Positions 1 to 64,000 of a DNA stretch of 64,000 nucleotides are shown here, piece by piece; the stretch's first letter is position 1; each line of letters opens with the position of its first letter. The notes below the pieces were generated by a model. The model did not search any database and had not been told where the DNA came from. It was given only the letters and a program-made list of their open reading frames with translations. A program made the translations under genes and the position numbers. This stretch comes from Clostridia bacterium (GTDB lineage: Bacteria; Bacillota; Clostridia; Oscillospirales; CAG-272), in contig JAFTLQ010000016.1 of NCBI GenBank assembly GCA_017455905.1, positions 268 to 64,267 on the forward strand, in the 5' to 3' direction.

Positions 1-63
1 TCATGATCTGCCTTACGGCATTCTTTCTCTGAGCAGGAGGACACAAAGAGGAAAGCATGGCTT

Positions 64-98
64 TTCAATTTCTCATTTCGCACTTCGCATTTCGCATT
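64..98. repeat. degenerate heptanucleotide tandem repeat, 5 units (TCGCATT-like)
   Basis: Direct read: ttcaatt/tctcatt/tcgcact/tcgcatt/tcgcatt. It lies in non-coding DNA beyond the addB terminator. Confidence 0.6.
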
Positions 99-254
99 TT
101 ATCGCCCCCTGTGTCATCCCGAGCGGAGCAGACGCACAGCGGATGCGCAGTCGAAGTTTTGCTCCAACAGAGGAGCAAAACCGAGGAGACATAGCGACGA
201 AGGGATCTACTTGGGAAACGATACCTTTTTAAAATTTTCTTTACAGTTGCATAT

Positions 255-306
255 AAAAAGCACCAAAAAGCAAATAATTGTTTGCTTTTTGGTGCTATTT
301 TTTGTT
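255..306 (-). terminator. bidirectional rho-independent terminator just downstream of addB
   Basis: 16-bp stem agcaccaaaaagcaaa (259-274) / tttgctttttggtgct (281-296), with an A-run on the left and a T-run on the right. It starts 15 nt past the addB stop. Confidence 0.75.
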
Positions 307-310
307 TGCT

Positions 311-3300
311 TTACAGCTGTGCGTTGCGGCATATCGGCTTGTAGGCGCAATATTCGCAGGTGCTTTTTTGCTGTTTTTTCTTGATGGGATCGGCGGGGAT
401 CTCGCCGGTCTTCATGCGCTCGGCCACGTGCGTCACGCGGTCGGACACGATGTCGCAAAGCGCCTGCCAGCCCTCGTGCGTGTACAGGCGGTCGACGCTG
501 TGACTGTCGGGGGTGCCGTCCTTTTTGTACTTGATTGGCAGGAATTTCGGATTCATCGCGGCGATGGAGCGGGGGTCATCCAGCAGCATACCGCGGCGTG
601 TCTGCGCTGCCTTCAGCGCGTCCTCGGCACGGCGCGTCGGATCGGATAGGGGCGGGGCGGTCAGCTGTGTGCCGACGTACAGTACGCCGCCCGGGAGGAC
701 GGTCGAATCCTCGCCCGCGCCGAGGGCGGGGCGGAAGTGCTCGCTCTCCACGACGGAACGAAGATACAAGAACATCTGCAGATTCTGCCCCTCCTTGAGA
801 TCCTTTGGCGAAAAGGGCTTGTTTCCCGTTTTGTAATCGACGACGCGCACGTATACGTTGTCTCCGTCGACGAAGGTATCCACGCGGTCGATCGTTCCGT
901 ACACGTATACCCCGTGGCCGTCCGACGTATGGCAGACGATCGGCTGCGGCGTGTCGGACCGACGGTTTTCAATAGGCAATTCGAAGAAGCGCGGCTGATA
1001 GCCGCTCTCGCGCAGCTCCTCCACGATCCCCTCGGTCACGACCGTCGCCGTTTTCGTCAGTCGGTGAAGAAAATGCTTCAGGCGCACGGTGTTTTGCATC
1101 GTATCGGAGCTGACACGGCGAATATAATCGCCGGCTATACGCGCGACCGCCGCGCGGCAGTCCTCGGCCGTCATTTGCTTGAGGTCGGTGCCACCCTCGC
1201 CCGCTTCACGGAAGAAATTCTCCAGGATCGCATGCACGAAGGTACCGATGTTCATGGCATTGAAGGAGGCGCGGCTGTTATCGTCCAGCTTGAGAACGTA
1301 GGTGAGAAAATGCCGCAGGGGACAGGAGAGGAACATTTCGAGTCGGCTCTGCGTCAGCGCGATATCGCCGCCGTACAGCAGACCCGCCGTATCGGCGAGT
1401 GACAGCTCGTCGTTGAGCACGGACATTTGTCCAAGACGTGTCTGTCGGGCAAGAGGCGTCGTATCCAGCGCGGCGCGCAGGGCTTCGGCCGTTTCACGCC
1501 CGATGAGCGGGTTCGATAATCCCGAGAGTGCGTGCGCCGGTGTGTAGGTGCTGTCCCTCGGTGCAAGTGTCGCGGTATCAACGATGGGGATGCGCCCGTG
1601 GGACGCGCGTATCACACGCTCGATCACTCCGGCGCGGCGAAGCGGCTTGAAGGATGCGCCTCGGCGGCAGACGAACAGCGTCACCGTGTCGGACGCTGCC
1701 GTAAAGGCGCGGGAAAAGGCAAACAACTCACGTGCCGTGCCGACGTGATCGGTCGGCTCGGGCGTCAGTCCAAGATCAAAGAGGGTGCGCTTTTCCTGCT
1801 CCGTGAACCACGCTCCCTCGCTTTGTGACGCGGGGAACTCTCCGTCGTGGACGCCAAACAATACGACGTGCGGCTTGTCCGACAGGCGAAGCATATCCGC
1901 CGAGCCGATCGTGATACAGTCCGTATAGGAGGGGATGCGTCCGATGCTGACGGAGGAAAAGGCAATCATCAGAAGCGCGTGAAAGGCGCGCGCGTCGGTC
2001 GGGAGCTCGCCCATGATGTCGACCATTTGCTGCAGCGCGTCGGTCAGAACGGAGAACAGATGCTCGTTTTCCTCCGCCAGCGTTTGCTCGCCCATGCGAC
2101 GCAGCTCGGCCGAGCGCGCAAGCAACGTCTCCTCCAAATGCAGATCGATCATAAACTTCATCAAGGCACGTGCTTGCTCCTTGACACTGCGGCTCTGCGT
2201 CTGCCGCTCGGCCAAGTCGAGCAGGGGAGAGAGCAGGGTGCGGCGGGTCGTGTCGATGCGGTGAAGTGCCTCCTCCGCACCGTCGCGCCAACGGTCGGTA
2301 TAGCCGTCGGGGTTCATGTTCCAGATCTCATCCCGTGTAAAGTGAGACCCCGTAATGCGCCAGCGCTCGGCGTACAGCTCAAATTCGTCGCAGGCCTCGG
2401 GGGCAATACCTGACAGGCCGCATTTGGCGTAGGCGAGGATATCCTCGCGCTTATAGCCGCCGAGGATGATGCGAAACGCCGTGTCGATGAGCTTGACCGC
2501 CTCAAAGGCGGTGACGTCCCGCTTTTCCGACATGAAGAAGGGAATGCCCGCCTCTGCGAGGGCTGTATCCACGATGCCGCGATACTGCTCCGCGTGACGC
2601 ATGACGATGGCAAAATCGCTGTAATGTGCGCCATTCTGTATACAGCGCTGAATGTAAGATGCTAAAAACTCTGCCGCGTCAAACGGCGTGTCGGATTCAA
2701 ACATCCGGAGATGATTTGGCGTGTTTTGTAAAGAATTATAGTCAACATCGGCGCTCGCTTGCCATAATACACGTGAAATTTCGTACAAGCCTTCGTCTTT
2801 TGTACGCGTGTTTCCAACGGAATACAGGCGACGCTTTGGTACGGAGGCACGGTCGGCCAGGTGAAGCAGGCGATCCGCCGTGCGACGTGTTTCGGTATAT
2901 TCGAAGCCCTCGCTGCGTGCCTTGGACAACGTCAGATACACGGTCAGATGACAGCGCGTGAGAAGCTGCTCGATGACGTGCAGCTGCGGCTCGGTAAAGG
3001 AGGTAAATCCGTCGATATAGATCACGGCATCGGCGAAGAGGTCGCGGTGCTGCTTCAGCGTACGGGCCAATGCCTCAACGTCCTCGCCCACGTCCGCAAA
3101 GCGCTCGTTGTGCAGGCGGCGAAAGGTGGCGGCGATGATCGACAGGTCGTGCATCTTTTCCTTCAAGCGGGAAGAAACGTTGAGTGCCTCGCTTTGCGTG
3201 GCGGAGGCCAAGGCGTCGGCATCGATGCCAAGTCCTTGCATGTCCGACAGGGCGGCGAGTGCCTGAGTGACGTCGGCCGTGCCGATATCCTTCCTCGTTC

Positions 3301-3616
3301 GTCTATGCAGCACGGGTGCCGCTTCGGTGAGCGCCTGCCACATGATCAGCGCCTTGGCGGTGGCCGTGGAGTATACCTCGGACAAGCCTCCGACCGTACG
3401 GAAGGCTGTGTTGGCCAGGCGCGAGAAATTGGTGACCTCAAAACGCAACGAGGCGTTCGGCGGGAGCCGCTTGGAGGCTTCCTTTTCAACTAAGAGCGTT
3501 TGCTGCTCCGGCACGATCAGAAAGGCGCGTGTGCCCTGCTGAAGGTGTTGGGCGATCTGTGTGTACAGCTCGTCCCGGTAGTCGTAGTGAAATTCAGTCG
3601 TATGCAGCGTCAGCAC
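311..3616 (-). CDS. addB: ATP-dependent helicase/nuclease subunit B (AddB/RexB type)
   Basis: 1101-aa ORF. The C-terminal PD-(D/E)XK nuclease motif is present (GTIDRVD ... VVDYKTG). The Fe-S cysteines are also present (SCPLRHF plus CEYCAYKPIC = CxxCx5C). The N-terminus is helicase-like and has no Walker A, as in the RexB-type subunit. Confidence 0.85.
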   Translation of the reverse strand: MLTLHTTEFHYDYRDELYTQIAQHLQQGTRAFLIVPEQQTLLVEKEASKRLPPNASLRFEVTNFSRLANTAFRTVGGLSEVYSTATAKALIMWQALTEAAPVLHRRTRKDIGTADVTQALAALSDMQGLGIDADALASATQSEALNVSSRLKEKMHDLSIIAATFRRLHNERFADVGEDVEALARTLKQHRDLFADAVIYIDGFTSFTEPQLHVIEQLLTRCHLTVYLTLSKARSEGFEYTETRRTADRLLHLADRASVPKRRLYSVGNTRTKDEGLYEISRVLWQASADVDYNSLQNTPNHLRMFESDTPFDAAEFLASYIQRCIQNGAHYSDFAIVMRHAEQYRGIVDTALAEAGIPFFMSEKRDVTAFEAVKLIDTAFRIILGGYKREDILAYAKCGLSGIAPEACDEFELYAERWRITGSHFTRDEIWNMNPDGYTDRWRDGAEEALHRIDTTRRTLLSPLLDLAERQTQSRSVKEQARALMKFMIDLHLEETLLARSAELRRMGEQTLAEENEHLFSVLTDALQQMVDIMGELPTDARAFHALLMIAFSSVSIGRIPSYTDCITIGSADMLRLSDKPHVVLFGVHDGEFPASQSEGAWFTEQEKRTLFDLGLTPEPTDHVGTARELFAFSRAFTAASDTVTLFVCRRGASFKPLRRAGVIERVIRASHGRIPIVDTATLAPRDSTYTPAHALSGLSNPLIGRETAEALRAALDTTPLARQTRLGQMSVLNDELSLADTAGLLYGGDIALTQSRLEMFLSCPLRHFLTYVLKLDDNSRASFNAMNIGTFVHAILENFFREAGEGGTDLKQMTAEDCRAAVARIAGDYIRRVSSDTMQNTVRLKHFLHRLTKTATVVTEGIVEELRESGYQPRFFELPIENRRSDTPQPIVCHTSDGHGVYVYGTIDRVDTFVDGDNVYVRVVDYKTGNKPFSPKDLKEGQNLQMFLYLRSVVESEHFRPALGAGEDSTVLPGGVLYVGTQLTAPPLSDPTRRAEDALKAAQTRRGMLLDDPRSIAAMNPKFLPIKYKKDGTPDSHSVDRLYTHEGWQALCDIVSDRVTHVAERMKTGEIPADPIKKKQQKSTCEYCAYKPICRNAQL

Positions 3617-3663
3617 GTCCGTGCTCCTTTCGTTCGTTTTTTCTTCATTTTAGCTTGCTTATA

Positions 3664-4257
3664 TCACGTGGAAGCGTTCGTCGGCGCCAGATATCGCCGA
3701 TCGATGCGATACCCGCCGCCGCGCGTCGACAGAAGGATGCGTTCGCCTCCCGCCTCCAGCTTCTTTCGCAGATAATGTATATAGACGTTGATCGCACCCT
3801 CGCTCGACGTTCCTCCGCGCATGCAGCGTGCAAGCGCTTCGCGCGAAACGGTGGCGCCGTCCGCCTCGATAAGAGCGCAGAGGAGGGCATGCTCCGTCTC
3901 GGTCAGCTCGATATGCCGCCCTTTCCACACGACCCCGTGCTCCGTCATCCTCAGCAAAGGCGAAGCGGAGGAGGCGCGGCGCTCGACGCAAGCGACCGCC
4001 GCGCCGATCGGGAAGGGAAGGGAGAGGACGGTGCCGTGCGACCGTGCATCGGCCGACGTGCGTCTTGTAAGACCGACGTCCGTTTCCCTCATGGGGGCGT
4101 CGGGATATGCGTCAAGATCGATAAAACAAAGGGTGTCGTGTGCGCCCGACGGTGCGCCCGTATGGATCTGCACGCGGTAGCCGGCTTCGCCAAGCTCCAG
4201 CCGCAGCAGCTGGCCGACCTGCTCGTCGGGTGTAAAGACCGTGATCGATGGCTTCAT
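3664..4257 (-). CDS. OmpR-family winged-helix regulator with a degenerate (pseudo-)receiver domain
   Basis: The C-terminal trans_reg_C pattern is ELTETEHALLCALIEADGATVSREAL...INVYIHYLRKKLE...GGGYRI. The N-terminal roughly 95 aa resemble a receiver (CFIDLDAY) but are short. They have TPDE instead of the DD pocket and LPF instead of KPF. I chose the start at MKPSITV; the ORF continues up to 4296. No histidine kinase gene is nearby. Confidence 0.7.
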   Translation of the reverse strand: MKPSITVFTPDEQVGQLLRLELGEAGYRVQIHTGAPSGAHDTLCFIDLDAYPDAPMRETDVGLTRRTSADARSHGTVLSLPFPIGAAVACVERRASSASPLLRMTEHGVVWKGRHIELTETEHALLCALIEADGATVSREALARCMRGGTSSEGAINVYIHYLRKKLEAGGERILLSTRGGGYRIDRRYLAPTNAST

Positions 4258-4485
4258 CGGGACTCCTTCGGATGGCAGAGCTCTCGGGCTCGCCATCCCG
4301 TAATGCTTTGCCTACATTATACCCTTCGCCGGTGCGTTTGTCAATACGGACGCAGGGGATGAGAAAGAGAAAAAAAGCGGCTGCGACGACAAAAAACGCA
4401 ATGTAGGCGGCAATATTTGCAATTGTTGGAGAGGAAAGAATCGTGTATAATGAAAGAAAATCCTACCATCAAAGGAGCTATTCCC

Positions 4486-5448
4486 ATGACTATGAACGAA
4501 GAACTCTATTCGATCGGCCTCATTCCCGTCATCAAGATCGAGGATCCCGATGATGCGGTTCCGCTTGCCAAGGCGTTGATCGACGGCGGCCTGCCTGCAG
4601 CGGAAATTACGTTCCGTACGGCTTGTGCGGCGGAGGCGATCTCCAATATTACGAAGGCGTACCCCGACATGCTCGTCGGCGCCGGCACGGTATTGACGAC
4701 CGAGCAGGTCGACGCAGCGATCGCTGCCGGATCGAAGTTTATCGTATCGCCCGGCCTCAATCCCAAGGTCGTGTCCTATTGCCTGAGCAAGGGCGTTCCC
4801 ATGCTGCCCGGCTGCTCGAACCCCTCCGATATTGAGGCAGCGCTGGAGCTCGGACTCAAGACGGTCAAGTTCTTTCCTGCCGAGGCGGCCGGCGGTCTTA
4901 AGATGCTGAAGGCCATGGCGGCTCCGTACGGTCAGCTGACCTTTATGCCGACCGGCGGTATCAACGCGGACAATCTGCTGGACTACCTGAGCTTCAACAA
5001 GATCATCGCCTGCGGCGGCTCGTTCATGGTAAAAGACGACCTTGTCAAGGCGAAGAAGTGGGACGAGATCACGGCACTGACCAAGAACGCCGTAAAGACC
5101 ATGCTCGGTCTGGAATTCGTTCACATGGGCATCAACAATGAAAACGCCGAGGACGCCATGCGCGGCGCCAAGCTGTTCGAGACCCTCTTTGGTCTGACGC
5201 TGAAGGACGGCAACAAATCCGTATTTGCAGGCGACGCCTTCGAGTTTATGAAGTCCAAGGGCCGCGGCACGTGCGGTCATATCGGCATCCGCACGAACTT
5301 TGTCGACCGTGCCATGGATTACTTCAAGCGTATGGGCTTTGCCTTTGACGAAAGCACCGTTACGTACGACGAAAAGACCGGTAAGCCCAAATTCGTTTAC
5401 TTCAAGGACGAGATCTGCGGCTTTGCCGTGCATCTGGTAAAAAAGTAA
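4486..5448 (+). CDS. eda: KDPG/KHG aldolase (Eda) fused to a C-terminal VOC/glyoxalase-like domain
   Basis: Residues 1-200 read as an Eda-type aldolase (GLIPVIK..., ITFRT, VGAGTVL, FIVSPG, KFFPAE, MPTGGI). Residues 215-320 (LEFVHMGINNE...HIGIRT...GFAVHLV) read as a VOC-fold module. RBS aaaggag lies 7 nt upstream of the ATG at 4486. Confidence 0.75.
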   Translation: MTMNEELYSIGLIPVIKIEDPDDAVPLAKALIDGGLPAAEITFRTACAAEAISNITKAYPDMLVGAGTVLTTEQVDAAIAAGSKFIVSPGLNPKVVSYCLSKGVPMLPGCSNPSDIEAALELGLKTVKFFPAEAAGGLKMLKAMAAPYGQLTFMPTGGINADNLLDYLSFNKIIACGGSFMVKDDLVKAKKWDEITALTKNAVKTMLGLEFVHMGINNENAEDAMRGAKLFETLFGLTLKDGNKSVFAGDAFEFMKSKGRGTCGHIGIRTNFVDRAMDYFKRMGFAFDESTVTYDEKTGKPKFVYFKDEICGFAVHLVKK

Positions 5449-5469
5449 GCGCAGCATAGATCCCAGTCA

Positions 5470-5526
5470 CCCACCCCGCACGCCGGACGCCCGATGGGTC
5501 GTCTCGCCTGCTGGGTGGGTTTTTTG
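5470..5526 (+). terminator. probable intrinsic terminator after eda
   Basis: cccaccc (5470-5476) pairs with gggtggg (5513-5519) around a structured loop, followed by tttttt. Confidence 0.45.
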
Positions 5527-5891
5527 CGTTGCATGCCCGCCCGGGGGGACGGCGCACACGCCGTTCACCGACAGCAAAAGACCCCTTTGGCAGGCACCGA
5601 GCAGCGTAGGGCGATGTGTAGAAATTTTTATTCATATTTTGTGCATTATAAACAAAAAACAAGGAATTGCCTTGTATAGAAGGGCAAAGTCCAAGCAAAC
5701 TCAAAAATAGTAAGTGTGAATTACATTATAAAATATTTAAAATATAATATGTCAAGCCTATCTTGATTACGCCGGTTTTTTTAAAAAAATCGGACGCATT
5801 CGTTGACAATGTATGTTTACAATTATTTTTTTGATTCCATTTGTTGGTAAAAAGACGGGCGGGAATTGAACAAATCGCGAAAATCTGCTTC

Positions 5892-5920
5892 TTGACTTTT
5901 AAAAAAATATATGTTATAAT
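5892..5920 (+). promoter_or_regulatory. near-consensus sigma-A promoter for the 6041-19282 operon
   Basis: TTGACT, 17 nt, TATAAT, inside a visibly AT-rich 590-bp intergenic region about 120 nt upstream of the first ATG. Confidence 0.6.
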
Positions 5921-6040
5921 CTATCAAGCTAATGTAGAGGCTCTTTGCTTTTTTATCGCGCACACGCGTATACTTGTGTGATGTTATGGAAGCGAAGGAC
6001 CCGAGCAAGCAACGAATTACTCTGGGGAGGAATACAATCC

Positions 6041-9000
6041 ATGAAAAGAACGATGTTTCAGAGAGTACTTTGCCTTGTGCTTTCTGTAACAGTGCTGCTT
6101 GGCATGTTTGGTATTTCCACATCAGCAGCCGGAATGAAGGACGTAGACGTTCAGGCTTCTCTTGCGGAAATGGATGCGTTTTTGAATGCGTCATCCTACG
6201 CCGAATATTATGCGAAGTATCACCCGACCGACGATCCCGATCAGTACATACCGGTGGGAGCCGATGCGATCCACGTATCCATCAAGGACTTCCAGAGCGG
6301 CAGTGCTGCGCAGCTCGTGAAAGACAACGATGCCTGCCAGTCGTCGTACTACGAGAGTGCAGGGGACTGGGAAAGCTTCGGTGATTTCAACACCGTTGGC
6401 GCCGAGGCCGTCTATCTTCCTGCGACCGATGCCAGCGGCAACGTAGGCAAGGCCACATGGGAATTCACCGTAATGACCGCCGGCCTTTACTACATTCAGA
6501 TCGAGTTCTTCGACTGCAACACGGGCGAGAGCTCCATCAGCTCGATCGAGCGCAAGCTGCTTATTGACGACAACGTGCCCTTTACCGAGGCGAGCTACAT
6601 CGACCTTTGGAAAAACTGGGAATACAACAACACGAAGGTGTATACGCTGGATGCGTATGAGACCTACTACGAGCAGACCTATGAGAAGGCACTTCCCGAG
6701 CTTGCCGACGGCTTCTCGTACGATCTCATCGACCGCAAGGAGAACGGCGCTTACATCCGTCATTACGTATACGAGGAGAACGGTGTCCGTATGGTGAAGG
6801 CCACGGTGCTTTCGCAGGATATCAACGGCAACTCCATGTCGCCCGACGCGGTGCAGGCACCGAAGTGGAATACCTACACCTGCAACGACTCGACCGGCTA
6901 CACGCAGGGTAACTTCCAGTTCTTCTTCTCCGCATCCTCTGCGGAGGGTGAAAAGCACACCATCACGCTGGAGGCTGAGCGCGAGCCTGTGATCGTCAAG
7001 TCCATTACGCTGATCCCCGTCGGAAGCGACGACGTGACGACCAAGAGCTACGCCGAGATCAAGGCAGAGTATGAAAGCCTTGGCTATCAGCCGGCCGCCG
7101 AGGGAACGATGACCATCATTCAGGCCGAGTTCCCGGATCTCGTTTCGGACGCATCGGTTTCCGCAACGAACGACAACTCCTCGAGCGCTACGTATCCCAC
7201 GACCGCTAAGGCGCAGCTGTACAACGTTATCGGTGAAAACAGCTACAGCTCGGTCGGTCAATGGGCGGCGTACACCTTTACCGTCAGCGAGGACGGTCTT
7301 TACAAGTTCGGCATGCGCTACCTGCAGAACGCCTTGCAGGGTATGTTCGTCTGCCGTGCGATCAAGCTCAGCGGCGGCTCGTACGGATTAGCCGACGGAA
7401 CGCCGACGCTTCCGTTCAACGAGGCAAATAACGCACGCTTCAATTACAGCGACGAGTGGCAGTCCTCCTTCGTCGGTGATGCAAACGAAGTGTTTGAATT
7501 CTATTTCGAGGCAGGCGTGGAATACACGCTGTACCTTGAATGCTCGCTCGGATCGCTTCAGTCGCTGCTGGCATCCGCAGAGCTCGCCCTTGAGAATATC
7601 AACGCGGCGTACCTGCGTATCCTTCAGCTGACCGGTGCCGACCCCGACGAATATAAGAACTATCAGTTCCCCGAGGTCATGCCCGACGTGCTGATCACGC
7701 TTCTTGAAGAGGGTATTCGTCTGTGCGGCATCGCGGATGAGTTCGTGGAGCTGGCCGAGGGCGATATCGGCTCGCATATTGCTATCCTTGACAACGTTGC
7801 GCGTCTGCTGGACCGTATCGGAAGCGACAACGGTTACGAGATCGCCCGTAACCTGGCGAACCTCAAGGCAAACCTTGGTACGCTCGGTACGTGGATCAAC
7901 GATTCCAAGCGCAGCTCGATGACGGTGGATGCGATCTACGTCGTACCTGCCGATGCGAACGAGAAAGTTCTTCCTCGTGCCAAGGCCGGCTTCTTCGCCA
8001 ACCTTTGGTTTGAGGTCAAGGCCTTCTTCTGCTCCTTCTTTACCGATTACGAGGCCATGGGTCTTACCGTGGTGCCCGACGAGGATGCAACGACCATCGA
8101 CGTATGGCTTGCCACCGGTCGTGACCAGTCCAAGATCTGGCGTAGCATGATCGATATTGAGGGTGAGGGCGGCTTTACCAGCAATACCGGCACAGCCGTT
8201 ACGCTGAAGCTGGTTACGGCAGGAACGCTTCTGCCGTCCATTCTGGCAGGCAAAGGCCCTGACGTCTATCTCGGCCTCGGTGCTGCCGACGTTATCAACT
8301 ACGCGATCCGTGACGCGGTTCTCGGTATCAGCGGTAACGATCCGCGCCTGGCAGAGCCGAACGCCAAGGGCGTGGTTGAGAACGAGTATTTCACTTCCTA
8401 TTATTATACGTACTATAACGAGCAGACCGGCGAGTTTGAGCGCACGACGACGCCCGATCCCAGCCGTACGGCCACCTACGTATCCAAGCCCTTCAGCGAG
8501 GTAGCCTCGGTCTACAACCCCGACACTGGTGAAGGCAACTTTGTCGCGGCTGCTTTGGACACCGTAACGCTGCGTAACGTTTCGTACGGCTTACCGATGA
8601 CGATGTCCTTCGCTATGATGTTCTACCGTGCCGACGTCCTCGCCGAGCTGGATTCCGAGGTTCCCGAGACGTGGTCGGATCTTCTGTCGCTCCTTCCCGA
8701 GCTGCAGGCGAATAACATGTCTGTCGGTATTACCTACGCGTCCGCTATCAACTTCCTCCTTTACCAGATGGGAGGCAACATGTGGCGTTACACCGATGAC
8801 CCCACGGGCGATTATGCCGGTGCGCGCATCGGTCTGGATACCAACACCGCCTACGAGGCCTTTGACTTCGTATGCAAGCTCTATACCGATTATTCCTTCC
8901 CTGTAACCTTTGACGCAGCCAACCGTTTCAGAACCGGTGAAATGCCGATCCTTGTCGGTGACTACGCCACGATATATAACCAGCTGATTGTCTTTGCTAC

Positions 9001-9523
9001 CGAAATCAACGGTCTGTGGGAGTTCTGCTCCTTGCCCGGATGGGTCAACACCGCAGAGGATGGAACAAAAACCTTCAATTATGACTCTCTCGCCGGTATC
9101 GGCGCGACGGTCATGCTGTACGGTTGTGACGATAAGCTCGCTGCATGGGAGTTCATGCAGTGGCAGACGGACGCCGAACGTCAGGCAGATTACGGCAACA
9201 AGATGGTTGCCCTGATCGGTCCTTCTGCCAAGTATGAATCCGCTAACGTGCAGGCGATCCGTAACCTTTCCTGGAGTGCATCGGAGATCGCGGCCATCAA
9301 CGACCAGATCAACCACATGTCCAGTATCGTTAACTATCCCGGCTCTTATATCATCGACCGTTACACGAAATTCGCTTTCCTTGATGCGTATAACAACGGC
9401 ACCAAGCCTGTTGACGCGATTCGCGGTTACATCGATGCCATCAACTCGGAGATCGAGAGAAAACGTGAAGAGTTTGATCTTCCTACTCTTGAGCCCGGTG
9501 AAGTGCCCGATTACCTCAATTAA
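6041..9523 (+). CDS. giant secreted ABC substrate-binding protein: about 650-aa N-terminal extension (two CBM-like beta-sandwich segments plus a helical segment) fused to a family-1 sugar SBP domain
   Basis: RBS ggggagg precedes the ATG at 6041. The signal peptide is MKRTMFQRVLCLVLSVTVLLGMFGISTSAAG, with no lipobox Cys. Two segments look like galactose-binding-like/CBM modules: GKATWEFTVMTAGLYYIQIEF and GQWAAYTFTVSEDGLYKFGMRY. From about residue 690 the sequence has an SBP_bac_1-like pattern (TIDVWLATGRDQSKIW..., LPSILAGKGPDVYLG, MMFYRADVL...WSDLL). Confidence 0.7.
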   Translation: MKRTMFQRVLCLVLSVTVLLGMFGISTSAAGMKDVDVQASLAEMDAFLNASSYAEYYAKYHPTDDPDQYIPVGADAIHVSIKDFQSGSAAQLVKDNDACQSSYYESAGDWESFGDFNTVGAEAVYLPATDASGNVGKATWEFTVMTAGLYYIQIEFFDCNTGESSISSIERKLLIDDNVPFTEASYIDLWKNWEYNNTKVYTLDAYETYYEQTYEKALPELADGFSYDLIDRKENGAYIRHYVYEENGVRMVKATVLSQDINGNSMSPDAVQAPKWNTYTCNDSTGYTQGNFQFFFSASSAEGEKHTITLEAEREPVIVKSITLIPVGSDDVTTKSYAEIKAEYESLGYQPAAEGTMTIIQAEFPDLVSDASVSATNDNSSSATYPTTAKAQLYNVIGENSYSSVGQWAAYTFTVSEDGLYKFGMRYLQNALQGMFVCRAIKLSGGSYGLADGTPTLPFNEANNARFNYSDEWQSSFVGDANEVFEFYFEAGVEYTLYLECSLGSLQSLLASAELALENINAAYLRILQLTGADPDEYKNYQFPEVMPDVLITLLEEGIRLCGIADEFVELAEGDIGSHIAILDNVARLLDRIGSDNGYEIARNLANLKANLGTLGTWINDSKRSSMTVDAIYVVPADANEKVLPRAKAGFFANLWFEVKAFFCSFFTDYEAMGLTVVPDEDATTIDVWLATGRDQSKIWRSMIDIEGEGGFTSNTGTAVTLKLVTAGTLLPSILAGKGPDVYLGLGAADVINYAIRDAVLGISGNDPRLAEPNAKGVVENEYFTSYYYTYYNEQTGEFERTTTPDPSRTATYVSKPFSEVASVYNPDTGEGNFVAAALDTVTLRNVSYGLPMTMSFAMMFYRADVLAELDSEVPETWSDLLSLLPELQANNMSVGITYASAINFLLYQMGGNMWRYTDDPTGDYAGARIGLDTNTAYEAFDFVCKLYTDYSFPVTFDAANRFRTGEMPILVGDYATIYNQLIVFATEINGLWEFCSLPGWVNTAEDGTKTFNYDSLAGIGATVMLYGCDDKLAAWEFMQWQTDAERQADYGNKMVALIGPSAKYESANVQAIRNLSWSASEIAAINDQINHMSSIVNYPGSYIIDRYTKFAFLDAYNNGTKPVDAIRGYIDAINSEIERKREEFDLPTLEPGEVPDYLN

Positions 9524-9554
9524 GACGGATTTTGTAGATTAAGGAGAAAAATAT

Positions 9555-10508
9555 ATGTCACAACAGACAAAGGCAGAGACGAAACGTCCTGTACAGCGCT
9601 CTGAGATGACAAAGCTTCAATGGACATGGAAAGAGATCAAGCGGAACAAGACGGCTTACTTCATGATCGCGCCGTTCATGCTTCTGTTTATCGTCTTTAC
9701 CGTCCTTCCTGTGCTTTTGTCCATCCTGCTGAGCTTTACGGACTTCAACATGCTGCAGATGCCGGGCTGGCAAGGACTGTCCAACTACACGCGACTGTTC
9801 CTCGAGGACGAGATCTTCCTGCTTGCATGTAAAAATACGCTGGTGTTTGCCTGCATCACCGGTCCCGTATCCTATTTGCTTTCCCTTTTGCTTGCATGGT
9901 TTATCAACGAGCTTCCGCCCAAGCTCCGTGCGGTCGTTACGCTGGTCTTCTATGCGCCCTCCATTTCCGGTCAGGTCTACCTGATCTGGAAAACGCTGTT
10001 CTCCTCCGACTCGTACGGCTGGGTGAACGCAACGCTGATCAATTTAGGCATTACGTCGGAGGCGATCCTGTACTTCGAGGATGCCAACTGGGTCATGGGT
10101 CTTTGTATCGTGGTTGCTCTTTGGACATCCCTCGGTACAGCGTTCCTGTCCTTCATCGCCGGCTTCCAGACCATCGACCGCTCGATGTATGAGGCTGCCA
10201 GCGTGGACGGAATCAAAAACCGTTGGCAGGAGCTTTGGTACATCACGCTGCCGACGATGCGTCCGCAGCTAATGTTCGGTGCCGTTTTGGCCATTACGCA
10301 GTCCTTCGGTTTTGGTGCGGTCGTTACCAACCTTTGCGGATTCCCGTCGGTGGACTACGCGGCGCATACGATCATGCACCATTTGGACGACTACGGCGGT
10401 CAACGATATGAGATCGGTTATGCCTCCGCCATCGCCGTTATTCTCTTCGTCATCATGTTCGCATGTAACATCTTGATCAAGAAAGCTCTTGCAAAGGTAG
10501 GTGAGTAA
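9555..10508 (+). CDS. carbohydrate ABC transporter permease (MalF/UgpA-like)
   Basis: Six predicted TM segments. The EAA-loop region is MYEAASVDGIKNRWQELWYITLPTMRP. RBS is aaggag. Confidence 0.85.
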   Translation: MSQQTKAETKRPVQRSEMTKLQWTWKEIKRNKTAYFMIAPFMLLFIVFTVLPVLLSILLSFTDFNMLQMPGWQGLSNYTRLFLEDEIFLLACKNTLVFACITGPVSYLLSLLLAWFINELPPKLRAVVTLVFYAPSISGQVYLIWKTLFSSDSYGWVNATLINLGITSEAILYFEDANWVMGLCIVVALWTSLGTAFLSFIAGFQTIDRSMYEAASVDGIKNRWQELWYITLPTMRPQLMFGAVLAITQSFGFGAVVTNLCGFPSVDYAAHTIMHHLDDYGGQRYEIGYASAIAVILFVIMFACNILIKKALAKVGE

Positions 10509-10510
10509 GC

Positions 10511-11392
10511 GTGGCAAAAGAAAAGAAATTACGAATCCGCGGTCACCGCGTCGTTCTCAACCGTTCGACGGGCGGCGACCTTGGTATCACCTTACTCCTT
10601 GCCGTGTTCGGCGTCTTCATGTTCTTCCCGATGTACTACGTCGTGATTCAGTCCCTGAAGCCGCTTGACGAGTTGTTTATGTTCCCTCCGAAGTTTTACG
10701 TTATCAATCCTACCTTTGATAACTTCTCGGATCTGTTCAAGCTGATGGGTGACTCCTGGGTCCCCTTCTCGCGGTACATATTCAACACGGTATTCATCAC
10801 GCTGTGCGGTACGGTTGGTAACCTTATCTTTGCGTCGATGGCTGCGTATGCGCTGTCCAAGCTGCATTTCCCCGGCCGTAACGCGATCTTCCAGCTGATC
10901 GTCATGTCGCTGATGTTCCACTCCACCGTTAACCAGGTCACGCACTTTATCATCCTGTCCGCCTTCGGTTGGATTGATACGTATCTTTCGATCATCGTTC
11001 CTTCCATGGCAACGACGATGGGTCTGTACCTGATGAAGCAGTTCATGGAATCGTCGGTTCCCGACACGGTCCTTGAATCGGCACGTCTTGACGGTGCGAG
11101 CGAATTCCGTACCTATCTGACCATCGCCATGCCCATGGTTAAGCCTGCCTGGATGACGCTGATCATTGAGTGCTTTAAAACTCTTTGGAACACGGGTGCA
11201 TCGATCTACATCCATTCCGAGGAGCTGAAAACGTTTAACTACGCCATCAACCAGATCGTATCCGGCGGTATCGCCCGTTCGGGCGCCGGCGCCGCGGCCC
11301 TCGTCGTTATGATGCTTGTGCCGATCATCGTCTTCGTTCTGAACCAGAGCCAGATCGTTGAAACGATGGGATCCTCCGGTATGAAGGATTAA
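10511..11392 (+). CDS. carbohydrate ABC transporter permease (MalG/UgpE-like)
   Basis: The GTG start lies 2 nt after the upstream stop. The EAA-loop is LESARLDGASEFRTYLTIAMPMVKP. It is a multi-TM protein. Confidence 0.85.
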   Translation: MAKEKKLRIRGHRVVLNRSTGGDLGITLLLAVFGVFMFFPMYYVVIQSLKPLDELFMFPPKFYVINPTFDNFSDLFKLMGDSWVPFSRYIFNTVFITLCGTVGNLIFASMAAYALSKLHFPGRNAIFQLIVMSLMFHSTVNQVTHFIILSAFGWIDTYLSIIVPSMATTMGLYLMKQFMESSVPDTVLESARLDGASEFRTYLTIAMPMVKPAWMTLIIECFKTLWNTGASIYIHSEELKTFNYAINQIVSGGIARSGAGAAALVVMMLVPIIVFVLNQSQIVETMGSSGMKD

Positions 11393-11404
11393 GGAGGAGA
11401 TATT

Positions 11405-13636
11405 ATGAAAAAGACAATGAAAAACCTCATACTCCTCCTGCTCATCGCTACTGTGCTTTGCAGCTGCCTGTTTGTCGGATCGGCTTCGGCCTACGAATCG
11501 TATTCGACGTACACCTACGATATTGACGGTAACATCGTGCAGTCGCCTGCCGCGTATTCGGCCGGTATGCCGTACGATTCCTACACGATGGGCCTTGACA
11601 AGAATTTCGGCGGAAAGCTGATTTCCAACAGTACCGACATTTTTGCCGATGCGGACGGGTATGTGTATATTGCCGATCAGGGTAAAGCGACCGACACGAC
11701 CGATATGGGACGTGTGGTCATCCTCGACCAGGCATACAAAGCGATCCGCACCATTTCCACCTACGTGGATGAGTACGGCCGCGATCAGCAGCTGAATCAT
11801 CCCCGCGGTCTGTACGTCACCAACCCCGCGCTCAGCGCCGATGAGAATGCGGAAAAGGAGATCTACGTTTGCGACACCGATAATGCCGGTGAGGGACGTA
11901 TCGTTATCTTTAACGCAAACGGTGAGTACAAGCGAACCATCGATTATCCCAACCACGCTCTTCTGTTGAACACCGAATTCCGTCCGAATGCGATCGCAGT
12001 CGATAAATATAACCGTATTTTCTGCGTATCGCCTACCTGCCGTAAGGGCGTTATCGTTCTTTCGAGCGAGGGTGAATTTACCGGCTTTATCGGTGCGCAG
12101 AAGGTTTCCGGCTCCGTTTGGGACCGTATTCTTCGCCGCTTTAAGTCGGCAGAGGACCGTGAGGAAACGATCATTACGCAGTCGGACCTGTACTGCAACA
12201 TTACGGTCGATGACGACGGATTCATCTATGTTTGCTCCGAGACGGACTCTTCCAATGCGGAGGCACGCCTTGCCAATCTGAGAACCAAGGATGCGGCGAA
12301 GTCTCCCGTGAAAAAGCTCAACTCCTCGGGTGCCCAGATCATGAACCGTAACGGCTTCTTTGATCCGAGCGGTGAGGTAACGAATTTCCAGGGTGCTCTT
12401 TCCAACATCGTCGATATCGCGGTTGGTCCCGAGGGCACGTGGTCGATCCTTGACGATTCGCGCGGACGTGTGTACACGTATAGCGCCAACGGCGAGCTTC
12501 TGTACGTGTTCGGCGATATCGGTGACTCCTTCGGAACCGCTGAATCCGTAGCGGCACAGGGAATTACCTATCAGAAAACGGTCGATACGGACGGAAACGT
12601 TTCTTATGTCCTGCTCATGCTCGATAAGGGAACGGTTTCCATGAAGATCCTGCCGTATACTCCCACGCCGTATTGCGATACGATCATGGAAGCCTTGGCT
12701 TGCGAGAACCGTAACGAATACGAGGGCGCAGAGGATTACTGGCAGGAGGTCAAGACGAAGAACAACAACTTTGACTTGGCGTATATCGGTATCGGTAAGG
12801 CTCTGTACAGCCAGGGTCGCTACGATGAGGCGATGGAGATCCTCGAAAAGGCGTATGAGACGCAGTACTATGCGCTGGCCTTCTCGGAAACGCTGTCCGA
12901 CGTTATCGGTCGGTGGCTACTTCTCATCCTCGTCGGCGTGATCGCCGTATGCGTTCTGCTTGCCAAGTTCCTTGGCTACGCGAAGCGTAAGAACAAGGCA
13001 ACGTCGCTTAAGGTCGGACGCAAGAGCTACGGGGAAGAGCTGCTATACGTCTTCCACCTCGTCTTCCACCCCTTCGACGGCTTCTGGGATCTGAAGCACG
13101 AAAAGCGCGGCTCCATGCGCGCGGCGTGGACGATCCTCGGCATTACCGCCTTGGCTCTGTTCTACAACTCGATCGGTAAGGCATACATCTTCAACCCGCG
13201 TGGCGGTTACACCATCATCACGGCGTCGACGATCGGTCTTATCCTGCTCGTCGTCCTTTGGGTAACGGGTAACTGGTGTCTTACGACGCTGTTCGACGGC
13301 GAGGGTAGCTACAAGGATGTCTTTATTGCCAGCTGCTACGCCATCGCTCCTATGTCCGTTATCTATGTTATCAGCACGCTGCTCACCAACGTTCTGACGG
13401 ACAGCAGCATCATCAATCTGCTGATCGGCATAGGCCTCGTGTGGTCCGGCTTCTTACTGTTCTTCGGTATGCAGGTCACACACGACTACTCGCTTGGAAA
13501 GAACGTTTTGATCACCATTTGTACCATCGTTGCCATGGTCGTTATCATGTTCGTGGCTCTGCTGTTTACAACGCTGATGACCAAGATGGTTTCCTTCTTT
13601 ATCACACTCTTCACCGAGATCGGTGACCGTATATAA
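11405..13636 (+). CDS. secreted NHL-repeat beta-propeller + TPR + C-terminal Yip1-like 5-TM domain protein
   Basis: There is a signal peptide. Repeated NHL-like blades are visible: YVYIADQG...GRVVILD, IYVCDTDNAGEGRIVIFNANGEY, NRIFCVSPTCRKGVIVLSSEGEF, GRVYTYSANGELLYVFG. A TPR-like segment follows (LAYIGIGKALYSQGRYDEAMEILEKAYE). The protein ends with about 5 TM helices preceded by FHPFDGFWDLKHEKRGS, as in bacterial YIP1-family proteins. Confidence 0.65.
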   Translation: MKKTMKNLILLLLIATVLCSCLFVGSASAYESYSTYTYDIDGNIVQSPAAYSAGMPYDSYTMGLDKNFGGKLISNSTDIFADADGYVYIADQGKATDTTDMGRVVILDQAYKAIRTISTYVDEYGRDQQLNHPRGLYVTNPALSADENAEKEIYVCDTDNAGEGRIVIFNANGEYKRTIDYPNHALLLNTEFRPNAIAVDKYNRIFCVSPTCRKGVIVLSSEGEFTGFIGAQKVSGSVWDRILRRFKSAEDREETIITQSDLYCNITVDDDGFIYVCSETDSSNAEARLANLRTKDAAKSPVKKLNSSGAQIMNRNGFFDPSGEVTNFQGALSNIVDIAVGPEGTWSILDDSRGRVYTYSANGELLYVFGDIGDSFGTAESVAAQGITYQKTVDTDGNVSYVLLMLDKGTVSMKILPYTPTPYCDTIMEALACENRNEYEGAEDYWQEVKTKNNNFDLAYIGIGKALYSQGRYDEAMEILEKAYETQYYALAFSETLSDVIGRWLLLILVGVIAVCVLLAKFLGYAKRKNKATSLKVGRKSYGEELLYVFHLVFHPFDGFWDLKHEKRGSMRAAWTILGITALALFYNSIGKAYIFNPRGGYTIITASTIGLILLVVLWVTGNWCLTTLFDGEGSYKDVFIASCYAIAPMSVIYVISTLLTNVLTDSSIINLLIGIGLVWSGFLLFFGMQVTHDYSLGKNVLITICTIVAMVVIMFVALLFTTLMTKMVSFFITLFTEIGDRI

Positions 13637-13651
13637 GCAGGAGGTATGTAT

Positions 13652-16600
13652 ATGAAATTTAAAAAGTTAATATCAACTGCTTTGATTGCGGCTTCTGTTT
13701 TCACCTGTGTGGCTGCCGCTATGCCGATCAAGGCATCTGCGGCGTATTCCGACGTGACGCATACGACCAACGACGCGACGACGGCTGCTAACGCAAAGGA
13801 GGCTGTAGCCTCCATTGCCGGACGGTATTCGTACGAGACCGCTGAGGAAATGCTGAACACCGAGCTCGCCGCCGGTTATCTCGATTCCTGTCAGATGACG
13901 AATGATAACGGCGAGGTGTACACGGTGTACGTCAACCGTTATACCGGTATGATGTATTACGTCAATGGGACGACCGGTCAGATCCTGACCTCCAATCCGT
14001 ATGACACCAACATCATTTCGGTATCGGGCGATGCAGATAAAAACATCTACGTACAGCAGCTGAAGAGCCAGATCCTTCTTACTTATACGCCGAATTCGCA
14101 GATGACGGACAACACCGTGCTTCTTTCGAGCTATCAGGCTGCGGTCGTTGACCGTTACCAGATCAGCGTAACGCCGATCGCCAACGGTCTGCGTGTCAAC
14201 TACACCTTGGGTGATACCAGCCGCCGTCCTCTGTTCCCTTACGGTATTACGTACGAAGAGTACTACGAGAATTTCTTCAGCCCTATTTACAATGACCTGA
14301 TGGAGCTTCTCGGACAGTATTCGACCGACCGTACCAAATACGACTTCTTTGCCATCGATACCTTCAACGGTGAGCCTACGATCACCCATGGCGGTATTTA
14401 CAACCACGCAACGTTCAAGGACTTTTGCGCAACCAGCAGCGCCGGCTCGGGTGCCATGGGAAGCACGAAGGTCATGGGTGTCATTGCCGATGCGATCGAT
14501 CGTTACATGATACGCGATCCCGAGGCACAGGCACAGGCGAAGGAGCTGCTGGCGGGATTAAGCGCCCTTGTCCAGTCGTACGCGGTGCAGAACCCGTACG
14601 AGCATTCTGAGAACTGGAATGAAAAGCTGCTGGAGACGATGTACGCGACGTATCCCATCACGCAAGGACAAAAGCTGTATGATTACGAGGATGACGTCGT
14701 TATCATGACGGTCAACAGCACGGATGCCATTGCCAAGGAGACCCATAAAAGGGTCGCGAGATGGATCCGCGCCTACTGCCCCGATTACACCTTTGCCATG
14801 ATGTACGATTCCGAGGAAGCGTGCAACGTTACCGTTGCGGAAACCGACAAGCCCGTCTTCCGTTGCGCGATCGAGTATCGTCTGGATACGGACGGAACGC
14901 TTCTCGTTTCGTTGCCTGCCAGCTCGATCTCCTTTGATGCAACCAAGTATACGCTTCGTTCCATTTCCGTCCTTCCGTATTTTGGCGCCGGTAACGTCAA
15001 TGATGAAAACGGCTACGCCTTCTATCCCGACGGAAGCGGTACCGTCATTGAATTTAATGATTTCTATAATGACCTTGTCAAGGAAACCATTAACAGAAGC
15101 TCCTCCGTCTACGGAGAGGATTACTGCTATTCCAATATCAACGGTAAGCTCAAGAAGCCGATCACGATGCCGGTGTACGGTGTTGTGAACGACGTTCCCG
15201 CAAACCAGACCACGATCGACACCTTTGAACTTGATGCCGAAGCGACCGTGACCAACGGATATTTCTGCATCATGGAGGAGGGTGCTTCGCTGGCAACGTT
15301 TAACGTCAACATGTATAATTCGATCGCATACCTTGGTATGTATTCGTCTTATACACCTTACGCCGTGGATAGCTTCGACCTGTCGTCCATGATCGCCTCG
15401 GCTACCTCCGATCTGTATTACATTACGTCCGAGGTTCCGTATAGCGGCTCGTATACGCAGCGCTTTGTGATGCTGCGTGACGCCGATCTCAATCCTACGC
15501 AGGATGCGTACGTGTCCTCGTATATCGGCATGGCGAATTACTATCGTGACTACCTGGAGGCAAACGGCGTTCTCAAGGCGCTGACCGAGGCCGACATAAC
15601 GGAGCAGATGCCTCTGTATATCGAAACGCTCGGTTCGATGGAGATCGACGATACCTTTTTGACCTTCCCCATCAAGCGCGACATTCCCCTGACGAGCTTC
15701 GAGGATATCGAAACGATGTACAAGGATCTGCTGGCAGTTGGCATCAAGAACGTCAACTTCCGCATGACCTCCTTCGCCAACGGCGGTATGTATGCGACCT
15801 ATCCCGTCAAGCTTCGCTGGGAGCGCGCCTGCGGCGGCAAGCGTGATTTCAAGGCGCTTGTCGAATACGCCAACAGCCTGTCGAAGGAAAACGGGGAAGT
15901 GCTTGGTCTGTATCCCGAGTTTGACTTCATGTATATCAATTACACCTCGCTCTTTGACGGTATCGGACGCAAGAACAACGTGTCCCGCATGCTGGATAAC
16001 CGCTACGCGGTACAGCGTGTGCTGGATTCCTCGACCAATACGATGACGGACAGCTTCAGCGCCGTAATTGCTGCTGAGGCGCTCGAAAAGCTGTACACCA
16101 AGTTCAACAAGAAGTATCAGAAGTACGACGTGACGGGACTGTCCGTGTCGACGATGGGATCGGATCTCAGCTCCAACTTTGACGAGGAGGCACCCGTCGA
16201 TCGCGAGCAGCAAATGCACAACGTCATGGCAACGCTCAAGACGATGTCGGAACGCTATTCGCTGATGATGGATACGGGTAACGCGTATGTGCTCAGCTAT
16301 GCGGATCACCTGCTCAACGTCAGCATCGATTCCAGCCATTTCCGTACGTCCTCGTACTCGGTGCCCTTCCTTGGTATGGTGCTTCACGGATACGTGAACT
16401 ATACCGGTACCGCGCTGAACAATTCCGGTGCTCCCGAATACGATATTCTTCGCAGCATTGAAAACGGTGCATCCCTGTACTACATTCTTTGCTACCAGAA
16501 CATCGAGCATATGAAGGAGTACGAGGTTACCAGCAAGTACTACAGTGTTGACTATCAGAACTGGTTCGACGACATGGTCGAAAATTACAAGAAGGTCAAC

Positions 16601-17251
16601 GCTGCGATCGGCGGCGATCTGCAGACCTACAAGATCACCGACCACAAGCTTCTGATTGGTGAGCGCGTCGTCAGCGCCGAAGAGCGCCGTGCGTTCTATC
16701 GGGAGCTGGCCGATGAATACATCACGATGATCGAAACGCAGCTGAAGCAGACCATTGACCGCGAGCTGGCGTACCTTCAGATGACCGGCAGCGATAAGTC
16801 GCTCGGCATTACGGTGGATCAGGACGCTCTGTATGCGCAGTTTGTCGCAGACCTGATGCTGGACAGTGAGGATCCGCGCTACGCGCTTGAAGAGGCATTC
16901 AAGACGGAGCTGACCGAGAACTTTGTCGAGCAGCTGGCCACCCTGGTTGCTCCGTATGAAGCGGAGTATCCCGTGGATGATACGGTCGTCGAGATCACGT
17001 TCGATGCGATCAACTATCAGCCGCAAAACAACTATCTGACGTCCTCTGAGGCTACCGACGGCAACGCCTACGAGACGACGGTATTCACAAGCGATAACGG
17101 TAATATCGTTATGGTTACGTATTCGAACGATGCAGGAGAGGCAACGTCCTTCCTTCTTAACTACAACATCTTCTCGGTCACGGTAACCTTCGACGGTAAG
17201 ACCTACACGCTTGGCAAGTATGAATTTAAGCCGATCGAAGGGGGGGTATAA
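13652..17251 (+). CDS. about 1200-aa secreted protein of unknown function (possibly DUF5696-like)
   Basis: AGGAGG at 13639-13644 favours the ATG at 13652 over the one at 13646. The signal peptide is MKFKKLISTALIAASVFTCVAAAMPIKASA. I could not read any catalytic motif. The DUF5696 suggestion comes only from my memory of similar ABC/YIP1 neighbourhoods and is unverified. Confidence 0.6.
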   Translation: MKFKKLISTALIAASVFTCVAAAMPIKASAAYSDVTHTTNDATTAANAKEAVASIAGRYSYETAEEMLNTELAAGYLDSCQMTNDNGEVYTVYVNRYTGMMYYVNGTTGQILTSNPYDTNIISVSGDADKNIYVQQLKSQILLTYTPNSQMTDNTVLLSSYQAAVVDRYQISVTPIANGLRVNYTLGDTSRRPLFPYGITYEEYYENFFSPIYNDLMELLGQYSTDRTKYDFFAIDTFNGEPTITHGGIYNHATFKDFCATSSAGSGAMGSTKVMGVIADAIDRYMIRDPEAQAQAKELLAGLSALVQSYAVQNPYEHSENWNEKLLETMYATYPITQGQKLYDYEDDVVIMTVNSTDAIAKETHKRVARWIRAYCPDYTFAMMYDSEEACNVTVAETDKPVFRCAIEYRLDTDGTLLVSLPASSISFDATKYTLRSISVLPYFGAGNVNDENGYAFYPDGSGTVIEFNDFYNDLVKETINRSSSVYGEDYCYSNINGKLKKPITMPVYGVVNDVPANQTTIDTFELDAEATVTNGYFCIMEEGASLATFNVNMYNSIAYLGMYSSYTPYAVDSFDLSSMIASATSDLYYITSEVPYSGSYTQRFVMLRDADLNPTQDAYVSSYIGMANYYRDYLEANGVLKALTEADITEQMPLYIETLGSMEIDDTFLTFPIKRDIPLTSFEDIETMYKDLLAVGIKNVNFRMTSFANGGMYATYPVKLRWERACGGKRDFKALVEYANSLSKENGEVLGLYPEFDFMYINYTSLFDGIGRKNNVSRMLDNRYAVQRVLDSSTNTMTDSFSAVIAAEALEKLYTKFNKKYQKYDVTGLSVSTMGSDLSSNFDEEAPVDREQQMHNVMATLKTMSERYSLMMDTGNAYVLSYADHLLNVSIDSSHFRTSSYSVPFLGMVLHGYVNYTGTALNNSGAPEYDILRSIENGASLYYILCYQNIEHMKEYEVTSKYYSVDYQNWFDDMVENYKKVNAAIGGDLQTYKITDHKLLIGERVVSAEERRAFYRELADEYITMIETQLKQTIDRELAYLQMTGSDKSLGITVDQDALYAQFVADLMLDSEDPRYALEEAFKTELTENFVEQLATLVAPYEAEYPVDDTVVEITFDAINYQPQNNYLTSSEATDGNAYETTVFTSDNGNIVMVTYSNDAGEATSFLLNYNIFSVTVTFDGKTYTLGKYEFKPIEGGV

Positions 17252-17254
17252 GCC

Positions 17255-18220
17255 ATGAAATTTCCGAAGCTTTCCAATTTGCCGAAGCTTAAGCTGAAGG
17301 CGGCGTCCCTTGACGCACGTAAGGCAAGATCGGGTTATCTGTTCGTGCTTCCTTTCCTGATCGGTATCCTTGCGATCTACCTTCCCATCCTGCTGGACTC
17401 CGTTTGGTTCAGCTTTAACGATCTGAAGTATTCCGCAGACGGCATTTCGCTGGTTCCCGTCGGCTTTGAATACTACCAGTTAGCCTTTAAGACCGAGACC
17501 TTTACCACCGCACTTCTGAACAGCCTGCAGACGCTTCTGTTCCAGGTGCCGGCCATCCTCATTTTCTCCCTGTTTATTGCCGTTATCCTCAACCAGAAGA
17601 TGCTGGGACGTGCTATGTTCCGTGCCATCTTCTTCGTGCCGGTTATTATTTCGACCGGTCTTATGGATACGATCAGCATGATGGACGTATCGCAGGATAT
17701 GGTCGACTCTTCGATGGAAGGCGTTATGTCCGGTACGGGACAAGAGGGCTCCAGCTCTGCCGGAGACCTGTTCAGTGCCATGGACGTGGCCGTTCTGCTC
17801 AATTATCTGCCGATCGGTGCCTCGATGGTTGAGTTCGTTGTCCAGCTGGTCAACAGCGTGTTCGACATCGTTAACTATTCGGGTGTTCAGATGCTGATCT
17901 TCCTTGCCGGTCTGCAGTCGATCTCTCCCTCCATTTACGAGGCTTGTCAGATCGAGGGTGCGACCGCGTGGGAGACCTTCTGGAAGGTCACCTTCCCGAT
18001 GATCTCGCCGATGATCCTGGTTAACGCCTTCTATACGATCATTGACTCGTTTACGCGTGATACCAGTGAGGTCATGCAGTTCATCAGCGGATACGTGGCG
18101 ACCGGTGGTGCCTCGATGCGTACGGCTATGTCGTGGATCTACTTCCTGATCGTGTTCCTGATCATCGCCGTGGTCGGCGGTATATTGTCCTCGTTCATCT
18201 TCTATCAGAGACGAGATTAA
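17255..18220 (+). CDS. carbohydrate ABC transporter permease, second pair (MalF-like)
   Basis: Multi-TM protein. The EAA-loop is IYEACQIEGATAWETFWKVTFPMISP. It starts 3 nt after the upstream stop. Confidence 0.85.
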   Translation: MKFPKLSNLPKLKLKAASLDARKARSGYLFVLPFLIGILAIYLPILLDSVWFSFNDLKYSADGISLVPVGFEYYQLAFKTETFTTALLNSLQTLLFQVPAILIFSLFIAVILNQKMLGRAMFRAIFFVPVIISTGLMDTISMMDVSQDMVDSSMEGVMSGTGQEGSSSAGDLFSAMDVAVLLNYLPIGASMVEFVVQLVNSVFDIVNYSGVQMLIFLAGLQSISPSIYEACQIEGATAWETFWKVTFPMISPMILVNAFYTIIDSFTRDTSEVMQFISGYVATGGASMRTAMSWIYFLIVFLIIAVVGGILSSFIFYQRRD

Positions 18221-18238
18221 AGGAAAGGAGTTACAATC

Positions 18239-19282
18239 ATGGAATCAACACCGATTATTACCAAAGAGACCAAGAACCGTCTTGTCGTTGACTATGAAGG
18301 TAAGCTTTCCTTTAAGGAACGTCTGCTTCGAAAGCTAAAGACCTCAAACACGTGGATCAAGGTACTGATCAACATCTTCCGCTTCATCTTTATGCTGGGC
18401 GTATCGTATGTTATCATTTACCCCTTCATCTCCAAGATCGCCAACTCCTTTATGACGGTTGGTGATATCGTGGATACGACGGTCATTTTCATCCCGAAGA
18501 ACTTTACGACGGAGATCTATCGGTATATCTTTACCGAGAACCATTACCTGGAGGCATTCTTCAACACGGTGCTTCTCTCCCTCATGTGCGCGATCATTCA
18601 GACGTTTATCGCCGCCATCGTTGGATACGGCATTGCAAAGTTTAAGTTCAAGGGCAACAAGATCGTTTCTGCATTCGTTATCATAACGATGGTCATTCCG
18701 CACAGCGCATTGGAGCTTGCTCTGATCCAGCACTTCACGAACTTCGATATTTTCCAGGTCATTTCGTGGAACTATCCCAGTATTCTGGAGCTGATCACCG
18801 GCGGTCCTCTGAAGCTGCAGGGAACCTTCTGGCCGATGGCGATCCTGTCCTTCTGCGGCCTTGGCTTCAAAAACGGCTTGTACATCTACATGATGCGCCA
18901 GTTCTTCAAGGGCGTTCCCGATGAGCTGGAGGAGAGTGCTTACGTAGACGGCTCGGGCGTGTTCCGTACCTTCTTCCAGATCATTCTTCCTCTGTCCGTC
19001 CCGATGATGATCACGATCTTCCTGTTCGCCTTCTCCTGGCAGTGGACCGACGGCTTCTATACCGAGATCTTCTTCATGAACCAGGATACCGTGCGTCTGA
19101 TGCCCGACGTATATCAGAACATTCCGAAGTCGCTGGCTACCGACTTCTCGGGTACCACGCTGTATAACAGCGTTATCCGTAACACGGCCGGCCTGATGAT
19201 CATCGCTCCGCTCCTTGTCGTATATCTCTTCTGTCAGAAATATCTCGTACAGGGTATCGAGCGTTCGGGTCTTGTCGGTTAA
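18239..19282 (+). CDS. carbohydrate ABC transporter permease, second pair (MalG-like)
   Basis: Multi-TM protein. The EAA-loop is LEESAYVDGSGVFRTFFQIILPLSVP. RBS is aaaggag. Confidence 0.85.
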   Translation: MESTPIITKETKNRLVVDYEGKLSFKERLLRKLKTSNTWIKVLINIFRFIFMLGVSYVIIYPFISKIANSFMTVGDIVDTTVIFIPKNFTTEIYRYIFTENHYLEAFFNTVLLSLMCAIIQTFIAAIVGYGIAKFKFKGNKIVSAFVIITMVIPHSALELALIQHFTNFDIFQVISWNYPSILELITGGPLKLQGTFWPMAILSFCGLGFKNGLYIYMMRQFFKGVPDELEESAYVDGSGVFRTFFQIILPLSVPMMITIFLFAFSWQWTDGFYTEIFFMNQDTVRLMPDVYQNIPKSLATDFSGTTLYNSVIRNTAGLMIIAPLLVVYLFCQKYLVQGIERSGLVG

Positions 19283-19315
19283 CGGCTCGTCCGACAAAGT
19301 GAGACTCTACCCCAA

Positions 19316-19356
19316 AAGGGCTGTTGCGTTTGCAACAGCCCTTCATCTTTTTGGTT
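19316..19356 (+). terminator. intrinsic terminator ending the 6041-19282 operon
   Basis: 12-bp stem aagggctgttgc / gcaacagccctt with loop gttt, followed by catctttttggttttt. Confidence 0.75.
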
Positions 19357-19406
19357 TTTCTATCATCTGAAACTATCTTTTTGGCTTTTCTATCATCCGA
19401 AGCTAT
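19347..19406 (+). repeat. 30-bp tandem duplication (2 units, 3 mismatches)
   Basis: ctttttggtttttctatcatctgaaactat / ctttttggcttttctatcatccgaagctat. It ends 5 nt before the RBS gaaaggaggg of the next gene. Confidence 0.8.
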
Positions 19407-19425
19407 GTGAGAAAGGAGGGAACGT

Positions 19426-21006
19426 ATGGTTGAAGTGACCGTGCTCGTGCCCTTTCCGTACGATGAAGCCACCGTGCGGCGCGCTGTTTGTGAGGCGCTT
19501 CCCATTCGGGACGACGAGCTTCTGTCCGTTACGGTGCGCAAGGAAACGTTGCTCACCGAGGACAAGCCGCGTCTGTCGTATCGCTTGCACGTTGGCGTGA
19601 CGGCCGCGCGCGATAAGGAAGAGGGCCTTTTAAAAATGCGAAAAAAGGTGCGACTCGTCCCCTCCGTATCGCTCCTGCTTCCCAAGAAATCACCCGCCGT
19701 ACGCCCCGTCGTCATCGGCGCCGGTCCCTGCGGCTTGTTTTGCGCGCTCGCCTTGGCTGAGGCGCAGGCGCGTCCTATTTTGCTGGAGAGAGGCAGCCGC
19801 GTGGAGGAGCGCTCGCGCTCGGTGGATACCTTCTTTCGGAACGGCGTGCTGGACGAGGAAACCAACGTAGCCTTCGGAGAAGGCGGCGCCGGTACCTTTT
19901 CCGACGGAAAGCTGAAGTTTGGCACGCGCGACGCCTACGTGGAAAAGGTGCTTGCGACCTTTATCGCACACGGCGCACCGCCCGACATCCCGTACCGTTC
20001 GCATCCGCACGTCGGCACCGATCGGCTGGTCGGTATCGTGCGCGGTATCCGTCAACGCATCGAGGCGCTTGGCGGCGAGGTGCGCTTTGATACGCGCGTG
20101 ACGTCCATTCGGGAGCAGGATCGACACGTGCAAGCGGTGCATACCGTCGATCGATACGGCAGAGAAGAGGAGATCCCCGCCCACGCGGTATTCCTCGCCA
20201 CGGGGCATAGCGCCCGCGACGTATATCACATGCTCAAGACGCTGGGCGTGCGTATGGAGGCCAAGGGCTTTGGCGTCGGTGTTCGCATCGAGCATCCCGC
20301 CGCATGGATCGACCGCCTCGTCTTCGGCGGAGAACAGCCTCGGCTCGGGCACGCACCGTATCACCTCGTTACCCACCTGCCGAACGGGCGGAGCGTATAC
20401 AGCTTCTGCATGTGTCCCGGCGGACAGGTCATATGCTCGTCCTCGGAGCAGGGCGGTATCGTGACCAACGGTATGAGCGAATACCGCCGCGACGCCGACG
20501 TTTCGAATGCCGCTTTGCTCGTGTCCGTGACCCCCGAGGACTTTTCGTCGGAGGATCCGCTGGCAGGTATTGCATGGCAGCGATCGATCGAGCGGGCGGC
20601 CTATCAAGCGACCGGAGGCTTCCGCGCGCCTGCGGTGCGTCTTTCCGACTTCCTTCTTGGCCGCGTTTCGGAGTCGTTCGGCGCTGTGCGTCCGAGCTTC
20701 CCGCTGGGAACGGCTATGGTTCCGTTTTCGTCCTTTTTGCCTGATTTTGTCATCCATTCTTTACAAAACGGCCTTCGTTCCTTTGATGAATGGTTGCCTG
20801 GATACGCCTATGTGGACGCCGTCCTGACAGGGCCGGAAACGAGAACGACCTCGCCCGTGCGCGTTGTGCGCGACGCGGCCACCTTGGAATCGGTCACCCT
20901 TCACGGGCTTTACCCCTGCGGGGAGGGCGCCGGCTACGGAGGCGGCATCGTGTCGTCGGCCGTCGACGGACTGCGTGCCGCGCAGACCTATCTGCTGAGC
21001 CTTTGA
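19426..21006 (+). CDS. FAD-dependent protein (COG2509-type NAD(P)/FAD-dependent oxidoreductase)
   Basis: Dinucleotide-binding motif VVIGAGPCGLFCALALAE. Also GAGTFSDGKL and C-terminal LYPCGEGAGYGGGI, which are typical of this conserved clostridial family. Confidence 0.75.
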   Translation: MVEVTVLVPFPYDEATVRRAVCEALPIRDDELLSVTVRKETLLTEDKPRLSYRLHVGVTAARDKEEGLLKMRKKVRLVPSVSLLLPKKSPAVRPVVIGAGPCGLFCALALAEAQARPILLERGSRVEERSRSVDTFFRNGVLDEETNVAFGEGGAGTFSDGKLKFGTRDAYVEKVLATFIAHGAPPDIPYRSHPHVGTDRLVGIVRGIRQRIEALGGEVRFDTRVTSIREQDRHVQAVHTVDRYGREEEIPAHAVFLATGHSARDVYHMLKTLGVRMEAKGFGVGVRIEHPAAWIDRLVFGGEQPRLGHAPYHLVTHLPNGRSVYSFCMCPGGQVICSSSEQGGIVTNGMSEYRRDADVSNAALLVSVTPEDFSSEDPLAGIAWQRSIERAAYQATGGFRAPAVRLSDFLLGRVSESFGAVRPSFPLGTAMVPFSSFLPDFVIHSLQNGLRSFDEWLPGYAYVDAVLTGPETRTTSPVRVVRDAATLESVTLHGLYPCGEGAGYGGGIVSSAVDGLRAAQTYLLSL

Positions 21007-21020
21007 CGCATTCTACGTAT

Positions 21021-21059
21021 AAAAACGGCGCTGTGCCCGGGGGTACAGCGCCGTTTTTG
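21021..21059. terminator. bidirectional terminator between convergent genes
   Basis: aaaaacggcgctgt ... acagcgccgttttt: a 10-bp stem flanked by an A-run and a T-run. Confidence 0.75.
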
Positions 21060-21064
21060 TATTG

Positions 21065-23071
21065 TTATTTCGTCAGCATCCATGCCGCCATTTTGCTTTC
21101 CTCGGAGAACAGCTTGCCGGCGGAGGCGTAGTCGGTGACCGTCATATACGAGCCATCCTGCAGAGGAATACCAAGCTCCAGGATGTGCGCGTAAGGCGCC
21201 GTGTCCTTCGTCGGGATGCGAACGGCGACGGTGCCGTCGGCCTCGATCTTGATATCGGCGGGCTCGTCGACGCTGTAGCCTAAGCGGTTTTCCTGTGCCA
21301 GCACCAGCGGACCGCGCGTCAGAGCGACGTGATGCTTGGCCATCGGATCCTCCTCGTCATAGGTCGGGATGACGTAATGCTTCTCCCATACGACCTCGTT
21401 CATGAGGATCTGGTGACCGTAGGGGATCGGACGGTGGACGTAGGTCGTCATGTCAAGGTCGAGGGTGACCGTGTCACCGTCGTGCCACTCGCGATCGATC
21501 GTGAGATAGCCGGCCTTCGCCTCCGTGGCTACACCGCACACACGCGCGGATGTCCTGTGGCTCCAGGCGGGGATGCGCAGCTTGAGGGTAAATGCCTCGG
21601 GTGCGCACGGATGCATCGTTACGGTAATGCGTCCGTCCACAGGATACGCCGTGTCGACGCCAATGCGCAGCGGATTGCCGCCGGGTGTTGTGGCATCCAT
21701 CTCGCCGTTAAAATACAGATTGAGGGCCAGACCGTCGTCGAAGGAGAGCAGCGTCATCTTAGGCACCAGGCCAAAGCCGGCGGCACCGATGCAGGCACAG
21801 CAGCCGTAATAATGTCCGTCGGACATGAATTGCAGACCGCCAATGCCGTTTCCGCGTGTTCCTGCCGTCAGCGGGTTGTAGCTGTCGAAGGGAAGTGCCT
21901 CGGCAAAGAGCTGCTCGGCCGTGCGAAGATTGCGCTCGGGAGAGTTCCATTCGTCGAGAAGCGTCGGTTCGATCTGCTTTTCGGTGTTGACGGCGCCAAG
22001 GTAGGCGTTATACAGCGAGGTCTCAAAGGCGTCCACGTACTTGGGATCGCCCGTCAGACACGTCAGCTGATACATGAATTTCATAAGTGTGACGGTCACG
22101 CAGGTCTCCTGCTGGATGCGGCCGTTGTTGGTGTTGGCCTGACGCACGGTGGAATGGTCAAAGAGCTCGTGCGTACAGCCCGCACATCCGATGATGGTAA
22201 AATCGCTCTCCAGCACGCGATCGGCAAAGCGGATAACGGTCTGACGGTGCTTTTCGATGCCCGTCACGCGATAGTATTCCAAAAGTCCCTCAAAGCAGGA
22301 GATCATCTCATACGCCTTCGTCAGAGGGTACTGATAGGGATACAGCTTGTTGCGGTGCGCGAGATCAAAGATGTTGACGATCTCCGAGCCGCCCTCGGAA
22401 ACGATGTACGTGGCAAAATCAAAATATGCCTGCTTGCCCGTCAACGTATACAGACGCACGAACGGCTCCAGAATGGAGGAGGAGTTCATGCCGCGCCAAT
22501 GGCGTGTCGTCGAGTTGATGGGCTTTTTGCCCTCGGCCTCGTCGCCGACCGCGCTCATAATGTCGTCGGCCTGACGGCAAAGGCTGTCCAAAATATCGGC
22601 ACGCAGCGCGTCGTCCTCGCAGATCTCGTAGAAATATTCCATGCCGAGTAGCACGTATTTGCGTCCCCACATATCCCATCCGTCATAGGCGCGATCGGGC
22701 GCATAGGTGCTCAGACGTCCGCGCACGCGATGAACGTCCAGCATATCGCGCACCGTGTCGGTCAGCGTGGCGTACAGCTCGTGATTTTTGGTATAGGCGT
22801 ACGTAAAGCACGCGCCGCGCATCATCTTGCCCCAATATTCGCAGCGCCAGGCGAGTCCGCGCCACGTCTGTGCCAGACTGTCGGTGTCCGAACGGAATTG
22901 GTTTACAAAGCGCTGCCACGTAGCAGCGTCCAGCAGCTGTACGCGCTCAATGAAGCGTGTCGCTTCATCGATCGGGCCGCTGAAGCGGTATTGATTGCTC
23001 GGGTCGGTAAAGAGGCGGTCGGTCGCAAGCTTGGACGCGTCCGCGCTCGGCGTGCGATATACGTTGCGCAT
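21065..23071 (-). CDS. GH127-like (DUF1680) beta-L-arabinofuranosidase family protein
   Basis: 668 aa. QETCVT (a Glu-x-Cys motif) and a later YYGCCACIG cysteine pair match the Zn/Cys catalytic arrangement of HypBA1-type GH127 enzymes. No signal peptide is present. Confidence 0.7.
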   Translation of the reverse strand: MRNVYRTPSADASKLATDRLFTDPSNQYRFSGPIDEATRFIERVQLLDAATWQRFVNQFRSDTDSLAQTWRGLAWRCEYWGKMMRGACFTYAYTKNHELYATLTDTVRDMLDVHRVRGRLSTYAPDRAYDGWDMWGRKYVLLGMEYFYEICEDDALRADILDSLCRQADDIMSAVGDEAEGKKPINSTTRHWRGMNSSSILEPFVRLYTLTGKQAYFDFATYIVSEGGSEIVNIFDLAHRNKLYPYQYPLTKAYEMISCFEGLLEYYRVTGIEKHRQTVIRFADRVLESDFTIIGCAGCTHELFDHSTVRQANTNNGRIQQETCVTVTLMKFMYQLTCLTGDPKYVDAFETSLYNAYLGAVNTEKQIEPTLLDEWNSPERNLRTAEQLFAEALPFDSYNPLTAGTRGNGIGGLQFMSDGHYYGCCACIGAAGFGLVPKMTLLSFDDGLALNLYFNGEMDATTPGGNPLRIGVDTAYPVDGRITVTMHPCAPEAFTLKLRIPAWSHRTSARVCGVATEAKAGYLTIDREWHDGDTVTLDLDMTTYVHRPIPYGHQILMNEVVWEKHYVIPTYDEEDPMAKHHVALTRGPLVLAQENRLGYSVDEPADIKIEADGTVAVRIPTKDTAPYAHILELGIPLQDGSYMTVTDYASAGKLFSEESKMAAWMLTK

Positions 23072-23150
23072 AGGCAGTTCCTTTTCGTAGGTAGTATTTG
23101 TCGGGGGGCGAATGCCCCATGAAGTATTATATCAAACGGACGCGCCCTTG

Positions 23151-23990
23151 TCAAGGGATTTGTTCGCGTGCCTTGGACGGCGCATAGCCCATGGTCCGCC
23201 GAAAGGCGCGAGAAAAATATGCCTGGCTGCTGAAGCCGAGGTAGGCCGCCGTTTCCGTCACGCTCTTTCCGTCCCGCAGCATGACGAGGGCGTAGCGGAG
23301 CTTGAGGTGCAGGAAATATTCGTGAATGCCCATATCCGCATACCGACGGAACAGGCGCTTGAGCCCCGAGCGGCTCGTGCCAACGGCGCGGCAGAGGGTG
23401 TCCGTGTCGGGATTTTCGCATACGTGCGCATGTAGGTAATCGGCCGCCGCCGAAAAGGCCGCCGCCTCCGATACGCGCGAGGGCGTGCGCGTCGTCTCGC
23501 TTTGCCGCAGAAGCAAAAAGAGCTGTGTGATATAGCTGACGGCGACGGCAACGTCGATCGCCCCCTCGTTGCTCACCGTAAGGTACCAGCCGCGTGCGGC
23601 ACCTTCCGTACCGTCGTGCCGAGCGAGGTAGCGGATGAAGTCCTCCACGACGTGCCGCTCCTCCTCCTGCAGCGCAAACACCTTGTCCCGAAAGGCCGCC
23701 GCCCCCTCCCCCGTCATATCAAAGGAGAAAATGAGCAGCCGCGCGCCCTGCGGCTCGTCAACGTGAAATTTGTGGATCTCCATGGGCTTGTGAAACACGA
23801 TATCGCCGCGCGTCAGCTCGTATACACGGTTGTCCGCCGATACGCTGACCGCGCCGCGCACGACGTACACGCATTCCCAAAAATCGTGCAGCTCACCGGG
23901 AAAGGAGAAGCCGCGCGGATAGTCCTTGAGAAACAGCGTGATCATGGCAGGAATGAAGATGTCCTGTCGGTTGGTAAATCGGTAATACAT
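23151..23990 (-). CDS. AraC-family transcriptional regulator (cupin + HTH)
   Basis: The start is MYYRFTN with RBS ggagga. The N-terminal cupin reads GELHDFWECVYVVRGAVSV...HKPMEIHKF. The C-terminal AraC HTH reads FSSQAYFSRAFRRTMGYAPSK. The 362-aa ORF-track version is an upstream over-extension. Confidence 0.85.
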   Translation of the reverse strand: MYYRFTNRQDIFIPAMITLFLKDYPRGFSFPGELHDFWECVYVVRGAVSVSADNRVYELTRGDIVFHKPMEIHKFHVDEPQGARLLIFSFDMTGEGAAAFRDKVFALQEEERHVVEDFIRYLARHDGTEGAARGWYLTVSNEGAIDVAVAVSYITQLFLLLRQSETTRTPSRVSEAAAFSAAADYLHAHVCENPDTDTLCRAVGTSRSGLKRLFRRYADMGIHEYFLHLKLRYALVMLRDGKSVTETAAYLGFSSQAYFSRAFRRTMGYAPSKAREQIP

Positions 23991-24112
23991 ATATCCTCCG
24001 CATTTGAGCCAAAAAGGCATATATTTGACCCATGTGTGTATTGCCATGTGGTTTTGGTTGCTATATAATAAGTATATCATAAAATTTCGATTTGTAAAGA
24101 GGGAGATATCCA

Positions 24113-25351
24113 ATGAAAGAGCTTTCTTTTTCCGTTTGCGGATGCGGCTGCCGCGGTACGTGGCTGACCGACAACGTGCTGACCAGCCTTGAGGACGTGA
24201 CGATCGTCGCGGTTTGCGATCCGTACGAGGATAAGGCACAGGACCTTGCCGACCTGATCGAAAAGAAGGGCTTCGCTCGCCCGCAGGTCTTTACTGAGCA
24301 TGAGGTGATGTTTGACACCGTGCCTACCGATGCCGTGTTGGATGCTACCTCGTGGGAGGCACACGTGCCCGTAGCCGTGGCCGCTATGCGCCGCGGGATC
24401 GCCGTCGCTATGGAGGTCGGCGGTGCGCAGAGCGAGGAGGAATGCCGCGAGCTGATCCGTGTGCAAACGGAGACCGGCACGCCCTTTATGCTGATGGAAA
24501 ACTGCTGCTACGGCAAGGAGGAGCTGCTGGCGACCTCTTTGGCGAGAAACGGTAAATTCGGCGAGATCGTCTACTGCCAGGGTGCTTACGCGCACGATCT
24601 GCGCGCCGAGGTCGCCTACGGAGAGAAGAATCGTCACTATCGCATCAAGCATTATTCCACCCGCAACGGCGAAAACTATCCGACGCACGAGTTTGGCCCG
24701 ATCGCCCGCCTGCTTCATATCACGCGCGGCAACCGCATGCTCAAGCTGTCCGCCTTTGCCTCCAAGGCACGCGGCTTGCACGAGTACGTGCAGGGACGCG
24801 AGGATCTCGCCCATCTGAAGGATTTTGCCTTCACGCAGGGTGACATTGTCGAAACGCTCATCACCTGCGAAAACGGCGAGCTTATCCGCATCCGCCTGGA
24901 TACCACCCTTCCGCGCTACTATTCCCGTGAATTCACCGTTCGCGGTACGCGCGGCCTTTACAATCAGGATGCCAACATGGTGATGATCGAGGGCGACGGA
25001 GCAACGGAATATTTCAACACCGCGGAAACCATCAAGGCAAATATCAACAACGCCGACCGGTATGATGACTATCTGCCTGCCATCTGGCGTGACGTCGATC
25101 CCGAGGTGCTGGAGAAGGGACACGGCGGCATGGACTGGTTCGTCTTCATGGCCTTCGTTGACGCCCTGCGAGAGGGAAAGCCGATGCCCATCGACGTCTA
25201 TGACGCGACCGCTTGGATGTGCATTACCTACCTCTCCGAGCTTTCGATCAAAAACGGCGGCACCCCCGTCGACGTTCCCGATTTTACCGACGGCGCATGG
25301 CGCGACCGCGCCCCCGTCGACGTCGTCGAATTCCCCATCCTTAACCGCTAA
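24113..25351 (+). CDS. Gfo/Idh/MocA-fold NAD protein, GH109-like
   Basis: The Rossmann start is CGCGCRG. AMEVGG replaces the usual EKP motif. MLMENCCYGKEELL...FGEIVYCQGAYAHDL resembles NAD-dependent GH109-type glycosidases as I remember them. No signal peptide is present. Confidence 0.6.
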   Translation: MKELSFSVCGCGCRGTWLTDNVLTSLEDVTIVAVCDPYEDKAQDLADLIEKKGFARPQVFTEHEVMFDTVPTDAVLDATSWEAHVPVAVAAMRRGIAVAMEVGGAQSEEECRELIRVQTETGTPFMLMENCCYGKEELLATSLARNGKFGEIVYCQGAYAHDLRAEVAYGEKNRHYRIKHYSTRNGENYPTHEFGPIARLLHITRGNRMLKLSAFASKARGLHEYVQGREDLAHLKDFAFTQGDIVETLITCENGELIRIRLDTTLPRYYSREFTVRGTRGLYNQDANMVMIEGDGATEYFNTAETIKANINNADRYDDYLPAIWRDVDPEVLEKGHGGMDWFVFMAFVDALREGKPMPIDVYDATAWMCITYLSELSIKNGGTPVDVPDFTDGAWRDRAPVDVVEFPILNR

Positions 25352-25354
25352 AAA

Positions 25355-25400
25355 CAGATACCGCTCCGCCGATAAGGCGGAGCGGTATCTGTTTTGGTTT
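25355..25400. terminator. strong bidirectional intrinsic terminator
   Basis: 16-bp perfect stem cagataccgctccgcc / ggcggagcggtatctg with loop gataa, flanked by an A-run and ttttggttt. Confidence 0.85.
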
Positions 25401-25409
25401 GTACGATTA

Positions 25410-25609
25410 TCAAATAGAACCTTTATCCATAGCCATATGTTCATCTGTGCTTTTTGGATCAAATTCGGGGAAACAAAGCAAAAAGTAGTCGCACTCGTCG
25501 CAACAACACGCAAAGCCTTGCTCTCCGTTGCCAAGACAAACGGTAGGCTCTCCCGGCGTAAGCTCGACGCCGGTAATATCGATTACCTTTTTTGAATATT
25601 CTTACTCAT
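25410..25609 (-). pseudogene. Cys-rich 66-codon mini-ORF interrupted by a -1 frame change in an A6 run
   Basis: RBS aggggga plus the ATG at 25609 gives MSKNIQKR-stop. Shifting -1 within caaaaaagg (T-run 25588-25593 on the plus strand) reads on as KVIDITGVELTPGEPTVCLGNGEQGFACCCDECDYFLLCFPEFDPKSTDEHMAMDKGSI and ends in a tga-taa double stop at 25410. The total length is 200 nt, which is 3n+2. Confidence 0.45.
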
Positions 25610-25628
25610 ATATCCCCCTATCAGCCTA

Positions 25629-25658
25629 TAAAAAGGTGCGCAACCGAAGCCACGCACC
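25629..25658 (-). terminator. intrinsic terminator/attenuator hairpin on the minus strand
   Basis: The minus strand reads ggtgcgtggcttcggttgcgcacc followed by tttttat. It sits between the palindromic element and the mini-ORF RBS. Confidence 0.55.
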
Positions 25659-25681
25659 GAAAAACGCAAACTCCAAGTTGT

Positions 25682-25839
25682 CGCCAAACGAACTTATACG
25701 CAGATAGGTATATTCACACTATCAAACGGGAGTCGCATTTTTACCAAATGGTTATCGTTTAATAGTGTGCGAAAAAAGGTATAACTATCCCATAAAGAAA
25801 AAATATACCTATCGGTGCGATTATTAAGTTCGTTTGGCG
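25682..25839. repeat. 158-bp nested imperfect palindrome (three concentric arm pairs)
   Basis: Arm pair 1: cgccaaacgaactta (25682-25696) / taagttcgtttggcg (25825-25839). Arm pair 2: gataggtatatt (25703-25714) / aatatacctatc (25802-25813). Arm pair 3: cacactatcaaacg (25715-25728) / cgtttaatagtgtg (25756-25769). Confidence 0.8.
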
Positions 25840-25844
25840 TGTTT

Positions 25845-25873
25845 ATTATATCACAATTTTAGCAAATTGTAAA
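25845..25873 (-). promoter_or_regulatory. near-consensus sigma-A promoter reading into the palindromic element
   Basis: The minus strand reads TTTACA, 17 nt, TATAAT, with TGA immediately upstream of the -10 (TGnTATAAT). The predicted transcription start falls a few nt before arm 25839. Confidence 0.55.
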
Positions 25874-25956
25874 TACTTTTCAGGGAAATTTATAAAAGCG
25901 CTTTTCGAGAAAAGCACGAATTGATAATATCATCTTTTATACCTCCCGGAAGGTAG

Positions 25957-26003
25957 CAAAAAGGCACTTATGGAACAGCTTGCCATAAGTGCCTTTTCGT
26001 TAT
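25957..26003 (-). terminator. terminator of the 29952-26115 operon (bidirectional hairpin)
   Basis: 14-bp stem aaaggcacttatgg / ccataagtgccttt with T-runs on both strands, about 110 nt past the stop at 26115. Confidence 0.75.
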
Positions 26004-26114
26004 TTTGTCACTCGTTTTGTGGTCCTTAGGTTAGGCATACGAAGCACGGCCTTTGCAGACACAAATGCGCGAAAGTGAAGCTGCTCAGCGAACCCCATGG
26101 CAGTGAAGCTTGAT

Positions 26115-27122
26115 TCAAGAAATCGACACGGGTGTGTCATTGGAACGGTGCGCGGCGAGGAAGATATCGTGCGCCGCACGTGCGCTCACAAGCGACACGG
26201 GCATAGGATCGCCACCTTCCAGCGCTTCGTAGAAGCGAGGGATCAGGCACGCGTGGCCGCTGCCGTAGCAGGCCTTGCCGACGAACCAGCGATCGTCCTC
26301 CGTCTTTTCCACCGTTTCCGCATCGATATAGAGATACGGCATACGGATCTCCACGGTGTGATGGGCGGTGAAGAGCAGGATGGAGGTAATATCCTTTTGC
26401 GCGACGGAGGCCGTCGTGGCAAAAAAGCTTGCCTGCTTGCCGCTGTCGAAGCGGATAATACCCTCGCAGGTGTCCTCCACGTCGTTGACGTCCTTCAGAT
26501 GGTGATTGGCGCAGGTGGCGATGACCTCGGTCGGCTTGCCAAGGCATTGGCAGAGCAGGTCGATGGTGTGGATGGCCTGGTTGACCATGACGCCGCCACC
26601 CTCGGTGGCCATTCGTCCGCGCCAGCCGCTCTCGGTGTAGTATTCCCGCGTGCGCTGCCAAATGACCGTCGCGGCCGCCGTCTGTATGCCGCCGTCGGCA
26701 TCGCACAGCTCCTTGGCACGCAAAAACGCAGGGCTGAAGCGGTTCTGAAAGCAGACGCACACGCGGCCGCGGCTGTTTTTCTCCGCTTCGATCAGTGCGT
26801 CCATGTCCTCGGCGGTGATCGCCATCGGCTTTTCAAGAAAGACGTGTATATCCCGTGCGAGCGCGGCCTTCGTCATGGGAGCGTGCAGGTAGTGCGGCGT
26901 GCAGATGTGCACCGCGTACAGCTCCTCCTCACGGAGCATCGTGTCAAAATCGGTGTAAACACGCGCCTGCGGGAAAAAGGTGTCGCGAGCCTGCTCGGCA
27001 CGCTCGATGCGCACGTCACACAGTGCGCAGACACAGATCCCCTCGACCGAGAGCAGCGCGTGCAGGTGATTGCTGCTGACCGTTCCGCATCCGACGAGAG
27101 CTACACGTTTGGTCGTTGTCAT
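26115..27122 (-). CDS. Gfo/Idh/MocA family oxidoreductase
   Basis: Rossmann motif VALVGCGTVSSNH, EKP motif (FLEKPMA) and a C-terminal alpha/beta domain (GGGVMVNQAIHTIDL). Confidence 0.85.
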   Translation of the reverse strand: MTTTKRVALVGCGTVSSNHLHALLSVEGICVCALCDVRIERAEQARDTFFPQARVYTDFDTMLREEELYAVHICTPHYLHAPMTKAALARDIHVFLEKPMAITAEDMDALIEAEKNSRGRVCVCFQNRFSPAFLRAKELCDADGGIQTAAATVIWQRTREYYTESGWRGRMATEGGGVMVNQAIHTIDLLCQCLGKPTEVIATCANHHLKDVNDVEDTCEGIIRFDSGKQASFFATTASVAQKDITSILLFTAHHTVEIRMPYLYIDAETVEKTEDDRWFVGKACYGSGHACLIPRFYEALEGGDPMPVSLVSARAAHDIFLAAHRSNDTPVSIS

Positions 27123-27136
27123 ACCGCTGCCCTCGC

Positions 27137-28288
27137 TTATACCTTCGTGACGGTTTCCTCGCGAATTTGGCGAGGCTTGGAGGTAGCGATCAGCTTCTTC
27201 AGTTCCTCGTAGAAGAGGTCCTCATCGATAGGTAATGTGACGGTTTTGTCAAGCAAACTTGACAAAAGCATGGCGTTTGCCAGCTCGACGCCGTGAATAC
27301 CGTCGGAGGCAGGGGCATAGAGAGGCTCCAGGCCTAGGACGGCATTGGCAACGTTGTTGAGTATGCCGACGTGCTGGGTATTTTCGCCCTCGATGGCGAT
27401 CTCGACCGTTTCCTTGGCGGGCGGCGTAGCAAAGACGGCGCGCGTCGCAAAGCAATACTCGCGCTCGTCGATGTCAAGCTCGGTGTAGTACAGGCGCCCC
27501 TTTTCAAACAGCAGCGTTCCCTTGGTGCCCGTGACCTCAAAGCGGTTGGTGCCGGGGGCATCGGCGGTCGTCGTGATAAAGACGCCGGTCGCGCCGTTTT
27601 CATATTCGCAATAGCAGGTCACGTCGTCCTCGACCTCGATATCGTGCCACTTGCCGAGATGGCAGAAGGCACGCACGCGTACGGGGGACATACCCGTGAT
27701 CCATTGAAAGAGGTCCAGCTGGTGGGGGGCCTGATTCATCAGCACGCCGCCGCCCTCACCGACCCAGGTGGCACGCCAGGCACCGCTGTCATAGTATTCC
27801 TGCGTGCGGTACCAGTCGGTGATGATCCAGTTGGTGCGCTTGATGCGTCCGATCGCGCCGTTTTGGATCATCTCGCGCATTTTACGGAAGGCGGGGTTGG
27901 TGCGCTGGTTGAACATGATACCGAGCAGCGTGTCGGCGCTCTCGGCACGGGTCAGCATTTCCTTTACCTGCTTGGTGTATACGCCGGCAGGCTTTTCCAC
28001 GACGCAGTGCAGGTGATGATCCATCGCCTCGATCGCCAGACGGGGATGGTCGTAGTGCGGCGTGCAGATATGCACGACGTCGACGGTGCCCGACTTGTAC
28101 ATATCCTCGGCACAGTCGAAGTAGGCGATCGTGTCGCCGTAGAGCGCACGCATGGCGTCAAGGCGCGAGGGCTTGATGTCGCAGACCGCCGCCAACACGC
28201 CGTTTTTGATCAGCCCGTTCGCGAGGTTCTCCGCGTGCTTGGTGCCCATGTTACCGCATCCGATAATACCAAATCTTACTTTTTCCAT
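27137..28288 (-). CDS. Gfo/Idh/MocA family oxidoreductase
   Basis: FGIIGCGNMGTKH, VVEKPAG and GGGVLMNQAPHQLDL. Its first codons overlap the end of the upstream gene by 13 nt. Confidence 0.85.
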   Translation of the reverse strand: MEKVRFGIIGCGNMGTKHAENLANGLIKNGVLAAVCDIKPSRLDAMRALYGDTIAYFDCAEDMYKSGTVDVVHICTPHYDHPRLAIEAMDHHLHCVVEKPAGVYTKQVKEMLTRAESADTLLGIMFNQRTNPAFRKMREMIQNGAIGRIKRTNWIITDWYRTQEYYDSGAWRATWVGEGGGVLMNQAPHQLDLFQWITGMSPVRVRAFCHLGKWHDIEVEDDVTCYCEYENGATGVFITTTADAPGTNRFEVTGTKGTLLFEKGRLYYTELDIDEREYCFATRAVFATPPAKETVEIAIEGENTQHVGILNNVANAVLGLEPLYAPASDGIHGVELANAMLLSSLLDKTVTLPIDEDLFYEELKKLIATSKPRQIREETVTKV

Positions 28289-29163
28289 TGTCCGTTCTCC
28301 TCTCGGAAGCCAAGCTCCCGTAAAACTTTTTTCAGAGCCTCCACCGCATAGTCAAATGCCTCGCGACGGGAGGTAAAGGTGTGCCGTCCGCTCAGTCCGT
28401 GGCCGTCGATCGCCGTATAGGCGTCGAAGAGGTGCAGATGCGGCTCAAGGGTCAGCATGATGCAATCGTCCGTATGCTTGTCGACGGCACGGAGAAGTCC
28501 TGCGATGTCACCGTCGCCCTCACCCGCGGGCACGATGATGTGCTTGCCCTCGTCGTTGTAAACAGCGTCCTTGATATGAAGGTAGGACAGACGGGGCAAG
28601 GTCACGCGCAGACCCTCCTTGACGTCAGCACCGTTGACGATGTAATTGGCGGGATCGAGGATGCCGCCCAGGGCAGGGACCTCGCAAAGGATGTCCTCCA
28701 CCTGCGCAGGATGGCAGCCGTAGATCCCCGACTCATTTTCGTGACACATGTGTATGCCAAAGGCCTCTGCGTCTGCCACCATGATGCGCAGACGGCGAAG
28801 GACCTCCTCGCGGGCGCTGGTATACGCCTCCGGCTCCACGAAGAAGCTGAACATGCGGATACGTGAGGTGCCGAGCAGCTGTGCTGCGTGAAGGGCGCGG
28901 TGCACCGCCGTCCGATGCTCGTCAAAGGGGGCGTCGATGGGATATTTACCGATCGGAGAGCCAAGTGAGCCGACGGTGATGCCGGCCTCGTCGAGCGCTG
29001 AGCGCATCTCGCGAAGCTCCTCGTCGGACAGCTCCAATATGCCGCGCCCGTCGACAAAGCGCGGCTCAATATACGAAATTCCGTTTTCAAGCAGAGCGTC
29101 GATCTGCTCGGCGAGCGTCGAGCCCGCCTCGTCGGCAAACGCCGATAAAACAAAACGTGCCAT
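28276..29163 (-). CDS. sugar phosphate isomerase/epimerase (xylose isomerase-like TIM barrel)
   Basis: 295 aa with AP_endonuc_2-like patterns: ISYIEPRF, RMFSF, CHENESGIY, ILDPANY, HIKD. Confidence 0.75.
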   Translation of the reverse strand: MARFVLSAFADEAGSTLAEQIDALLENGISYIEPRFVDGRGILELSDEELREMRSALDEAGITVGSLGSPIGKYPIDAPFDEHRTAVHRALHAAQLLGTSRIRMFSFFVEPEAYTSAREEVLRRLRIMVADAEAFGIHMCHENESGIYGCHPAQVEDILCEVPALGGILDPANYIVNGADVKEGLRVTLPRLSYLHIKDAVYNDEGKHIIVPAGEGDGDIAGLLRAVDKHTDDCIMLTLEPHLHLFDAYTAIDGHGLSGRHTFTSRREAFDYAVEALKKVLRELGFREENGQWKK

Positions 29164-29196
29164 ACTACTTTCGACCTTTTTCTTTGTTTTTTACCA

Positions 29197-29952
29197 TTAT
29201 CGGACAAGCGGACGAAGATGCTCAAAGCTGCGCTTCATCTGCTCAAGCTCGTCACCGAGCTCAGGCGCGTTGTCCTGCTCGACAAGACCGTTGTCGATAC
29301 CGAGCTCGTAGCACAGGTCGGCGATGGAGCGCATATCCAGCACGCCGTCGCCACAGGGGCAGATATCGCCCTGCGGTGCCGTCTTCATATCCTTAAAATG
29401 AAGATTGGTCATACGCTCGTGACCGATGCGGCGAATGTACGAGAGCGGATCGCGGCCTGCATAGCTGACCCAGTAGACGTCAAGAATAAAATCAAGAAGA
29501 GGCGCCTCCTCTAACAGGACGTCGAAGACGTCGCGTCCGTCGTGTACGTCAAACTCAAAGTGATGGTTGTGATAGGCCAAGCGAAGGCCGGCATCGCGGA
29601 TCCTTTTAGCAGGCTCCTCCAGAATTTTCAAAAAAGCACGTGCCCCCTCGATGGAGCCGCGATACTCATTCGGCATACTGCCGAGGCCGATGACGGGGCA
29701 TTCGTAGATGCGATGCTCGCGGATCAAGGCGTCGGTGTCGTGGACGATGCGATCAAAGGGCGAGTGCGTACAGGTGATGGGCAGCGCGTAGGCGTGGCTG
29801 ATGTCGCGCAACCGCTCCGGCTCAATGGGTCCGATCGCGGACATTTGTGCGACCTCGTAGCCGATGGCCTTTATCTCCCGAAAGCAGGCCTCGATCCCCT
29901 CGGGCGTCGTGGCACGATTGCGCAGGGTGTAAAATTGTGCGCCAAGCTTCAT
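29197..29952 (-). CDS. sugar phosphate isomerase/epimerase (xylose isomerase-like TIM barrel)
   Basis: MKLGAQFYTLR..., YHNHHFEF, LDVYW, HFKD. I chose the start at the second ATG (RBS gagg); the ORF extends up to 29964. Confidence 0.75.
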   Translation of the reverse strand: MKLGAQFYTLRNRATTPEGIEACFREIKAIGYEVAQMSAIGPIEPERLRDISHAYALPITCTHSPFDRIVHDTDALIREHRIYECPVIGLGSMPNEYRGSIEGARAFLKILEEPAKRIRDAGLRLAYHNHHFEFDVHDGRDVFDVLLEEAPLLDFILDVYWVSYAGRDPLSYIRRIGHERMTNLHFKDMKTAPQGDICPCGDGVLDMRSIADLCYELGIDNGLVEQDNAPELGDELEQMKRSFEHLRPLVR

Positions 29953-30124
29953 GGTATACCTCATTTCCCGACCGTGCGGCCGATAGTTTCCTTTATTGTA
30001 GCATATTTGCCTCCTGCTTGCAATAAAAATTCCTAAGAAAATGATTGTAGGCTTTGCAAAAACTATTGCAAAAATTGCTCGAGTATGCTATACTTAAACA
30101 AAACGAAGAGAGAGGAGGGGGCCT

Positions 30125-30964
30125 ATGCAACGACCGCTTCACCTGCATGCGGGTGATATCCGTATATCCTACGTTTCCGAGCGCCCCGAGGGCGATTCGG
30201 CGCTCAGCACCTGCCATTGCCATGACGTGTACGAGTTTTTGTACGTCGTGCGCGGAGAAGGGCAGTACATCGTGGAAGGGAAGGAGTACACGATGAGCGA
30301 GGGGACGCTGATGGTCATCCGTCCGCTGAAATATCACTACGTCAAGGTGGCGGCGGGACAGGTGTACGAGCGCTACGTGCTTCAGTTTCCACGCTCCGTG
30401 CTCCTCGGCACGTCGGCGAGCGTTCTTGACAGCATGGAGGAGGCAACGAGCGGCGGCGCGGGATGCTTTTTCCCTCCGCACGCCATGTCACCGATGCTCA
30501 TGAGCGTCTTTGATCGCTTATCGACCGTTGAGCGCTTGCCCGAGCCGATGCGGGAGCCGTATACGCGCCTGCTCCTTTCGGAGATCGTTCTTTTGTTGGC
30601 TCCGTCCACGGCGTCACGGGCGCCGATCGACAGCGACGAGCTCGGTGCCCGCGTGCTGCAGTACCTCAACGAGCATCTGGAAACGGATCTGTGCCTGGAC
30701 GATATTGCCCGTCACTTCTTCGTGAGTAAATATTATCTGTGCCGCGCGTTCAAAACATACAACGGCACCTCCATCCATACCTACGTGACGCAAAAGCGCG
30801 TCCTGTACGCCAAGCGGCTGATCGAAGCGGGCGAATCCGCCTCCTCGGCTGCCTACCGCGTCGGCTTCGGCGACTACTCCGCCTTTTACCGCGCGTATGT
30901 CAAGGTCACGGGGCATTCGCCCGTGTCATCCATTCGAAAAAAGGAGACGTGCACAGAGAAATGA
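30125..30964 (+). CDS. AraC-family transcriptional regulator, divergent from the oxidoreductase/isomerase operon
   Basis: Cupin N-terminus (HCHDVYEFLYVVRGEG) and AraC HTH C-terminus (GFGDYSAFYRAYVKVTGHSP). RBS is gaggaggggg. Confidence 0.85.
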   Translation: MQRPLHLHAGDIRISYVSERPEGDSALSTCHCHDVYEFLYVVRGEGQYIVEGKEYTMSEGTLMVIRPLKYHYVKVAAGQVYERYVLQFPRSVLLGTSASVLDSMEEATSGGAGCFFPPHAMSPMLMSVFDRLSTVERLPEPMREPYTRLLLSEIVLLLAPSTASRAPIDSDELGARVLQYLNEHLETDLCLDDIARHFFVSKYYLCRAFKTYNGTSIHTYVTQKRVLYAKRLIEAGESASSAAYRVGFGDYSAFYRAYVKVTGHSPVSSIRKKETCTEK

Positions 30965-32811
30965 ATACCAAGTATCAATTGCTAAGCACCGTGCATACGC
31001 CCGCCGACCTCAAGCGTCTGCCCGAAAGCGAGCTTGCGACTCTGTGCCAGCAGATCCGCGAATTTCTGATCGAACGCGTGCCGAGGACGGGCGGTCATCT
31101 GGCATCCAATCTCGGTGTTGTCGAGCTGACCGTGGCCATACATCGCGTGTTTGATTGTCCAAAGGATCATATTATTTTTGACGTCGGACATCAAGCGTAC
31201 GTACACAAAATGCTGACAGAACGCAAACATTTATTTGCAGATTTGCGCAAACCGGGCGGTCTTTCCGGCTTTACGAGCCGTAAGGAAGGCCCTTACGATG
31301 CGTTCGGTGCAGGGCATAGCTCGACCTCGGTTTCCGCGGCGCTCGGCTTTGCGGAGGCCGATCGGCTGCAGGGCGTGGACGCCTGCTCGGTGTGCGTGGT
31401 CGGTGACGGCGCGTATACCGGCGGCATGATCCACGAGGCACTCAACAACTGTAAAAAGGATCTGCCGCTCGTCATCATCTTGAATGAGAACGGCATGTCG
31501 ATCTCACCCAATCGCGGCACCTTTGCGAGCTATCTCTCCCGTGTTCGCGTATCGGCACGCTACCGCCGCTTCAAAAGCAGGGTAGAGACCTCCGTCGGTA
31601 AGACGTCGGGCTTCGGCCGCTTTTTGCGTGCCGTGCATCACCGCATCCGTCGGGCGATCTACCCGATGAATCATTTTGAGGAGCTTGGCCTGTATTATCT
31701 CGGACCGATCGACGGTCATAACCTCGACGAGGTCACCGAGGCGCTGACGCGGGCACGGGATCTTGGATGCACCACCGTCGTACACGTCCGTACGCAAAAG
31801 GGGCGTGGCTATACCCCGGCTGAGGACGCACCGCACGCCTTTCACAGTCTTCGTGCGGGCGAGGTGCCTCCTTCGACCTTTCACGGCGAGTTTTGCCGCC
31901 TGCTGACCGAGGCGGCGGCCGAGGATCCGTCGATCGTGGCCGTTACGGCGGCGATGGGGCTTGGCACGGGTCTTGCCGCCTTTGGCGATGCGTATCCCGA
32001 TCGGTATTTTGACGTCGGCATTGCGGAGGAGCATGCGCTGACCTTCTCGGCCGGCCTTGCCGCCGCGGGCATGAAGCCCTTCGTCGACATCTATTCCACC
32101 TTCCTGCAGCGTGCGTACGACAACATCCTGCACGACGTCGCCTTGCAGGGCTTGCCCGTGCGTATGGTCATCGACCGCGCCGGCCTTGCGGTAGCGGACG
32201 GTGCCACGCATCACGGCATCTTTGACGTGGCGTTTCTGTCGCAGATGCCGGGCGTGCGCATTCTCGCCCCTGCGACGTACGAGTCTCTTCGCCTGGCGGT
32301 GGAGGAGCTGCTTCGTGCCGACGGACCCATAGCCCTGCGCTATGCCGATGCGGCCGAGTCGGCCGAGGTAGCCGCCGCCTTTTCCCACCGCGCCCGGCCG
32401 TCCCTTGGTCTCCTGACGGATTTTGACGAGTCGGCGCCTCCCTCTCGTCTGATCGTCACCTACGGACAGCAGGTGTCGCGTGCCTTAGAGGCGGCACGGA
32501 TGCTGCGGGAGCGCGGCGTAACGGTCGGTGTCGTTCTGCTTGAGGTGCTTGCACCGTACGACGCTGCCGCGGAGCGGCTTTTGCCATTGGTATCGTCTGC
32601 CGATCACGTGCTGTTTGCCGAGGAGGGGATCCGCGACGGAGGCGCCTCCGTTCTCCTGTGTGAGAGGTTGCATGCGATGCATGCCTTCCGCACGGACGCA
32701 CGCGTGGAGATCGCCGCCATTACCGACTTTGCCTCTCCCGATGAGCGCTGTGACCTGTACGACTACGTCGGTCTGTCCGCCGAGGCACTGTGTGCGCACT
32801 TCCTTCGCTGA
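30961..32811 (+). CDS. dxs: 1-deoxy-D-xylulose-5-phosphate synthase-like protein (divergent)
   Basis: GGHLASNLGVVELT, DVGHQAYVHKMLT, GDGAYTGGMIHEALNN and DRAGLAVADGATHHGIFD are present. The ATG overlaps the AraC stop (ATGA). The 690-aa ORF-track version is an upstream over-extension. Confidence 0.8.
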   Translation: MNTKYQLLSTVHTPADLKRLPESELATLCQQIREFLIERVPRTGGHLASNLGVVELTVAIHRVFDCPKDHIIFDVGHQAYVHKMLTERKHLFADLRKPGGLSGFTSRKEGPYDAFGAGHSSTSVSAALGFAEADRLQGVDACSVCVVGDGAYTGGMIHEALNNCKKDLPLVIILNENGMSISPNRGTFASYLSRVRVSARYRRFKSRVETSVGKTSGFGRFLRAVHHRIRRAIYPMNHFEELGLYYLGPIDGHNLDEVTEALTRARDLGCTTVVHVRTQKGRGYTPAEDAPHAFHSLRAGEVPPSTFHGEFCRLLTEAAAEDPSIVAVTAAMGLGTGLAAFGDAYPDRYFDVGIAEEHALTFSAGLAAAGMKPFVDIYSTFLQRAYDNILHDVALQGLPVRMVIDRAGLAVADGATHHGIFDVAFLSQMPGVRILAPATYESLRLAVEELLRADGPIALRYADAAESAEVAAAFSHRARPSLGLLTDFDESAPPSRLIVTYGQQVSRALEAARMLRERGVTVGVVLLEVLAPYDAAAERLLPLVSSADHVLFAEEGIRDGGASVLLCERLHAMHAFRTDARVEIAAITDFASPDERCDLYDYVGLSAEALCAHFLR

Positions 32812-32926
32812 CCCCGACGATCGGCTCGTTTGCCGGAAACATGCACAAAAGCAAGCGCCCTTTTCTTGAAAAAGGAACGGTTTTTTTGTGCCCTTTGCCG
32901 AAAAAAAGCAAGTTGCACAAAAACCG

Positions 32927-32955
32927 TTGACGAAAGACAAAATAAATGCTAAAAT
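32927..32955 (+). promoter_or_regulatory. putative sigma-A promoter of the lipoprotein gene
   Basis: TTGACG, 17 nt, TAAAAT. Confidence 0.45.
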
Positions 32956-33016
32956 AAATAAAAATGTACCGATTGCCGTAGGTACGTTGAATTTGAACGG
33001 CAAGAAAGACGTTTCT

Positions 33017-34603
33017 ATGAGAAAGATCGTAAGCCTGTTGCTTTGTATGCTTCTTATGGCTGTGCTGTGCGTCTCGCTGACTGCCTGCCAGACATGTGAG
33101 CACGAATATCCCGAGGAGGCGACGCGGATCGCCGAGCCGACCTGTACGGAGGACGGTGCCTACTATTATGCATGTACGCTTTGCGGGGAAGAAAAGAAGG
33201 TAGCGCCCGAGGCGACCGATACCGCTATGCTGGCGAAGGGACACACGAGTGACGCCGGCACGATGACCACGCAGGTTTCCTGCACGACCGATGGCGTGAT
33301 GGTATATACGTGTACCGTTTGCGACGCAACGATCGATACCGTGACGGTCAAGACCCCCGGCCATATATATGACGAGCTTGATGTTCAAACGAACGGAAGC
33401 GAGCACTGGTACGAATGTGAGGTGTGTGAGACGGTGCTCGAGAAGGGCACGTGCGAATACGTTCTTATGGCGTACAGCAAGACCGAGCACACGACGGCCT
33501 GTAAGGTCTGCTATTATGAAAAGGCAAATGCCCGTGTAGCGCACGATATGGACGATGGCGTGCTCACGGCGCAAGCGACCTGCTATCAGAACGGCTACAA
33601 GACGTATACCTGTGCGGATTGCGGATATACCGAGCGCGAAGCGCTGCCCCTGGTGGACCATTCGTATGATGAGACGGTATATACATATTCCGTCAGCAAT
33701 CACTGGATTGCCTGTGTATATTGTAAGAGGGTGAAGGAGGGTACGACGACCCCGCATACCTTTGGTGAGCCTGTCGTTACCGAGCCGACGGCGACCTCTT
33801 GCTTACCCGGCACGTCGGTTTCGACGTGTACCGCCTGCGGCAACATAAAAACGGAGTACATTGCTTCGAGCGCACCGCACACGATGACGACGACGCTGAA
33901 TGCGGACGAAACGCTTACCCGCGCCTGCACGTCCTGCGAGACCTCTTGGACGTCGGCCGTGCTGATGTATGGCGACGGCACGAGCTCGGCAGGTCTCGGC
34001 GGTAATGCGGGAACCGGCTCGGGATGGGGCTCCGGCGGCCTTGGCCCGGACGTCATCGACGGCTGCTACGTATATGAAAAGAACAACGCCGTCAACCCGT
34101 GCCAGGCACAGTTTTATTTGACGTCGACGGATTTCGATCCATCGATGCCGCTTCCCGAGGAATGGACGGGCGCTCTCCTTTCCTTCAAGGTCAAGCAGGG
34201 TGCTATGTACATGAGCGACTGGGGCTTCTATATTTGCAATTCGACCGGAGCATGGAGTGACAACAGCAAGGGCTTTGCACTGTGCAGAACGACCAATAGC
34301 GGCAAGAACAAGAAGATCATCGATATCGGAGGACGTGCGATCGGCGATATCTCGCTCGGAACGGACTGGGTGACGGTTGATATCGAGATCACCTTTGACC
34401 GTGAAAACGATAAGCTGCTCCTTGTGTACTACGTGAACGGTGTATACGTCAGCAAAGCTTCGACCTCCAACCTGCTGCTCAATGATATGTTTAACGGCAT
34501 TTATTTCTCGTCGCCCGGTACAGCCGATAATACGTATAACACGAAGGACCCCAACGTGCAGCCATCCATTTATTTTGACGATATTATTCTTGCGGTGTAT
34601 TAA
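33017..34603 (+). CDS. lipoprotein with about 8 CxxC-type Cys-rich repeats and a C-terminal LamG/ConA-like domain
   Basis: The lipobox is LCVSLTAC. Repeated modules include EPTCTEDGAYYYACTLCGEEK, VSCTTDGVMVYTCTVCDATI, HWYECEVCE, ATCYQNGYKTYTCADCGYTE, HWIACVYCK and CLPGTSVSTCTACGN. The roughly 220-aa tail ends in IYFDDIILAVY. Confidence 0.65.
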   Translation: MRKIVSLLLCMLLMAVLCVSLTACQTCEHEYPEEATRIAEPTCTEDGAYYYACTLCGEEKKVAPEATDTAMLAKGHTSDAGTMTTQVSCTTDGVMVYTCTVCDATIDTVTVKTPGHIYDELDVQTNGSEHWYECEVCETVLEKGTCEYVLMAYSKTEHTTACKVCYYEKANARVAHDMDDGVLTAQATCYQNGYKTYTCADCGYTEREALPLVDHSYDETVYTYSVSNHWIACVYCKRVKEGTTTPHTFGEPVVTEPTATSCLPGTSVSTCTACGNIKTEYIASSAPHTMTTTLNADETLTRACTSCETSWTSAVLMYGDGTSSAGLGGNAGTGSGWGSGGLGPDVIDGCYVYEKNNAVNPCQAQFYLTSTDFDPSMPLPEEWTGALLSFKVKQGAMYMSDWGFYICNSTGAWSDNSKGFALCRTTNSGKNKKIIDIGGRAIGDISLGTDWVTVDIEITFDRENDKLLLVYYVNGVYVSKASTSNLLLNDMFNGIYFSSPGTADNTYNTKDPNVQPSIYFDDIILAVY

Positions 34604-34745
34604 GGATCCCGTGGATCAACCGAAAGAGGTAAGGGACGTACAAAAGGACAGTTTTTTGAAATTCAACAAAATACGCTACCTACCAACAGGAAAAAAGGAC
34701 AGAGAATGTTTAGCGTGTTATCCTTAACGGAGAACACGCTAAAAC

Positions 34746-34906
34746 TAAGTTTGCCCAATGGGCAAGTGAAGTTTACTTCGTAAGTGAAGTTATCCTGCGG
34801 ATAGTGAAGTTTTGCCTATGGCAAAGTGGGCAAACTTAACTTCACTTGTGCGTAGCACAAACTTCACTGCATAGCAACTTCACTTTCGCGTCAGCGGAAA
34901 CTTCAC
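34746..34906. repeat. array of 7 mini-hairpins punctuated by GTGAAGT (x3, forward) then ACTTCAC (x4, reverse)
   Basis: GTGAAGT occurs at 34766, 34784 and 34804. ACTTCAC occurs at 34839, 34861, 34877 and 34900. Each interval is its own small palindrome, for example ttgcccaatgggcaa, ttacttcgtaa, tatcctgcggata, tttgcctatggcaaa, ttgtgcgtagcacaa and tgcatagca. Confidence 0.8.
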
Positions 34907-34909
34907 AGG

Positions 34910-34960
34910 CAGAAAAAGAGATAACATTTCGGATACGAACCGATTTGTTATCTCTTTCTG
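34910..34960 (+). terminator. long hairpin, terminator-like
   Basis: cagaaaaagagataaca ... tgttatctctttctg, about 15 bp with a 2-nt bulge and an inner tcgg/ccga pairing. The trailing U-tract is weak. Confidence 0.45.
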
Positions 34961-35190
34961 TCGTTATAAGGGTTTGGGTTTAGCCCATAATGCGATTGAC
35001 TAGTCAAATGCGATGCTTGCACTTTTGTCAATGTGTAAATTCTCCGCTAAGAACATCACCCCTTTCGTTCTCTGTCCTCTTTTCTTTAACAAGCACCGAC
35101 TTCATGAAAGACATCAAGGTTGCATACGCGTCCTCTCACCCGCTGTCCTTTCCGTTTTCCGACATTTTTCGGAAAATCTCGGGCGTTGCC

Positions 35191-35219
35191 TTGACAAATA
35201 TTTTAAATCATGGTATACT
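35191..35219 (+). promoter_or_regulatory. near-consensus sigma-A promoter of miaB
   Basis: TTGACA, 17 nt, TATACT, preceded by TGG (an extended -10), 56 nt upstream of the miaB ATG. Confidence 0.6.
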
Positions 35220-35274
35220 AATTTGGTTACCTAATTTAATTTATTTTTTATTTATTTTACGAAGGGAAGCGCGC

Positions 35275-36660
35275 ATGAATATTGACTTTTTGTCAAAGGA
35301 TATACAGGAGCATATCGCGCAGGTGCGTGCGCACATCGATGGAAGCTTTGCGCGCTATTTTGTCATAACGCTCGGCTGTCAGCAGAATGAGGCTGACAGC
35401 GAGCGCATCCGCGGTATGGCCGCCGCCATGGGCTATCAGCCGGCCGAGAGGGCAGAGGAGGCGTCGCTGATCGTCGTCAACACCTGTGCCGTCCGAGAGC
35501 ACGCAGAGCTGAAGGCACTGTCCCTTTTGGGACGCTTCAAGCACGTAAAAGCGGCCGTCCCCGAAACGGTGATCGCCCTGTGTGGCTGCATGGCGGCCGA
35601 GCCGGGCACCGTGCGCACCATTAAGGAAAAATTCCCGTACGTGTCGTTTGCGCTGGAGCCGAATATGCTGCATCGCTTTCCCGAGCTGGTCCACCGTGCG
35701 CTGACCGAGCGCCGCCGTACGTTTCTGCTCGGTGAGGATATGGGCGATATCGCCGAGGGCATTCCGCCCGTACGCTCGACCAGCCACCGTGCGTGGGTGT
35801 CGATCATGTACGGCTGCAACAACTTCTGCTCCTATTGCATCGTTCCGTACGTCAGAGGCCGCGAGCGCAGCCGCGACGCCGCGCGTATCATGGATGAATG
35901 CCGAGAGCTGATCGCGGACGGATGTCGGGAGATCACCCTGCTTGGACAGAACGTCAATTCCTATCGAAGCGAGCTGACCTTCGCCCAGCTGCTGGAGCAG
36001 ATCGCCCGTCTTGACGGGGAATTCCGTCTGCGCTTTATGACCAGCCATCCGAAGGACGTTTCCGAGGAGCTCATCGCCGTCATGGCACGCTACCCCGACA
36101 AGATCGCCCCCGCCTTTCACCTGCCCCTGCAATCGGGCAGCGACCGCATACTCAAGGAGATGAACCGTACGTATACGAGGGAGCGATACCTGTCGATCGT
36201 CGAGGCTCTGCGGCGTGCGATCCCCGATATCGCGATAACGACCGATATCATCGTCGGCTTCCCCGGCGAGAGCGACGAGGACTTTGAGGATACCTACCGC
36301 ACGGTCGAGGCCGTTGGGTACGACAGCCTGTTTTCCTTTATCTATTCTCCCCGCGAGGGAACGAAGGCCGCCAAGCTTGCGCAAACGACCGACGAGGCGA
36401 CGATCAAGGTGCGTATGGAGCGCCTGATCGCGCTGGCACAACGCAGCTCGTACGAAAAGAACCAAGCCTACGTCGGGCGCCGTGTGCGTGTTCTGTGCGA
36501 CGGTCCTGCACGCGAGGGCGAGGAGGCCTATATCGGACGCACCGATAGCGGTAAGCTCGTGCGGTTCCAATCGGCTGGCGATCCGACGGGCTGCTTCGTA
36601 TCCGTTACGATCGATAAAGCAACGCCCTTCGATCTGTTCGGCGTTGCCGACGATACTTAA
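35275..36660 (+). CDS. miaB: tRNA-2-methylthio-N6-dimethylallyladenosine synthase
   Basis: N-terminal UPF0004 cysteines (LGCQQNE, NTCAVRE, GCMA), radical-SAM motif CNNFCSYC and a TRAM-like C-terminus. The ORF-track start at 34990 is an over-extension. Confidence 0.9.
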   Translation: MNIDFLSKDIQEHIAQVRAHIDGSFARYFVITLGCQQNEADSERIRGMAAAMGYQPAERAEEASLIVVNTCAVREHAELKALSLLGRFKHVKAAVPETVIALCGCMAAEPGTVRTIKEKFPYVSFALEPNMLHRFPELVHRALTERRRTFLLGEDMGDIAEGIPPVRSTSHRAWVSIMYGCNNFCSYCIVPYVRGRERSRDAARIMDECRELIADGCREITLLGQNVNSYRSELTFAQLLEQIARLDGEFRLRFMTSHPKDVSEELIAVMARYPDKIAPAFHLPLQSGSDRILKEMNRTYTRERYLSIVEALRRAIPDIAITTDIIVGFPGESDEDFEDTYRTVEAVGYDSLFSFIYSPREGTKAAKLAQTTDEATIKVRMERLIALAQRSSYEKNQAYVGRRVRVLCDGPAREGEEAYIGRTDSGKLVRFQSAGDPTGCFVSVTIDKATPFDLFGVADDT

Positions 36661-36700
36661 ATCAATGATGTAGCCGTAAAACGGCAAAGGAGTAAATGAA

Positions 36701-37096
36701 ATGACGAAAATTATTGAACTTGCACACGCCCTTGGTGAGGAGATCGCAAAGAGCGACGAGCTCAAGGCCCTGGAGCTGACGAAGGGCGGCTACGAGGCCA
36801 ACGCCGAGCTGCAGAAGAAGATGGCGGAATATGAGGCCGAGCGCCAGCTGCTCGCCGAGGAATTCAACAAGGATCCCGACGAGGTCGATCAGACCGTTAT
36901 CACCGAGGTGAAGGCACGTATGGACGAGCTGTCCCGTGTCATTACCCGCAATCCTGTGTATATCGCCTTTGCCAATGCGCAAAAGGCCATGAACGATCTT
37001 ATGACCGCGGTCAACGACGAGATCAAGTTCTGCATCACGGGTGAGCGTCCCGAGCATTGCACCCACGATTGCTCGACCTGTCAAGGGTGCCATTGA
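36701..37096 (+). CDS. YlbF/YmcA-family regulator with a C-terminal Cx3Cx2Cx2C tail
   Basis: 131 aa and helical (ALELTKGGYEANAELQKKMAEYEAE...). The position between miaB and mutS matches Bacillus ymcA. The tail is CTHDCSTCQGCH. Confidence 0.7.
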   Translation: MTKIIELAHALGEEIAKSDELKALELTKGGYEANAELQKKMAEYEAERQLLAEEFNKDPDEVDQTVITEVKARMDELSRVITRNPVYIAFANAQKAMNDLMTAVNDEIKFCITGERPEHCTHDCSTCQGCH

Positions 37097-37126
37097 TCCT
37101 AAGCATAACGAGAAAGGAGATCCGTC

Positions 37127-39754
37127 ATGGATGAGGTAGAGGTTCTCAAAAGCCGAAGCGAGCTTGTTGCCGCCACGCCCATGATGCAGCAGTATCTGGA
37201 CATCAAGGCGCAGTACGAGGGCTTTGTGCTCATGTACCGCCTGGGCGACTTTTACGAGTGCTTTTTTGAAGATGCCGTGCTCGTCTCGCGTGAGCTGGAG
37301 CTGACGCTGACCGCCCGCGACTGCGGGAACGGGAAGCGCGCGGCCATGTGCGGCGTGCCGTTCCACAAATCCGACGTCTACGTCGGCCGCTTGGTCGAGC
37401 GAGGCTACAAGGTAGCCATTTGCGAGCAGGTGGAGGATCCCAAGAGTGCGGTCGGACTTGTCAAGCGCGACGTCATTCGCGTCGTGACACCCGGTACGCT
37501 GACCGACGACGGATTGCTTTCCGAAGGAAAAAACAACTATCTTCTGACCGTTTGCTACGGACGCGACGGTGTCGGCCTTGGCTTTGCCGACATCACCACC
37601 GCCGAGGTGACGGCGACGTACATACCGAACGATCATATCCCCGCACGGCTGTGCAACGAGATCGGCGCGTTCTCGCCCGCGGAGGCGGTGCTGAATCTTC
37701 CGCCCGAGGAGTGCTCCGAGCTGTCGGGCTTTTTGAAGACCTCGTGCGGCGCTGTGGTCAGCTGTGACGCCTCGCTGTTTGATTACAACCGCGCCAAGAC
37801 GGTCGTGCGTGACGTCTTCCGTGAGGAGGCCGACAAGCTGACCATGCCCGAGGCCGTCATGGCGACGGGCGCGCTGATCGCCTACATCCGTGCCACGCAA
37901 AAGAGCGAGGTCACCTTTGGTAAGGAGCTGAACGTTTACGAGGAAGGGCAGTATCTGCAGATCGACACCAGCACCAGACGCAACCTGGAGCTCGTGGAGT
38001 CCATGCGAGGAAAGGAAAAGCGCGGAACGCTTCTTTGGGCGCTGGATCGCACCGAAACGGCGATGGGCGCACGCTTGCTCCGCTCCTGGATCCTGCAGCC
38101 CTTGATCAACCCCGTCACCATCGGAAAACGGCAGAGCGCCGTCGGCGATCTGCTGGCCGACCGTCGGGGACGCGACGCGCTCGGCGAGGCGCTGGCGCCG
38201 ATGCTGGATCTTGAGCGTCTGACGGCCAAGACGGTGTACGGAACGGCCAACGCCAAGGATCTGCGCGCGATCGGACAGAGCCTGTGCGCCTTGCCCGCGA
38301 TCCGTGCGTGCATCGGCTCGTACGAAAGCACCGAGATGAAGCAGCTGTACGAGAGCTTTGATACCGTCGATGAGCTGGCCGAGCTTCTCGATCGCGCCAT
38401 CGTCGACGCCCCGCCGTTCTCCGTCCGTGAGGGCGGCATGATTCGCACGGGCTTTGACGAGGACGTGGATTATTATCGCAGCATCAAGGATAACGGCTCT
38501 GCCATCATGGAGAGCATCGAGGAGCGCGAGCGCGAGGAAACGGGCATCCGCACCTTGAAGGTGTCGTATAACAAGGTGTTCGGTTACTACATAGAGGTTA
38601 CCAAATCGCTCATCGATCAGGTGCCAGATCGCTATATTCGTAAACAAACGTTGACAAATTGCGAGCGTTATATTACACAAGAGCTCAAGGAAATGGAAAG
38701 CACCATTCTGAGTGCCGATGAGCGCATCGTCGAGCTGGAGTTCAATATTTTCTGCAAGCTCCGCGAGGCGGTCGCCTCCGTTTCCGACCGTATCCGTGCG
38801 GCGGCGCGTAAGGTCGCGACCCTTGACGTCTACCGCTCCTTTGCCGAGTGCGCGAGCCGATATAACTATACCTGTCCCGAGGTGGATCTGTCCACGGATC
38901 TTATCATCAAGGACGGCCGTCACCCCGTGGTCGAGAAGTTTGTCAGCAACAGCTATTTTGTTCCCAACGATACCCACCTGGATACCGGTGCCAATCGTAT
39001 GATGATCATCACCGGTCCCAACATGGCGGGTAAATCGACCTATATGCGCCAGGTGGCCCTCATTGTGCTGATGGCGCAGATCGGCTCGTACGTGCCTGCC
39101 GCCTCGGCGCGCATCGGCATCGTGGATAAGATCTTTACCCGTGTCGGTGCCTCGGATGACCTCGCGTCGGGTCAGTCGACCTTTATGCTGGAGATGACCG
39201 AGGTAGCCGCTATTCTCAAGAATGCGACGCGCAAGTCGCTGATCGTCTACGACGAGGTCGGCCGCGGAACCAGCACCTACGACGGTATGTCAATCGCACG
39301 CGCCGTCGTGGAATACACCCATTCGCCGAAGATCGGCGCCCGTGCGCTGTTTGCGACGCATTATCACGAGCTGATCGCGCTGGAGGATGAGCTGGAGGGC
39401 GTCGTTAACTACAACGTCGCCGCCAAAAAGCGCGCCGACACCGTGACCTTCCTGCGCAAGATCGTGCGCGGCGGAACCGACGATTCCTACGGTATCGAGG
39501 TGGCCAAGCTGGCCGGTGTTCCTGCCGAGGTCGTTCGCCGTGCCAAGGCGATCCTCGCCGATATCGAGGAGGGGCGCACCGTCGCTCCCTCGCGAGGAGC
39601 GAAAAAGGAGCCCGCGCTGATGGATCTCTTTACCGAGCTGACCGCTACCCGTGAGAGCGAGGTAGCCGAGCGCCTGCGCGGCATTGATCTCAATACGCTG
39701 ACGCCGCTGGAGGCGATGAATCTGCTGTTTGAGCTGAAGGGCATGCTGTCGTAA
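37127..39754 (+). CDS. mutS: DNA mismatch repair protein MutS
   Basis: TPMMQQYLDIK, Walker A GPNMAGKST, STFMLEM and DEVGRGTSTYDG. Confidence 0.95.
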   Translation: MDEVEVLKSRSELVAATPMMQQYLDIKAQYEGFVLMYRLGDFYECFFEDAVLVSRELELTLTARDCGNGKRAAMCGVPFHKSDVYVGRLVERGYKVAICEQVEDPKSAVGLVKRDVIRVVTPGTLTDDGLLSEGKNNYLLTVCYGRDGVGLGFADITTAEVTATYIPNDHIPARLCNEIGAFSPAEAVLNLPPEECSELSGFLKTSCGAVVSCDASLFDYNRAKTVVRDVFREEADKLTMPEAVMATGALIAYIRATQKSEVTFGKELNVYEEGQYLQIDTSTRRNLELVESMRGKEKRGTLLWALDRTETAMGARLLRSWILQPLINPVTIGKRQSAVGDLLADRRGRDALGEALAPMLDLERLTAKTVYGTANAKDLRAIGQSLCALPAIRACIGSYESTEMKQLYESFDTVDELAELLDRAIVDAPPFSVREGGMIRTGFDEDVDYYRSIKDNGSAIMESIEEREREETGIRTLKVSYNKVFGYYIEVTKSLIDQVPDRYIRKQTLTNCERYITQELKEMESTILSADERIVELEFNIFCKLREAVASVSDRIRAAARKVATLDVYRSFAECASRYNYTCPEVDLSTDLIIKDGRHPVVEKFVSNSYFVPNDTHLDTGANRMMIITGPNMAGKSTYMRQVALIVLMAQIGSYVPAASARIGIVDKIFTRVGASDDLASGQSTFMLEMTEVAAILKNATRKSLIVYDEVGRGTSTYDGMSIARAVVEYTHSPKIGARALFATHYHELIALEDELEGVVNYNVAAKKRADTVTFLRKIVRGGTDDSYGIEVAKLAGVPAEVVRRAKAILADIEEGRTVAPSRGAKKEPALMDLFTELTATRESEVAERLRGIDLNTLTPLEAMNLLFELKGMLS

Positions 39755-39827
39755 AGGACAGCCTCATCGGCGGCCGTGCGCGTCGATGCCCATTTTCCCG
39801 TAGAAAAAAGAAAAGAAAGGACACCTC

Positions 39828-41819
39828 ATGGCAAACATTCACGTACTGAGCTTTGAAATTGCGAATCTGATCGCCGCAGGCGAGGTGGTGGAGCGTCCGT
39901 CGTCCGTTCTCAAGGAGCTGATCGAGAACGCCATTGACGCAGGCGCGACGCATATTGTAGCCGAGATCAAGCGCGGCGGTGTATCGCTCATCCGCGTGTC
40001 CGACAACGGCTGCGGTATCGAGCGCGAGGATCTGCCCGTCGCGCTGAAGCGGCACGCCACGAGCAAGATACAAACGCGTGACGATCTGGACGGTATTACG
40101 ACCCTCGGCTTCCGCGGAGAAGCCTTGGCCGCGATCGCCTCGGTGTCACGCCTGACGATGATCACCAAGACCAAGGACGCCGCGACCGCCTCCATGCTGA
40201 CCTCGGAGGGTGGTACCGTGCTGGACGTCACCGACGTCGGCGCCGCCGACGGAACGACCGTCGTGGTGGAGGATCTGTTCTTCAACGTTCCCGCACGCCG
40301 TAAATTCCTGAAAAAGGATGCGACCGAGGCCATGAACGTCGCTGTGTTGGTGGAAAAGGTAGCCTTGTCCCGTCCGGACATTGCCATCCAGCTGCTCATC
40401 GACGGGGAAGAGCGCTTCCATACGCCGGGGGACGGCAACGTCGAAAACACGGTATACGCCGTGCTCGGACGGGATTTTGCCTCCAAGATGCTCTCCGTCG
40501 ACGGGACGGTCAACCGCATCCACGTCCACGGCTTCGTCGGGCGCAGCGACAATGTGCGCCGCAACCGTAATCTGGAAAACGTATTTATCAACGGCCGCTA
40601 CGTCAAGAGCATGACGGTGACCGCCGCCGTTGAAAAGGCCTTTACGTCGTATATCGCCCCCGAGTGCTTCCCGACCTGCGTGCTGTTCGTTGATATGCAC
40701 CCCTCCGTGGTGGACGTCAACGTCCATCCCGCCAAGCTTGAGGTCAAGTTCTCGGATGAAAAATCCGTGTTTGAGGCCGTATATTATACCGTACGCCGTA
40801 CGCTGGAGGACAGCGAGTACCGTCCCGATATGACCCTGTCCAAGCCCTACAAGCCCGCCTTCCCGGCCAACGAATCGCAGGGGCAGCTGCGCATCAAGGA
40901 CGTGACGGCCGAGGCGGCTCGACCGCTGATCGGCACCGCGGCGCCAAAACGCGAGGCACCGCTCTCCGCGCACCTCTCGGGTGCAGGCGACCGCCGTCCG
41001 CTGTACGAAAAGCCTGTGTCCTCCCGTACCGATATGCCGAAGGAGGACGCCATGCAGGCCTTTGCCAAGCACGTCTACCGTCCGACGGAGGCGCACGTGA
41101 GCAGCGGAGCAGGAAGGCCCTCCTCCGTGCCGACGGGCGGTAGCACCACGCTGACCCCGGACAGCTCGCTGAAGCTTCTGGACGTTTTGGAAAAGCCGCA
41201 GACGCCGTCGTCGACCGATGCCGTGACCGACGCACCGAGCTACCGCTATGTCGGCGAGGCCTTCGACTGCTACGTCATGGTGGAATACGAGGGCGATCTT
41301 CTTATCATCGACAAGCATGCGGCGCATGAGCGCGTGCTCTTTGAGGAGCTCAAGCGGCAAAGAGAGACGGATACCCGCGTGACCTCGCAGCAGCTGCTTC
41401 TTCCTGTGACGGTGCCTATGACGCCCGAGATCGCCGAAACGGTCCGCGCCCATAAGGAGGAGTTCTTTGACGTCGGCTATGCGTTTGAGGTGCAGGACGA
41501 CGGTGTCACCGTATCGGCGATCCCCTCGCTTCTCGACCTGACGGCGGCCCAGAGCCTGCTGTGCGAGATGGCCGACGAGCTGTACGAGGGACGGGGCAAC
41601 CCGGCCATTACCGATGCCATGCGCCGCGAGCGCATGCTCTACCAGACCGCCTGCAAGGGCGCTATCAAGGGAGGTCGCTTCTACGACCGACCGATCATCG
41701 ATTGGCTGATCGGCCGGGTGCTGGCTCTGCCGGATATCACCGTTTGCCCGCACGGCCGCCCGATCGCTTACACGCTGAAGAAGCGCGAGCTTGACCGCCA
41801 GTTCGACCGAATCAAATGA
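39828..41819 (+). CDS. mutL: DNA mismatch repair endonuclease MutL
   Basis: GHKL N-terminus IAAGEVVERPSSVLKELIENAIDAGA. The C-terminal endonuclease motif is DKHAAHERVLFEEL. Confidence 0.95.
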   Translation: MANIHVLSFEIANLIAAGEVVERPSSVLKELIENAIDAGATHIVAEIKRGGVSLIRVSDNGCGIEREDLPVALKRHATSKIQTRDDLDGITTLGFRGEALAAIASVSRLTMITKTKDAATASMLTSEGGTVLDVTDVGAADGTTVVVEDLFFNVPARRKFLKKDATEAMNVAVLVEKVALSRPDIAIQLLIDGEERFHTPGDGNVENTVYAVLGRDFASKMLSVDGTVNRIHVHGFVGRSDNVRRNRNLENVFINGRYVKSMTVTAAVEKAFTSYIAPECFPTCVLFVDMHPSVVDVNVHPAKLEVKFSDEKSVFEAVYYTVRRTLEDSEYRPDMTLSKPYKPAFPANESQGQLRIKDVTAEAARPLIGTAAPKREAPLSAHLSGAGDRRPLYEKPVSSRTDMPKEDAMQAFAKHVYRPTEAHVSSGAGRPSSVPTGGSTTLTPDSSLKLLDVLEKPQTPSSTDAVTDAPSYRYVGEAFDCYVMVEYEGDLLIIDKHAAHERVLFEELKRQRETDTRVTSQQLLLPVTVPMTPEIAETVRAHKEEFFDVGYAFEVQDDGVTVSAIPSLLDLTAAQSLLCEMADELYEGRGNPAITDAMRRERMLYQTACKGAIKGGRFYDRPIIDWLIGRVLALPDITVCPHGRPIAYTLKKRELDRQFDRIK

Positions 41820-41826
41820 GAGAGTT

Positions 41827-42975
41827 ATGGGAAAATTTACACTGTTAAAAACCGAGGGCAAGGCACGCCGCGGTCGCTTTGAGACCGTTCATGGCGTTGT
41901 CGAAACCCCTGTATTTATGAACGTTGGCACCTCGGCTGCCGTCAAGGGCGGCATCTCAACAGAGGATCTGCATGACGTAAAATGCCAAGTTGAGTTGTCA
42001 AATACATATCATTTGCACATCCGTCCGGGGGATGACGTCATCTACAAAATGGGGGGACTTCATAAGTTCTTCAAGTGGGACCGTCCGGTTCTGACCGACT
42101 CGGGCGGATTCCAGGTATTCTCCCTTGCCAAGCTGCGCAAGATCACCGAGGAGGGCGTTGCCTTCAACTCGCACATCGACGGCAAGCGCATCTTCATGGG
42201 TCCGGAGGAGTCCATGCGTATCCAATCGCACCTCGGCTCGACCATCGCCATGGCGTTTGACGAATGCGTGGAAAACCCCTCGCCGTACGCCTACGTCAAG
42301 GCCTCCGAGGAGCGCACCGTCCGCTGGCTCAAGCGCTGCCGCGAGGAGCTGGATCGCTTGAACAGCCTGCCCGATACCGTCAATCCGCATCAGATGCTTT
42401 TTGGCATCAATCAGGGCGGCACGTACGAGGACCTGCGCATTGAGAATATGATCGAAACGGCCAAGATCCCCTGCGACGGATATGCCATCGGCGGCCTGGC
42501 CGTCGGCGAGGACGCGCAGACGATGTACCGTATCATTGAGGCGGTCGAGCCGTATATGCCGACCGACAAGCCGCGCTATCTGATGGGCGTCGGTACGCCG
42601 CAGAATATCGTCGAGGCGGTCTATCGCGGCGTCGATTTCTTTGACTGCGTCATGCCCAGCCGCAACGGACGCCACGGCACGCTCTTTACGTGGGAGGGCA
42701 AGATGAATATTAACAACGAGAGCTATATACTCGATGCCCGTCCCATCTCGCCGAGCTGTGATTGTCCCGCCTGCCGTCACTATTCGCGCTCCTACATCCG
42801 CCACCTGCTGAAGGCGAAGGAGATGCTCGGTATGCGCCTGTGCGTGCTGCACAACCTTTATTTCTACAACGATCTGATGGAAAAGATCCGTCAGGCGCTG
42901 GATAACGGTGCGTACGAGGAGTTTTACCGTACCTACCGCAACCGTCTTGCCGCCCGTGTAGCCGATGGATCATAA
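41827..42975 (+). CDS. tgt: queuine tRNA-ribosyltransferase
   Basis: ARRGRFETVHGVVETPVFM, LTDSGGFQV and Zn site CDCPACRHYSRSYIRHL. Confidence 0.95.
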   Translation: MGKFTLLKTEGKARRGRFETVHGVVETPVFMNVGTSAAVKGGISTEDLHDVKCQVELSNTYHLHIRPGDDVIYKMGGLHKFFKWDRPVLTDSGGFQVFSLAKLRKITEEGVAFNSHIDGKRIFMGPEESMRIQSHLGSTIAMAFDECVENPSPYAYVKASEERTVRWLKRCREELDRLNSLPDTVNPHQMLFGINQGGTYEDLRIENMIETAKIPCDGYAIGGLAVGEDAQTMYRIIEAVEPYMPTDKPRYLMGVGTPQNIVEAVYRGVDFFDCVMPSRNGRHGTLFTWEGKMNINNESYILDARPISPSCDCPACRHYSRSYIRHLLKAKEMLGMRLCVLHNLYFYNDLMEKIRQALDNGAYEEFYRTYRNRLAARVADGS

Positions 42976-43109
42976 AAAGGACGATGTGAAGGGGCGCCGG
43001 TGGGTATAATTGAATATACCCACTCACAAACATCATGAGCATGCATTTGAAAACGCTAACCAGATGGTAAAGCCTGCTCATGATTTTTTAACGAGCGACT
43101 CTAATCTAT

Positions 43110-43584
43110 GCCTTCTCCTGCGGGAGAAGGGGGACCACGAAGTGGTGGATGAGGAGTAAAACATGATCCCTTACAATAAAAAACTCGTTTCTAACGCAAG
43201 ACTTTTGCGAAAACATATGACGCCTGAAGAAAAACATTTGTGGTATGATTTTCTGAAACGACTTCCATACAACGTAAGACGACAACATAATATTGAAAAT
43301 TATATCGTCGATTTTTACATAGCAGAAAAGAAAATCGTTATTGAGATAGACGGAATACAGCATTCAGCTCCGGAGCACAAAGATGCGGATGCGCAAAGAG
43401 ATATGGCGTTGTCGTCTTGGAACATGACTGTCTTGCGATATTCAAACGACAGTATACGAAGTAACTTTCATGCTGTTGCAGCGGATATCCTGAAACATCT
43501 TGACATAGATTTCTCTGATTTAAAGCCTTTACCATAACACCTCATCCGACGGCTTCGCCGCCACCTTCTCCCGCTGGAGAAGGC
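43110..43584 (+). mobile_element. compact AT-rich DUF559 cassette bounded by 45-bp imperfect inverted arms
   Basis: The left arm is gccttctcctgcgggagaagggggaccacgaagtggtggatgagg (43110-43154). The reverse complement of the right arm (43540-43584) is gccttctccagcgggagaaggtggcggcgaagccgtcggatgagg. Each arm carries a ccttctcc-N4-ggagaagg hairpin. The interior is visibly AT-rich against GC-rich flanks. Confidence 0.4.
43163..43537 (+). CDS. DUF559 (Vsr-fold) endonuclease domain protein
   Basis: 124 aa. ARLLRKHMTPEEKHLWYDFLK...FRRQHNIENYIVDFY...KIVIEIDG..H matches the DUF559 pattern. The RBS gaggag lies inside the left arm. Confidence 0.75.
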   Translation: MIPYNKKLVSNARLLRKHMTPEEKHLWYDFLKRLPYNVRRQHNIENYIVDFYIAEKKIVIEIDGIQHSAPEHKDADAQRDMALSSWNMTVLRYSNDSIRSNFHAVAADILKHLDIDFSDLKPLP

Positions 43585-43610
43585 TTGGCATAAACGGCTC
43601 CTGCGGTTGA

Positions 43611-43662
43611 TAAAAGAAGTTCCCACAAACCGTTTGTATGGTCTGTGGGAACTTCTTTGTTA
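43611..43662. terminator. bidirectional hairpin terminator
   Basis: aaagaagttcccaca ... tgtgggaacttcttt: a 15-bp stem with T-rich tails on both strands. Confidence 0.7.
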
Positions 43663-43686
43663 TGCTATTTGTCAGTAGGTACCGTT

Positions 43687-44088
43687 TTATTTGTGTCCGC
43701 CGCAGTGGCCGTCGAACATACCGGTCAGATCCGCGATGAGGCTACCGTCGAACTCCTTAAAGCCAAGCGCGCGGAGCAGAGATCCGTCCGATCCGTCCGA
43801 TGCGGCCGATGCGGCGCGCATCGTGTGTGTGCCGCACAGATCGACAAAGTTCATCGTCGCACGGCCAAGGATGAACATGGCTTCAAAATCGTGACCGTCC
43901 GGTATCTCGCGCAGATGGTAGAGAACACCGCCGCTTGCCGTGATTTCAAATTGCGACATGCCGAGCAGATGCCCGTCCTCTGCGTCCGTCATGCGGTAGA
44001 TAAAGGAGCCGTCGATGAGCGGTACGCCGCAGGCATCGGCCGCCGTACGCCGCTCACTTTCGTTTGAGGCCGGGCTGATCTTAAACAT
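43687..44088 (-). CDS. hypothetical protein (133 aa), translationally coupled to rluB
   Basis: I chose the start at MFKISPAS, which overlaps the rluB stop by 8 nt. The protein ends in MFDGHCGGHK. I do not recognise a family. Confidence 0.5.
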   Translation of the reverse strand: MFKISPASNESERRTAADACGVPLIDGSFIYRMTDAEDGHLLGMSQFEITASGGVLYHLREIPDGHDFEAMFILGRATMNFVDLCGTHTMRAASAASDGSDGSLLRALGFKEFDGSLIADLTGMFDGHCGGHK

Positions 44089-44824
44089 GACGCTCCTCCT
44101 TGCCCTCGGTGATGCGGTAGAGATAGGCGACCTCTTTTTCATCAAGATAGCGCCATTTTCCGACGGGCAGGCCGTCGAGCTTGAGATTTCCGATGCTGAT
44201 GCGCGACAGACGCTTGACCGTAAGGCCGACGGTCTCGCACATCTTGCGGATCTGGCGGTTGCGTCCCTCGTGCAGGGTCATCTTGAGCACCGTTCCGCTC
44301 TCGTCGTGCTCGCCGACGGTCACCTCCACGGGACGAATGGTATAGCCGTCGATGTCCATCGGCTCGGTCAGCGCCTTGTGCTGCTCGTCGCTGACCGACT
44401 CGGCGACCTTGACGCGATAGACCTTGGCGGGCGAGTTCTTCGGATGCGTCAGACGGTTTTTTAATTCGCCGTCATCGGTCAGAAGGAGCATACCCTCGGA
44501 GGTGAGGTCGAGCCGACCGACGGGATATACGCGCGCCTCTACACCGTCTAACAGATCCGTAACGCACTTGCGTCCGCGATCGTCCTCGGTCGCGCACAGA
44601 TAGCCGCGCGGCTTGTTCATCATGATATATACGTGCTCGCGACGGACAAAGGCGATCCTTCGCCCGCGATATGTAACGAGATCGTGAGCGGGGTCAATGA
44701 CCATGCCGATCTCGGCGGGGTGTCCGTTGACGCTGACACGTCCGAGGCGGATCTCCTCCTCAGCGGCGCGGCGGGACATGAGTCCTGCGTCCGCCATGAA
44801 TTTTTGTAAGCGAATGGGTTTCAT
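44081..44824 (-). CDS. rluB: pseudouridine synthase, RsuA/RluB family
   Basis: S4 domain RLQKFMADAGLMSRRAAEEEIRLGRVSVNG and catalytic GRLDLTSEG. I chose the start at MKPIRLQ (RBS aaagga). Confidence 0.85.
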   Translation of the reverse strand: MKPIRLQKFMADAGLMSRRAAEEEIRLGRVSVNGHPAEIGMVIDPAHDLVTYRGRRIAFVRREHVYIMMNKPRGYLCATEDDRGRKCVTDLLDGVEARVYPVGRLDLTSEGMLLLTDDGELKNRLTHPKNSPAKVYRVKVAESVSDEQHKALTEPMDIDGYTIRPVEVTVGEHDESGTVLKMTLHEGRNRQIRKMCETVGLTVKRLSRISIGNLKLDGLPVGKWRYLDEKEVAYLYRITEGKEERHV

Positions 44825-44875
44825 ACGGTGTCCTTTCATAGATCATACGGTCGATGGGGTCGTGCGGGTTTGGTG

Positions 44876-45985
44876 TCAGAAGAAGAAAAAGCGTCGGCGC
44901 TTTTGAACGGTATTGACGTCCTCCATAGCACGCAGAGGCAGCTGTGTGAGCAGCTCGCCATCCTGCGAAAAGAGCAGGGTACCGAGAATGTCCCCCTTTT
45001 TGATCGGAGCGACGGTGTAGCGCGTCAGGCGCACGTCACAGCGGATGGGACTGTCGGTTTTTTTCATAACGATGGAAAACGGCTCGGTGTTCTCGACCGT
45101 GACCTCGCTTGCCGTTCCGTCAAGAACGGGTACGGTGTAGCGGTACTGACCAATCTCGGCCTCCGTGCGGCATTCCACGGTGTCAAAGCCAAAGTCCAGC
45201 ATGGCCTCGTGGTCCTGCCAATCGTTCGGTGCGTGAATGGTGACGGCGATCAACGTTACGCCATCGCGCTCGGCGGCGCTGACAAGGCAACGGCCGCTTT
45301 TTTTGGTAAAGCCGGTCTTGACGCCGATGGCTCCGTCGTATAAGCGAAGCAGCTTATTGTGATTGGTGACCAGACGCGTGCTGTCGCCCTCGCCGATGCG
45401 TCGGCTGATCGTCTTGACCATCGTGCAAAAGGTCGGTATCTGCATGGCCGCGGCGGCGATGCGTGCCAGCTCCTCGGCCGTGGTGTAGTGCGTGTCCGCG
45501 TCTAATCCGTGGGGATTGTCAAAATGGGTATCGGTCAGGCCGAGAGCGAGCGCCTTTTGATTCATGCGCTCGACAAAGGCCTCGACGCTTCCCGCGACCG
45601 CCTGTGCGATGGCGCAGGCCGCGTCGTTGGCGCTGCGCAGGAGCAGTCCGTACAGCAGATCGGACAGCGTCATCTGCTCGCCTTCCTTTAAGTAAAGGGA
45701 AGAGCCCTCGATCCCCGTCGCCTCCTTTGGTACGGTCACGACGGTCGATGGGTCGCAATCCTCCAGCGCGACGAGCGCTGTCATGATCTTGGTCGTGCTG
45801 GCCATGGGCATGCGCAAATTGGCGTTTTTCGTCATAAGGAAGGTTCCTCGGCTCGGCTCATACAGAGCCGCCGAGCGCGCCGAGGTCGTGGGCGTTTCTG
45901 CGGAAAAGACCGTCACAGACAAAAGCGTAAATAAAAAGCACAGCAAGAGCAAAAACCAAAACGGTCGCATGGGACGTGGTGCCAT
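44876..45985 (-). CDS. dacB: D-alanyl-D-alanine carboxypeptidase (PBP5/DacB-like)
   Basis: Signal peptide present. SxxK (ASTTK), SxN (SANDAA) and KTG (KTGFT) motifs are all present. Confidence 0.85.
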   Translation of the reverse strand: MAPRPMRPFWFLLLLCFLFTLLSVTVFSAETPTTSARSAALYEPSRGTFLMTKNANLRMPMASTTKIMTALVALEDCDPSTVVTVPKEATGIEGSSLYLKEGEQMTLSDLLYGLLLRSANDAACAIAQAVAGSVEAFVERMNQKALALGLTDTHFDNPHGLDADTHYTTAEELARIAAAAMQIPTFCTMVKTISRRIGEGDSTRLVTNHNKLLRLYDGAIGVKTGFTKKSGRCLVSAAERDGVTLIAVTIHAPNDWQDHEAMLDFGFDTVECRTEAEIGQYRYTVPVLDGTASEVTVENTEPFSIVMKKTDSPIRCDVRLTRYTVAPIKKGDILGTLLFSQDGELLTQLPLRAMEDVNTVQKRRRFFFF

Positions 45986-46086
45986 ATACAAGCATCTCCT
46001 TCGATATATTCACCTTTAGTATAGAGCGCCAACGGGTGAATATACGAAGTAAAGACGGGATGTGCAAACAATTGTAGACAAAAATG

Positions 46087-46470
46087 TCAGAAAATAGAAT
46101 TTTTTATGCGTTTTAGAATATCGGGTATCTGCTCAATGGCAGAGCCTATTTTGGCGAGTGTCGCATCGATTGGGTTGACCGTTACGGGGATAAGCTCAAC
46201 GGAGGCATCCGGTCGTATCGTCAAGAAGGCGATGGGGGTGACGCTGATACCGCCGCCGCTTCCTCCGCCGAAGTTCTGGTTTTGGGTCAGCCGTTTGGCG
46301 GCGTAATCGACGCCACCGGCGGCAATGGCCACGTTGATGCGGGACACGGGAATGACGGTCACCCCGTTCAGCGTCTCAATGGGCGTTCCGATATAGGCGT
46401 CCGTATCGAGAAATTGTCGGATGGTCTCAAGGGATGTGCGGATCAGCTCACTCATTTGCGTTTGCGCCAT
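46087..46470 (-). CDS. ytfJ: sporulation protein YtfJ (GerW family)
   Basis: 127 aa. GGGSGGGISVTPIAFLTI is typical of the YtfJ/GerW family. Confidence 0.8.
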   Translation of the reverse strand: MAQTQMSELIRTSLETIRQFLDTDAYIGTPIETLNGVTVIPVSRINVAIAAGGVDYAAKRLTQNQNFGGGSGGGISVTPIAFLTIRPDASVELIPVTVNPIDATLAKIGSAIEQIPDILKRIKNSIF

Positions 46471-46982
46471 ACACGATCCTTCCTTTTTATATACATATAA
46501 AGAAACAGGATCGCGGCGGCCAACAGGTCAAGCAGGGCAAAGGTCAGCGTAATACGTCCCTCGGGACGCGTGCCGTCCGTGATGGCAAGCGGTGCGGTCC
46601 GCAGCCGCTCAGATACCGTATCGACAGTGGCAAGCGCTGTGCCGGATGCCCAAAGAAGGAGCCCGAGCACCGTCGTCGAGCGCACCGCACCGCGCGGAAG
46701 GTGCAAGCGATCCACCGTGATGACGGTGCGAGAGAGCAGGTACCGTACGGCTTTTGCGGCAGGCAGAAGGACGGCGCGTCGGTCAAACGGGCGCCGCGTA
46801 CGTCGGCGCGATGGCTGTTTCTTGTGTACAGTATGCCCCTCCGATGAGAAAATCATGCCGAAAAACAGTAGACGTACGTATAAACGCCAATCGTCCGCGC
46901 GTTGTGCGCTTACACGCACCGGCATGGATAAAAGCAAAAGTCCAAGACAAAGCAACAGCCAAAACAGCATATATACCCCCAA
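46452..46982 (-). CDS. DUF2953/YtfI-like sporulation membrane protein
   Basis: N-terminal TM helix. The position immediately upstream of ytfJ, overlapping it, matches Bacillus ytfI-ytfJ. Confidence 0.6.
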   Translation of the reverse strand: MGVYMLFWLLLCLGLLLLSMPVRVSAQRADDWRLYVRLLFFGMIFSSEGHTVHKKQPSRRRTRRPFDRRAVLLPAAKAVRYLLSRTVITVDRLHLPRGAVRSTTVLGLLLWASGTALATVDTVSERLRTAPLAITDGTRPEGRITLTFALLDLLAAAILFLYMYIKRKDRVWRKRK

Positions 46983-47015
46983 ACGTATGTAGAGGGTATA
47001 TCGGGTATGTAGGAA

Positions 47016-47840
47016 TTATTCGAGCTCGAAGGCTTGATCGTCCTCGGCAGAGGGCATGTCCTCGTCGTCGAACACGGACGGTGCGGCAGGCGTCTCCTCA
47101 GTCGATCCCTCGGTCGCCACCTCGTCCTGCGGGGGGGTGTCGGTCGGTGCCGCCTGCGTATCGGACCCATCCGCCGACGGCTCGTCGGTCAGCTGCATCT
47201 CGATCTGCTCGGCGTCATTCATCGACTCCTCGTCGGGAACGTTGCTTGCCTTGGCGAACATATTGACCATCTCCTCCGTCGTTTGCGGAAGCTCGGACAT
47301 ATCCGACAGACCAAAGGCACGCAGAAAGTCCTTGGTCGTTGCGTACAGCATGGGGCGACCGGGGGCGTCCATACGTCCGACGCTTTCGATCAGTCCGCGG
47401 TCGAGCAGATTGTTCATGGCGTAGGAGGAGTCGGCGCGGCGAAGCGTGTCCACAAACACGCGGGTCACGGGCTGATTGTAGGCGATGATGGCCAGCGCCT
47501 CCATGGAGGAGGTAGACAGAGAGCCGCTCTTTCGGACGCCGAGGGCGTCTCGGATCTCGCTGAGGTAGGCCTCCTTGGTGCAGAGCTGGCAGGCGTCGGG
47601 AAACGTGAGGAGAATGACGCCGCGCGGCATGTCGGACATGTTATATTTCATGGAATATTCGATGACCCTCTCTTTGACCTTTCCGGGGGTCATATCCAGC
47701 ACGCGTGCAATGGTAGCGTAGGAAAGCGGGTGGCCGGCGGCGAACAGCATGGCCTCCAGCGCTTCCTCAAAGACGACCTCGCGATGAGGCTCGTTTATAT
47801 CCTGTGCCTGCTCGGTTTCAGGCTGTATCATGTCGGTCAT
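47016..47840 (-). CDS. scpB: segregation and condensation protein B with an acidic C-terminal tail
   Basis: EAMLFAAGHPLSYATIARVL and winged-helix repeats. It overlaps the scpA stop. Confidence 0.85.
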   Translation of the reverse strand: MTDMIQPETEQAQDINEPHREVVFEEALEAMLFAAGHPLSYATIARVLDMTPGKVKERVIEYSMKYNMSDMPRGVILLTFPDACQLCTKEAYLSEIRDALGVRKSGSLSTSSMEALAIIAYNQPVTRVFVDTLRRADSSYAMNNLLDRGLIESVGRMDAPGRPMLYATTKDFLRAFGLSDMSELPQTTEEMVNMFAKASNVPDEESMNDAEQIEMQLTDEPSADGSDTQAAPTDTPPQDEVATEGSTEETPAAPSVFDDEDMPSAEDDQAFELE

Positions 47841-48670
47841 TCGCTTGCTCCTTCGGTTTGATTTGTACGGCTTTCCATCGCGTCAAATTCGCTGGCGGTA
47901 ATATCGCCGGCCACATAGCCCGCATTCAGGCGGAAGGTCATCTGAAGACCGCAGTCCTCGTAATCCGCCGATTCCTCGGTATAGGTGACGTTGGTGATCT
48001 CGACGCGGTGGATCTTGATCATTTCCAGGATGCCCATGAAGCGGGCGACCAGCTCGGCACGCGACTCGGAATCCTTTAAAAGCGTGTAGAGGGAGGCCTC
48101 GCCGCAATCCTGTAGCATCAATACCATTTCCTCAATCTTTTCCTCGACCGATACGACGTGATGCTTGATGAGCGGATTGACGAGATCGCTGGGCTTGCGC
48201 TCCGCCTCTGCGACCTTCATGCGGCGCAGCACGGACTGCAGGGCCTTGATCATGAGGGAGGGATCCAGGTTGAGCGGCAGCCCCTTTTCGGGAGGCACGG
48301 CATCCGTTCCCTTGACGACGCGTCCGCTGTAGCGCTCGTAGCGCGGCATAAGCTCCTTGGCGGCGAGCTTGGCCTGCTGGTAAAGGAGCAGGGCGTTGGC
48401 GATCTCGCGGCGCGGGTCGTTCTCCGTGCCCTCCTCGTGGGGCAGGATCATCTTGCTCTTGATCAGCATCAGCTCACTTGCCATGACGAGAAATTCGCTG
48501 GCAATATCGGGGTCCATCTTTTGGGCTTCCTCTATATACGACATGTACTGATCGCATATGAGAACGATGGGGATGTCGGTGATGCTGACCTTGTTTTTGG
48601 CGATCAGCGTCAGTAATAGATCAAGAGGACCGTCAAATTGGTCCAGATGATAGGTAAGTTGTTCGGTCAT
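47837..48670 (-). CDS. scpA: segregation and condensation protein A
   Basis: LDQFDGPLDLLLTLIAKNKVSITDIPI is a kleisin N-terminus. Confidence 0.85.
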   Translation of the reverse strand: MTEQLTYHLDQFDGPLDLLLTLIAKNKVSITDIPIVLICDQYMSYIEEAQKMDPDIASEFLVMASELMLIKSKMILPHEEGTENDPRREIANALLLYQQAKLAAKELMPRYERYSGRVVKGTDAVPPEKGLPLNLDPSLMIKALQSVLRRMKVAEAERKPSDLVNPLIKHHVVSVEEKIEEMVLMLQDCGEASLYTLLKDSESRAELVARFMGILEMIKIHRVEITNVTYTEESADYEDCGLQMTFRLNAGYVAGDITASEFDAMESRTNQTEGASE

Positions 48671-48697
48671 TGTAAAGTAAAGCCTTTCTTGCTACCG

Positions 48698-49441
48698 TTA
48701 TGAAAGCCACGGGATCAGCTGCCAGAAGCTGATCATCAGCGAGGAGAGCCACCCGATCGCGACGCCCACGAGGTTCGACAGGGACACGATATACGTAGCG
48801 ATAAAGCTAAGCACACCGGAGGTCTGCACGAAGGGTATGCGTAACAGGATCGTCGACAACAGATCCCCCAAAAACAACCAAAGAAGAAGGGCAATATAGA
48901 AGGTGCGGTCGTGGCGCATCACCTTGAAATACAGCTTCGGCGGCAGAACGAGATGCAGGATCCGTGAGCCGTCCAAGGGGGGAACGGGGATGAGGTTAAA
49001 GACCGCAATACCAAGGTTGATCTGGTGGAACACAAGCAGGAACAGCACGCTGTACAGGGCCAGGTTTTCGACGAAGGCCGAGGTGAAGGTGCTCGTTACG
49101 TATATGCGCCATGCCACAAGATACAGCAGTGCGGCAAAAAACGCACAAATGAGATTGGACAGCGGTCCTGCCAGGGCCGTCAGGGCAAAGTCGCGCTTGG
49201 GCTTTTTTAAATTGCGGGCGTTGATCGGTACGGGCTTTGCCCATCCGATGTGGAAAAACACCATGCTGAGCATGCCGACGATGTCGAGATGCTTCAGCGG
49301 GTTGAGCGTCAGCCGCCCCAGATTCTTGGCCGTCGGGTCGCCGAGCTTGTCCGCGGCATAGGCGTGCGAAAACTCATGGACCGTAAGAACGATGAGCGAC
49401 GCCAAGGCAGACAGGACGTAATAGATGAGATCTTGCCCCAT
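48698..49441 (-). CDS. site-2 protease family (M50) membrane metalloprotease
   Basis: HEFSHAYAA (HExxH) within TM helices, and a later LNPLKHLD motif. Confidence 0.8.
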   Translation of the reverse strand: MGQDLIYYVLSALASLIVLTVHEFSHAYAADKLGDPTAKNLGRLTLNPLKHLDIVGMLSMVFFHIGWAKPVPINARNLKKPKRDFALTALAGPLSNLICAFFAALLYLVAWRIYVTSTFTSAFVENLALYSVLFLLVFHQINLGIAVFNLIPVPPLDGSRILHLVLPPKLYFKVMRHDRTFYIALLLWLFLGDLLSTILLRIPFVQTSGVLSFIATYIVSLSNLVGVAIGWLSSLMISFWQLIPWLS

Positions 49442-49445
49442 GGTA

Positions 49446-50045
49446 TCAGCGCTCCAGCGCGTCGGATATGACGCGCAGCAGCTGTTCCTTTCCTTCTTTT
49501 GTTACGGAGGAGAAGGGAAGAGGCGTGATGCCCGTGCCGGCAAAGACGGTGTCCTCCAGCTCCTTCAGCGCCTCGGCGAGGCGTGCCTTGGACAGCTTGT
49601 CCGTCTTGGTGGCGACGACGGTAAAGGGAATGCCTCGTTCCAGCATAAAATTGATCATATGAATGTCATCGGTGCTGGGACCCGTGCGGATGTCGATCAG
49701 CTGGATCACCAGGCGCAAGGCGTCCGCCGAAGGATTCTTCAGAAAGAAATCCTCCGTCAGCGACGACCATCCCGCCTTGGAATCCTGCGAGCGCCGGGCG
49801 TAGCCGTAGCCGGGCAGGTCCACGAGGTAGAAGCGGTCGACCGAATAATAATTGATGGTGATGGTCTTGCCGGGCGTCGAGGACACGCGGGCGAGAGACT
49901 TGCGTCCGAGAAGGGTGTTGATCAGCGAGCTTTTTCCGACGTTGGAGCGTCCGGATAAGGCGATCTCGGGACGCGGGTCGCGCGGAAATTGCGAGGAGCG
50001 TCCGACGCAAAGCGCCAGGGACGCATTAGCCGTTTGAATCGTCAC
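49446..50045 (-). CDS. engB: ribosome biogenesis GTP-binding protein YsxC/EngB
   Basis: GRSNVGKSSLINTL (G1), DLPGYGY and TKTDKL. I chose the GTG start at 50045, which follows aaaggag; the ORF extends up to 50087. Confidence 0.85.
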   Translation of the reverse strand: MTIQTANASLALCVGRSSQFPRDPRPEIALSGRSNVGKSSLINTLLGRKSLARVSSTPGKTITINYYSVDRFYLVDLPGYGYARRSQDSKAGWSSLTEDFFLKNPSADALRLVIQLIDIRTGPSTDDIHMINFMLERGIPFTVVATKTDKLSKARLAEALKELEDTVFAGTGITPLPFSSVTKEGKEQLLRVISDALER

Positions 50046-52410
50046 GGGCAGACTCCTTTCCAATGGCCGATGGGCAAGCCAGGGCATGTGTCAGCACGTC
50101 GCTTACGTGGGTGCAGGGAATAAAGGTCAGATGCTCCGCCGCCTCGCGGTCGATCTCGTCGAGATCGCGTACATTCTCCTCGGGGATGAGCACCGTCTTG
50201 ATGCCTGCCCGATACGCCGCCAGCGTCTTTTCCTTGAGACCGCCGATGGCGAGCACCTTGCCGCGCAGCGTTACCTCGCCCGTCATGGCTACGTCGCGCC
50301 GTACGGGGATCGAGCTGAGCGCGCTGACGATGGCGGTCACCATGGTCACGCCGGCCGAGGGACCGTCCTTGGGAATGGCACCCTCGGGGAAGTGAATGTG
50401 CAGATCCTTGGTTTTATAAAAGTCGGCGGGAATGCCGTAGTCTTGTGCCACGGTGCGCACGTAGGAATGCGCGATCTGCGCCGATTCCTTCATGACGTCG
50501 CCGAGGGAGCCGGTAAGCTCGATCTTTCCCGAGCCCTCCATGACGGCCACCTCGACCTTGAGCAGATCGCCGCCGGACTGCGTATAGGCCAGGCCGTTGA
50601 CGACGCCGACGGGGTCGGTCTCCTCGGGCTTTTCGGGGAGAACCTTGACCTTGCCGAGATAGTCGGCAAGATTACCTGCCGTGATCGTGACGCATTTGAT
50701 GTCCTCCTCCGCGATGCGCTTGGCACCCTTGCGGATCAGAGAGGCGATCTCGCGCTCAAGATTGCGCACGCCCGCCTCGCGGGTGTACCCCTTGATCAGG
50801 GCAAGAATGCCGTCGTCGGTGATGCGGAACTTGCGCTTGTTCATGCCGTGCCGCTTGAGCTGTTTTTTGAGAATATGATGTTTAACGATGGAAAGCTTTT
50901 CCGAATCGGTATACGTCGACAGCTCAATGACCTCCATGCGGTCGAGCAGGGGCAGAGGAATGCCCTCGTAGCTGTTGGCCGTCGCAATAAACATACAGTC
51001 GGACAGGTCGATGGGGATCTCCATGAAGTTGTCGCGGAAAAACTTGTTTTGCTCCGGGTCGAGCACCTCCAGCAGGGCAGAGGTGGGGTCGCCCTTGAAA
51101 TTGCTGGCCATCTTGTCGATCTCGTCGAGGACGATGACGGGGTTTTCGTTTTTGGCGTTGATGATGGCGGTGACGATACGGCCGGGCATGGCGCCGACGT
51201 AGGTCTTGCGGTGGCCGCGGATCTCCGCCTCGTCGTGCATACCGCCGAGAGACACGCGGGCGTATTTACGCTTGAGCGCGCGTGCGATCGAGCCGGCGAC
51301 CGAGGTCTTGCCGACACCGGGCGGGCCGATGAGGCAGAGGATCTGGTTCTTGACTTCGGGGGAAAATTGCTTGACGGCTACGAACTCAAGGATGCGCTCC
51401 TTGACCTTTTCCAGCCCGTCGTGATCCTCGTCGAGGATCTTTTTTGCCTCGGCCACCGTGGGGACGGCGGCACTCTTTTTTCCAAAGGGGAAATCGAGGA
51501 CGGTATCAAGATAGGTGCGCAGCACCGTTCCCTCGGCCGAGCCGTAGGGTGCCTTTTCCAGCTTGGACAGCTCCTTGAAGAGCTTTTCGCGCACCTCCTC
51601 GGGCATGCGTGCCTTTTCAATACGCTCGGCGTACTCGTGGATCTCGTCATCCTCGTCCTCCGATTCACCAAGCTCGTTTTGTATCGCCTTGATCTGCTCG
51701 CGCAGGAAATAACTCTTTTGCGATTCGTCGATCTTGCTGCGCACGCGCTGCTGAATATCGTGCTCGCAGGAGAGAAGCAGACCCTCCTCCTCCAGCGCGA
51801 CGAGCAGCCGCTCCAGACGCGTGCGGGCAGTAAGCGCCTCCAGCACGCCCTGCTTGTTGCGATAATCGATGAGCGCGGAGGTGGCAACGAAATCGGCAAA
51901 GGGCAGCGGCTCCTTGATCGCCAGCGCGGACATCTTCATCTGCTCGGTAAAGGTCGGATGCATTTGCGCCAGCGTTTCGATATGCGTGCGCACATCCATC
52001 ATGAGCGCCTCAATGACGGGGGACGTCGCGGTCATGCGCTTTTCCTCGCGCATAACGGCGCTGGCACGGAAGAAGCCGTCCTCAAACGTGATCTCGCGTA
52101 TCTTGGCGCGCGCGACACCCTCAAAGACGACGGACAGATTGTTCTGCGCGTTTTTGACCACGTGCTTGATCGTCGCTACCACACCCATGGAGTAGAAGGC
52201 GTCGATGCTCGGTTCCTCGTCGGATAGCTCCTTCTGTGTTAAAAGGAGGATATGGGAGTCCGCCTCCGTCGCTGCCAGAGTAAATGCCTTGAGCGAAAAG
52301 GGACGGACGATCTCGATGTTCATCTGCACCGAGGGGAAGGCGACCATGCCGCGCAGCGGCAGCATCGGCAGCTCGATTATATGTTCGTTTTTTTGATTGG
52401 CGTTGTTCAT
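50026..52410 (-). CDS. lon: ATP-dependent Lon protease (LonA)
   Basis: LON N-domain, Walker A GPPGVGKTS, and protease serine in PKDGPSAGVTMVTA. Confidence 0.95.
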   Translation of the reverse strand: MNNANQKNEHIIELPMLPLRGMVAFPSVQMNIEIVRPFSLKAFTLAATEADSHILLLTQKELSDEEPSIDAFYSMGVVATIKHVVKNAQNNLSVVFEGVARAKIREITFEDGFFRASAVMREEKRMTATSPVIEALMMDVRTHIETLAQMHPTFTEQMKMSALAIKEPLPFADFVATSALIDYRNKQGVLEALTARTRLERLLVALEEEGLLLSCEHDIQQRVRSKIDESQKSYFLREQIKAIQNELGESEDEDDEIHEYAERIEKARMPEEVREKLFKELSKLEKAPYGSAEGTVLRTYLDTVLDFPFGKKSAAVPTVAEAKKILDEDHDGLEKVKERILEFVAVKQFSPEVKNQILCLIGPPGVGKTSVAGSIARALKRKYARVSLGGMHDEAEIRGHRKTYVGAMPGRIVTAIINAKNENPVIVLDEIDKMASNFKGDPTSALLEVLDPEQNKFFRDNFMEIPIDLSDCMFIATANSYEGIPLPLLDRMEVIELSTYTDSEKLSIVKHHILKKQLKRHGMNKRKFRITDDGILALIKGYTREAGVRNLEREIASLIRKGAKRIAEEDIKCVTITAGNLADYLGKVKVLPEKPEETDPVGVVNGLAYTQSGGDLLKVEVAVMEGSGKIELTGSLGDVMKESAQIAHSYVRTVAQDYGIPADFYKTKDLHIHFPEGAIPKDGPSAGVTMVTAIVSALSSIPVRRDVAMTGEVTLRGKVLAIGGLKEKTLAAYRAGIKTVLIPEENVRDLDEIDREAAEHLTFIPCTHVSDVLTHALACPSAIGKESARDDSNG

Positions 52411-52759
52411 GTGACGTTCCTTGCTTTGACCTGTGATATGGGACGGTACGGACGATGGTCCGAGGTTTCCATTTAACTATTATACCACAACAATTCCGAA
52501 AAATCTATATGAAAAATAAAAAATTAAAAAATATTTAATAGAAATAGAAAAAGAAAAAAGCACCGTACCTTATCGGCCGGTGCAAGCAGATCCGATGAGG
52601 GAGCATCATGAGATTGATGTGTCATAGGATCTCTGCGGAGTGGTTCTATTATACACGAAGGAGGGCGCTTTGTAAAGACGGCAGTTTTCACAATTTTTCG
52701 GCCGTTTTTTTGTGTAAACAAGAGAATTTTGAAAAAATTGAAAAAAGTTGAAAAAAGCC

Positions 52760-52788
52760 TTGACAAACCAAAAGAAAGGTGCTATAAT
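52760..52788 (+). promoter_or_regulatory. consensus sigma-A promoter of the infC operon
   Basis: TTGACA, 17 nt, TATAAT: a perfect match to both hexamers. Confidence 0.7.
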
Positions 52789-52928
52789 ACCTGCGTAAAA
52801 CAAGCAGACATCCGTTCTCACCATACCACCCGTGTGCGTATGGTTCATACACTGACCCCCGACGGGGGTGGAGTAGGTGCATACGGAGCTGTCTGTATGC
52901 ATTTTTTGTTTTTCGGAGGTATACAGCC
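52789..52928 (+). promoter_or_regulatory. infC-rpmI-rplT leader with an intrinsic attenuator (L20-leader-like)
   Basis: Structured 140-nt leader. It contains an acccccgacgggggt hairpin, then tgcatac-N10-gtatgca followed by ttttttgttttt immediately before the infC RBS. Confidence 0.55.
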
Positions 52929-53462
52929 ATTAGCGCCAGTAACACCAAGGATCTTCTGATCAATGAGGAGATCAAAGCAGCGGAAGTCCGCGTGATCGGA
53001 AAGGACAACGAGCAGGTCGGCATCATGAAGATCGAGGATGCCCGTGCCTATGCGTACAACAACGACGTGGATCTCGTTCTGATCGTTCCGGGAGCCAATC
53101 CGCCCGTATGCCGTGCCGTTGATTACGGTAAGTTCTGCTTTGAGCGCGACAAGAGAGAAAAGGAAGCGAAGAAAAAGCAGGTCATCGTCAAGGTAAAGGA
53201 AGTACAGCTGTCCTGCCGTATTGAGCAGCACGATTTTGATACGCGTGTCAATCAGGCAAAGAAGTTCCTTGCCGAGGGGAACAAGGTGCGTGCCGTCGTT
53301 CGCTTCCGCGGACGCGAAATGTCGCATCAGGATCTGGGACTGCAGGTCATCTCGAAGTTTGAGGAGGCTTGTGCCGACGCAGGACGCGCGGACAAAAAGC
53401 CGACGATGGAGGGTCGCTTCATGTCGATCATCCTCTCTCCCGTAAAGCCCGAGAAAAAATAA
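52929..53462 (+). CDS. infC: translation initiation factor IF-3, ATT start codon
   Basis: The in-frame extension upstream of the ORF-track GTG gives I-SASNTKDLLINEEIKAAEVRVIG, the conserved IF-3 N-terminus. The ATT at 52929 lies 9 nt after GGAGG. No ATG or GTG is available upstream in frame. Confidence 0.85.
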   Translation: MSASNTKDLLINEEIKAAEVRVIGKDNEQVGIMKIEDARAYAYNNDVDLVLIVPGANPPVCRAVDYGKFCFERDKREKEAKKKQVIVKVKEVQLSCRIEQHDFDTRVNQAKKFLAEGNKVRAVVRFRGREMSHQDLGLQVISKFEEACADAGRADKKPTMEGRFMSIILSPVKPEKK

Positions 53463-53556
53463 CTGCTATCGTATTATATATGATCCGCCGCACACCGTGC
53501 GATGAATTATTATGATAAATTATGGGGATACCCAACAAAAGAAAAGGAGCAACATC

Positions 53557-53751
53557 ATGGGAAAGATCAAGACACACAAAGCCTCTGCCAAGAGATTTTC
53601 TCTTACCGGTAGCGGAAAGATAAAGATGTCTCACAACAACCACCGTCACAACCTTGGCATCAAGACCTCCAAGCGCAAGAGAGGCCTTCGCAAGGGCGCG
53701 ATTCTCAGTGAGTGCTTTGCACCGACGTACAGAACCCTTATTCAGAAGTAA
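53557..53751 (+). CDS. rpmI: 50S ribosomal protein L35
   Basis: MGKIKTHKASAKRF..., 64 aa, RBS aaaaggag. Confidence 0.9.
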   Translation: MGKIKTHKASAKRFSLTGSGKIKMSHNNHRHNLGIKTSKRKRGLRKGAILSECFAPTYRTLIQK

Positions 53752-53778
53752 TAGGGACCAACTTAGGAGGAAAAGAAA

Positions 53779-54132
53779 ATGGCAAGAGTTAAGGGCGCGA
53801 TGATGACGCGCAAAAGAAGAAAGAGCGTACTGAAGGCCGCTAAGGGCTATTGGGGTGCAAAATCCAAGCATTTCAAGATGGCGAAGCAAGCCGTTCTCAA
53901 GAGCGGTAACTACGCATTCGCCGGCCGTAAGCTGAAGAAGAGAGATTTCCGTTCTCTTTGGATCGCTCGTATTTCCGCCGCTGCCAAGGCAAACGGCATG
54001 AACTATTCGACCTTTATGCACGGCCTCAAGGTTGCCGGCATCGACCTCAACCGCAAGATGCTTTCCGAGATCGCTATCGCTGACAAGGCTGCGTTCTCCG
54101 CTCTCTGCGAAAAGGCTAAGGCTGCTCTGTAA
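53779..54132 (+). CDS. rplT: 50S ribosomal protein L20
   Basis: [26 protein letters not shown]... is a typical L20. Confidence 0.95.
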
Positions 54133-54143
54133 GCCTTATATAC

Positions 54144-54189
54144 AAAAAAATCCGTTTTTCCGACGAGTGTTGGAAAAACGGATTTTTTC
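54144..54189 (+). terminator. intrinsic terminator after rplT
   Basis: aaaaatccgtttttcc ... ggaaaaacggattttt: a 16-bp stem followed by a T-run. Confidence 0.85.
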
Positions 54190-54274
54190 AAATACAGCAC
54201 GGTTTTTGTGTAAATGTGAGTAGAAATGCAAATGTTTGTTTGCATTTCATGCTTGTTTTTTTGGAGGAAAACGC

Positions 54275-55108
54275 ATGAAAGTTATGGATCAGGTGATCAC
54301 GAGCCGTCAGAATCCGACGGTCAAATGGGCGGTCACGCTTCAGGAACGAAAGGGCAGAGACGCGGTGCAGGCCTTCCTTGCCGAGGGAGAAAAGCTGACG
54401 CTTGAGGCGGCACGGGGTGGTCTTTTCGTTTCGCACATCTTCGTGTCCCAATCGCAAAGCAGCGCGCTGTTGCCCCGCCTTCTCGCCGCGTTTTCCGACG
54501 CGCGCTACGACGGTACGGTGCTGATGATCCTTGAGGACTTCGTGTTCGAGAAGATCTCCACGGAAAAAACGCCGCGCGGCGTGATAAGTGTTGTAAAATA
54601 TCTTGACTTTTTCAAAGAATTGGATATAATGTATAAGGAAGACTTTTTAAAAATGACGGGCGAGCGCGTGCTGGTTCTTTGCTCCGTGCGCGATCCGGGC
54701 AACCTCGGTAGCGTCATCCGCAGTGCCGTGGCCTTTGGCGTTCGTCATATCATCCTCAGCGATGACTGCGCCGACGTCTACAATCCTAAGACCGTGCGCA
54801 GTGCGATGGGAAGCCTCTTTCACGTTCGTCTGACGTGCGTACGCGATATGGCGAGCGTCGTTCTGTCGGCGCAGGCGGTGGGGCGTCGCGTCCTGGCGGC
54901 CGAGCTGCGCGCGCATGCGGTCCCGATCGACGAGGCACACCTGACAGGGGAGGATATCATCCTGATCGGCAACGAGGGACACGGCATCGACGAGCGCCTT
55001 TCCTCTCTTGCGACGGGCAGCGTCTATATTCCGATCGCCGAGCAGACGGAGAGTCTCAATGCCGCCGTTGCCGCCGCGCTCTTTATGTTTGCGCAGGGGC
55101 GGCTATAA
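54275..55108 (+). CDS. TrmH/SpoU-family RNA 2'-O-methyltransferase (YsgA-like)
   Basis: GNLGSVIRSA, LIGNEGHGI and ESLNAAVAAA. The position after rplT matches Bacillus ysgA. Confidence 0.8.
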   Translation: MKVMDQVITSRQNPTVKWAVTLQERKGRDAVQAFLAEGEKLTLEAARGGLFVSHIFVSQSQSSALLPRLLAAFSDARYDGTVLMILEDFVFEKISTEKTPRGVISVVKYLDFFKELDIMYKEDFLKMTGERVLVLCSVRDPGNLGSVIRSAVAFGVRHIILSDDCADVYNPKTVRSAMGSLFHVRLTCVRDMASVVLSAQAVGRRVLAAELRAHAVPIDEAHLTGEDIILIGNEGHGIDERLSSLATGSVYIPIAEQTESLNAAVAAALFMFAQGRL

Positions 55109-55145
55109 GCGGTATTTCATTTCACATGATGAAAAGGAGCGTACC

Positions 55146-56384
55146 ATGGATCAACGTATATATTGGATCTGGCTGTCGCTGTCCGTGACCCCGGCCACGG
55201 AGTCGTTTATCAAGCTGTATACGCATACGCCCGATCCCAAGGGGATCTATGAGATGGACGACGATATCCGCCGTCGCTTGGTCGGCTCGACCTCCCGCGA
55301 CGCTGAGCGGCTTTGCAACCGCGACCTTACCGAGGCGGAGCGCATCCTCACCTTCTGCCTTGACAAGCAGATCGGCATCGTGACCTATGGGGATGAGGAA
55401 TATCCGCCGCTGCTGCGCAATATTCCGGACCCGCCGGTGCTTCTGTATTATCGCGGCGTGTGGCCGAATTTCGCCGCCTCCTTTCCCGTGTCCGTCGTTG
55501 GCACGCGTCATATGAGCGCGTACGGACGTAAGTCCGCCTTCTATATCGCGCTTGACCTGGCCCGTGCAGGGGCGACCATCGTTTCGGGCATGGCGCGCGG
55601 CATCGACGGTGTCGCGCACAGTGCGGCTCTGTCTGTGGACGGGGTGACCGTGGCCGTTCTCGGCTGCGGCATTGACATCTGTTATCCAAAGGAGCATCTG
55701 ACGCTGGCACGCGCGATCGTCAAGGGCGGCTGCGTCCTGACGGAGTACGCACCCGGTACGCCGCCGCTTACCTACCATTTCCCGCAAAGAAACCGTATTA
55801 TCAGCGGCCTGTGCGCCGCCACACTGGTCATGGAGGGCCGCGAGAAGAGCGGCTCGCTCATCACCGCCCGTTGTGCCATGAAGCAGGGACGCACGGTGTA
55901 CGCCTTGCCCGCCAACGTGGATACGGACACGAGCGAGGTGACCTCGCTACTTCTCAAAAACGGCGCACGCGCCGTCACCTCGGCGGATGACGTCATCCGC
56001 GATTTTGAATTTGTTTATACAGGCATTTTGAATCCGTACCGCCTGCGCGAGCCGGTATCCGTCTCTATGGAGCCGACGCTTGCCCACCTGGGGGTCGATC
56101 AGAAGCCGCAGAAAAAGAAAAAGGGGCTCTTATCCGTCTTTCAGCGGAGCAAGCCGCCCGTCGACGAGTCCGTGTCCGCGGATGCGTCCGCCGAGCGTCC
56201 GCTGCCCGAGCTGACGGAGGAGGAGCGCGCCGTATACGACCGCCTGCCGACCGACGGGGCCTGCGATATCGAATCGCTCGTCTGTGAGGCATGCTCGCTG
56301 CGCGCACTGATGCGCATCCTGCTCAAGCTGGAGATCAAGGGATGCATTGAGCTTCTTCCCGGCGAACGGGTATCGAGAAAATAA
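55146..56384 (+). CDS. dprA: DNA-processing protein DprA (Smf)
   Basis: Rossmann-like core VVGTRHMSAYG and GMARGIDGVAH. A C-terminal winged-helix-like tail is present. Confidence 0.85.
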   Translation: MDQRIYWIWLSLSVTPATESFIKLYTHTPDPKGIYEMDDDIRRRLVGSTSRDAERLCNRDLTEAERILTFCLDKQIGIVTYGDEEYPPLLRNIPDPPVLLYYRGVWPNFAASFPVSVVGTRHMSAYGRKSAFYIALDLARAGATIVSGMARGIDGVAHSAALSVDGVTVAVLGCGIDICYPKEHLTLARAIVKGGCVLTEYAPGTPPLTYHFPQRNRIISGLCAATLVMEGREKSGSLITARCAMKQGRTVYALPANVDTDTSEVTSLLLKNGARAVTSADDVIRDFEFVYTGILNPYRLREPVSVSMEPTLAHLGVDQKPQKKKKGLLSVFQRSKPPVDESVSADASAERPLPELTEEERAVYDRLPTDGACDIESLVCEACSLRALMRILLKLEIKGCIELLPGERVSRK

Positions 56385-56412
56385 GAAAGGGGCGGCACGG
56401 CCGCTATCGTTC

Positions 56413-58680
56413 ATGGCAAATTTAGTAATTGTAGAATCGCCTTCCAAGGCAACCACGATAAAGAGCTATCTCGGCGCGGGCTATCGCGTCATTGCGTCGC
56501 AGGGTCATATCCGCGATCTTCCCAAAAGCACCCTCGGCGTCGATATTGACGCAGGCTTCACGCCTCATTATATCAACATCCGCGGCAAGGGAGATATCAT
56601 CAAGCAGCTGAAAAAGGAAGCCAAGGGAGCAGGGAAGATCCTGCTGGCAACGGACCCTGACCGCGAGGGAGAGGCGATCTCTTGGCATATCGCGCGCGAG
56701 CTCGGTATTCCCGAGGACGCCCCCTGCCGTGTGACCTTCAACGAGGTGACCAAGACCGCCGTCAAGGATGCCATCAAGCATCCTCGCGCGATCAATATGG
56801 ACCTTGTCAATTCCCAGCAGGCGCGCCGTATCCTTGACCGCCTGGTCGGCTTTAAGCTGAGTCCGCTCCTTTGGAAGCACGTCAAGAGCGGTCTGTCCGG
56901 CGGACGCGTGCAATCGGCCGCTACCCGTCTGATCGCCGACCGTGAGGCGGAGATCCGCGCCTTTGTTCCGCAGGAATACTGGACGGTGGACGCCGTGCTG
57001 ACCACGGCCGTCGGCGAGCCGTTGACCGTACGCTTCTTCGGCACCGCTGACGGAAAAGAAAAGATTGAGACCGAAGCGCAGGCACGTGCGATCACCGAGG
57101 CTGTCCGTTCGGGAAGCTTTTATGCTCGCTCGGTGCGCCACGTCGAACGGCAGAAGCAGCCGGCGCCTCCCTTTACCACCTCCACGCTGCAGCAGGAGGC
57201 ATCCAAAAAGCTTGGCTTCCAGACGCAGCGTATCATGAAGGTCGCACAGGAGCTGTACGACGGTATCAATCTCGGTGCCGAGTTTGGCGGTGTGCAGGGT
57301 CTTATTACCTATATGCGTACCGACTCCAAGCGCATTTCCGACAGTGCACGCGATGCCGCGCGTGCCTGGATCACAAACGCCTACGGCGAGGCAGGCGTGC
57401 CGCCGCTTCCCCGTGTGTATAAGAGCAACGCCAACGCACAGGACGCCCACGAGGCGATCCGTCCCTCGGACGTCAATATAGAGCCGTCGATGGTCCGTAA
57501 GGCACTGACCAACGAGCAATACCGCCTGTATAAGCTGATCTGGGAGCGCTTCGTTTCCAGCCAGATGGCCGCGGCGGTGCTGGATACCGTGTCGATGGAA
57601 TTTGAAAACAGCGGCTATATCTTCCGCGCCGGCGGCTACACCGTCAAATCGCGCGGATATATGGCGATCTACGACGCCTCGGATGACGAGGAGGGGCTGG
57701 AGGACGAGGAGAATTTCGCCAAGACCCCCGACGTTCGGGAGGGAAGCACGCTTCCGTATGCCGACGTGCGCGCCCAGCAGCACTTTACCGAGCCGCCGGC
57801 ACGGTATACCGAGGCATCTCTCGTTAAATTCTTTGAGGAGAACGGCATCGGCCGTCCCTCCACGTATGCGCAGACCATTTCCGTCATCCTTGCGAGAAAC
57901 TACGTCAAGCGTGACGGCAAAACGCTGGTGGCCACGCCCTTAGGCGAGATCGCCACCGACTTTATGCGCAAGCATTTTCCCGACATTATCGACTATGAAT
58001 TTACTGCCTCCATGGAGGATAAGCTGGATTCCATTGAGCAGAAGGAGAACACCACCGAGGGAGTCCTTTCGGAATTTTACCGCGACTTCGCCGAGCAGCT
58101 TCGCCGTGCGGAGGAGGCACCCGATGAGCGACAGGTGGTCATCCCCGCCGAGGTGAGCGATATCCCCTGTGACAAATGCGGCGCCATGATGATCTATAAG
58201 AACGGCCGCTTCGGTAAGTTCCTCGCCTGTCCGAACTATCCCACCTGTCGCAACACCCGTGCCGTCGGCGGCGACGGTAAGCCGATGGTCAAGGAGGAGC
58301 GCGAGCCCGTCCTCGCCGGCTTTACGTGTGAGGTGTGCGGTGCGCAGATGGTCGTTCGCAACGGCCGCTACGGCACCTTCTACGCGTGTGAAAATTATCC
58401 GAGCTGCACCTTTACCAAGCAGAAGTCGCTGACCCTTGACGCGCCTTGCCCCAAGTGCGGTGCCAAGACCGTGGCGCGGCAGGGTAAGAATAAAACGCTT
58501 TTCTTCAGCTGTGAGACCTATCCGAGCTGTGATTTCTCCTCGTGGGACATGCCGCTCGCAAGGACCTGTCCCGACTGCGGTGCACAGCTTTACTACCGTA
58601 AGAGCCGCAAATGCATTCTTTGTAAGACGAAGGGCTGTGGCTACAAGAGCGAGGAAGAGGTCGCTCTGCCGGAGCTTTGA
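56413..58680 (+). CDS. topA: DNA topoisomerase I
   Basis: TOPRIM MANLVIVESPSKA / DPDREGE, active-site ITYMRTDS, and four C-terminal CxxC...CxxC zinc ribbons. Confidence 0.95.
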   Translation: MANLVIVESPSKATTIKSYLGAGYRVIASQGHIRDLPKSTLGVDIDAGFTPHYINIRGKGDIIKQLKKEAKGAGKILLATDPDREGEAISWHIARELGIPEDAPCRVTFNEVTKTAVKDAIKHPRAINMDLVNSQQARRILDRLVGFKLSPLLWKHVKSGLSGGRVQSAATRLIADREAEIRAFVPQEYWTVDAVLTTAVGEPLTVRFFGTADGKEKIETEAQARAITEAVRSGSFYARSVRHVERQKQPAPPFTTSTLQQEASKKLGFQTQRIMKVAQELYDGINLGAEFGGVQGLITYMRTDSKRISDSARDAARAWITNAYGEAGVPPLPRVYKSNANAQDAHEAIRPSDVNIEPSMVRKALTNEQYRLYKLIWERFVSSQMAAAVLDTVSMEFENSGYIFRAGGYTVKSRGYMAIYDASDDEEGLEDEENFAKTPDVREGSTLPYADVRAQQHFTEPPARYTEASLVKFFEENGIGRPSTYAQTISVILARNYVKRDGKTLVATPLGEIATDFMRKHFPDIIDYEFTASMEDKLDSIEQKENTTEGVLSEFYRDFAEQLRRAEEAPDERQVVIPAEVSDIPCDKCGAMMIYKNGRFGKFLACPNYPTCRNTRAVGGDGKPMVKEEREPVLAGFTCEVCGAQMVVRNGRYGTFYACENYPSCTFTKQKSLTLDAPCPKCGAKTVARQGKNKTLFFSCETYPSCDFSSWDMPLARTCPDCGAQLYYRKSRKCILCKTKGCGYKSEEEVALPEL

Positions 58681-58697
58681 TACGGGGAGGGATACCA

Positions 58698-60050
58698 ATG
58701 AACGATACACCCGTCATCCGCGTCATCGGCGCGGGACTTGCGGGCTGTGAGGCGGCCTATCAGGCCGCGCGGCTTGGTGTACGCGTCGAGCTGTACGAAA
58801 TGAAGCCGCACAAATTTTCTCCCGCGCATCACGATCCTCGGTTCGCCGAGCTCGTCTGCTCCAATTCGCTTCGCTCCGATCAGCTGAGCAACGCCGTCGG
58901 CCTTCTGAAGGAGGAGCTTCGTCGGTTAGGCTCGCTGATCCTGGAGGCGGCTGACCGAACGAGAGTTCCTGCCGGAAGCGCCCTGGCGGTCAACCGAACG
59001 GATTTTTCTTCGTATATCACCGACGTCATCCGTCAACATCCGCTCATCACGGTGCACGACGAGGAGGTGACCGAGATCGACACCGACCGCATCACCGTCG
59101 TGGCCACGGGTCCCTTGACCTCGGAGGGCATGGCGGAGACGGTCGCCCGCCTGACGGGCGGCGACGAGCTGCACTTTTTTGATGCGGCCGCCCCCATTGT
59201 CGATTTTGACTCGGTCAATACCGATATTGCCTTCTTTGCCTCCCGTTACGGGAAGGGCGAGCCAACGGATTACCTCAACTGCCCGATGACCCGCGAGGAG
59301 TACGATCGCTTTTACGACGCCCTCGTGCATGCCGAAGTCGCGCCTCTCAAGGCCTTTGATCGCGAGCTTCAGCAGGATCTGACCGTCTTTGAGGGCTGTA
59401 TGCCCGTGGAGGTCATGGCGGCGCGCGGCCGAGATACGCTGCGCTTCGGCCCGATGAAGCCCGTCGGTCTTCCTTGCCCTCGGACGGGGGAGGATGCCTA
59501 TGCCACCGTGCAGCTGCGCCGTGAGAACCGAGAGGGAACGATGTATAACCTCGTCGGCTTCCAGACGCATCTGACATTTCCCGAGCAAAAGCGCGTGTTC
59601 TCCATGATCCCGGGGCTTGAGAACGCTACGTTTTTCCGTTACGGCGTCATGCACCGTAACACCTACATGCAATCGCCCGGCAAGCTGTGTGCGACCTATG
59701 CCATGCGCACCTATCCCAAGGTGTATTTCGCCGGACAGATGACCGGCGTCGAGGGGTATATCGAATCGACCTCCTCGGGCTTCGTTGCCGGCTTGAACGC
59801 CGCACGCGCGGCGCTGGGACTTTCCCCGGCGGTCTTTTCTCCCGAAACGCAGATCGGTGCCTTGGCACGCTACGTCAGCGAGGGCGGAGTCAGCAAGGAC
59901 TTTCAGCCGATGAATGCCAACTTTGGCATCATTGCACCGTTACAACAAAAAGTGAAAGGCGGTAAAAAGGCTCGTAACGAGGTCTACGCCGAGCGCTCGC
60001 TCGCCGTGATCGACGCCTTCGTTGCGGATGCTTACCGAACGAACGTATGA
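58698..60050 (+). CDS. trmFO: methylenetetrahydrofolate-tRNA-(uracil-5-)-methyltransferase TrmFO (Gid)
   Basis: VIGAGLAGCEAAYQ, plus length and topA-gid synteny. Confidence 0.9.
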   Translation: MNDTPVIRVIGAGLAGCEAAYQAARLGVRVELYEMKPHKFSPAHHDPRFAELVCSNSLRSDQLSNAVGLLKEELRRLGSLILEAADRTRVPAGSALAVNRTDFSSYITDVIRQHPLITVHDEEVTEIDTDRITVVATGPLTSEGMAETVARLTGGDELHFFDAAAPIVDFDSVNTDIAFFASRYGKGEPTDYLNCPMTREEYDRFYDALVHAEVAPLKAFDRELQQDLTVFEGCMPVEVMAARGRDTLRFGPMKPVGLPCPRTGEDAYATVQLRRENREGTMYNLVGFQTHLTFPEQKRVFSMIPGLENATFFRYGVMHRNTYMQSPGKLCATYAMRTYPKVYFAGQMTGVEGYIESTSSGFVAGLNAARAALGLSPAVFSPETQIGALARYVSEGGVSKDFQPMNANFGIIAPLQQKVKGGKKARNEVYAERSLAVIDAFVADAYRTNV

Positions 60051-61078
60051 AAATACTGTTAGACGCTATGAGTGGCGATAACGCCCCTCTTGAGATCCTT
60101 CGCGGTGCCGTGATGGCGCACGCCGAATTTCCTGACGAGATCGTTCTGATCGGCGATGAAAACGTCCTGGCAGACGTGGCCGTCAAGAACGACCTGGATC
60201 TGCGTGGGATATCCATCGTACACGCCTCCTCGGTCATTTCCATGGAGGACAGCCCCTTGTCGGTCGTACGTGATAAAAAGGACTCATCCATGGGCGTCGG
60301 CTTGAAAATGCTCTCGCGCGGCGAGGGCGACGCCTTTGTCAGCGCCGGTAATACCGGTGCGCTGATCACGGGTGCGACGCTGATCGTTCGCCGCATCAAG
60401 GGCATCAACCGTGCCGGTATTGCCAGCATTCTTCCGCTTGGCAACCCCGTGCTTCTGATGGATTCGGGCGCGAACCTCAACATCACGAGCGATAACATGG
60501 CGCAGTTTGCCTTCATGGGCGCAAAATATATGGAAAAGGTGTACGGCATCGAGCGTCCGCGCGTCGGACAGCTCAACAACGGCACCGAATACAATAAGGG
60601 AAACTCCCTGCAGGTCGAGTCGTACCAGTTGCTCAGCGAGAGCGGACTGAACTTCGTCGGAAATATTGAGGCGAAGGACGTTCCGTTCAACGTATGCGAC
60701 GTGCTGGTCACCGACGGATTTTCGGGTAACATTTTCCTCAAGAGCGCGGAGGGCATGGGCAAATTCATGATGCGCATTCTCAAGGACGTCCTGTATACCA
60801 ATCTGGCCACCAAGCTGTCGGCGGTGACCATGAAGAACAAGGTCAAGGGCCTTAAGACGCGCTTTGATACCTCCGAGCACGGAGGCGCACCGCTTCTCGG
60901 TATCAGCCGCCCCGTCATCAAGGCGCACGGCTCCTCCGATGCCAAGGCTATCAAAAACGCCGTACGTCAGGCGATCACCTTCGTGCAGACGGGTGTCAAC
61001 CGCGACATTACCTCCTTTGCGGAGGATTACGACGAAAAGAAGATATTAGCCGACGCCGAAAAGCAGTTCGGCAACTGA
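60047..61078 (+). CDS. plsX: phosphate acyltransferase PlsX
   Basis: MKILLDAMSGDNAP and NTGAL. The start overlaps the trmFO stop (ATGA). Confidence 0.9.
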   Translation: MKILLDAMSGDNAPLEILRGAVMAHAEFPDEIVLIGDENVLADVAVKNDLDLRGISIVHASSVISMEDSPLSVVRDKKDSSMGVGLKMLSRGEGDAFVSAGNTGALITGATLIVRRIKGINRAGIASILPLGNPVLLMDSGANLNITSDNMAQFAFMGAKYMEKVYGIERPRVGQLNNGTEYNKGNSLQVESYQLLSESGLNFVGNIEAKDVPFNVCDVLVTDGFSGNIFLKSAEGMGKFMMRILKDVLYTNLATKLSAVTMKNKVKGLKTRFDTSEHGGAPLLGISRPVIKAHGSSDAKAIKNAVRQAITFVQTGVNRDITSFAEDYDEKKILADAEKQFGN

Positions 61079-61118
61079 TACGAAGCAAAACACAACGCAA
61101 CGGGAAAGGAGGCGCCCT

Positions 61119-61832
61119 ATGGCGATCGGAAAGGATCTCGGGGGGCTGCAGGAGGCTCTCGGCTATACGTTTGCCGATCCGACGTATCTGCAGACGGCCC
61201 TGACGCATGCGTCCTACAGCCATGAACAAAAGGGGAAGGGAAAAAGCTATCCCTCCAACGAGCGCCTGGAATTCCTCGGCGACGCGGTGCTTCAGCTGGT
61301 CATATCCGACGAGCTGTTCCGTATGTACGGTCACTTCGCCGAGGGCGCTCTGACCAAAACACGGCAAACGCTCGTCTGTGAAAAAACGCTCTCCTCCATC
61401 GCCGCGTCGATCGACCTCGGTGCCTATCTGCACGTCGGTCACGGAGAAGAGATGACCGACTGTCGCTGTCGGCCGAAGGTGCTGGCCGATGCGATGGAGG
61501 CGGTGTTCGCCGCCGTATATCTCGATGCCCGTGCGACGGGCAGCGATGCGTATCGCACCGTCATTTTACGCCTGCTTCACCCGATGCTGACGGCGTGTAT
61601 GGATACGCCTCCCGCCGATGCCAAGACCATGCTGCAGCAGCTGGTCGAAAAGGACGGCTCCTCCGTGCTGACCTATGAGGTCCTGCGCGAGGACGGCCCG
61701 GCACACGAAAGAGAATATACAGTGGCCTGTTACGTAAACAATAACGAGGTCGGGCGCGGCTGTGCCCGTACGATCAAGGACGCGCAGATGGAGGCTGCCA
61801 CGGTGGCCCTGCGTCTATTCGGCGTTCTGTAA
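61119..61832 (+). CDS. rnc: ribonuclease III
   Basis: Signature NERLEFLGDAVL and a C-terminal dsRBD. Confidence 0.95.
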   Translation: MAIGKDLGGLQEALGYTFADPTYLQTALTHASYSHEQKGKGKSYPSNERLEFLGDAVLQLVISDELFRMYGHFAEGALTKTRQTLVCEKTLSSIAASIDLGAYLHVGHGEEMTDCRCRPKVLADAMEAVFAAVYLDARATGSDAYRTVILRLLHPMLTACMDTPPADAKTMLQQLVEKDGSSVLTYEVLREDGPAHEREYTVACYVNNNEVGRGCARTIKDAQMEAATVALRLFGVL

Positions 61833-61864
61833 GAACGGAAAAATCCCTAAGGAAAGGACATCTC

Positions 61865-64000
61865 ATGTACTTAAAATCGCTGGAGCTTCACGGCTTCAAA
61901 TCATTTCCCAACCGTACTGTTTTGACCTTTGAGCGCGGTGCGACGGTCATCGTCGGACCGAACGGTAGCGGAAAATCCAACATTTCCGACGCGATGCGCT
62001 GGGTTCTCGGTGAACTGTCCAGCCGTAATATTCGCGGAACCAAAATGGAAGATGTCATTTTCGGCGGTACCGACGAGCGTCGCCCGATGGGCTTTGCCGA
62101 GGTAACGGTCGTATTTGATAACAGCGAGCCCAATCGCTTGGACTCCCCGTACGACGAGGTGTCCGTCACCCGTCGCTATTTCCGCACGGGTGAAAGTGAA
62201 TACATGATCAATAAGACGCCCTGCCGTCTGCGCGATATTTATGAGCTGTTCATGAATACCGGTGTCGGCCGTGAGGGATATTCCATCATCGGACAGGGTA
62301 AGATCGCGGAGATCATATCAAAAAAGAGCGACGAGCGCCGCAATATTTTTGAGGAAGCCGCCGGTATTTCCAAATACCGTCACCGCAAGGAGGAATCCGA
62401 GCGCAAGCTGAAGGCGGTGCAGGACAATCTGGATCGTGTCAAGGACATCCTCGGCGAGCTGGAGGGCCGTGTCGGCCCCTTGGAGAAGGAAGCCGAGCGT
62501 GCCCGTAAGGGTCTTGCCGTTTACGAGGAAAAGAAGCGTGCGGACGTATCGCTCTGGCTCTACGATACCAAAAAGATCCTGGACGACATCAAGGAAGCCG
62601 ACGATGCGTGGCGCCTGTCCAAAAACGAGCTGGATATTCTTGAATCCCAGCTGGCCGATCTGGAAACGCAGACCGAAACGCTGTATAGCAAGACGCAGTC
62701 GAACAAGCTTTTGTCTGCGGAGCTTTTGGAGCAGAGCCGTCTGACGACCGAGCGTATCCACGCCCTTGACAGCGCGCTGCGCGTGGCGGAGTCCGACTGT
62801 CAGCACGTCGAGGAGATGGTCGCCCGTTACCGGGAGCGTATTGCCGAGATCGAGCGCACGTACGCAACGGTACAGCACGACCGCGACGAAAAGGAAGCCG
62901 CCCTCCGTGCGACCGAAAAGGACATGAAGGAGCTGCTTGACCAACGTCTGGAGTGCCTGGCCGAGCAGCAGCAGGCGCAGGCCGAGGTCGACCGCGCCAA
63001 GGGAGAGCTGACGGCCGCGCTGGATGAGCTGACGGTGGAGGAAAACGCCGCAACGGATCTGCGTGTTCGTTTGGACGTGCTTAAAAACGCGCGGGATACC
63101 GACGGAAACAAGTCACGGGATATCGAGGAAGAGATCCGTACATACGAGGAGGAAGGAAAGGCGCTGAAGGAGGAGGCTGATCGCTGTGAGGCGAACGCCG
63201 CCGGCTTCAAGGCGCAGATCGAGGAGAAGGACGCCGTCCTCCGCGAGGCGGCCGAGCGTCAGGCAGCCATCGGCGAGCGCCGCGAGGAGCTGCAGGCCGA
63301 GATCGGACGCCTGCAGGTCGAGCGTGACACGCTGCTTCAGCGTGCCGACACGCTCAAGCGCATGAGTGAGCACTTGGAGGGATATTCCGAGAGCATCAAG
63401 TTCGTCATGCGTGAATACAACGCCGGACACATCAGCGGTGCAGGGAAGATCCACGGTCCGCTGTCCTCGCTGATCCAGGTCGACAAGCGGTATATCACCG
63501 CGATCGAGACGGCCTTGGGTGCGAGCTTACAAAACATCGTCGTTGAAAGCGAGGAGACCGCCAAGGCAGCGATCCGCGCCCTCAAGCAGGCCAACGCCGG
63601 CCGTGCGACCTTCTATCCGATCACGGCGATCAAGCCGATGTCGGAGACCGACGAGATCCGCGAGGCCTCGCACATGGAGGGCTTTGTCGGACGCGCGGAT
63701 ACCTTGGTCGAGAGCGGACGCGAGTATCGCTCCATCGTCGAGTGGCTGCTGCTTCGTACCTGTGTGTTCGATACCATCGATCACGCATCGGTCGCGGCCA
63801 AGCGTCTGCGCTACCGCGTCAAGATCGTCACCCTGGACGGCCAGGTCATCAATACGGGCGGTGCCTTCACCGGTGGTAGCGCCAAGCGCGACAGCGGTAT
63901 CCTGTCCCGTATGTCCGAGATCGACAAGCTGCAGAAGAACGCCAAGGCACTTGATGAAAAGCTGCAGGAGCGTTCGACGGAAAAGCAAGCGCTTGACGCC
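61865..64000 (+). CDS. smc: chromosome segregation protein SMC (N-terminal 712 codons; runs off the window)
   Basis: MYLKSLELHGFKSF...GPNGSGKSNISDAMRWVLGE, a long coiled-coil, and the hinge beginning near GKIHGPLSSLIQV. The frame is open to position 64000, so this ORF is absent from the closed-ORF track. Confidence 0.95.
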   Translation, partial: MYLKSLELHGFKSFPNRTVLTFERGATVIVGPNGSGKSNISDAMRWVLGELSSRNIRGTKMEDVIFGGTDERRPMGFAEVTVVFDNSEPNRLDSPYDEVSVTRRYFRTGESEYMINKTPCRLRDIYELFMNTGVGREGYSIIGQGKIAEIISKKSDERRNIFEEAAGISKYRHRKEESERKLKAVQDNLDRVKDILGELEGRVGPLEKEAERARKGLAVYEEKKRADVSLWLYDTKKILDDIKEADDAWRLSKNELDILESQLADLETQTETLYSKTQSNKLLSAELLEQSRLTTERIHALDSALRVAESDCQHVEEMVARYRERIAEIERTYATVQHDRDEKEAALRATEKDMKELLDQRLECLAEQQQAQAEVDRAKGELTAALDELTVEENAATDLRVRLDVLKNARDTDGNKSRDIEEEIRTYEEEGKALKEEADRCEANAAGFKAQIEEKDAVLREAAERQAAIGERREELQAEIGRLQVERDTLLQRADTLKRMSEHLEGYSESIKFVMREYNAGHISGAGKIHGPLSSLIQVDKRYITAIETALGASLQNIVVESEETAKAAIRALKQANAGRATFYPITAIKPMSETDEIREASHMEGFVGRADTLVESGREYRSIVEWLLLRTCVFDTIDHASVAAKRLRYRVKIVTLDGQVINTGGAFTGGSAKRDSGILSRMSEIDKLQKNAKALDEKLQERSTEKQALDA

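What the first reader, a model, noticed from the sequence alone, without database searches (positions are those of the whole stretch)
34710..34960. Mirror-organised array of seven mini-hairpins separated by an invariant 7-mer (GTGAAGT x3 then ACTTCAC x4)
The array lies between the lipoprotein gene and miaB. An invariant heptamer occurs three times in forward orientation (34766, 34784, 34804) and four times in reverse orientation (34839, 34861, 34877, 34900). Every 9-17-nt spacer is itself a different perfect or near-perfect palindrome with a 3-4-nt loop: ttgccc-aa-tgggcaa, ttac-ttc-gtaa, tatcc-tgc-ggata, tttgcc-tat-ggcaaa, ttgtgc-gta-gcacaa, tgc-ata-gca and tttcgc-gtca-gcggaaa. In addition, taagtttgccca (34747) is complementary to tgggcaaactta (34827). 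That long-range pairing competes with the first local hairpin. The array is flanked by a 10-bp hairpin (34710-34742) and a 15-bp hairpin (34910-34960). So the punctuation is conserved, the stems are variable but always self-complementary, and the polarity switches in the middle. This pattern fits none of CRISPR, REP/BIME, iterons or a riboswitch that I know. It could be a protein-binding hairpin array, a recombination or ssDNA-processing site, or a multi-stem-loop RNA.
Basis: seen in the sequence. Interest (0 to 1): 0.6.

Follow-up and report, generated by a model that had tools for sequence, protein, structure and literature searches.

The report
Orphan Gut-1-type heptad-hairpin array
The mirrored mini-hairpin array is real, but it is one gene-less copy of a widespread gut-Clostridia repeat, half of which Rfam already lists as the unexplained "Gut-1 RNA"; here it rides on a 357-base mobile element lodged in a terminator hairpin loop, and its complete relatives sit directly in front of a small ring-forming protein gene.

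Summary
Seven of the window's ten GTGAAGT/ACTTCAC heptamers lie within 141 nt, and each spacer is a small palindrome.

It is not a new pattern class. Positions 34742-34815 match Rfam Gut-1 (RF01706) at 49.5 bits against a cut-off of 50. The same genome holds 33 matches, 7 above the cut-off. This scan has reported the family before on other DNA.

- **Where it sits.** The array (34743-34906) is one module of a ~357-nt composite repeat (34710-35066). That repeat lies inside the loop of the terminator hairpin after the lipoprotein gene, and an uninterrupted copy of that hairpin exists elsewhere in the genome.
- **Link to a gene.** Complete arrays lie directly upstream of PF05635 (IVP/Avd-like) genes. 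Each protein clade has its own heptamer. AGTGAAGTT is kept across homologues of 62-95% identity while the hairpins change.
- **DNA or RNA.** Stems are almost purely Watson-Crick: 0.5% G.T, against 7.5% in this genome's tRNAs. Loops are mostly 3 nt. Several arrays lie upstream of the IVP promoter. This favours folded DNA over RNA.

Best reading: an orphan satellite copy of the IVP gene's cis-element, with the heptamers as protein-recognition sites. Binding is not shown, and most array-bearing genomes lack an assembled matching IVP gene. No role specific to miaB is indicated.

The parts
34642..34709 (.). Outer repeat module. It ends in the left half of a terminator-type hairpin: an A-run, then the stem AGGACAGAGAATG at 34696-34708.
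   Evidence: An uninterrupted paralogue lies at G000:C24:17597-17680. The stem pairs with 35066-35078 in the MFE fold.
34710..34742 (.). Module A: the conserved 14-bp hairpin that opens the composite repeat (starts TTAGCGTG).
   Evidence: Marks the left boundary of homology in 9 aligned copies. Compensatory variants occur in other copies.
34743..34906 (.). Module B: the two-armed heptad-hairpin array, AACTAAGTT to ACTTCAC. This is the flagged feature.
   Evidence: It also occurs as a stand-alone unit, at 95% identity in G010 (L021).
34742..34815 (+). Left arm, matched by Rfam Gut-1 (RF01706).
   Evidence: 49.5 bits against a gathering score of 50; E 6e-9 to 2e-8.
34745..34751 (+). Degenerate first heptad L0 (CTAAGTT). 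In rlmD-linked copies its TAA is the rlmD stop codon.
34766..34810 (+). Forward heptads L1-L3 (34766, 34784, 34804), with hairpins 2 and 3 between them.
34746..34757 (+). 5' strand of the anchor helix (TAAGTTTGCCCA). It overlaps the 5' half of hairpin 1 (34751-34765).
   Evidence: The same logic, with different sequence, holds in other linker families.
34827..34838 (+). 3' strand of the anchor helix (TGGGCAAACTTA), lying between hairpin 4 (34811-34825) and R1.
34839..34906 (+). Reverse heptads R1-R4 (34839, 34861, 34877, 34900), with hairpins 5-7 between them.
34908..34962 (.). Module C: a terminator-like hairpin with an A-run and a T-rich tail, enclosing an inner mini-hairpin.
   Evidence: Its stems covary between copies.
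34963..35036 (.). Module D: a conserved non-coding block containing the 12-bp palindrome TTGACTAGTCAA (34996-35007).
   Evidence: Modules C-E also occur without the array.
35037..35066 (.). Module E: the right end of the composite repeat. Its reverse complement resembles the start of module A, giving an imperfect terminal inverted repeat.
   Evidence: Right boundary of homology.
35066..35085 (.). Right half of the split terminator hairpin (CGTTCTCTGTCCT) plus a T-run.
32888..34603 (+). The split hairpin is probably its terminator.
35191..35219 (+). Promoter-like site for miaB (TTGACA-17-TATACT preceded by TG), downstream of the repeat.
35275..36660 (+). miaB (UPF0004, radical SAM and TRAM domains). 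The likely start is the ATG at 35275.

Best explanation
**What it is.** The array is an orphan (gene-less) copy of the two-armed heptad-hairpin element whose left arm Rfam calls Gut-1. In its complete form this element is the conserved cis-partner of a small IVP/Avd-like four-helix-bundle gene (PF05635).

**How it got here.** It is cargo of a ~357-nt non-coding composite repeat that landed in the loop of the terminator hairpin downstream of the lipoprotein gene.

**How it probably works.**
- The sequence-free mini-hairpins fold out of the way.
- That leaves the invariant heptads, four in each orientation counting the degenerate L0, as a compact set of sites for a sequence-specific reader.
- The most likely reader is the IVP pentamer of the matching clade, which this genome encodes twice on contig C36.
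- In a single strand, left and right heptads can also pair, giving a rod of heptad duplexes with hairpins at the junctions.
- The pairing statistics suggest that the folded form under selection is DNA, with both strands folding (a cruciform, or single strands exposed in turn), rather than an RNA.

**Shown and inferred.** Shown: family membership, the insertion site, and linkage and co-variation with IVP genes. Inferred: IVP binding, DNA rather than RNA, and any downstream effect. At this locus I expect no role specific to miaB.
For: **Family membership and copy number.**
- Gut-1 match.
- 33 matches in the same genome, many in convergent pairs or at contig ends.
- 14 two-armed arrays with six different linkers in 1.25 Mb.

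**Insertion.**
- The homology boundaries are 34710 and 35066.
- The non-homologous flanks of each copy are complementary to each other. The longest exact complement has a median of 10 nt (range 6-16), against a median of 5.5 and a maximum of 9 for mismatched flank pairs.
- An uninterrupted paralogous hairpin lies at C24.
- miaB upstream regions in four relatives are short and hold no array.

**Link to IVP genes.**
- All three intact PF05635 genes of this genome have an array directly upstream.
- In the genus, 48 of about 70 IVP upstream regions pass a strict array rule, against 37 of 3000 random windows.
- Every supported IVP clade has its own heptamer.
- 66 of 75 relatives of IVP1 at 62-95% identity keep AGTGAAGTT, mostly in the same 3(+L0)+4 layout, while the hairpin sequences vary between arrays.
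- Some IVP genes have contiguous heptads with no hairpins between them.
- IVP1 matches PDB 2rld, an entry with five chains.

**DNA rather than RNA.**
- 863 Watson-Crick pairs against 4 G.T in 165 distinct hairpins, and 750 against 4 in 175 more. The 31 tRNAs of this genome have 616 against 50.
- Loops are mostly 3 nt, and each arm's loops are the reverse complement of the other's: TTC against GAA, including GCGAAGC.
- In about 25 of 61 cassettes the last heptad abuts the -35 box of the IVP promoter, so the array lies outside that mRNA.

**Energetics.** Hairpins plus heptad duplexes score -50.6 kcal/mol. Hairpins alone score -29.6.
Against: - No binding experiment exists.
- Linker and protein are neighbours, so co-inheritance could explain part of their co-variation.
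- GTGAAGT arrays occur in 27 of 61 genus genomes. A matching-clade IVP (85% identity or more) was found in only three of them, plus one pseudogene and one fragment. Array-rich or 95-97% complete genomes such as G056, G010 and G066 show none. So orphan copies do not visibly depend on it, although MAGs often lose repeat-flanked genes.
- In the AGTGAAGTT clade the array lies between rlmD and the IVP ribosome-binding site with no room for a promoter, so there it must be transcribed. An RNA role is therefore not excluded.
- A metatranscriptome holds contig pieces of the element.
- Rare deviant heptads showed no compensating change in the opposite arm. Left-right pairing thus has no within-array covariation support.
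Confidence: 0.45

Rival explanations
1. It works as a structured RNA, the original Gut-1 reading. Transcribed as a 3' UTR, a leader or a small RNA, the multi-hairpin fold binds IVP or another factor, or controls translation of the downstream IVP gene. Orphan copies would then be RNA decoys or stabilisers.
For: - Weinberg 2010 rated Gut-1 a certain RNA on the strength of covariation.
- In the rlmD-linked clade the array must be co-transcribed with IVP, and it ends 14-26 nt before the ATG, next to the ribosome-binding site.
- RNA-library contigs cover parts of it.
- It folds strongly.
Against: - G.U pairs are almost absent, at 0.5% against 7.5% in this genome's tRNAs.
- Loops are mostly triloops, and the two arms mirror each other.
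- Many arrays lie between a terminator and the IVP promoter.
- Composite copies sit in either orientation relative to neighbouring genes.
- The RNA evidence consists of contigs only. They give no strand or ends, and carry-over of DNA is not excluded.
Confidence: 0.25
2. It is purely selfish DNA: a MITE-like satellite whose hairpins serve only its own transposition, through single-stranded or hairpin-recognising enzymes supplied in trans. IVP genes would be occasional passengers or neighbours with no functional tie.
For: - It is multi-copy, breaks assemblies, and is far more similar between species (85-95%) than miaB is (about 68%).
- It lands in or next to hairpins in many loci and in both orientations.
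- One copy is flanked by a 23-nt direct duplication of the target hairpin.
- Most array-bearing genomes lack the matching IVP.
- There is a precedent: IS1272/TnSha1 inserts into terminator hairpins (PMC4923244).
Against: - No transposase partner was found. DUF772/IS1182-type genes occur in 4 of 61 genus genomes and show no end similarity.
- Y1 (IS200/RAYT) genes occur in 17 of 61 genomes. They overlap array-bearing genomes in 7, where 7.5 would be expected by chance.
- This reading does not explain why each IVP clade keeps its own invariant heptamer.
- It also does not explain the rlmD-array-IVP arrangement seen in MAGs labelled with several different families.
Confidence: 0.2
3. It is a host-serving 3'-end element: a reinforced terminator, insulator or mRNA-stabilising structure between the lipoprotein gene and miaB.
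For: It sits within a terminator hairpin, and the whole insert is predicted to fold so that the outer stem still closes. It carries a second terminator-like hairpin, module C.
Against: It is not conserved at the miaB locus in relatives. The same element occurs at unrelated loci and in both orientations. The invariant heptads are unnecessary for termination.
Confidence: 0.05

Closest known systems
Gut-1 RNA motif (Rfam RF01706; Weinberg et al. 2010, PMC2864571)
   Same: Three covarying mini-hairpins are separated by a GUGAAAU-like heptamer. It comes from a gut habitat and has no known function. The left arm aligns end to end with the model.
   Different: - The model covers only one arm. The real unit is two-armed, with a central anchor helix and about 7 hairpins.
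- The heptamer here is GTGAAGT, and other copies use quite different heptamers.
- The pairing statistics point to DNA rather than RNA.
- Complete copies precede a PF05635 gene. The paper does not mention this.
23S rRNA intervening sequences carrying an S23p/IVP ORF (Coxiella, Leptospira; PMC4990558)
   Same: The protein family is the same (PF05635, a pentameric four-helix-bundle toroid). Both are elements that replace the small loop of a hairpin with a large self-folding insert whose ends pair.
   Different: The target here is a terminator hairpin, not an rRNA helix. This copy has no ORF. Heptad-hairpin arrays have not been described for IVSs. RNase III processing was not tested.
IS1272 / TnSha1 (IS1182 family) hairpin-targeting insertion (Furi et al. 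2016, PMC4923244)
   Same: It inserts into terminator hairpins with no primary-sequence target and in both orientations.
   Different: Those elements encode a DDE transposase and delete part of the stem. Here the element is non-coding, the stem is intact, no IS1182-type partner correlates with it, and its ends show no similarity.
Heptad operator arrays of the omega repressor (pSM19035/inc18 plasmids); from my own knowledge, not checked here
   Same: There are runs of 7-bp sites in direct and inverted orientation just upstream of a promoter, read by a small oligomeric protein.
   Different: Omega heptads are contiguous double-stranded DNA. Here most heptads are separated by fold-out hairpins, the candidate reader has a different fold, and no binding has been shown.
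REP/BIME-RAYT and pneumococcal BOX-type modular repeats
   Same: They are short, structured, modular, multi-copy intergenic repeats close to terminators.
   Different: There is no conserved REP-type hairpin sequence. Y1 transposase genes do not track the arrays. The conserved part is the linker, not the stem.

Membership tests
Rfam Gut-1 (RF01706) | Covariance-model score at or above the gathering score (50 bits) | tested here: inconclusive
   This copy scores 49.5 bits (E 6e-9), which is 0.5 bit short. Seven sibling copies in the same genome score 52-61 bits.
Rfam Gut-1 (RF01706) | Three hairpins with variable, covarying stems joined by a conserved GUGAAAU-like linker | tested here: met
   The alignment runs from end to end of the model. 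Differences between copies are compensatory or lie in loops.
Rfam Gut-1 (RF01706) | Functions as a non-coding RNA | tested here: inconclusive
   Only contig-level RNA-library cover is available. Wobble and loop statistics argue for DNA.
IVP-linked heptad-hairpin cassette (defined in this scan, not published) | Array directly upstream of a PF05635 gene | tested here: not met
   There is no IVP gene at this locus: module C follows the array. The heptamer matches the IVP1/IVP2 cassettes on contig C36.
IVP-linked heptad-hairpin cassette (defined in this scan, not published) | Two complementary arms of 3-4 identical heptads, fold-out hairpins, and an anchor helix around the first arm | tested here: met
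CRISPR array | Direct repeats of about 23-55 nt, unique non-palindromic spacers, and usually cas genes | tested here: not met
   The repeats are 7 nt and occur in both orientations. The spacers are 9-16-nt palindromes.
REP/BIME with RAYT | Conserved REP hairpin sequence and a cognate Y1 (RAYT) transposase in the genome | tested here: not met
   The stems are not conserved in sequence. PF01797 was not found in this genome's assembly (56% complete) and shows no association with arrays across 61 genomes.
Iterons / replication origin | Direct repeats of about 17-22 bp with fixed phasing, next to a rep gene or DnaA boxes | tested here: inconclusive
   Heptad spacing is irregular, at 16-23 nt, and there are dozens of copies per genome. 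I did not search for a rep gene or DnaA boxes.
Hairpin-targeting IS (IS1182 family) or its MITE | Insertion into hairpins, together with terminal repeats matching an IS1182-type element in the host | tested here: inconclusive
   Insertion into a hairpin loop is met. A matching IS was not found, but MAGs often lack IS copies.

The most novel reading that the evidence does not exclude
Heptad-hairpin arrays are the specific folded-DNA ligand of the IVP/Avd-like pentamers. Each protein clade reads its own heptamer, and the hairpins bring the heptads together. If so, this protein-repeat system would give a function to three orphans at once: the Gut-1 motif, the PF05635 proteins found outside retroelements, and the loop-inserted 23S rRNA intervening sequences. 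Gene-less copies such as this one would be its satellites.
Probability: 0.3. Interest if true: 0.8.

Novelty: new member of a known kind. Interest (0 to 1): 0.55.

Why it matters
Gut-1 (described in 2010) and the PF05635 "23S rRNA intervening-sequence" proteins are both old orphans. This locus and its relatives tie them together and make the link testable with one purified 117-aa protein and one 164-nt nucleic acid.

They also show that a catalogued "RNA motif" may really be a DNA-level element. And they document a repeat that chooses its targets by hairpin shape. That matters for annotating the intergenic regions, terminators and assembly breaks of gut Clostridia genomes.

Tried and rejected
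- **Orthologous empty site.** miaB loci of four same-genus species have different upstream genes, so they give no exact empty site. The uninterrupted paralogue at C24 served instead.
- **Public reads.** All four runs were held as contigs only, so they give no strand, ends or expression level. Contigs break at the element. Joints from about 34711 to about 35069 with 5-10 other letters fit an uninterrupted outer hairpin, but their sides are short.
- **Transposase partners.** DUF772/IS1182-type and Y1/RAYT-type genes show no association and no end similarity.
- **PADLOC.** The IVP proteins gave no hit.
- **Literature.** I found nothing linking Gut-1, heptad arrays and PF05635. The HEPN survey does not mention the family.
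- **Automated anchor-helix test.** It was noisy: 12 of 55 own pairs reached 9 nt or more, against 9 of 495 controls. I rely on the sequences read directly.
- **Compensation between left and right heptads.** None of the roughly dozen true deviants was compensated. The mapping was confounded by a truncated heptad after hairpin 4.
- **Dependence of orphans on a matching IVP in trans.** Not supported by co-occurrence.

Full report
**1.

The heptamer GTGAAGT occurs three times on the + strand (34766, 34784, 34804). Its complement occurs four times (34839, 34861, 34877, 34900). Only three other hits exist in the remaining 63.9 kb, and shuffles give 5.3 hits per 64 kb. Every spacer is a palindrome of 3-6 pairs with a 3-4-nt loop. 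The long-range pair 34746-34757 / 34827-34838 is exact. Both strands fold far better than shuffled sequence, with z = -9.8 and -8.7.

**2. It belongs to a catalogued family.**

- Rfam Gut-1 (RF01706) aligns end to end with 34742-34815 at 49.5 bits, against a gathering score of 50.
- The window's own genome is a 1.25-Mb MAG, 56% complete. It holds 33 Gut-1 matches, 7 above the cut-off. Many lie in convergent pairs about 100 nt apart or at contig ends.
- A motif-free scan found 14 two-armed arrays in this genome using six different linkers: GTGAAGT, TGAAGC, ATGATG, ATGATAT, GATGTT and GTATGG. In every array the right arm carries the reverse complement of the left arm's linker.
- Weinberg et al. 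2010 list Gut-1 only as a probable non-coding RNA from human gut metagenomes, with no function.
- Earlier notes of this scan describe the same family on other genomes.

**3. The array is cargo of a composite repeat inside a terminator loop.**

BLAST against relatives and against the same genome puts the homology boundaries at 34710 and 35066. The ~357-nt unit has five modules:

| Module | Content |
|---|---|
| A | hairpin |
| B | the array |
| C | terminator-like hairpin |
| D | conserved block with a 12-bp palindrome |
| E | end that mirrors the start of A |

- Modules B and C-E also occur on their own.
- In each of nine full copies the non-homologous flanks are complementary to each other and carry an A-run on the left and a T-run on the right. 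The longest exact complement has a median of 10 nt, against 5.5 (maximum 9) for mismatched flank pairs.
- For this copy, a paralogue of the outer hairpin survives uninterrupted at C24. There the loop reads TGCTTTTCG, where our copy carries the insert.
- The MFE fold of the whole region closes the outer stem around the insert.
- The miaB upstream regions of four same-genus species are short, lack any array and have different upstream genes.
- Copies lie in either orientation relative to their neighbours.
- In rumen and gut metagenomes the element has 40-400 times the depth of its flanks.

So the array is not a regulator tied to miaB, whose own promoter lies downstream at 35191-35219.

**4. Complete arrays belong to IVP genes.**

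- This genome has four PF05635 hits. The three intact genes each have a two-armed array directly upstream. Two of these arrays use GTGAAGT and one uses GTATGG.
- The proteins match NCBIfam TIGR02436 and PDB 2rld, an entry with five chains.
- In 61 genomes of the genus, 54 carry such genes.
- Of about 70 IVP upstream regions that I fetched, 48 pass a strict array rule, against 37 of 3000 random windows. With one mismatch allowed, 65 of 74 pass.
- On a protein tree, every supported clade has its own heptamer.
- Among the 80 best relatives of IVP1 in public genomes (62-95% identity, ruminant-gut Clostridia MAGs labelled with several families), 66 of 75 evaluable loci keep AGTGAAGTT. They mostly share the 3(+L0)+4 layout, ending 14-26 nt before the ATG. 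Across 55 parsed arrays the hairpin sequences vary widely, with 32-47 distinct sequences at each position.
- Most of these cassettes start on the stop codon of an rlmD-type methyltransferase gene. The last codons of that gene form half of the preceding hairpin.
- Some IVP genes have contiguous heptads with no hairpins between them.

The constrained unit is therefore the heptad, not the hairpin sequence.

**5. DNA or RNA?**

Three results favour DNA.

- **Almost no wobble pairs.** The stems are nearly pure Watson-Crick: 863 pairs against 4 G.T in 165 distinct hairpins, and 750 against 4 in 175 more. The 31 tRNAs of this genome have 616 against 50.
- **Loop pattern.** Loops are mostly 3 nt, and the loops of the two arms are reverse complements of each other (TTC/TTT/TGC against GAA/AAA/AAC). 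They include GCGAAGC, which I recall as an unusually stable DNA mini-hairpin; that is from memory and was not checked.
- **Position.** In about 25 of 61 cassettes a TTGACA-like -35 box abuts the last heptad and is followed by TGnTATAAT, so the array lies upstream of the IVP transcript.

Against this, the AGTGAAGTT clade leaves no room for a promoter. There the array must be transcribed together with IVP.

**6. Mechanism.**

Evaluated as a single strand, hairpins plus three heptad duplexes (L3.R1, L2.R2, L1.R3) are much more stable than hairpins alone or hairpins plus the anchor helix. The values are -50.6, -29.6 and -39.1 kcal/mol with RNA parameters, and the order is the same with DNA parameters.

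This gives a rod of heptad duplexes with hairpins at the junctions and hairpin 4 at the tip. The anchor helix offers an alternative fold. However, rare deviant heptads are not compensated in the other arm. That fits a common reader better than pairing alone.

I therefore favour the heptads as recognition sites for the matching IVP, presented by fold-out hairpins. Binding is inferred, not shown.

**7. Caveats.**

- GTGAAGT arrays occur in 27 of 61 genus genomes. A matching-clade IVP was found in only three, plus a pseudogene and a fragment. Orphans may therefore spread and persist without it, or the gene may be lost from MAG assemblies.
- No transposase partner was identified.
- The nearest precedent for hairpin targeting is IS1272/TnSha1.
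- The nearest biological parallel is the 23S rRNA intervening sequences. These replace a tetraloop with a self-folding insert that may encode the same protein family.

**8. Verdict.**

This is a real, highly ordered, non-random feature and a new member of a known but unexplained family. It is an orphan copy, probably without a local function. It is valuable mainly because the family now has a testable protein partner and a DNA-level reading.

Noticed in passing
window 34642-34709 and 35066-35085; G000:C24:17597-17680: The hairpin that hosts the insert is itself part of a small repeat (AAAGGACAG... then the hairpin). A paralogue lies on contig C24, and there are hits in other genus genomes. It could be another mobile module or a small-RNA-like unit.
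   Followed up: partly
window 35074-35147; G000:C32:62713-62848: The roughly 70 nt after the terminator T-run recur on contig C32, on both sides of another terminator hairpin, as an inverted pair. This is a further dispersed intergenic module.
   Followed up: no
G000:C36:17600-21700 (L025:5650-9700): Three GTGAAGT arrays lie within 4 kb. The first follows rlmD and has lost its IVP gene. The other two carry IVP genes and a degenerate remnant of the rlmD 3' end, so the cassette was copied together with its upstream flank.
   Followed up: partly
G000:C21:40100-40800: A PF05635 pseudogene (one TAG) is preceded by contiguous ATTCATT-type heptads in direct and then inverted orientation, with no hairpin spacers.
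   Followed up: partly
L021 (G010:C64, about 8100-8700): A stand-alone array plus about 140 nt is flanked by a 23-nt direct duplication of the 3' part of the target terminator hairpin. That is unusually long for a target-site duplication and hints at a template-switch origin.
   Followed up: no
L110 (G012:C139:12142-12715): Two arrays of different linker families (CATGAATTG, then GTGAAGT) lie head to tail.
   Followed up: no
L043, L046, L051, L054, L058, L104; L025:3194-3268: Many IVP cassettes of other linker clades sit immediately after a tRNA gene and its terminator.
   Followed up: partly
L051, L052, L058: In one IVP clade the heptad orientation is inverted relative to the gene (CAACATC first), but the anchor helix still encloses the first arm.
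   Followed up: partly
window 32888-34603: The 571-aa upstream protein has no Pfam match at E 0.001 or below.
   Followed up: no
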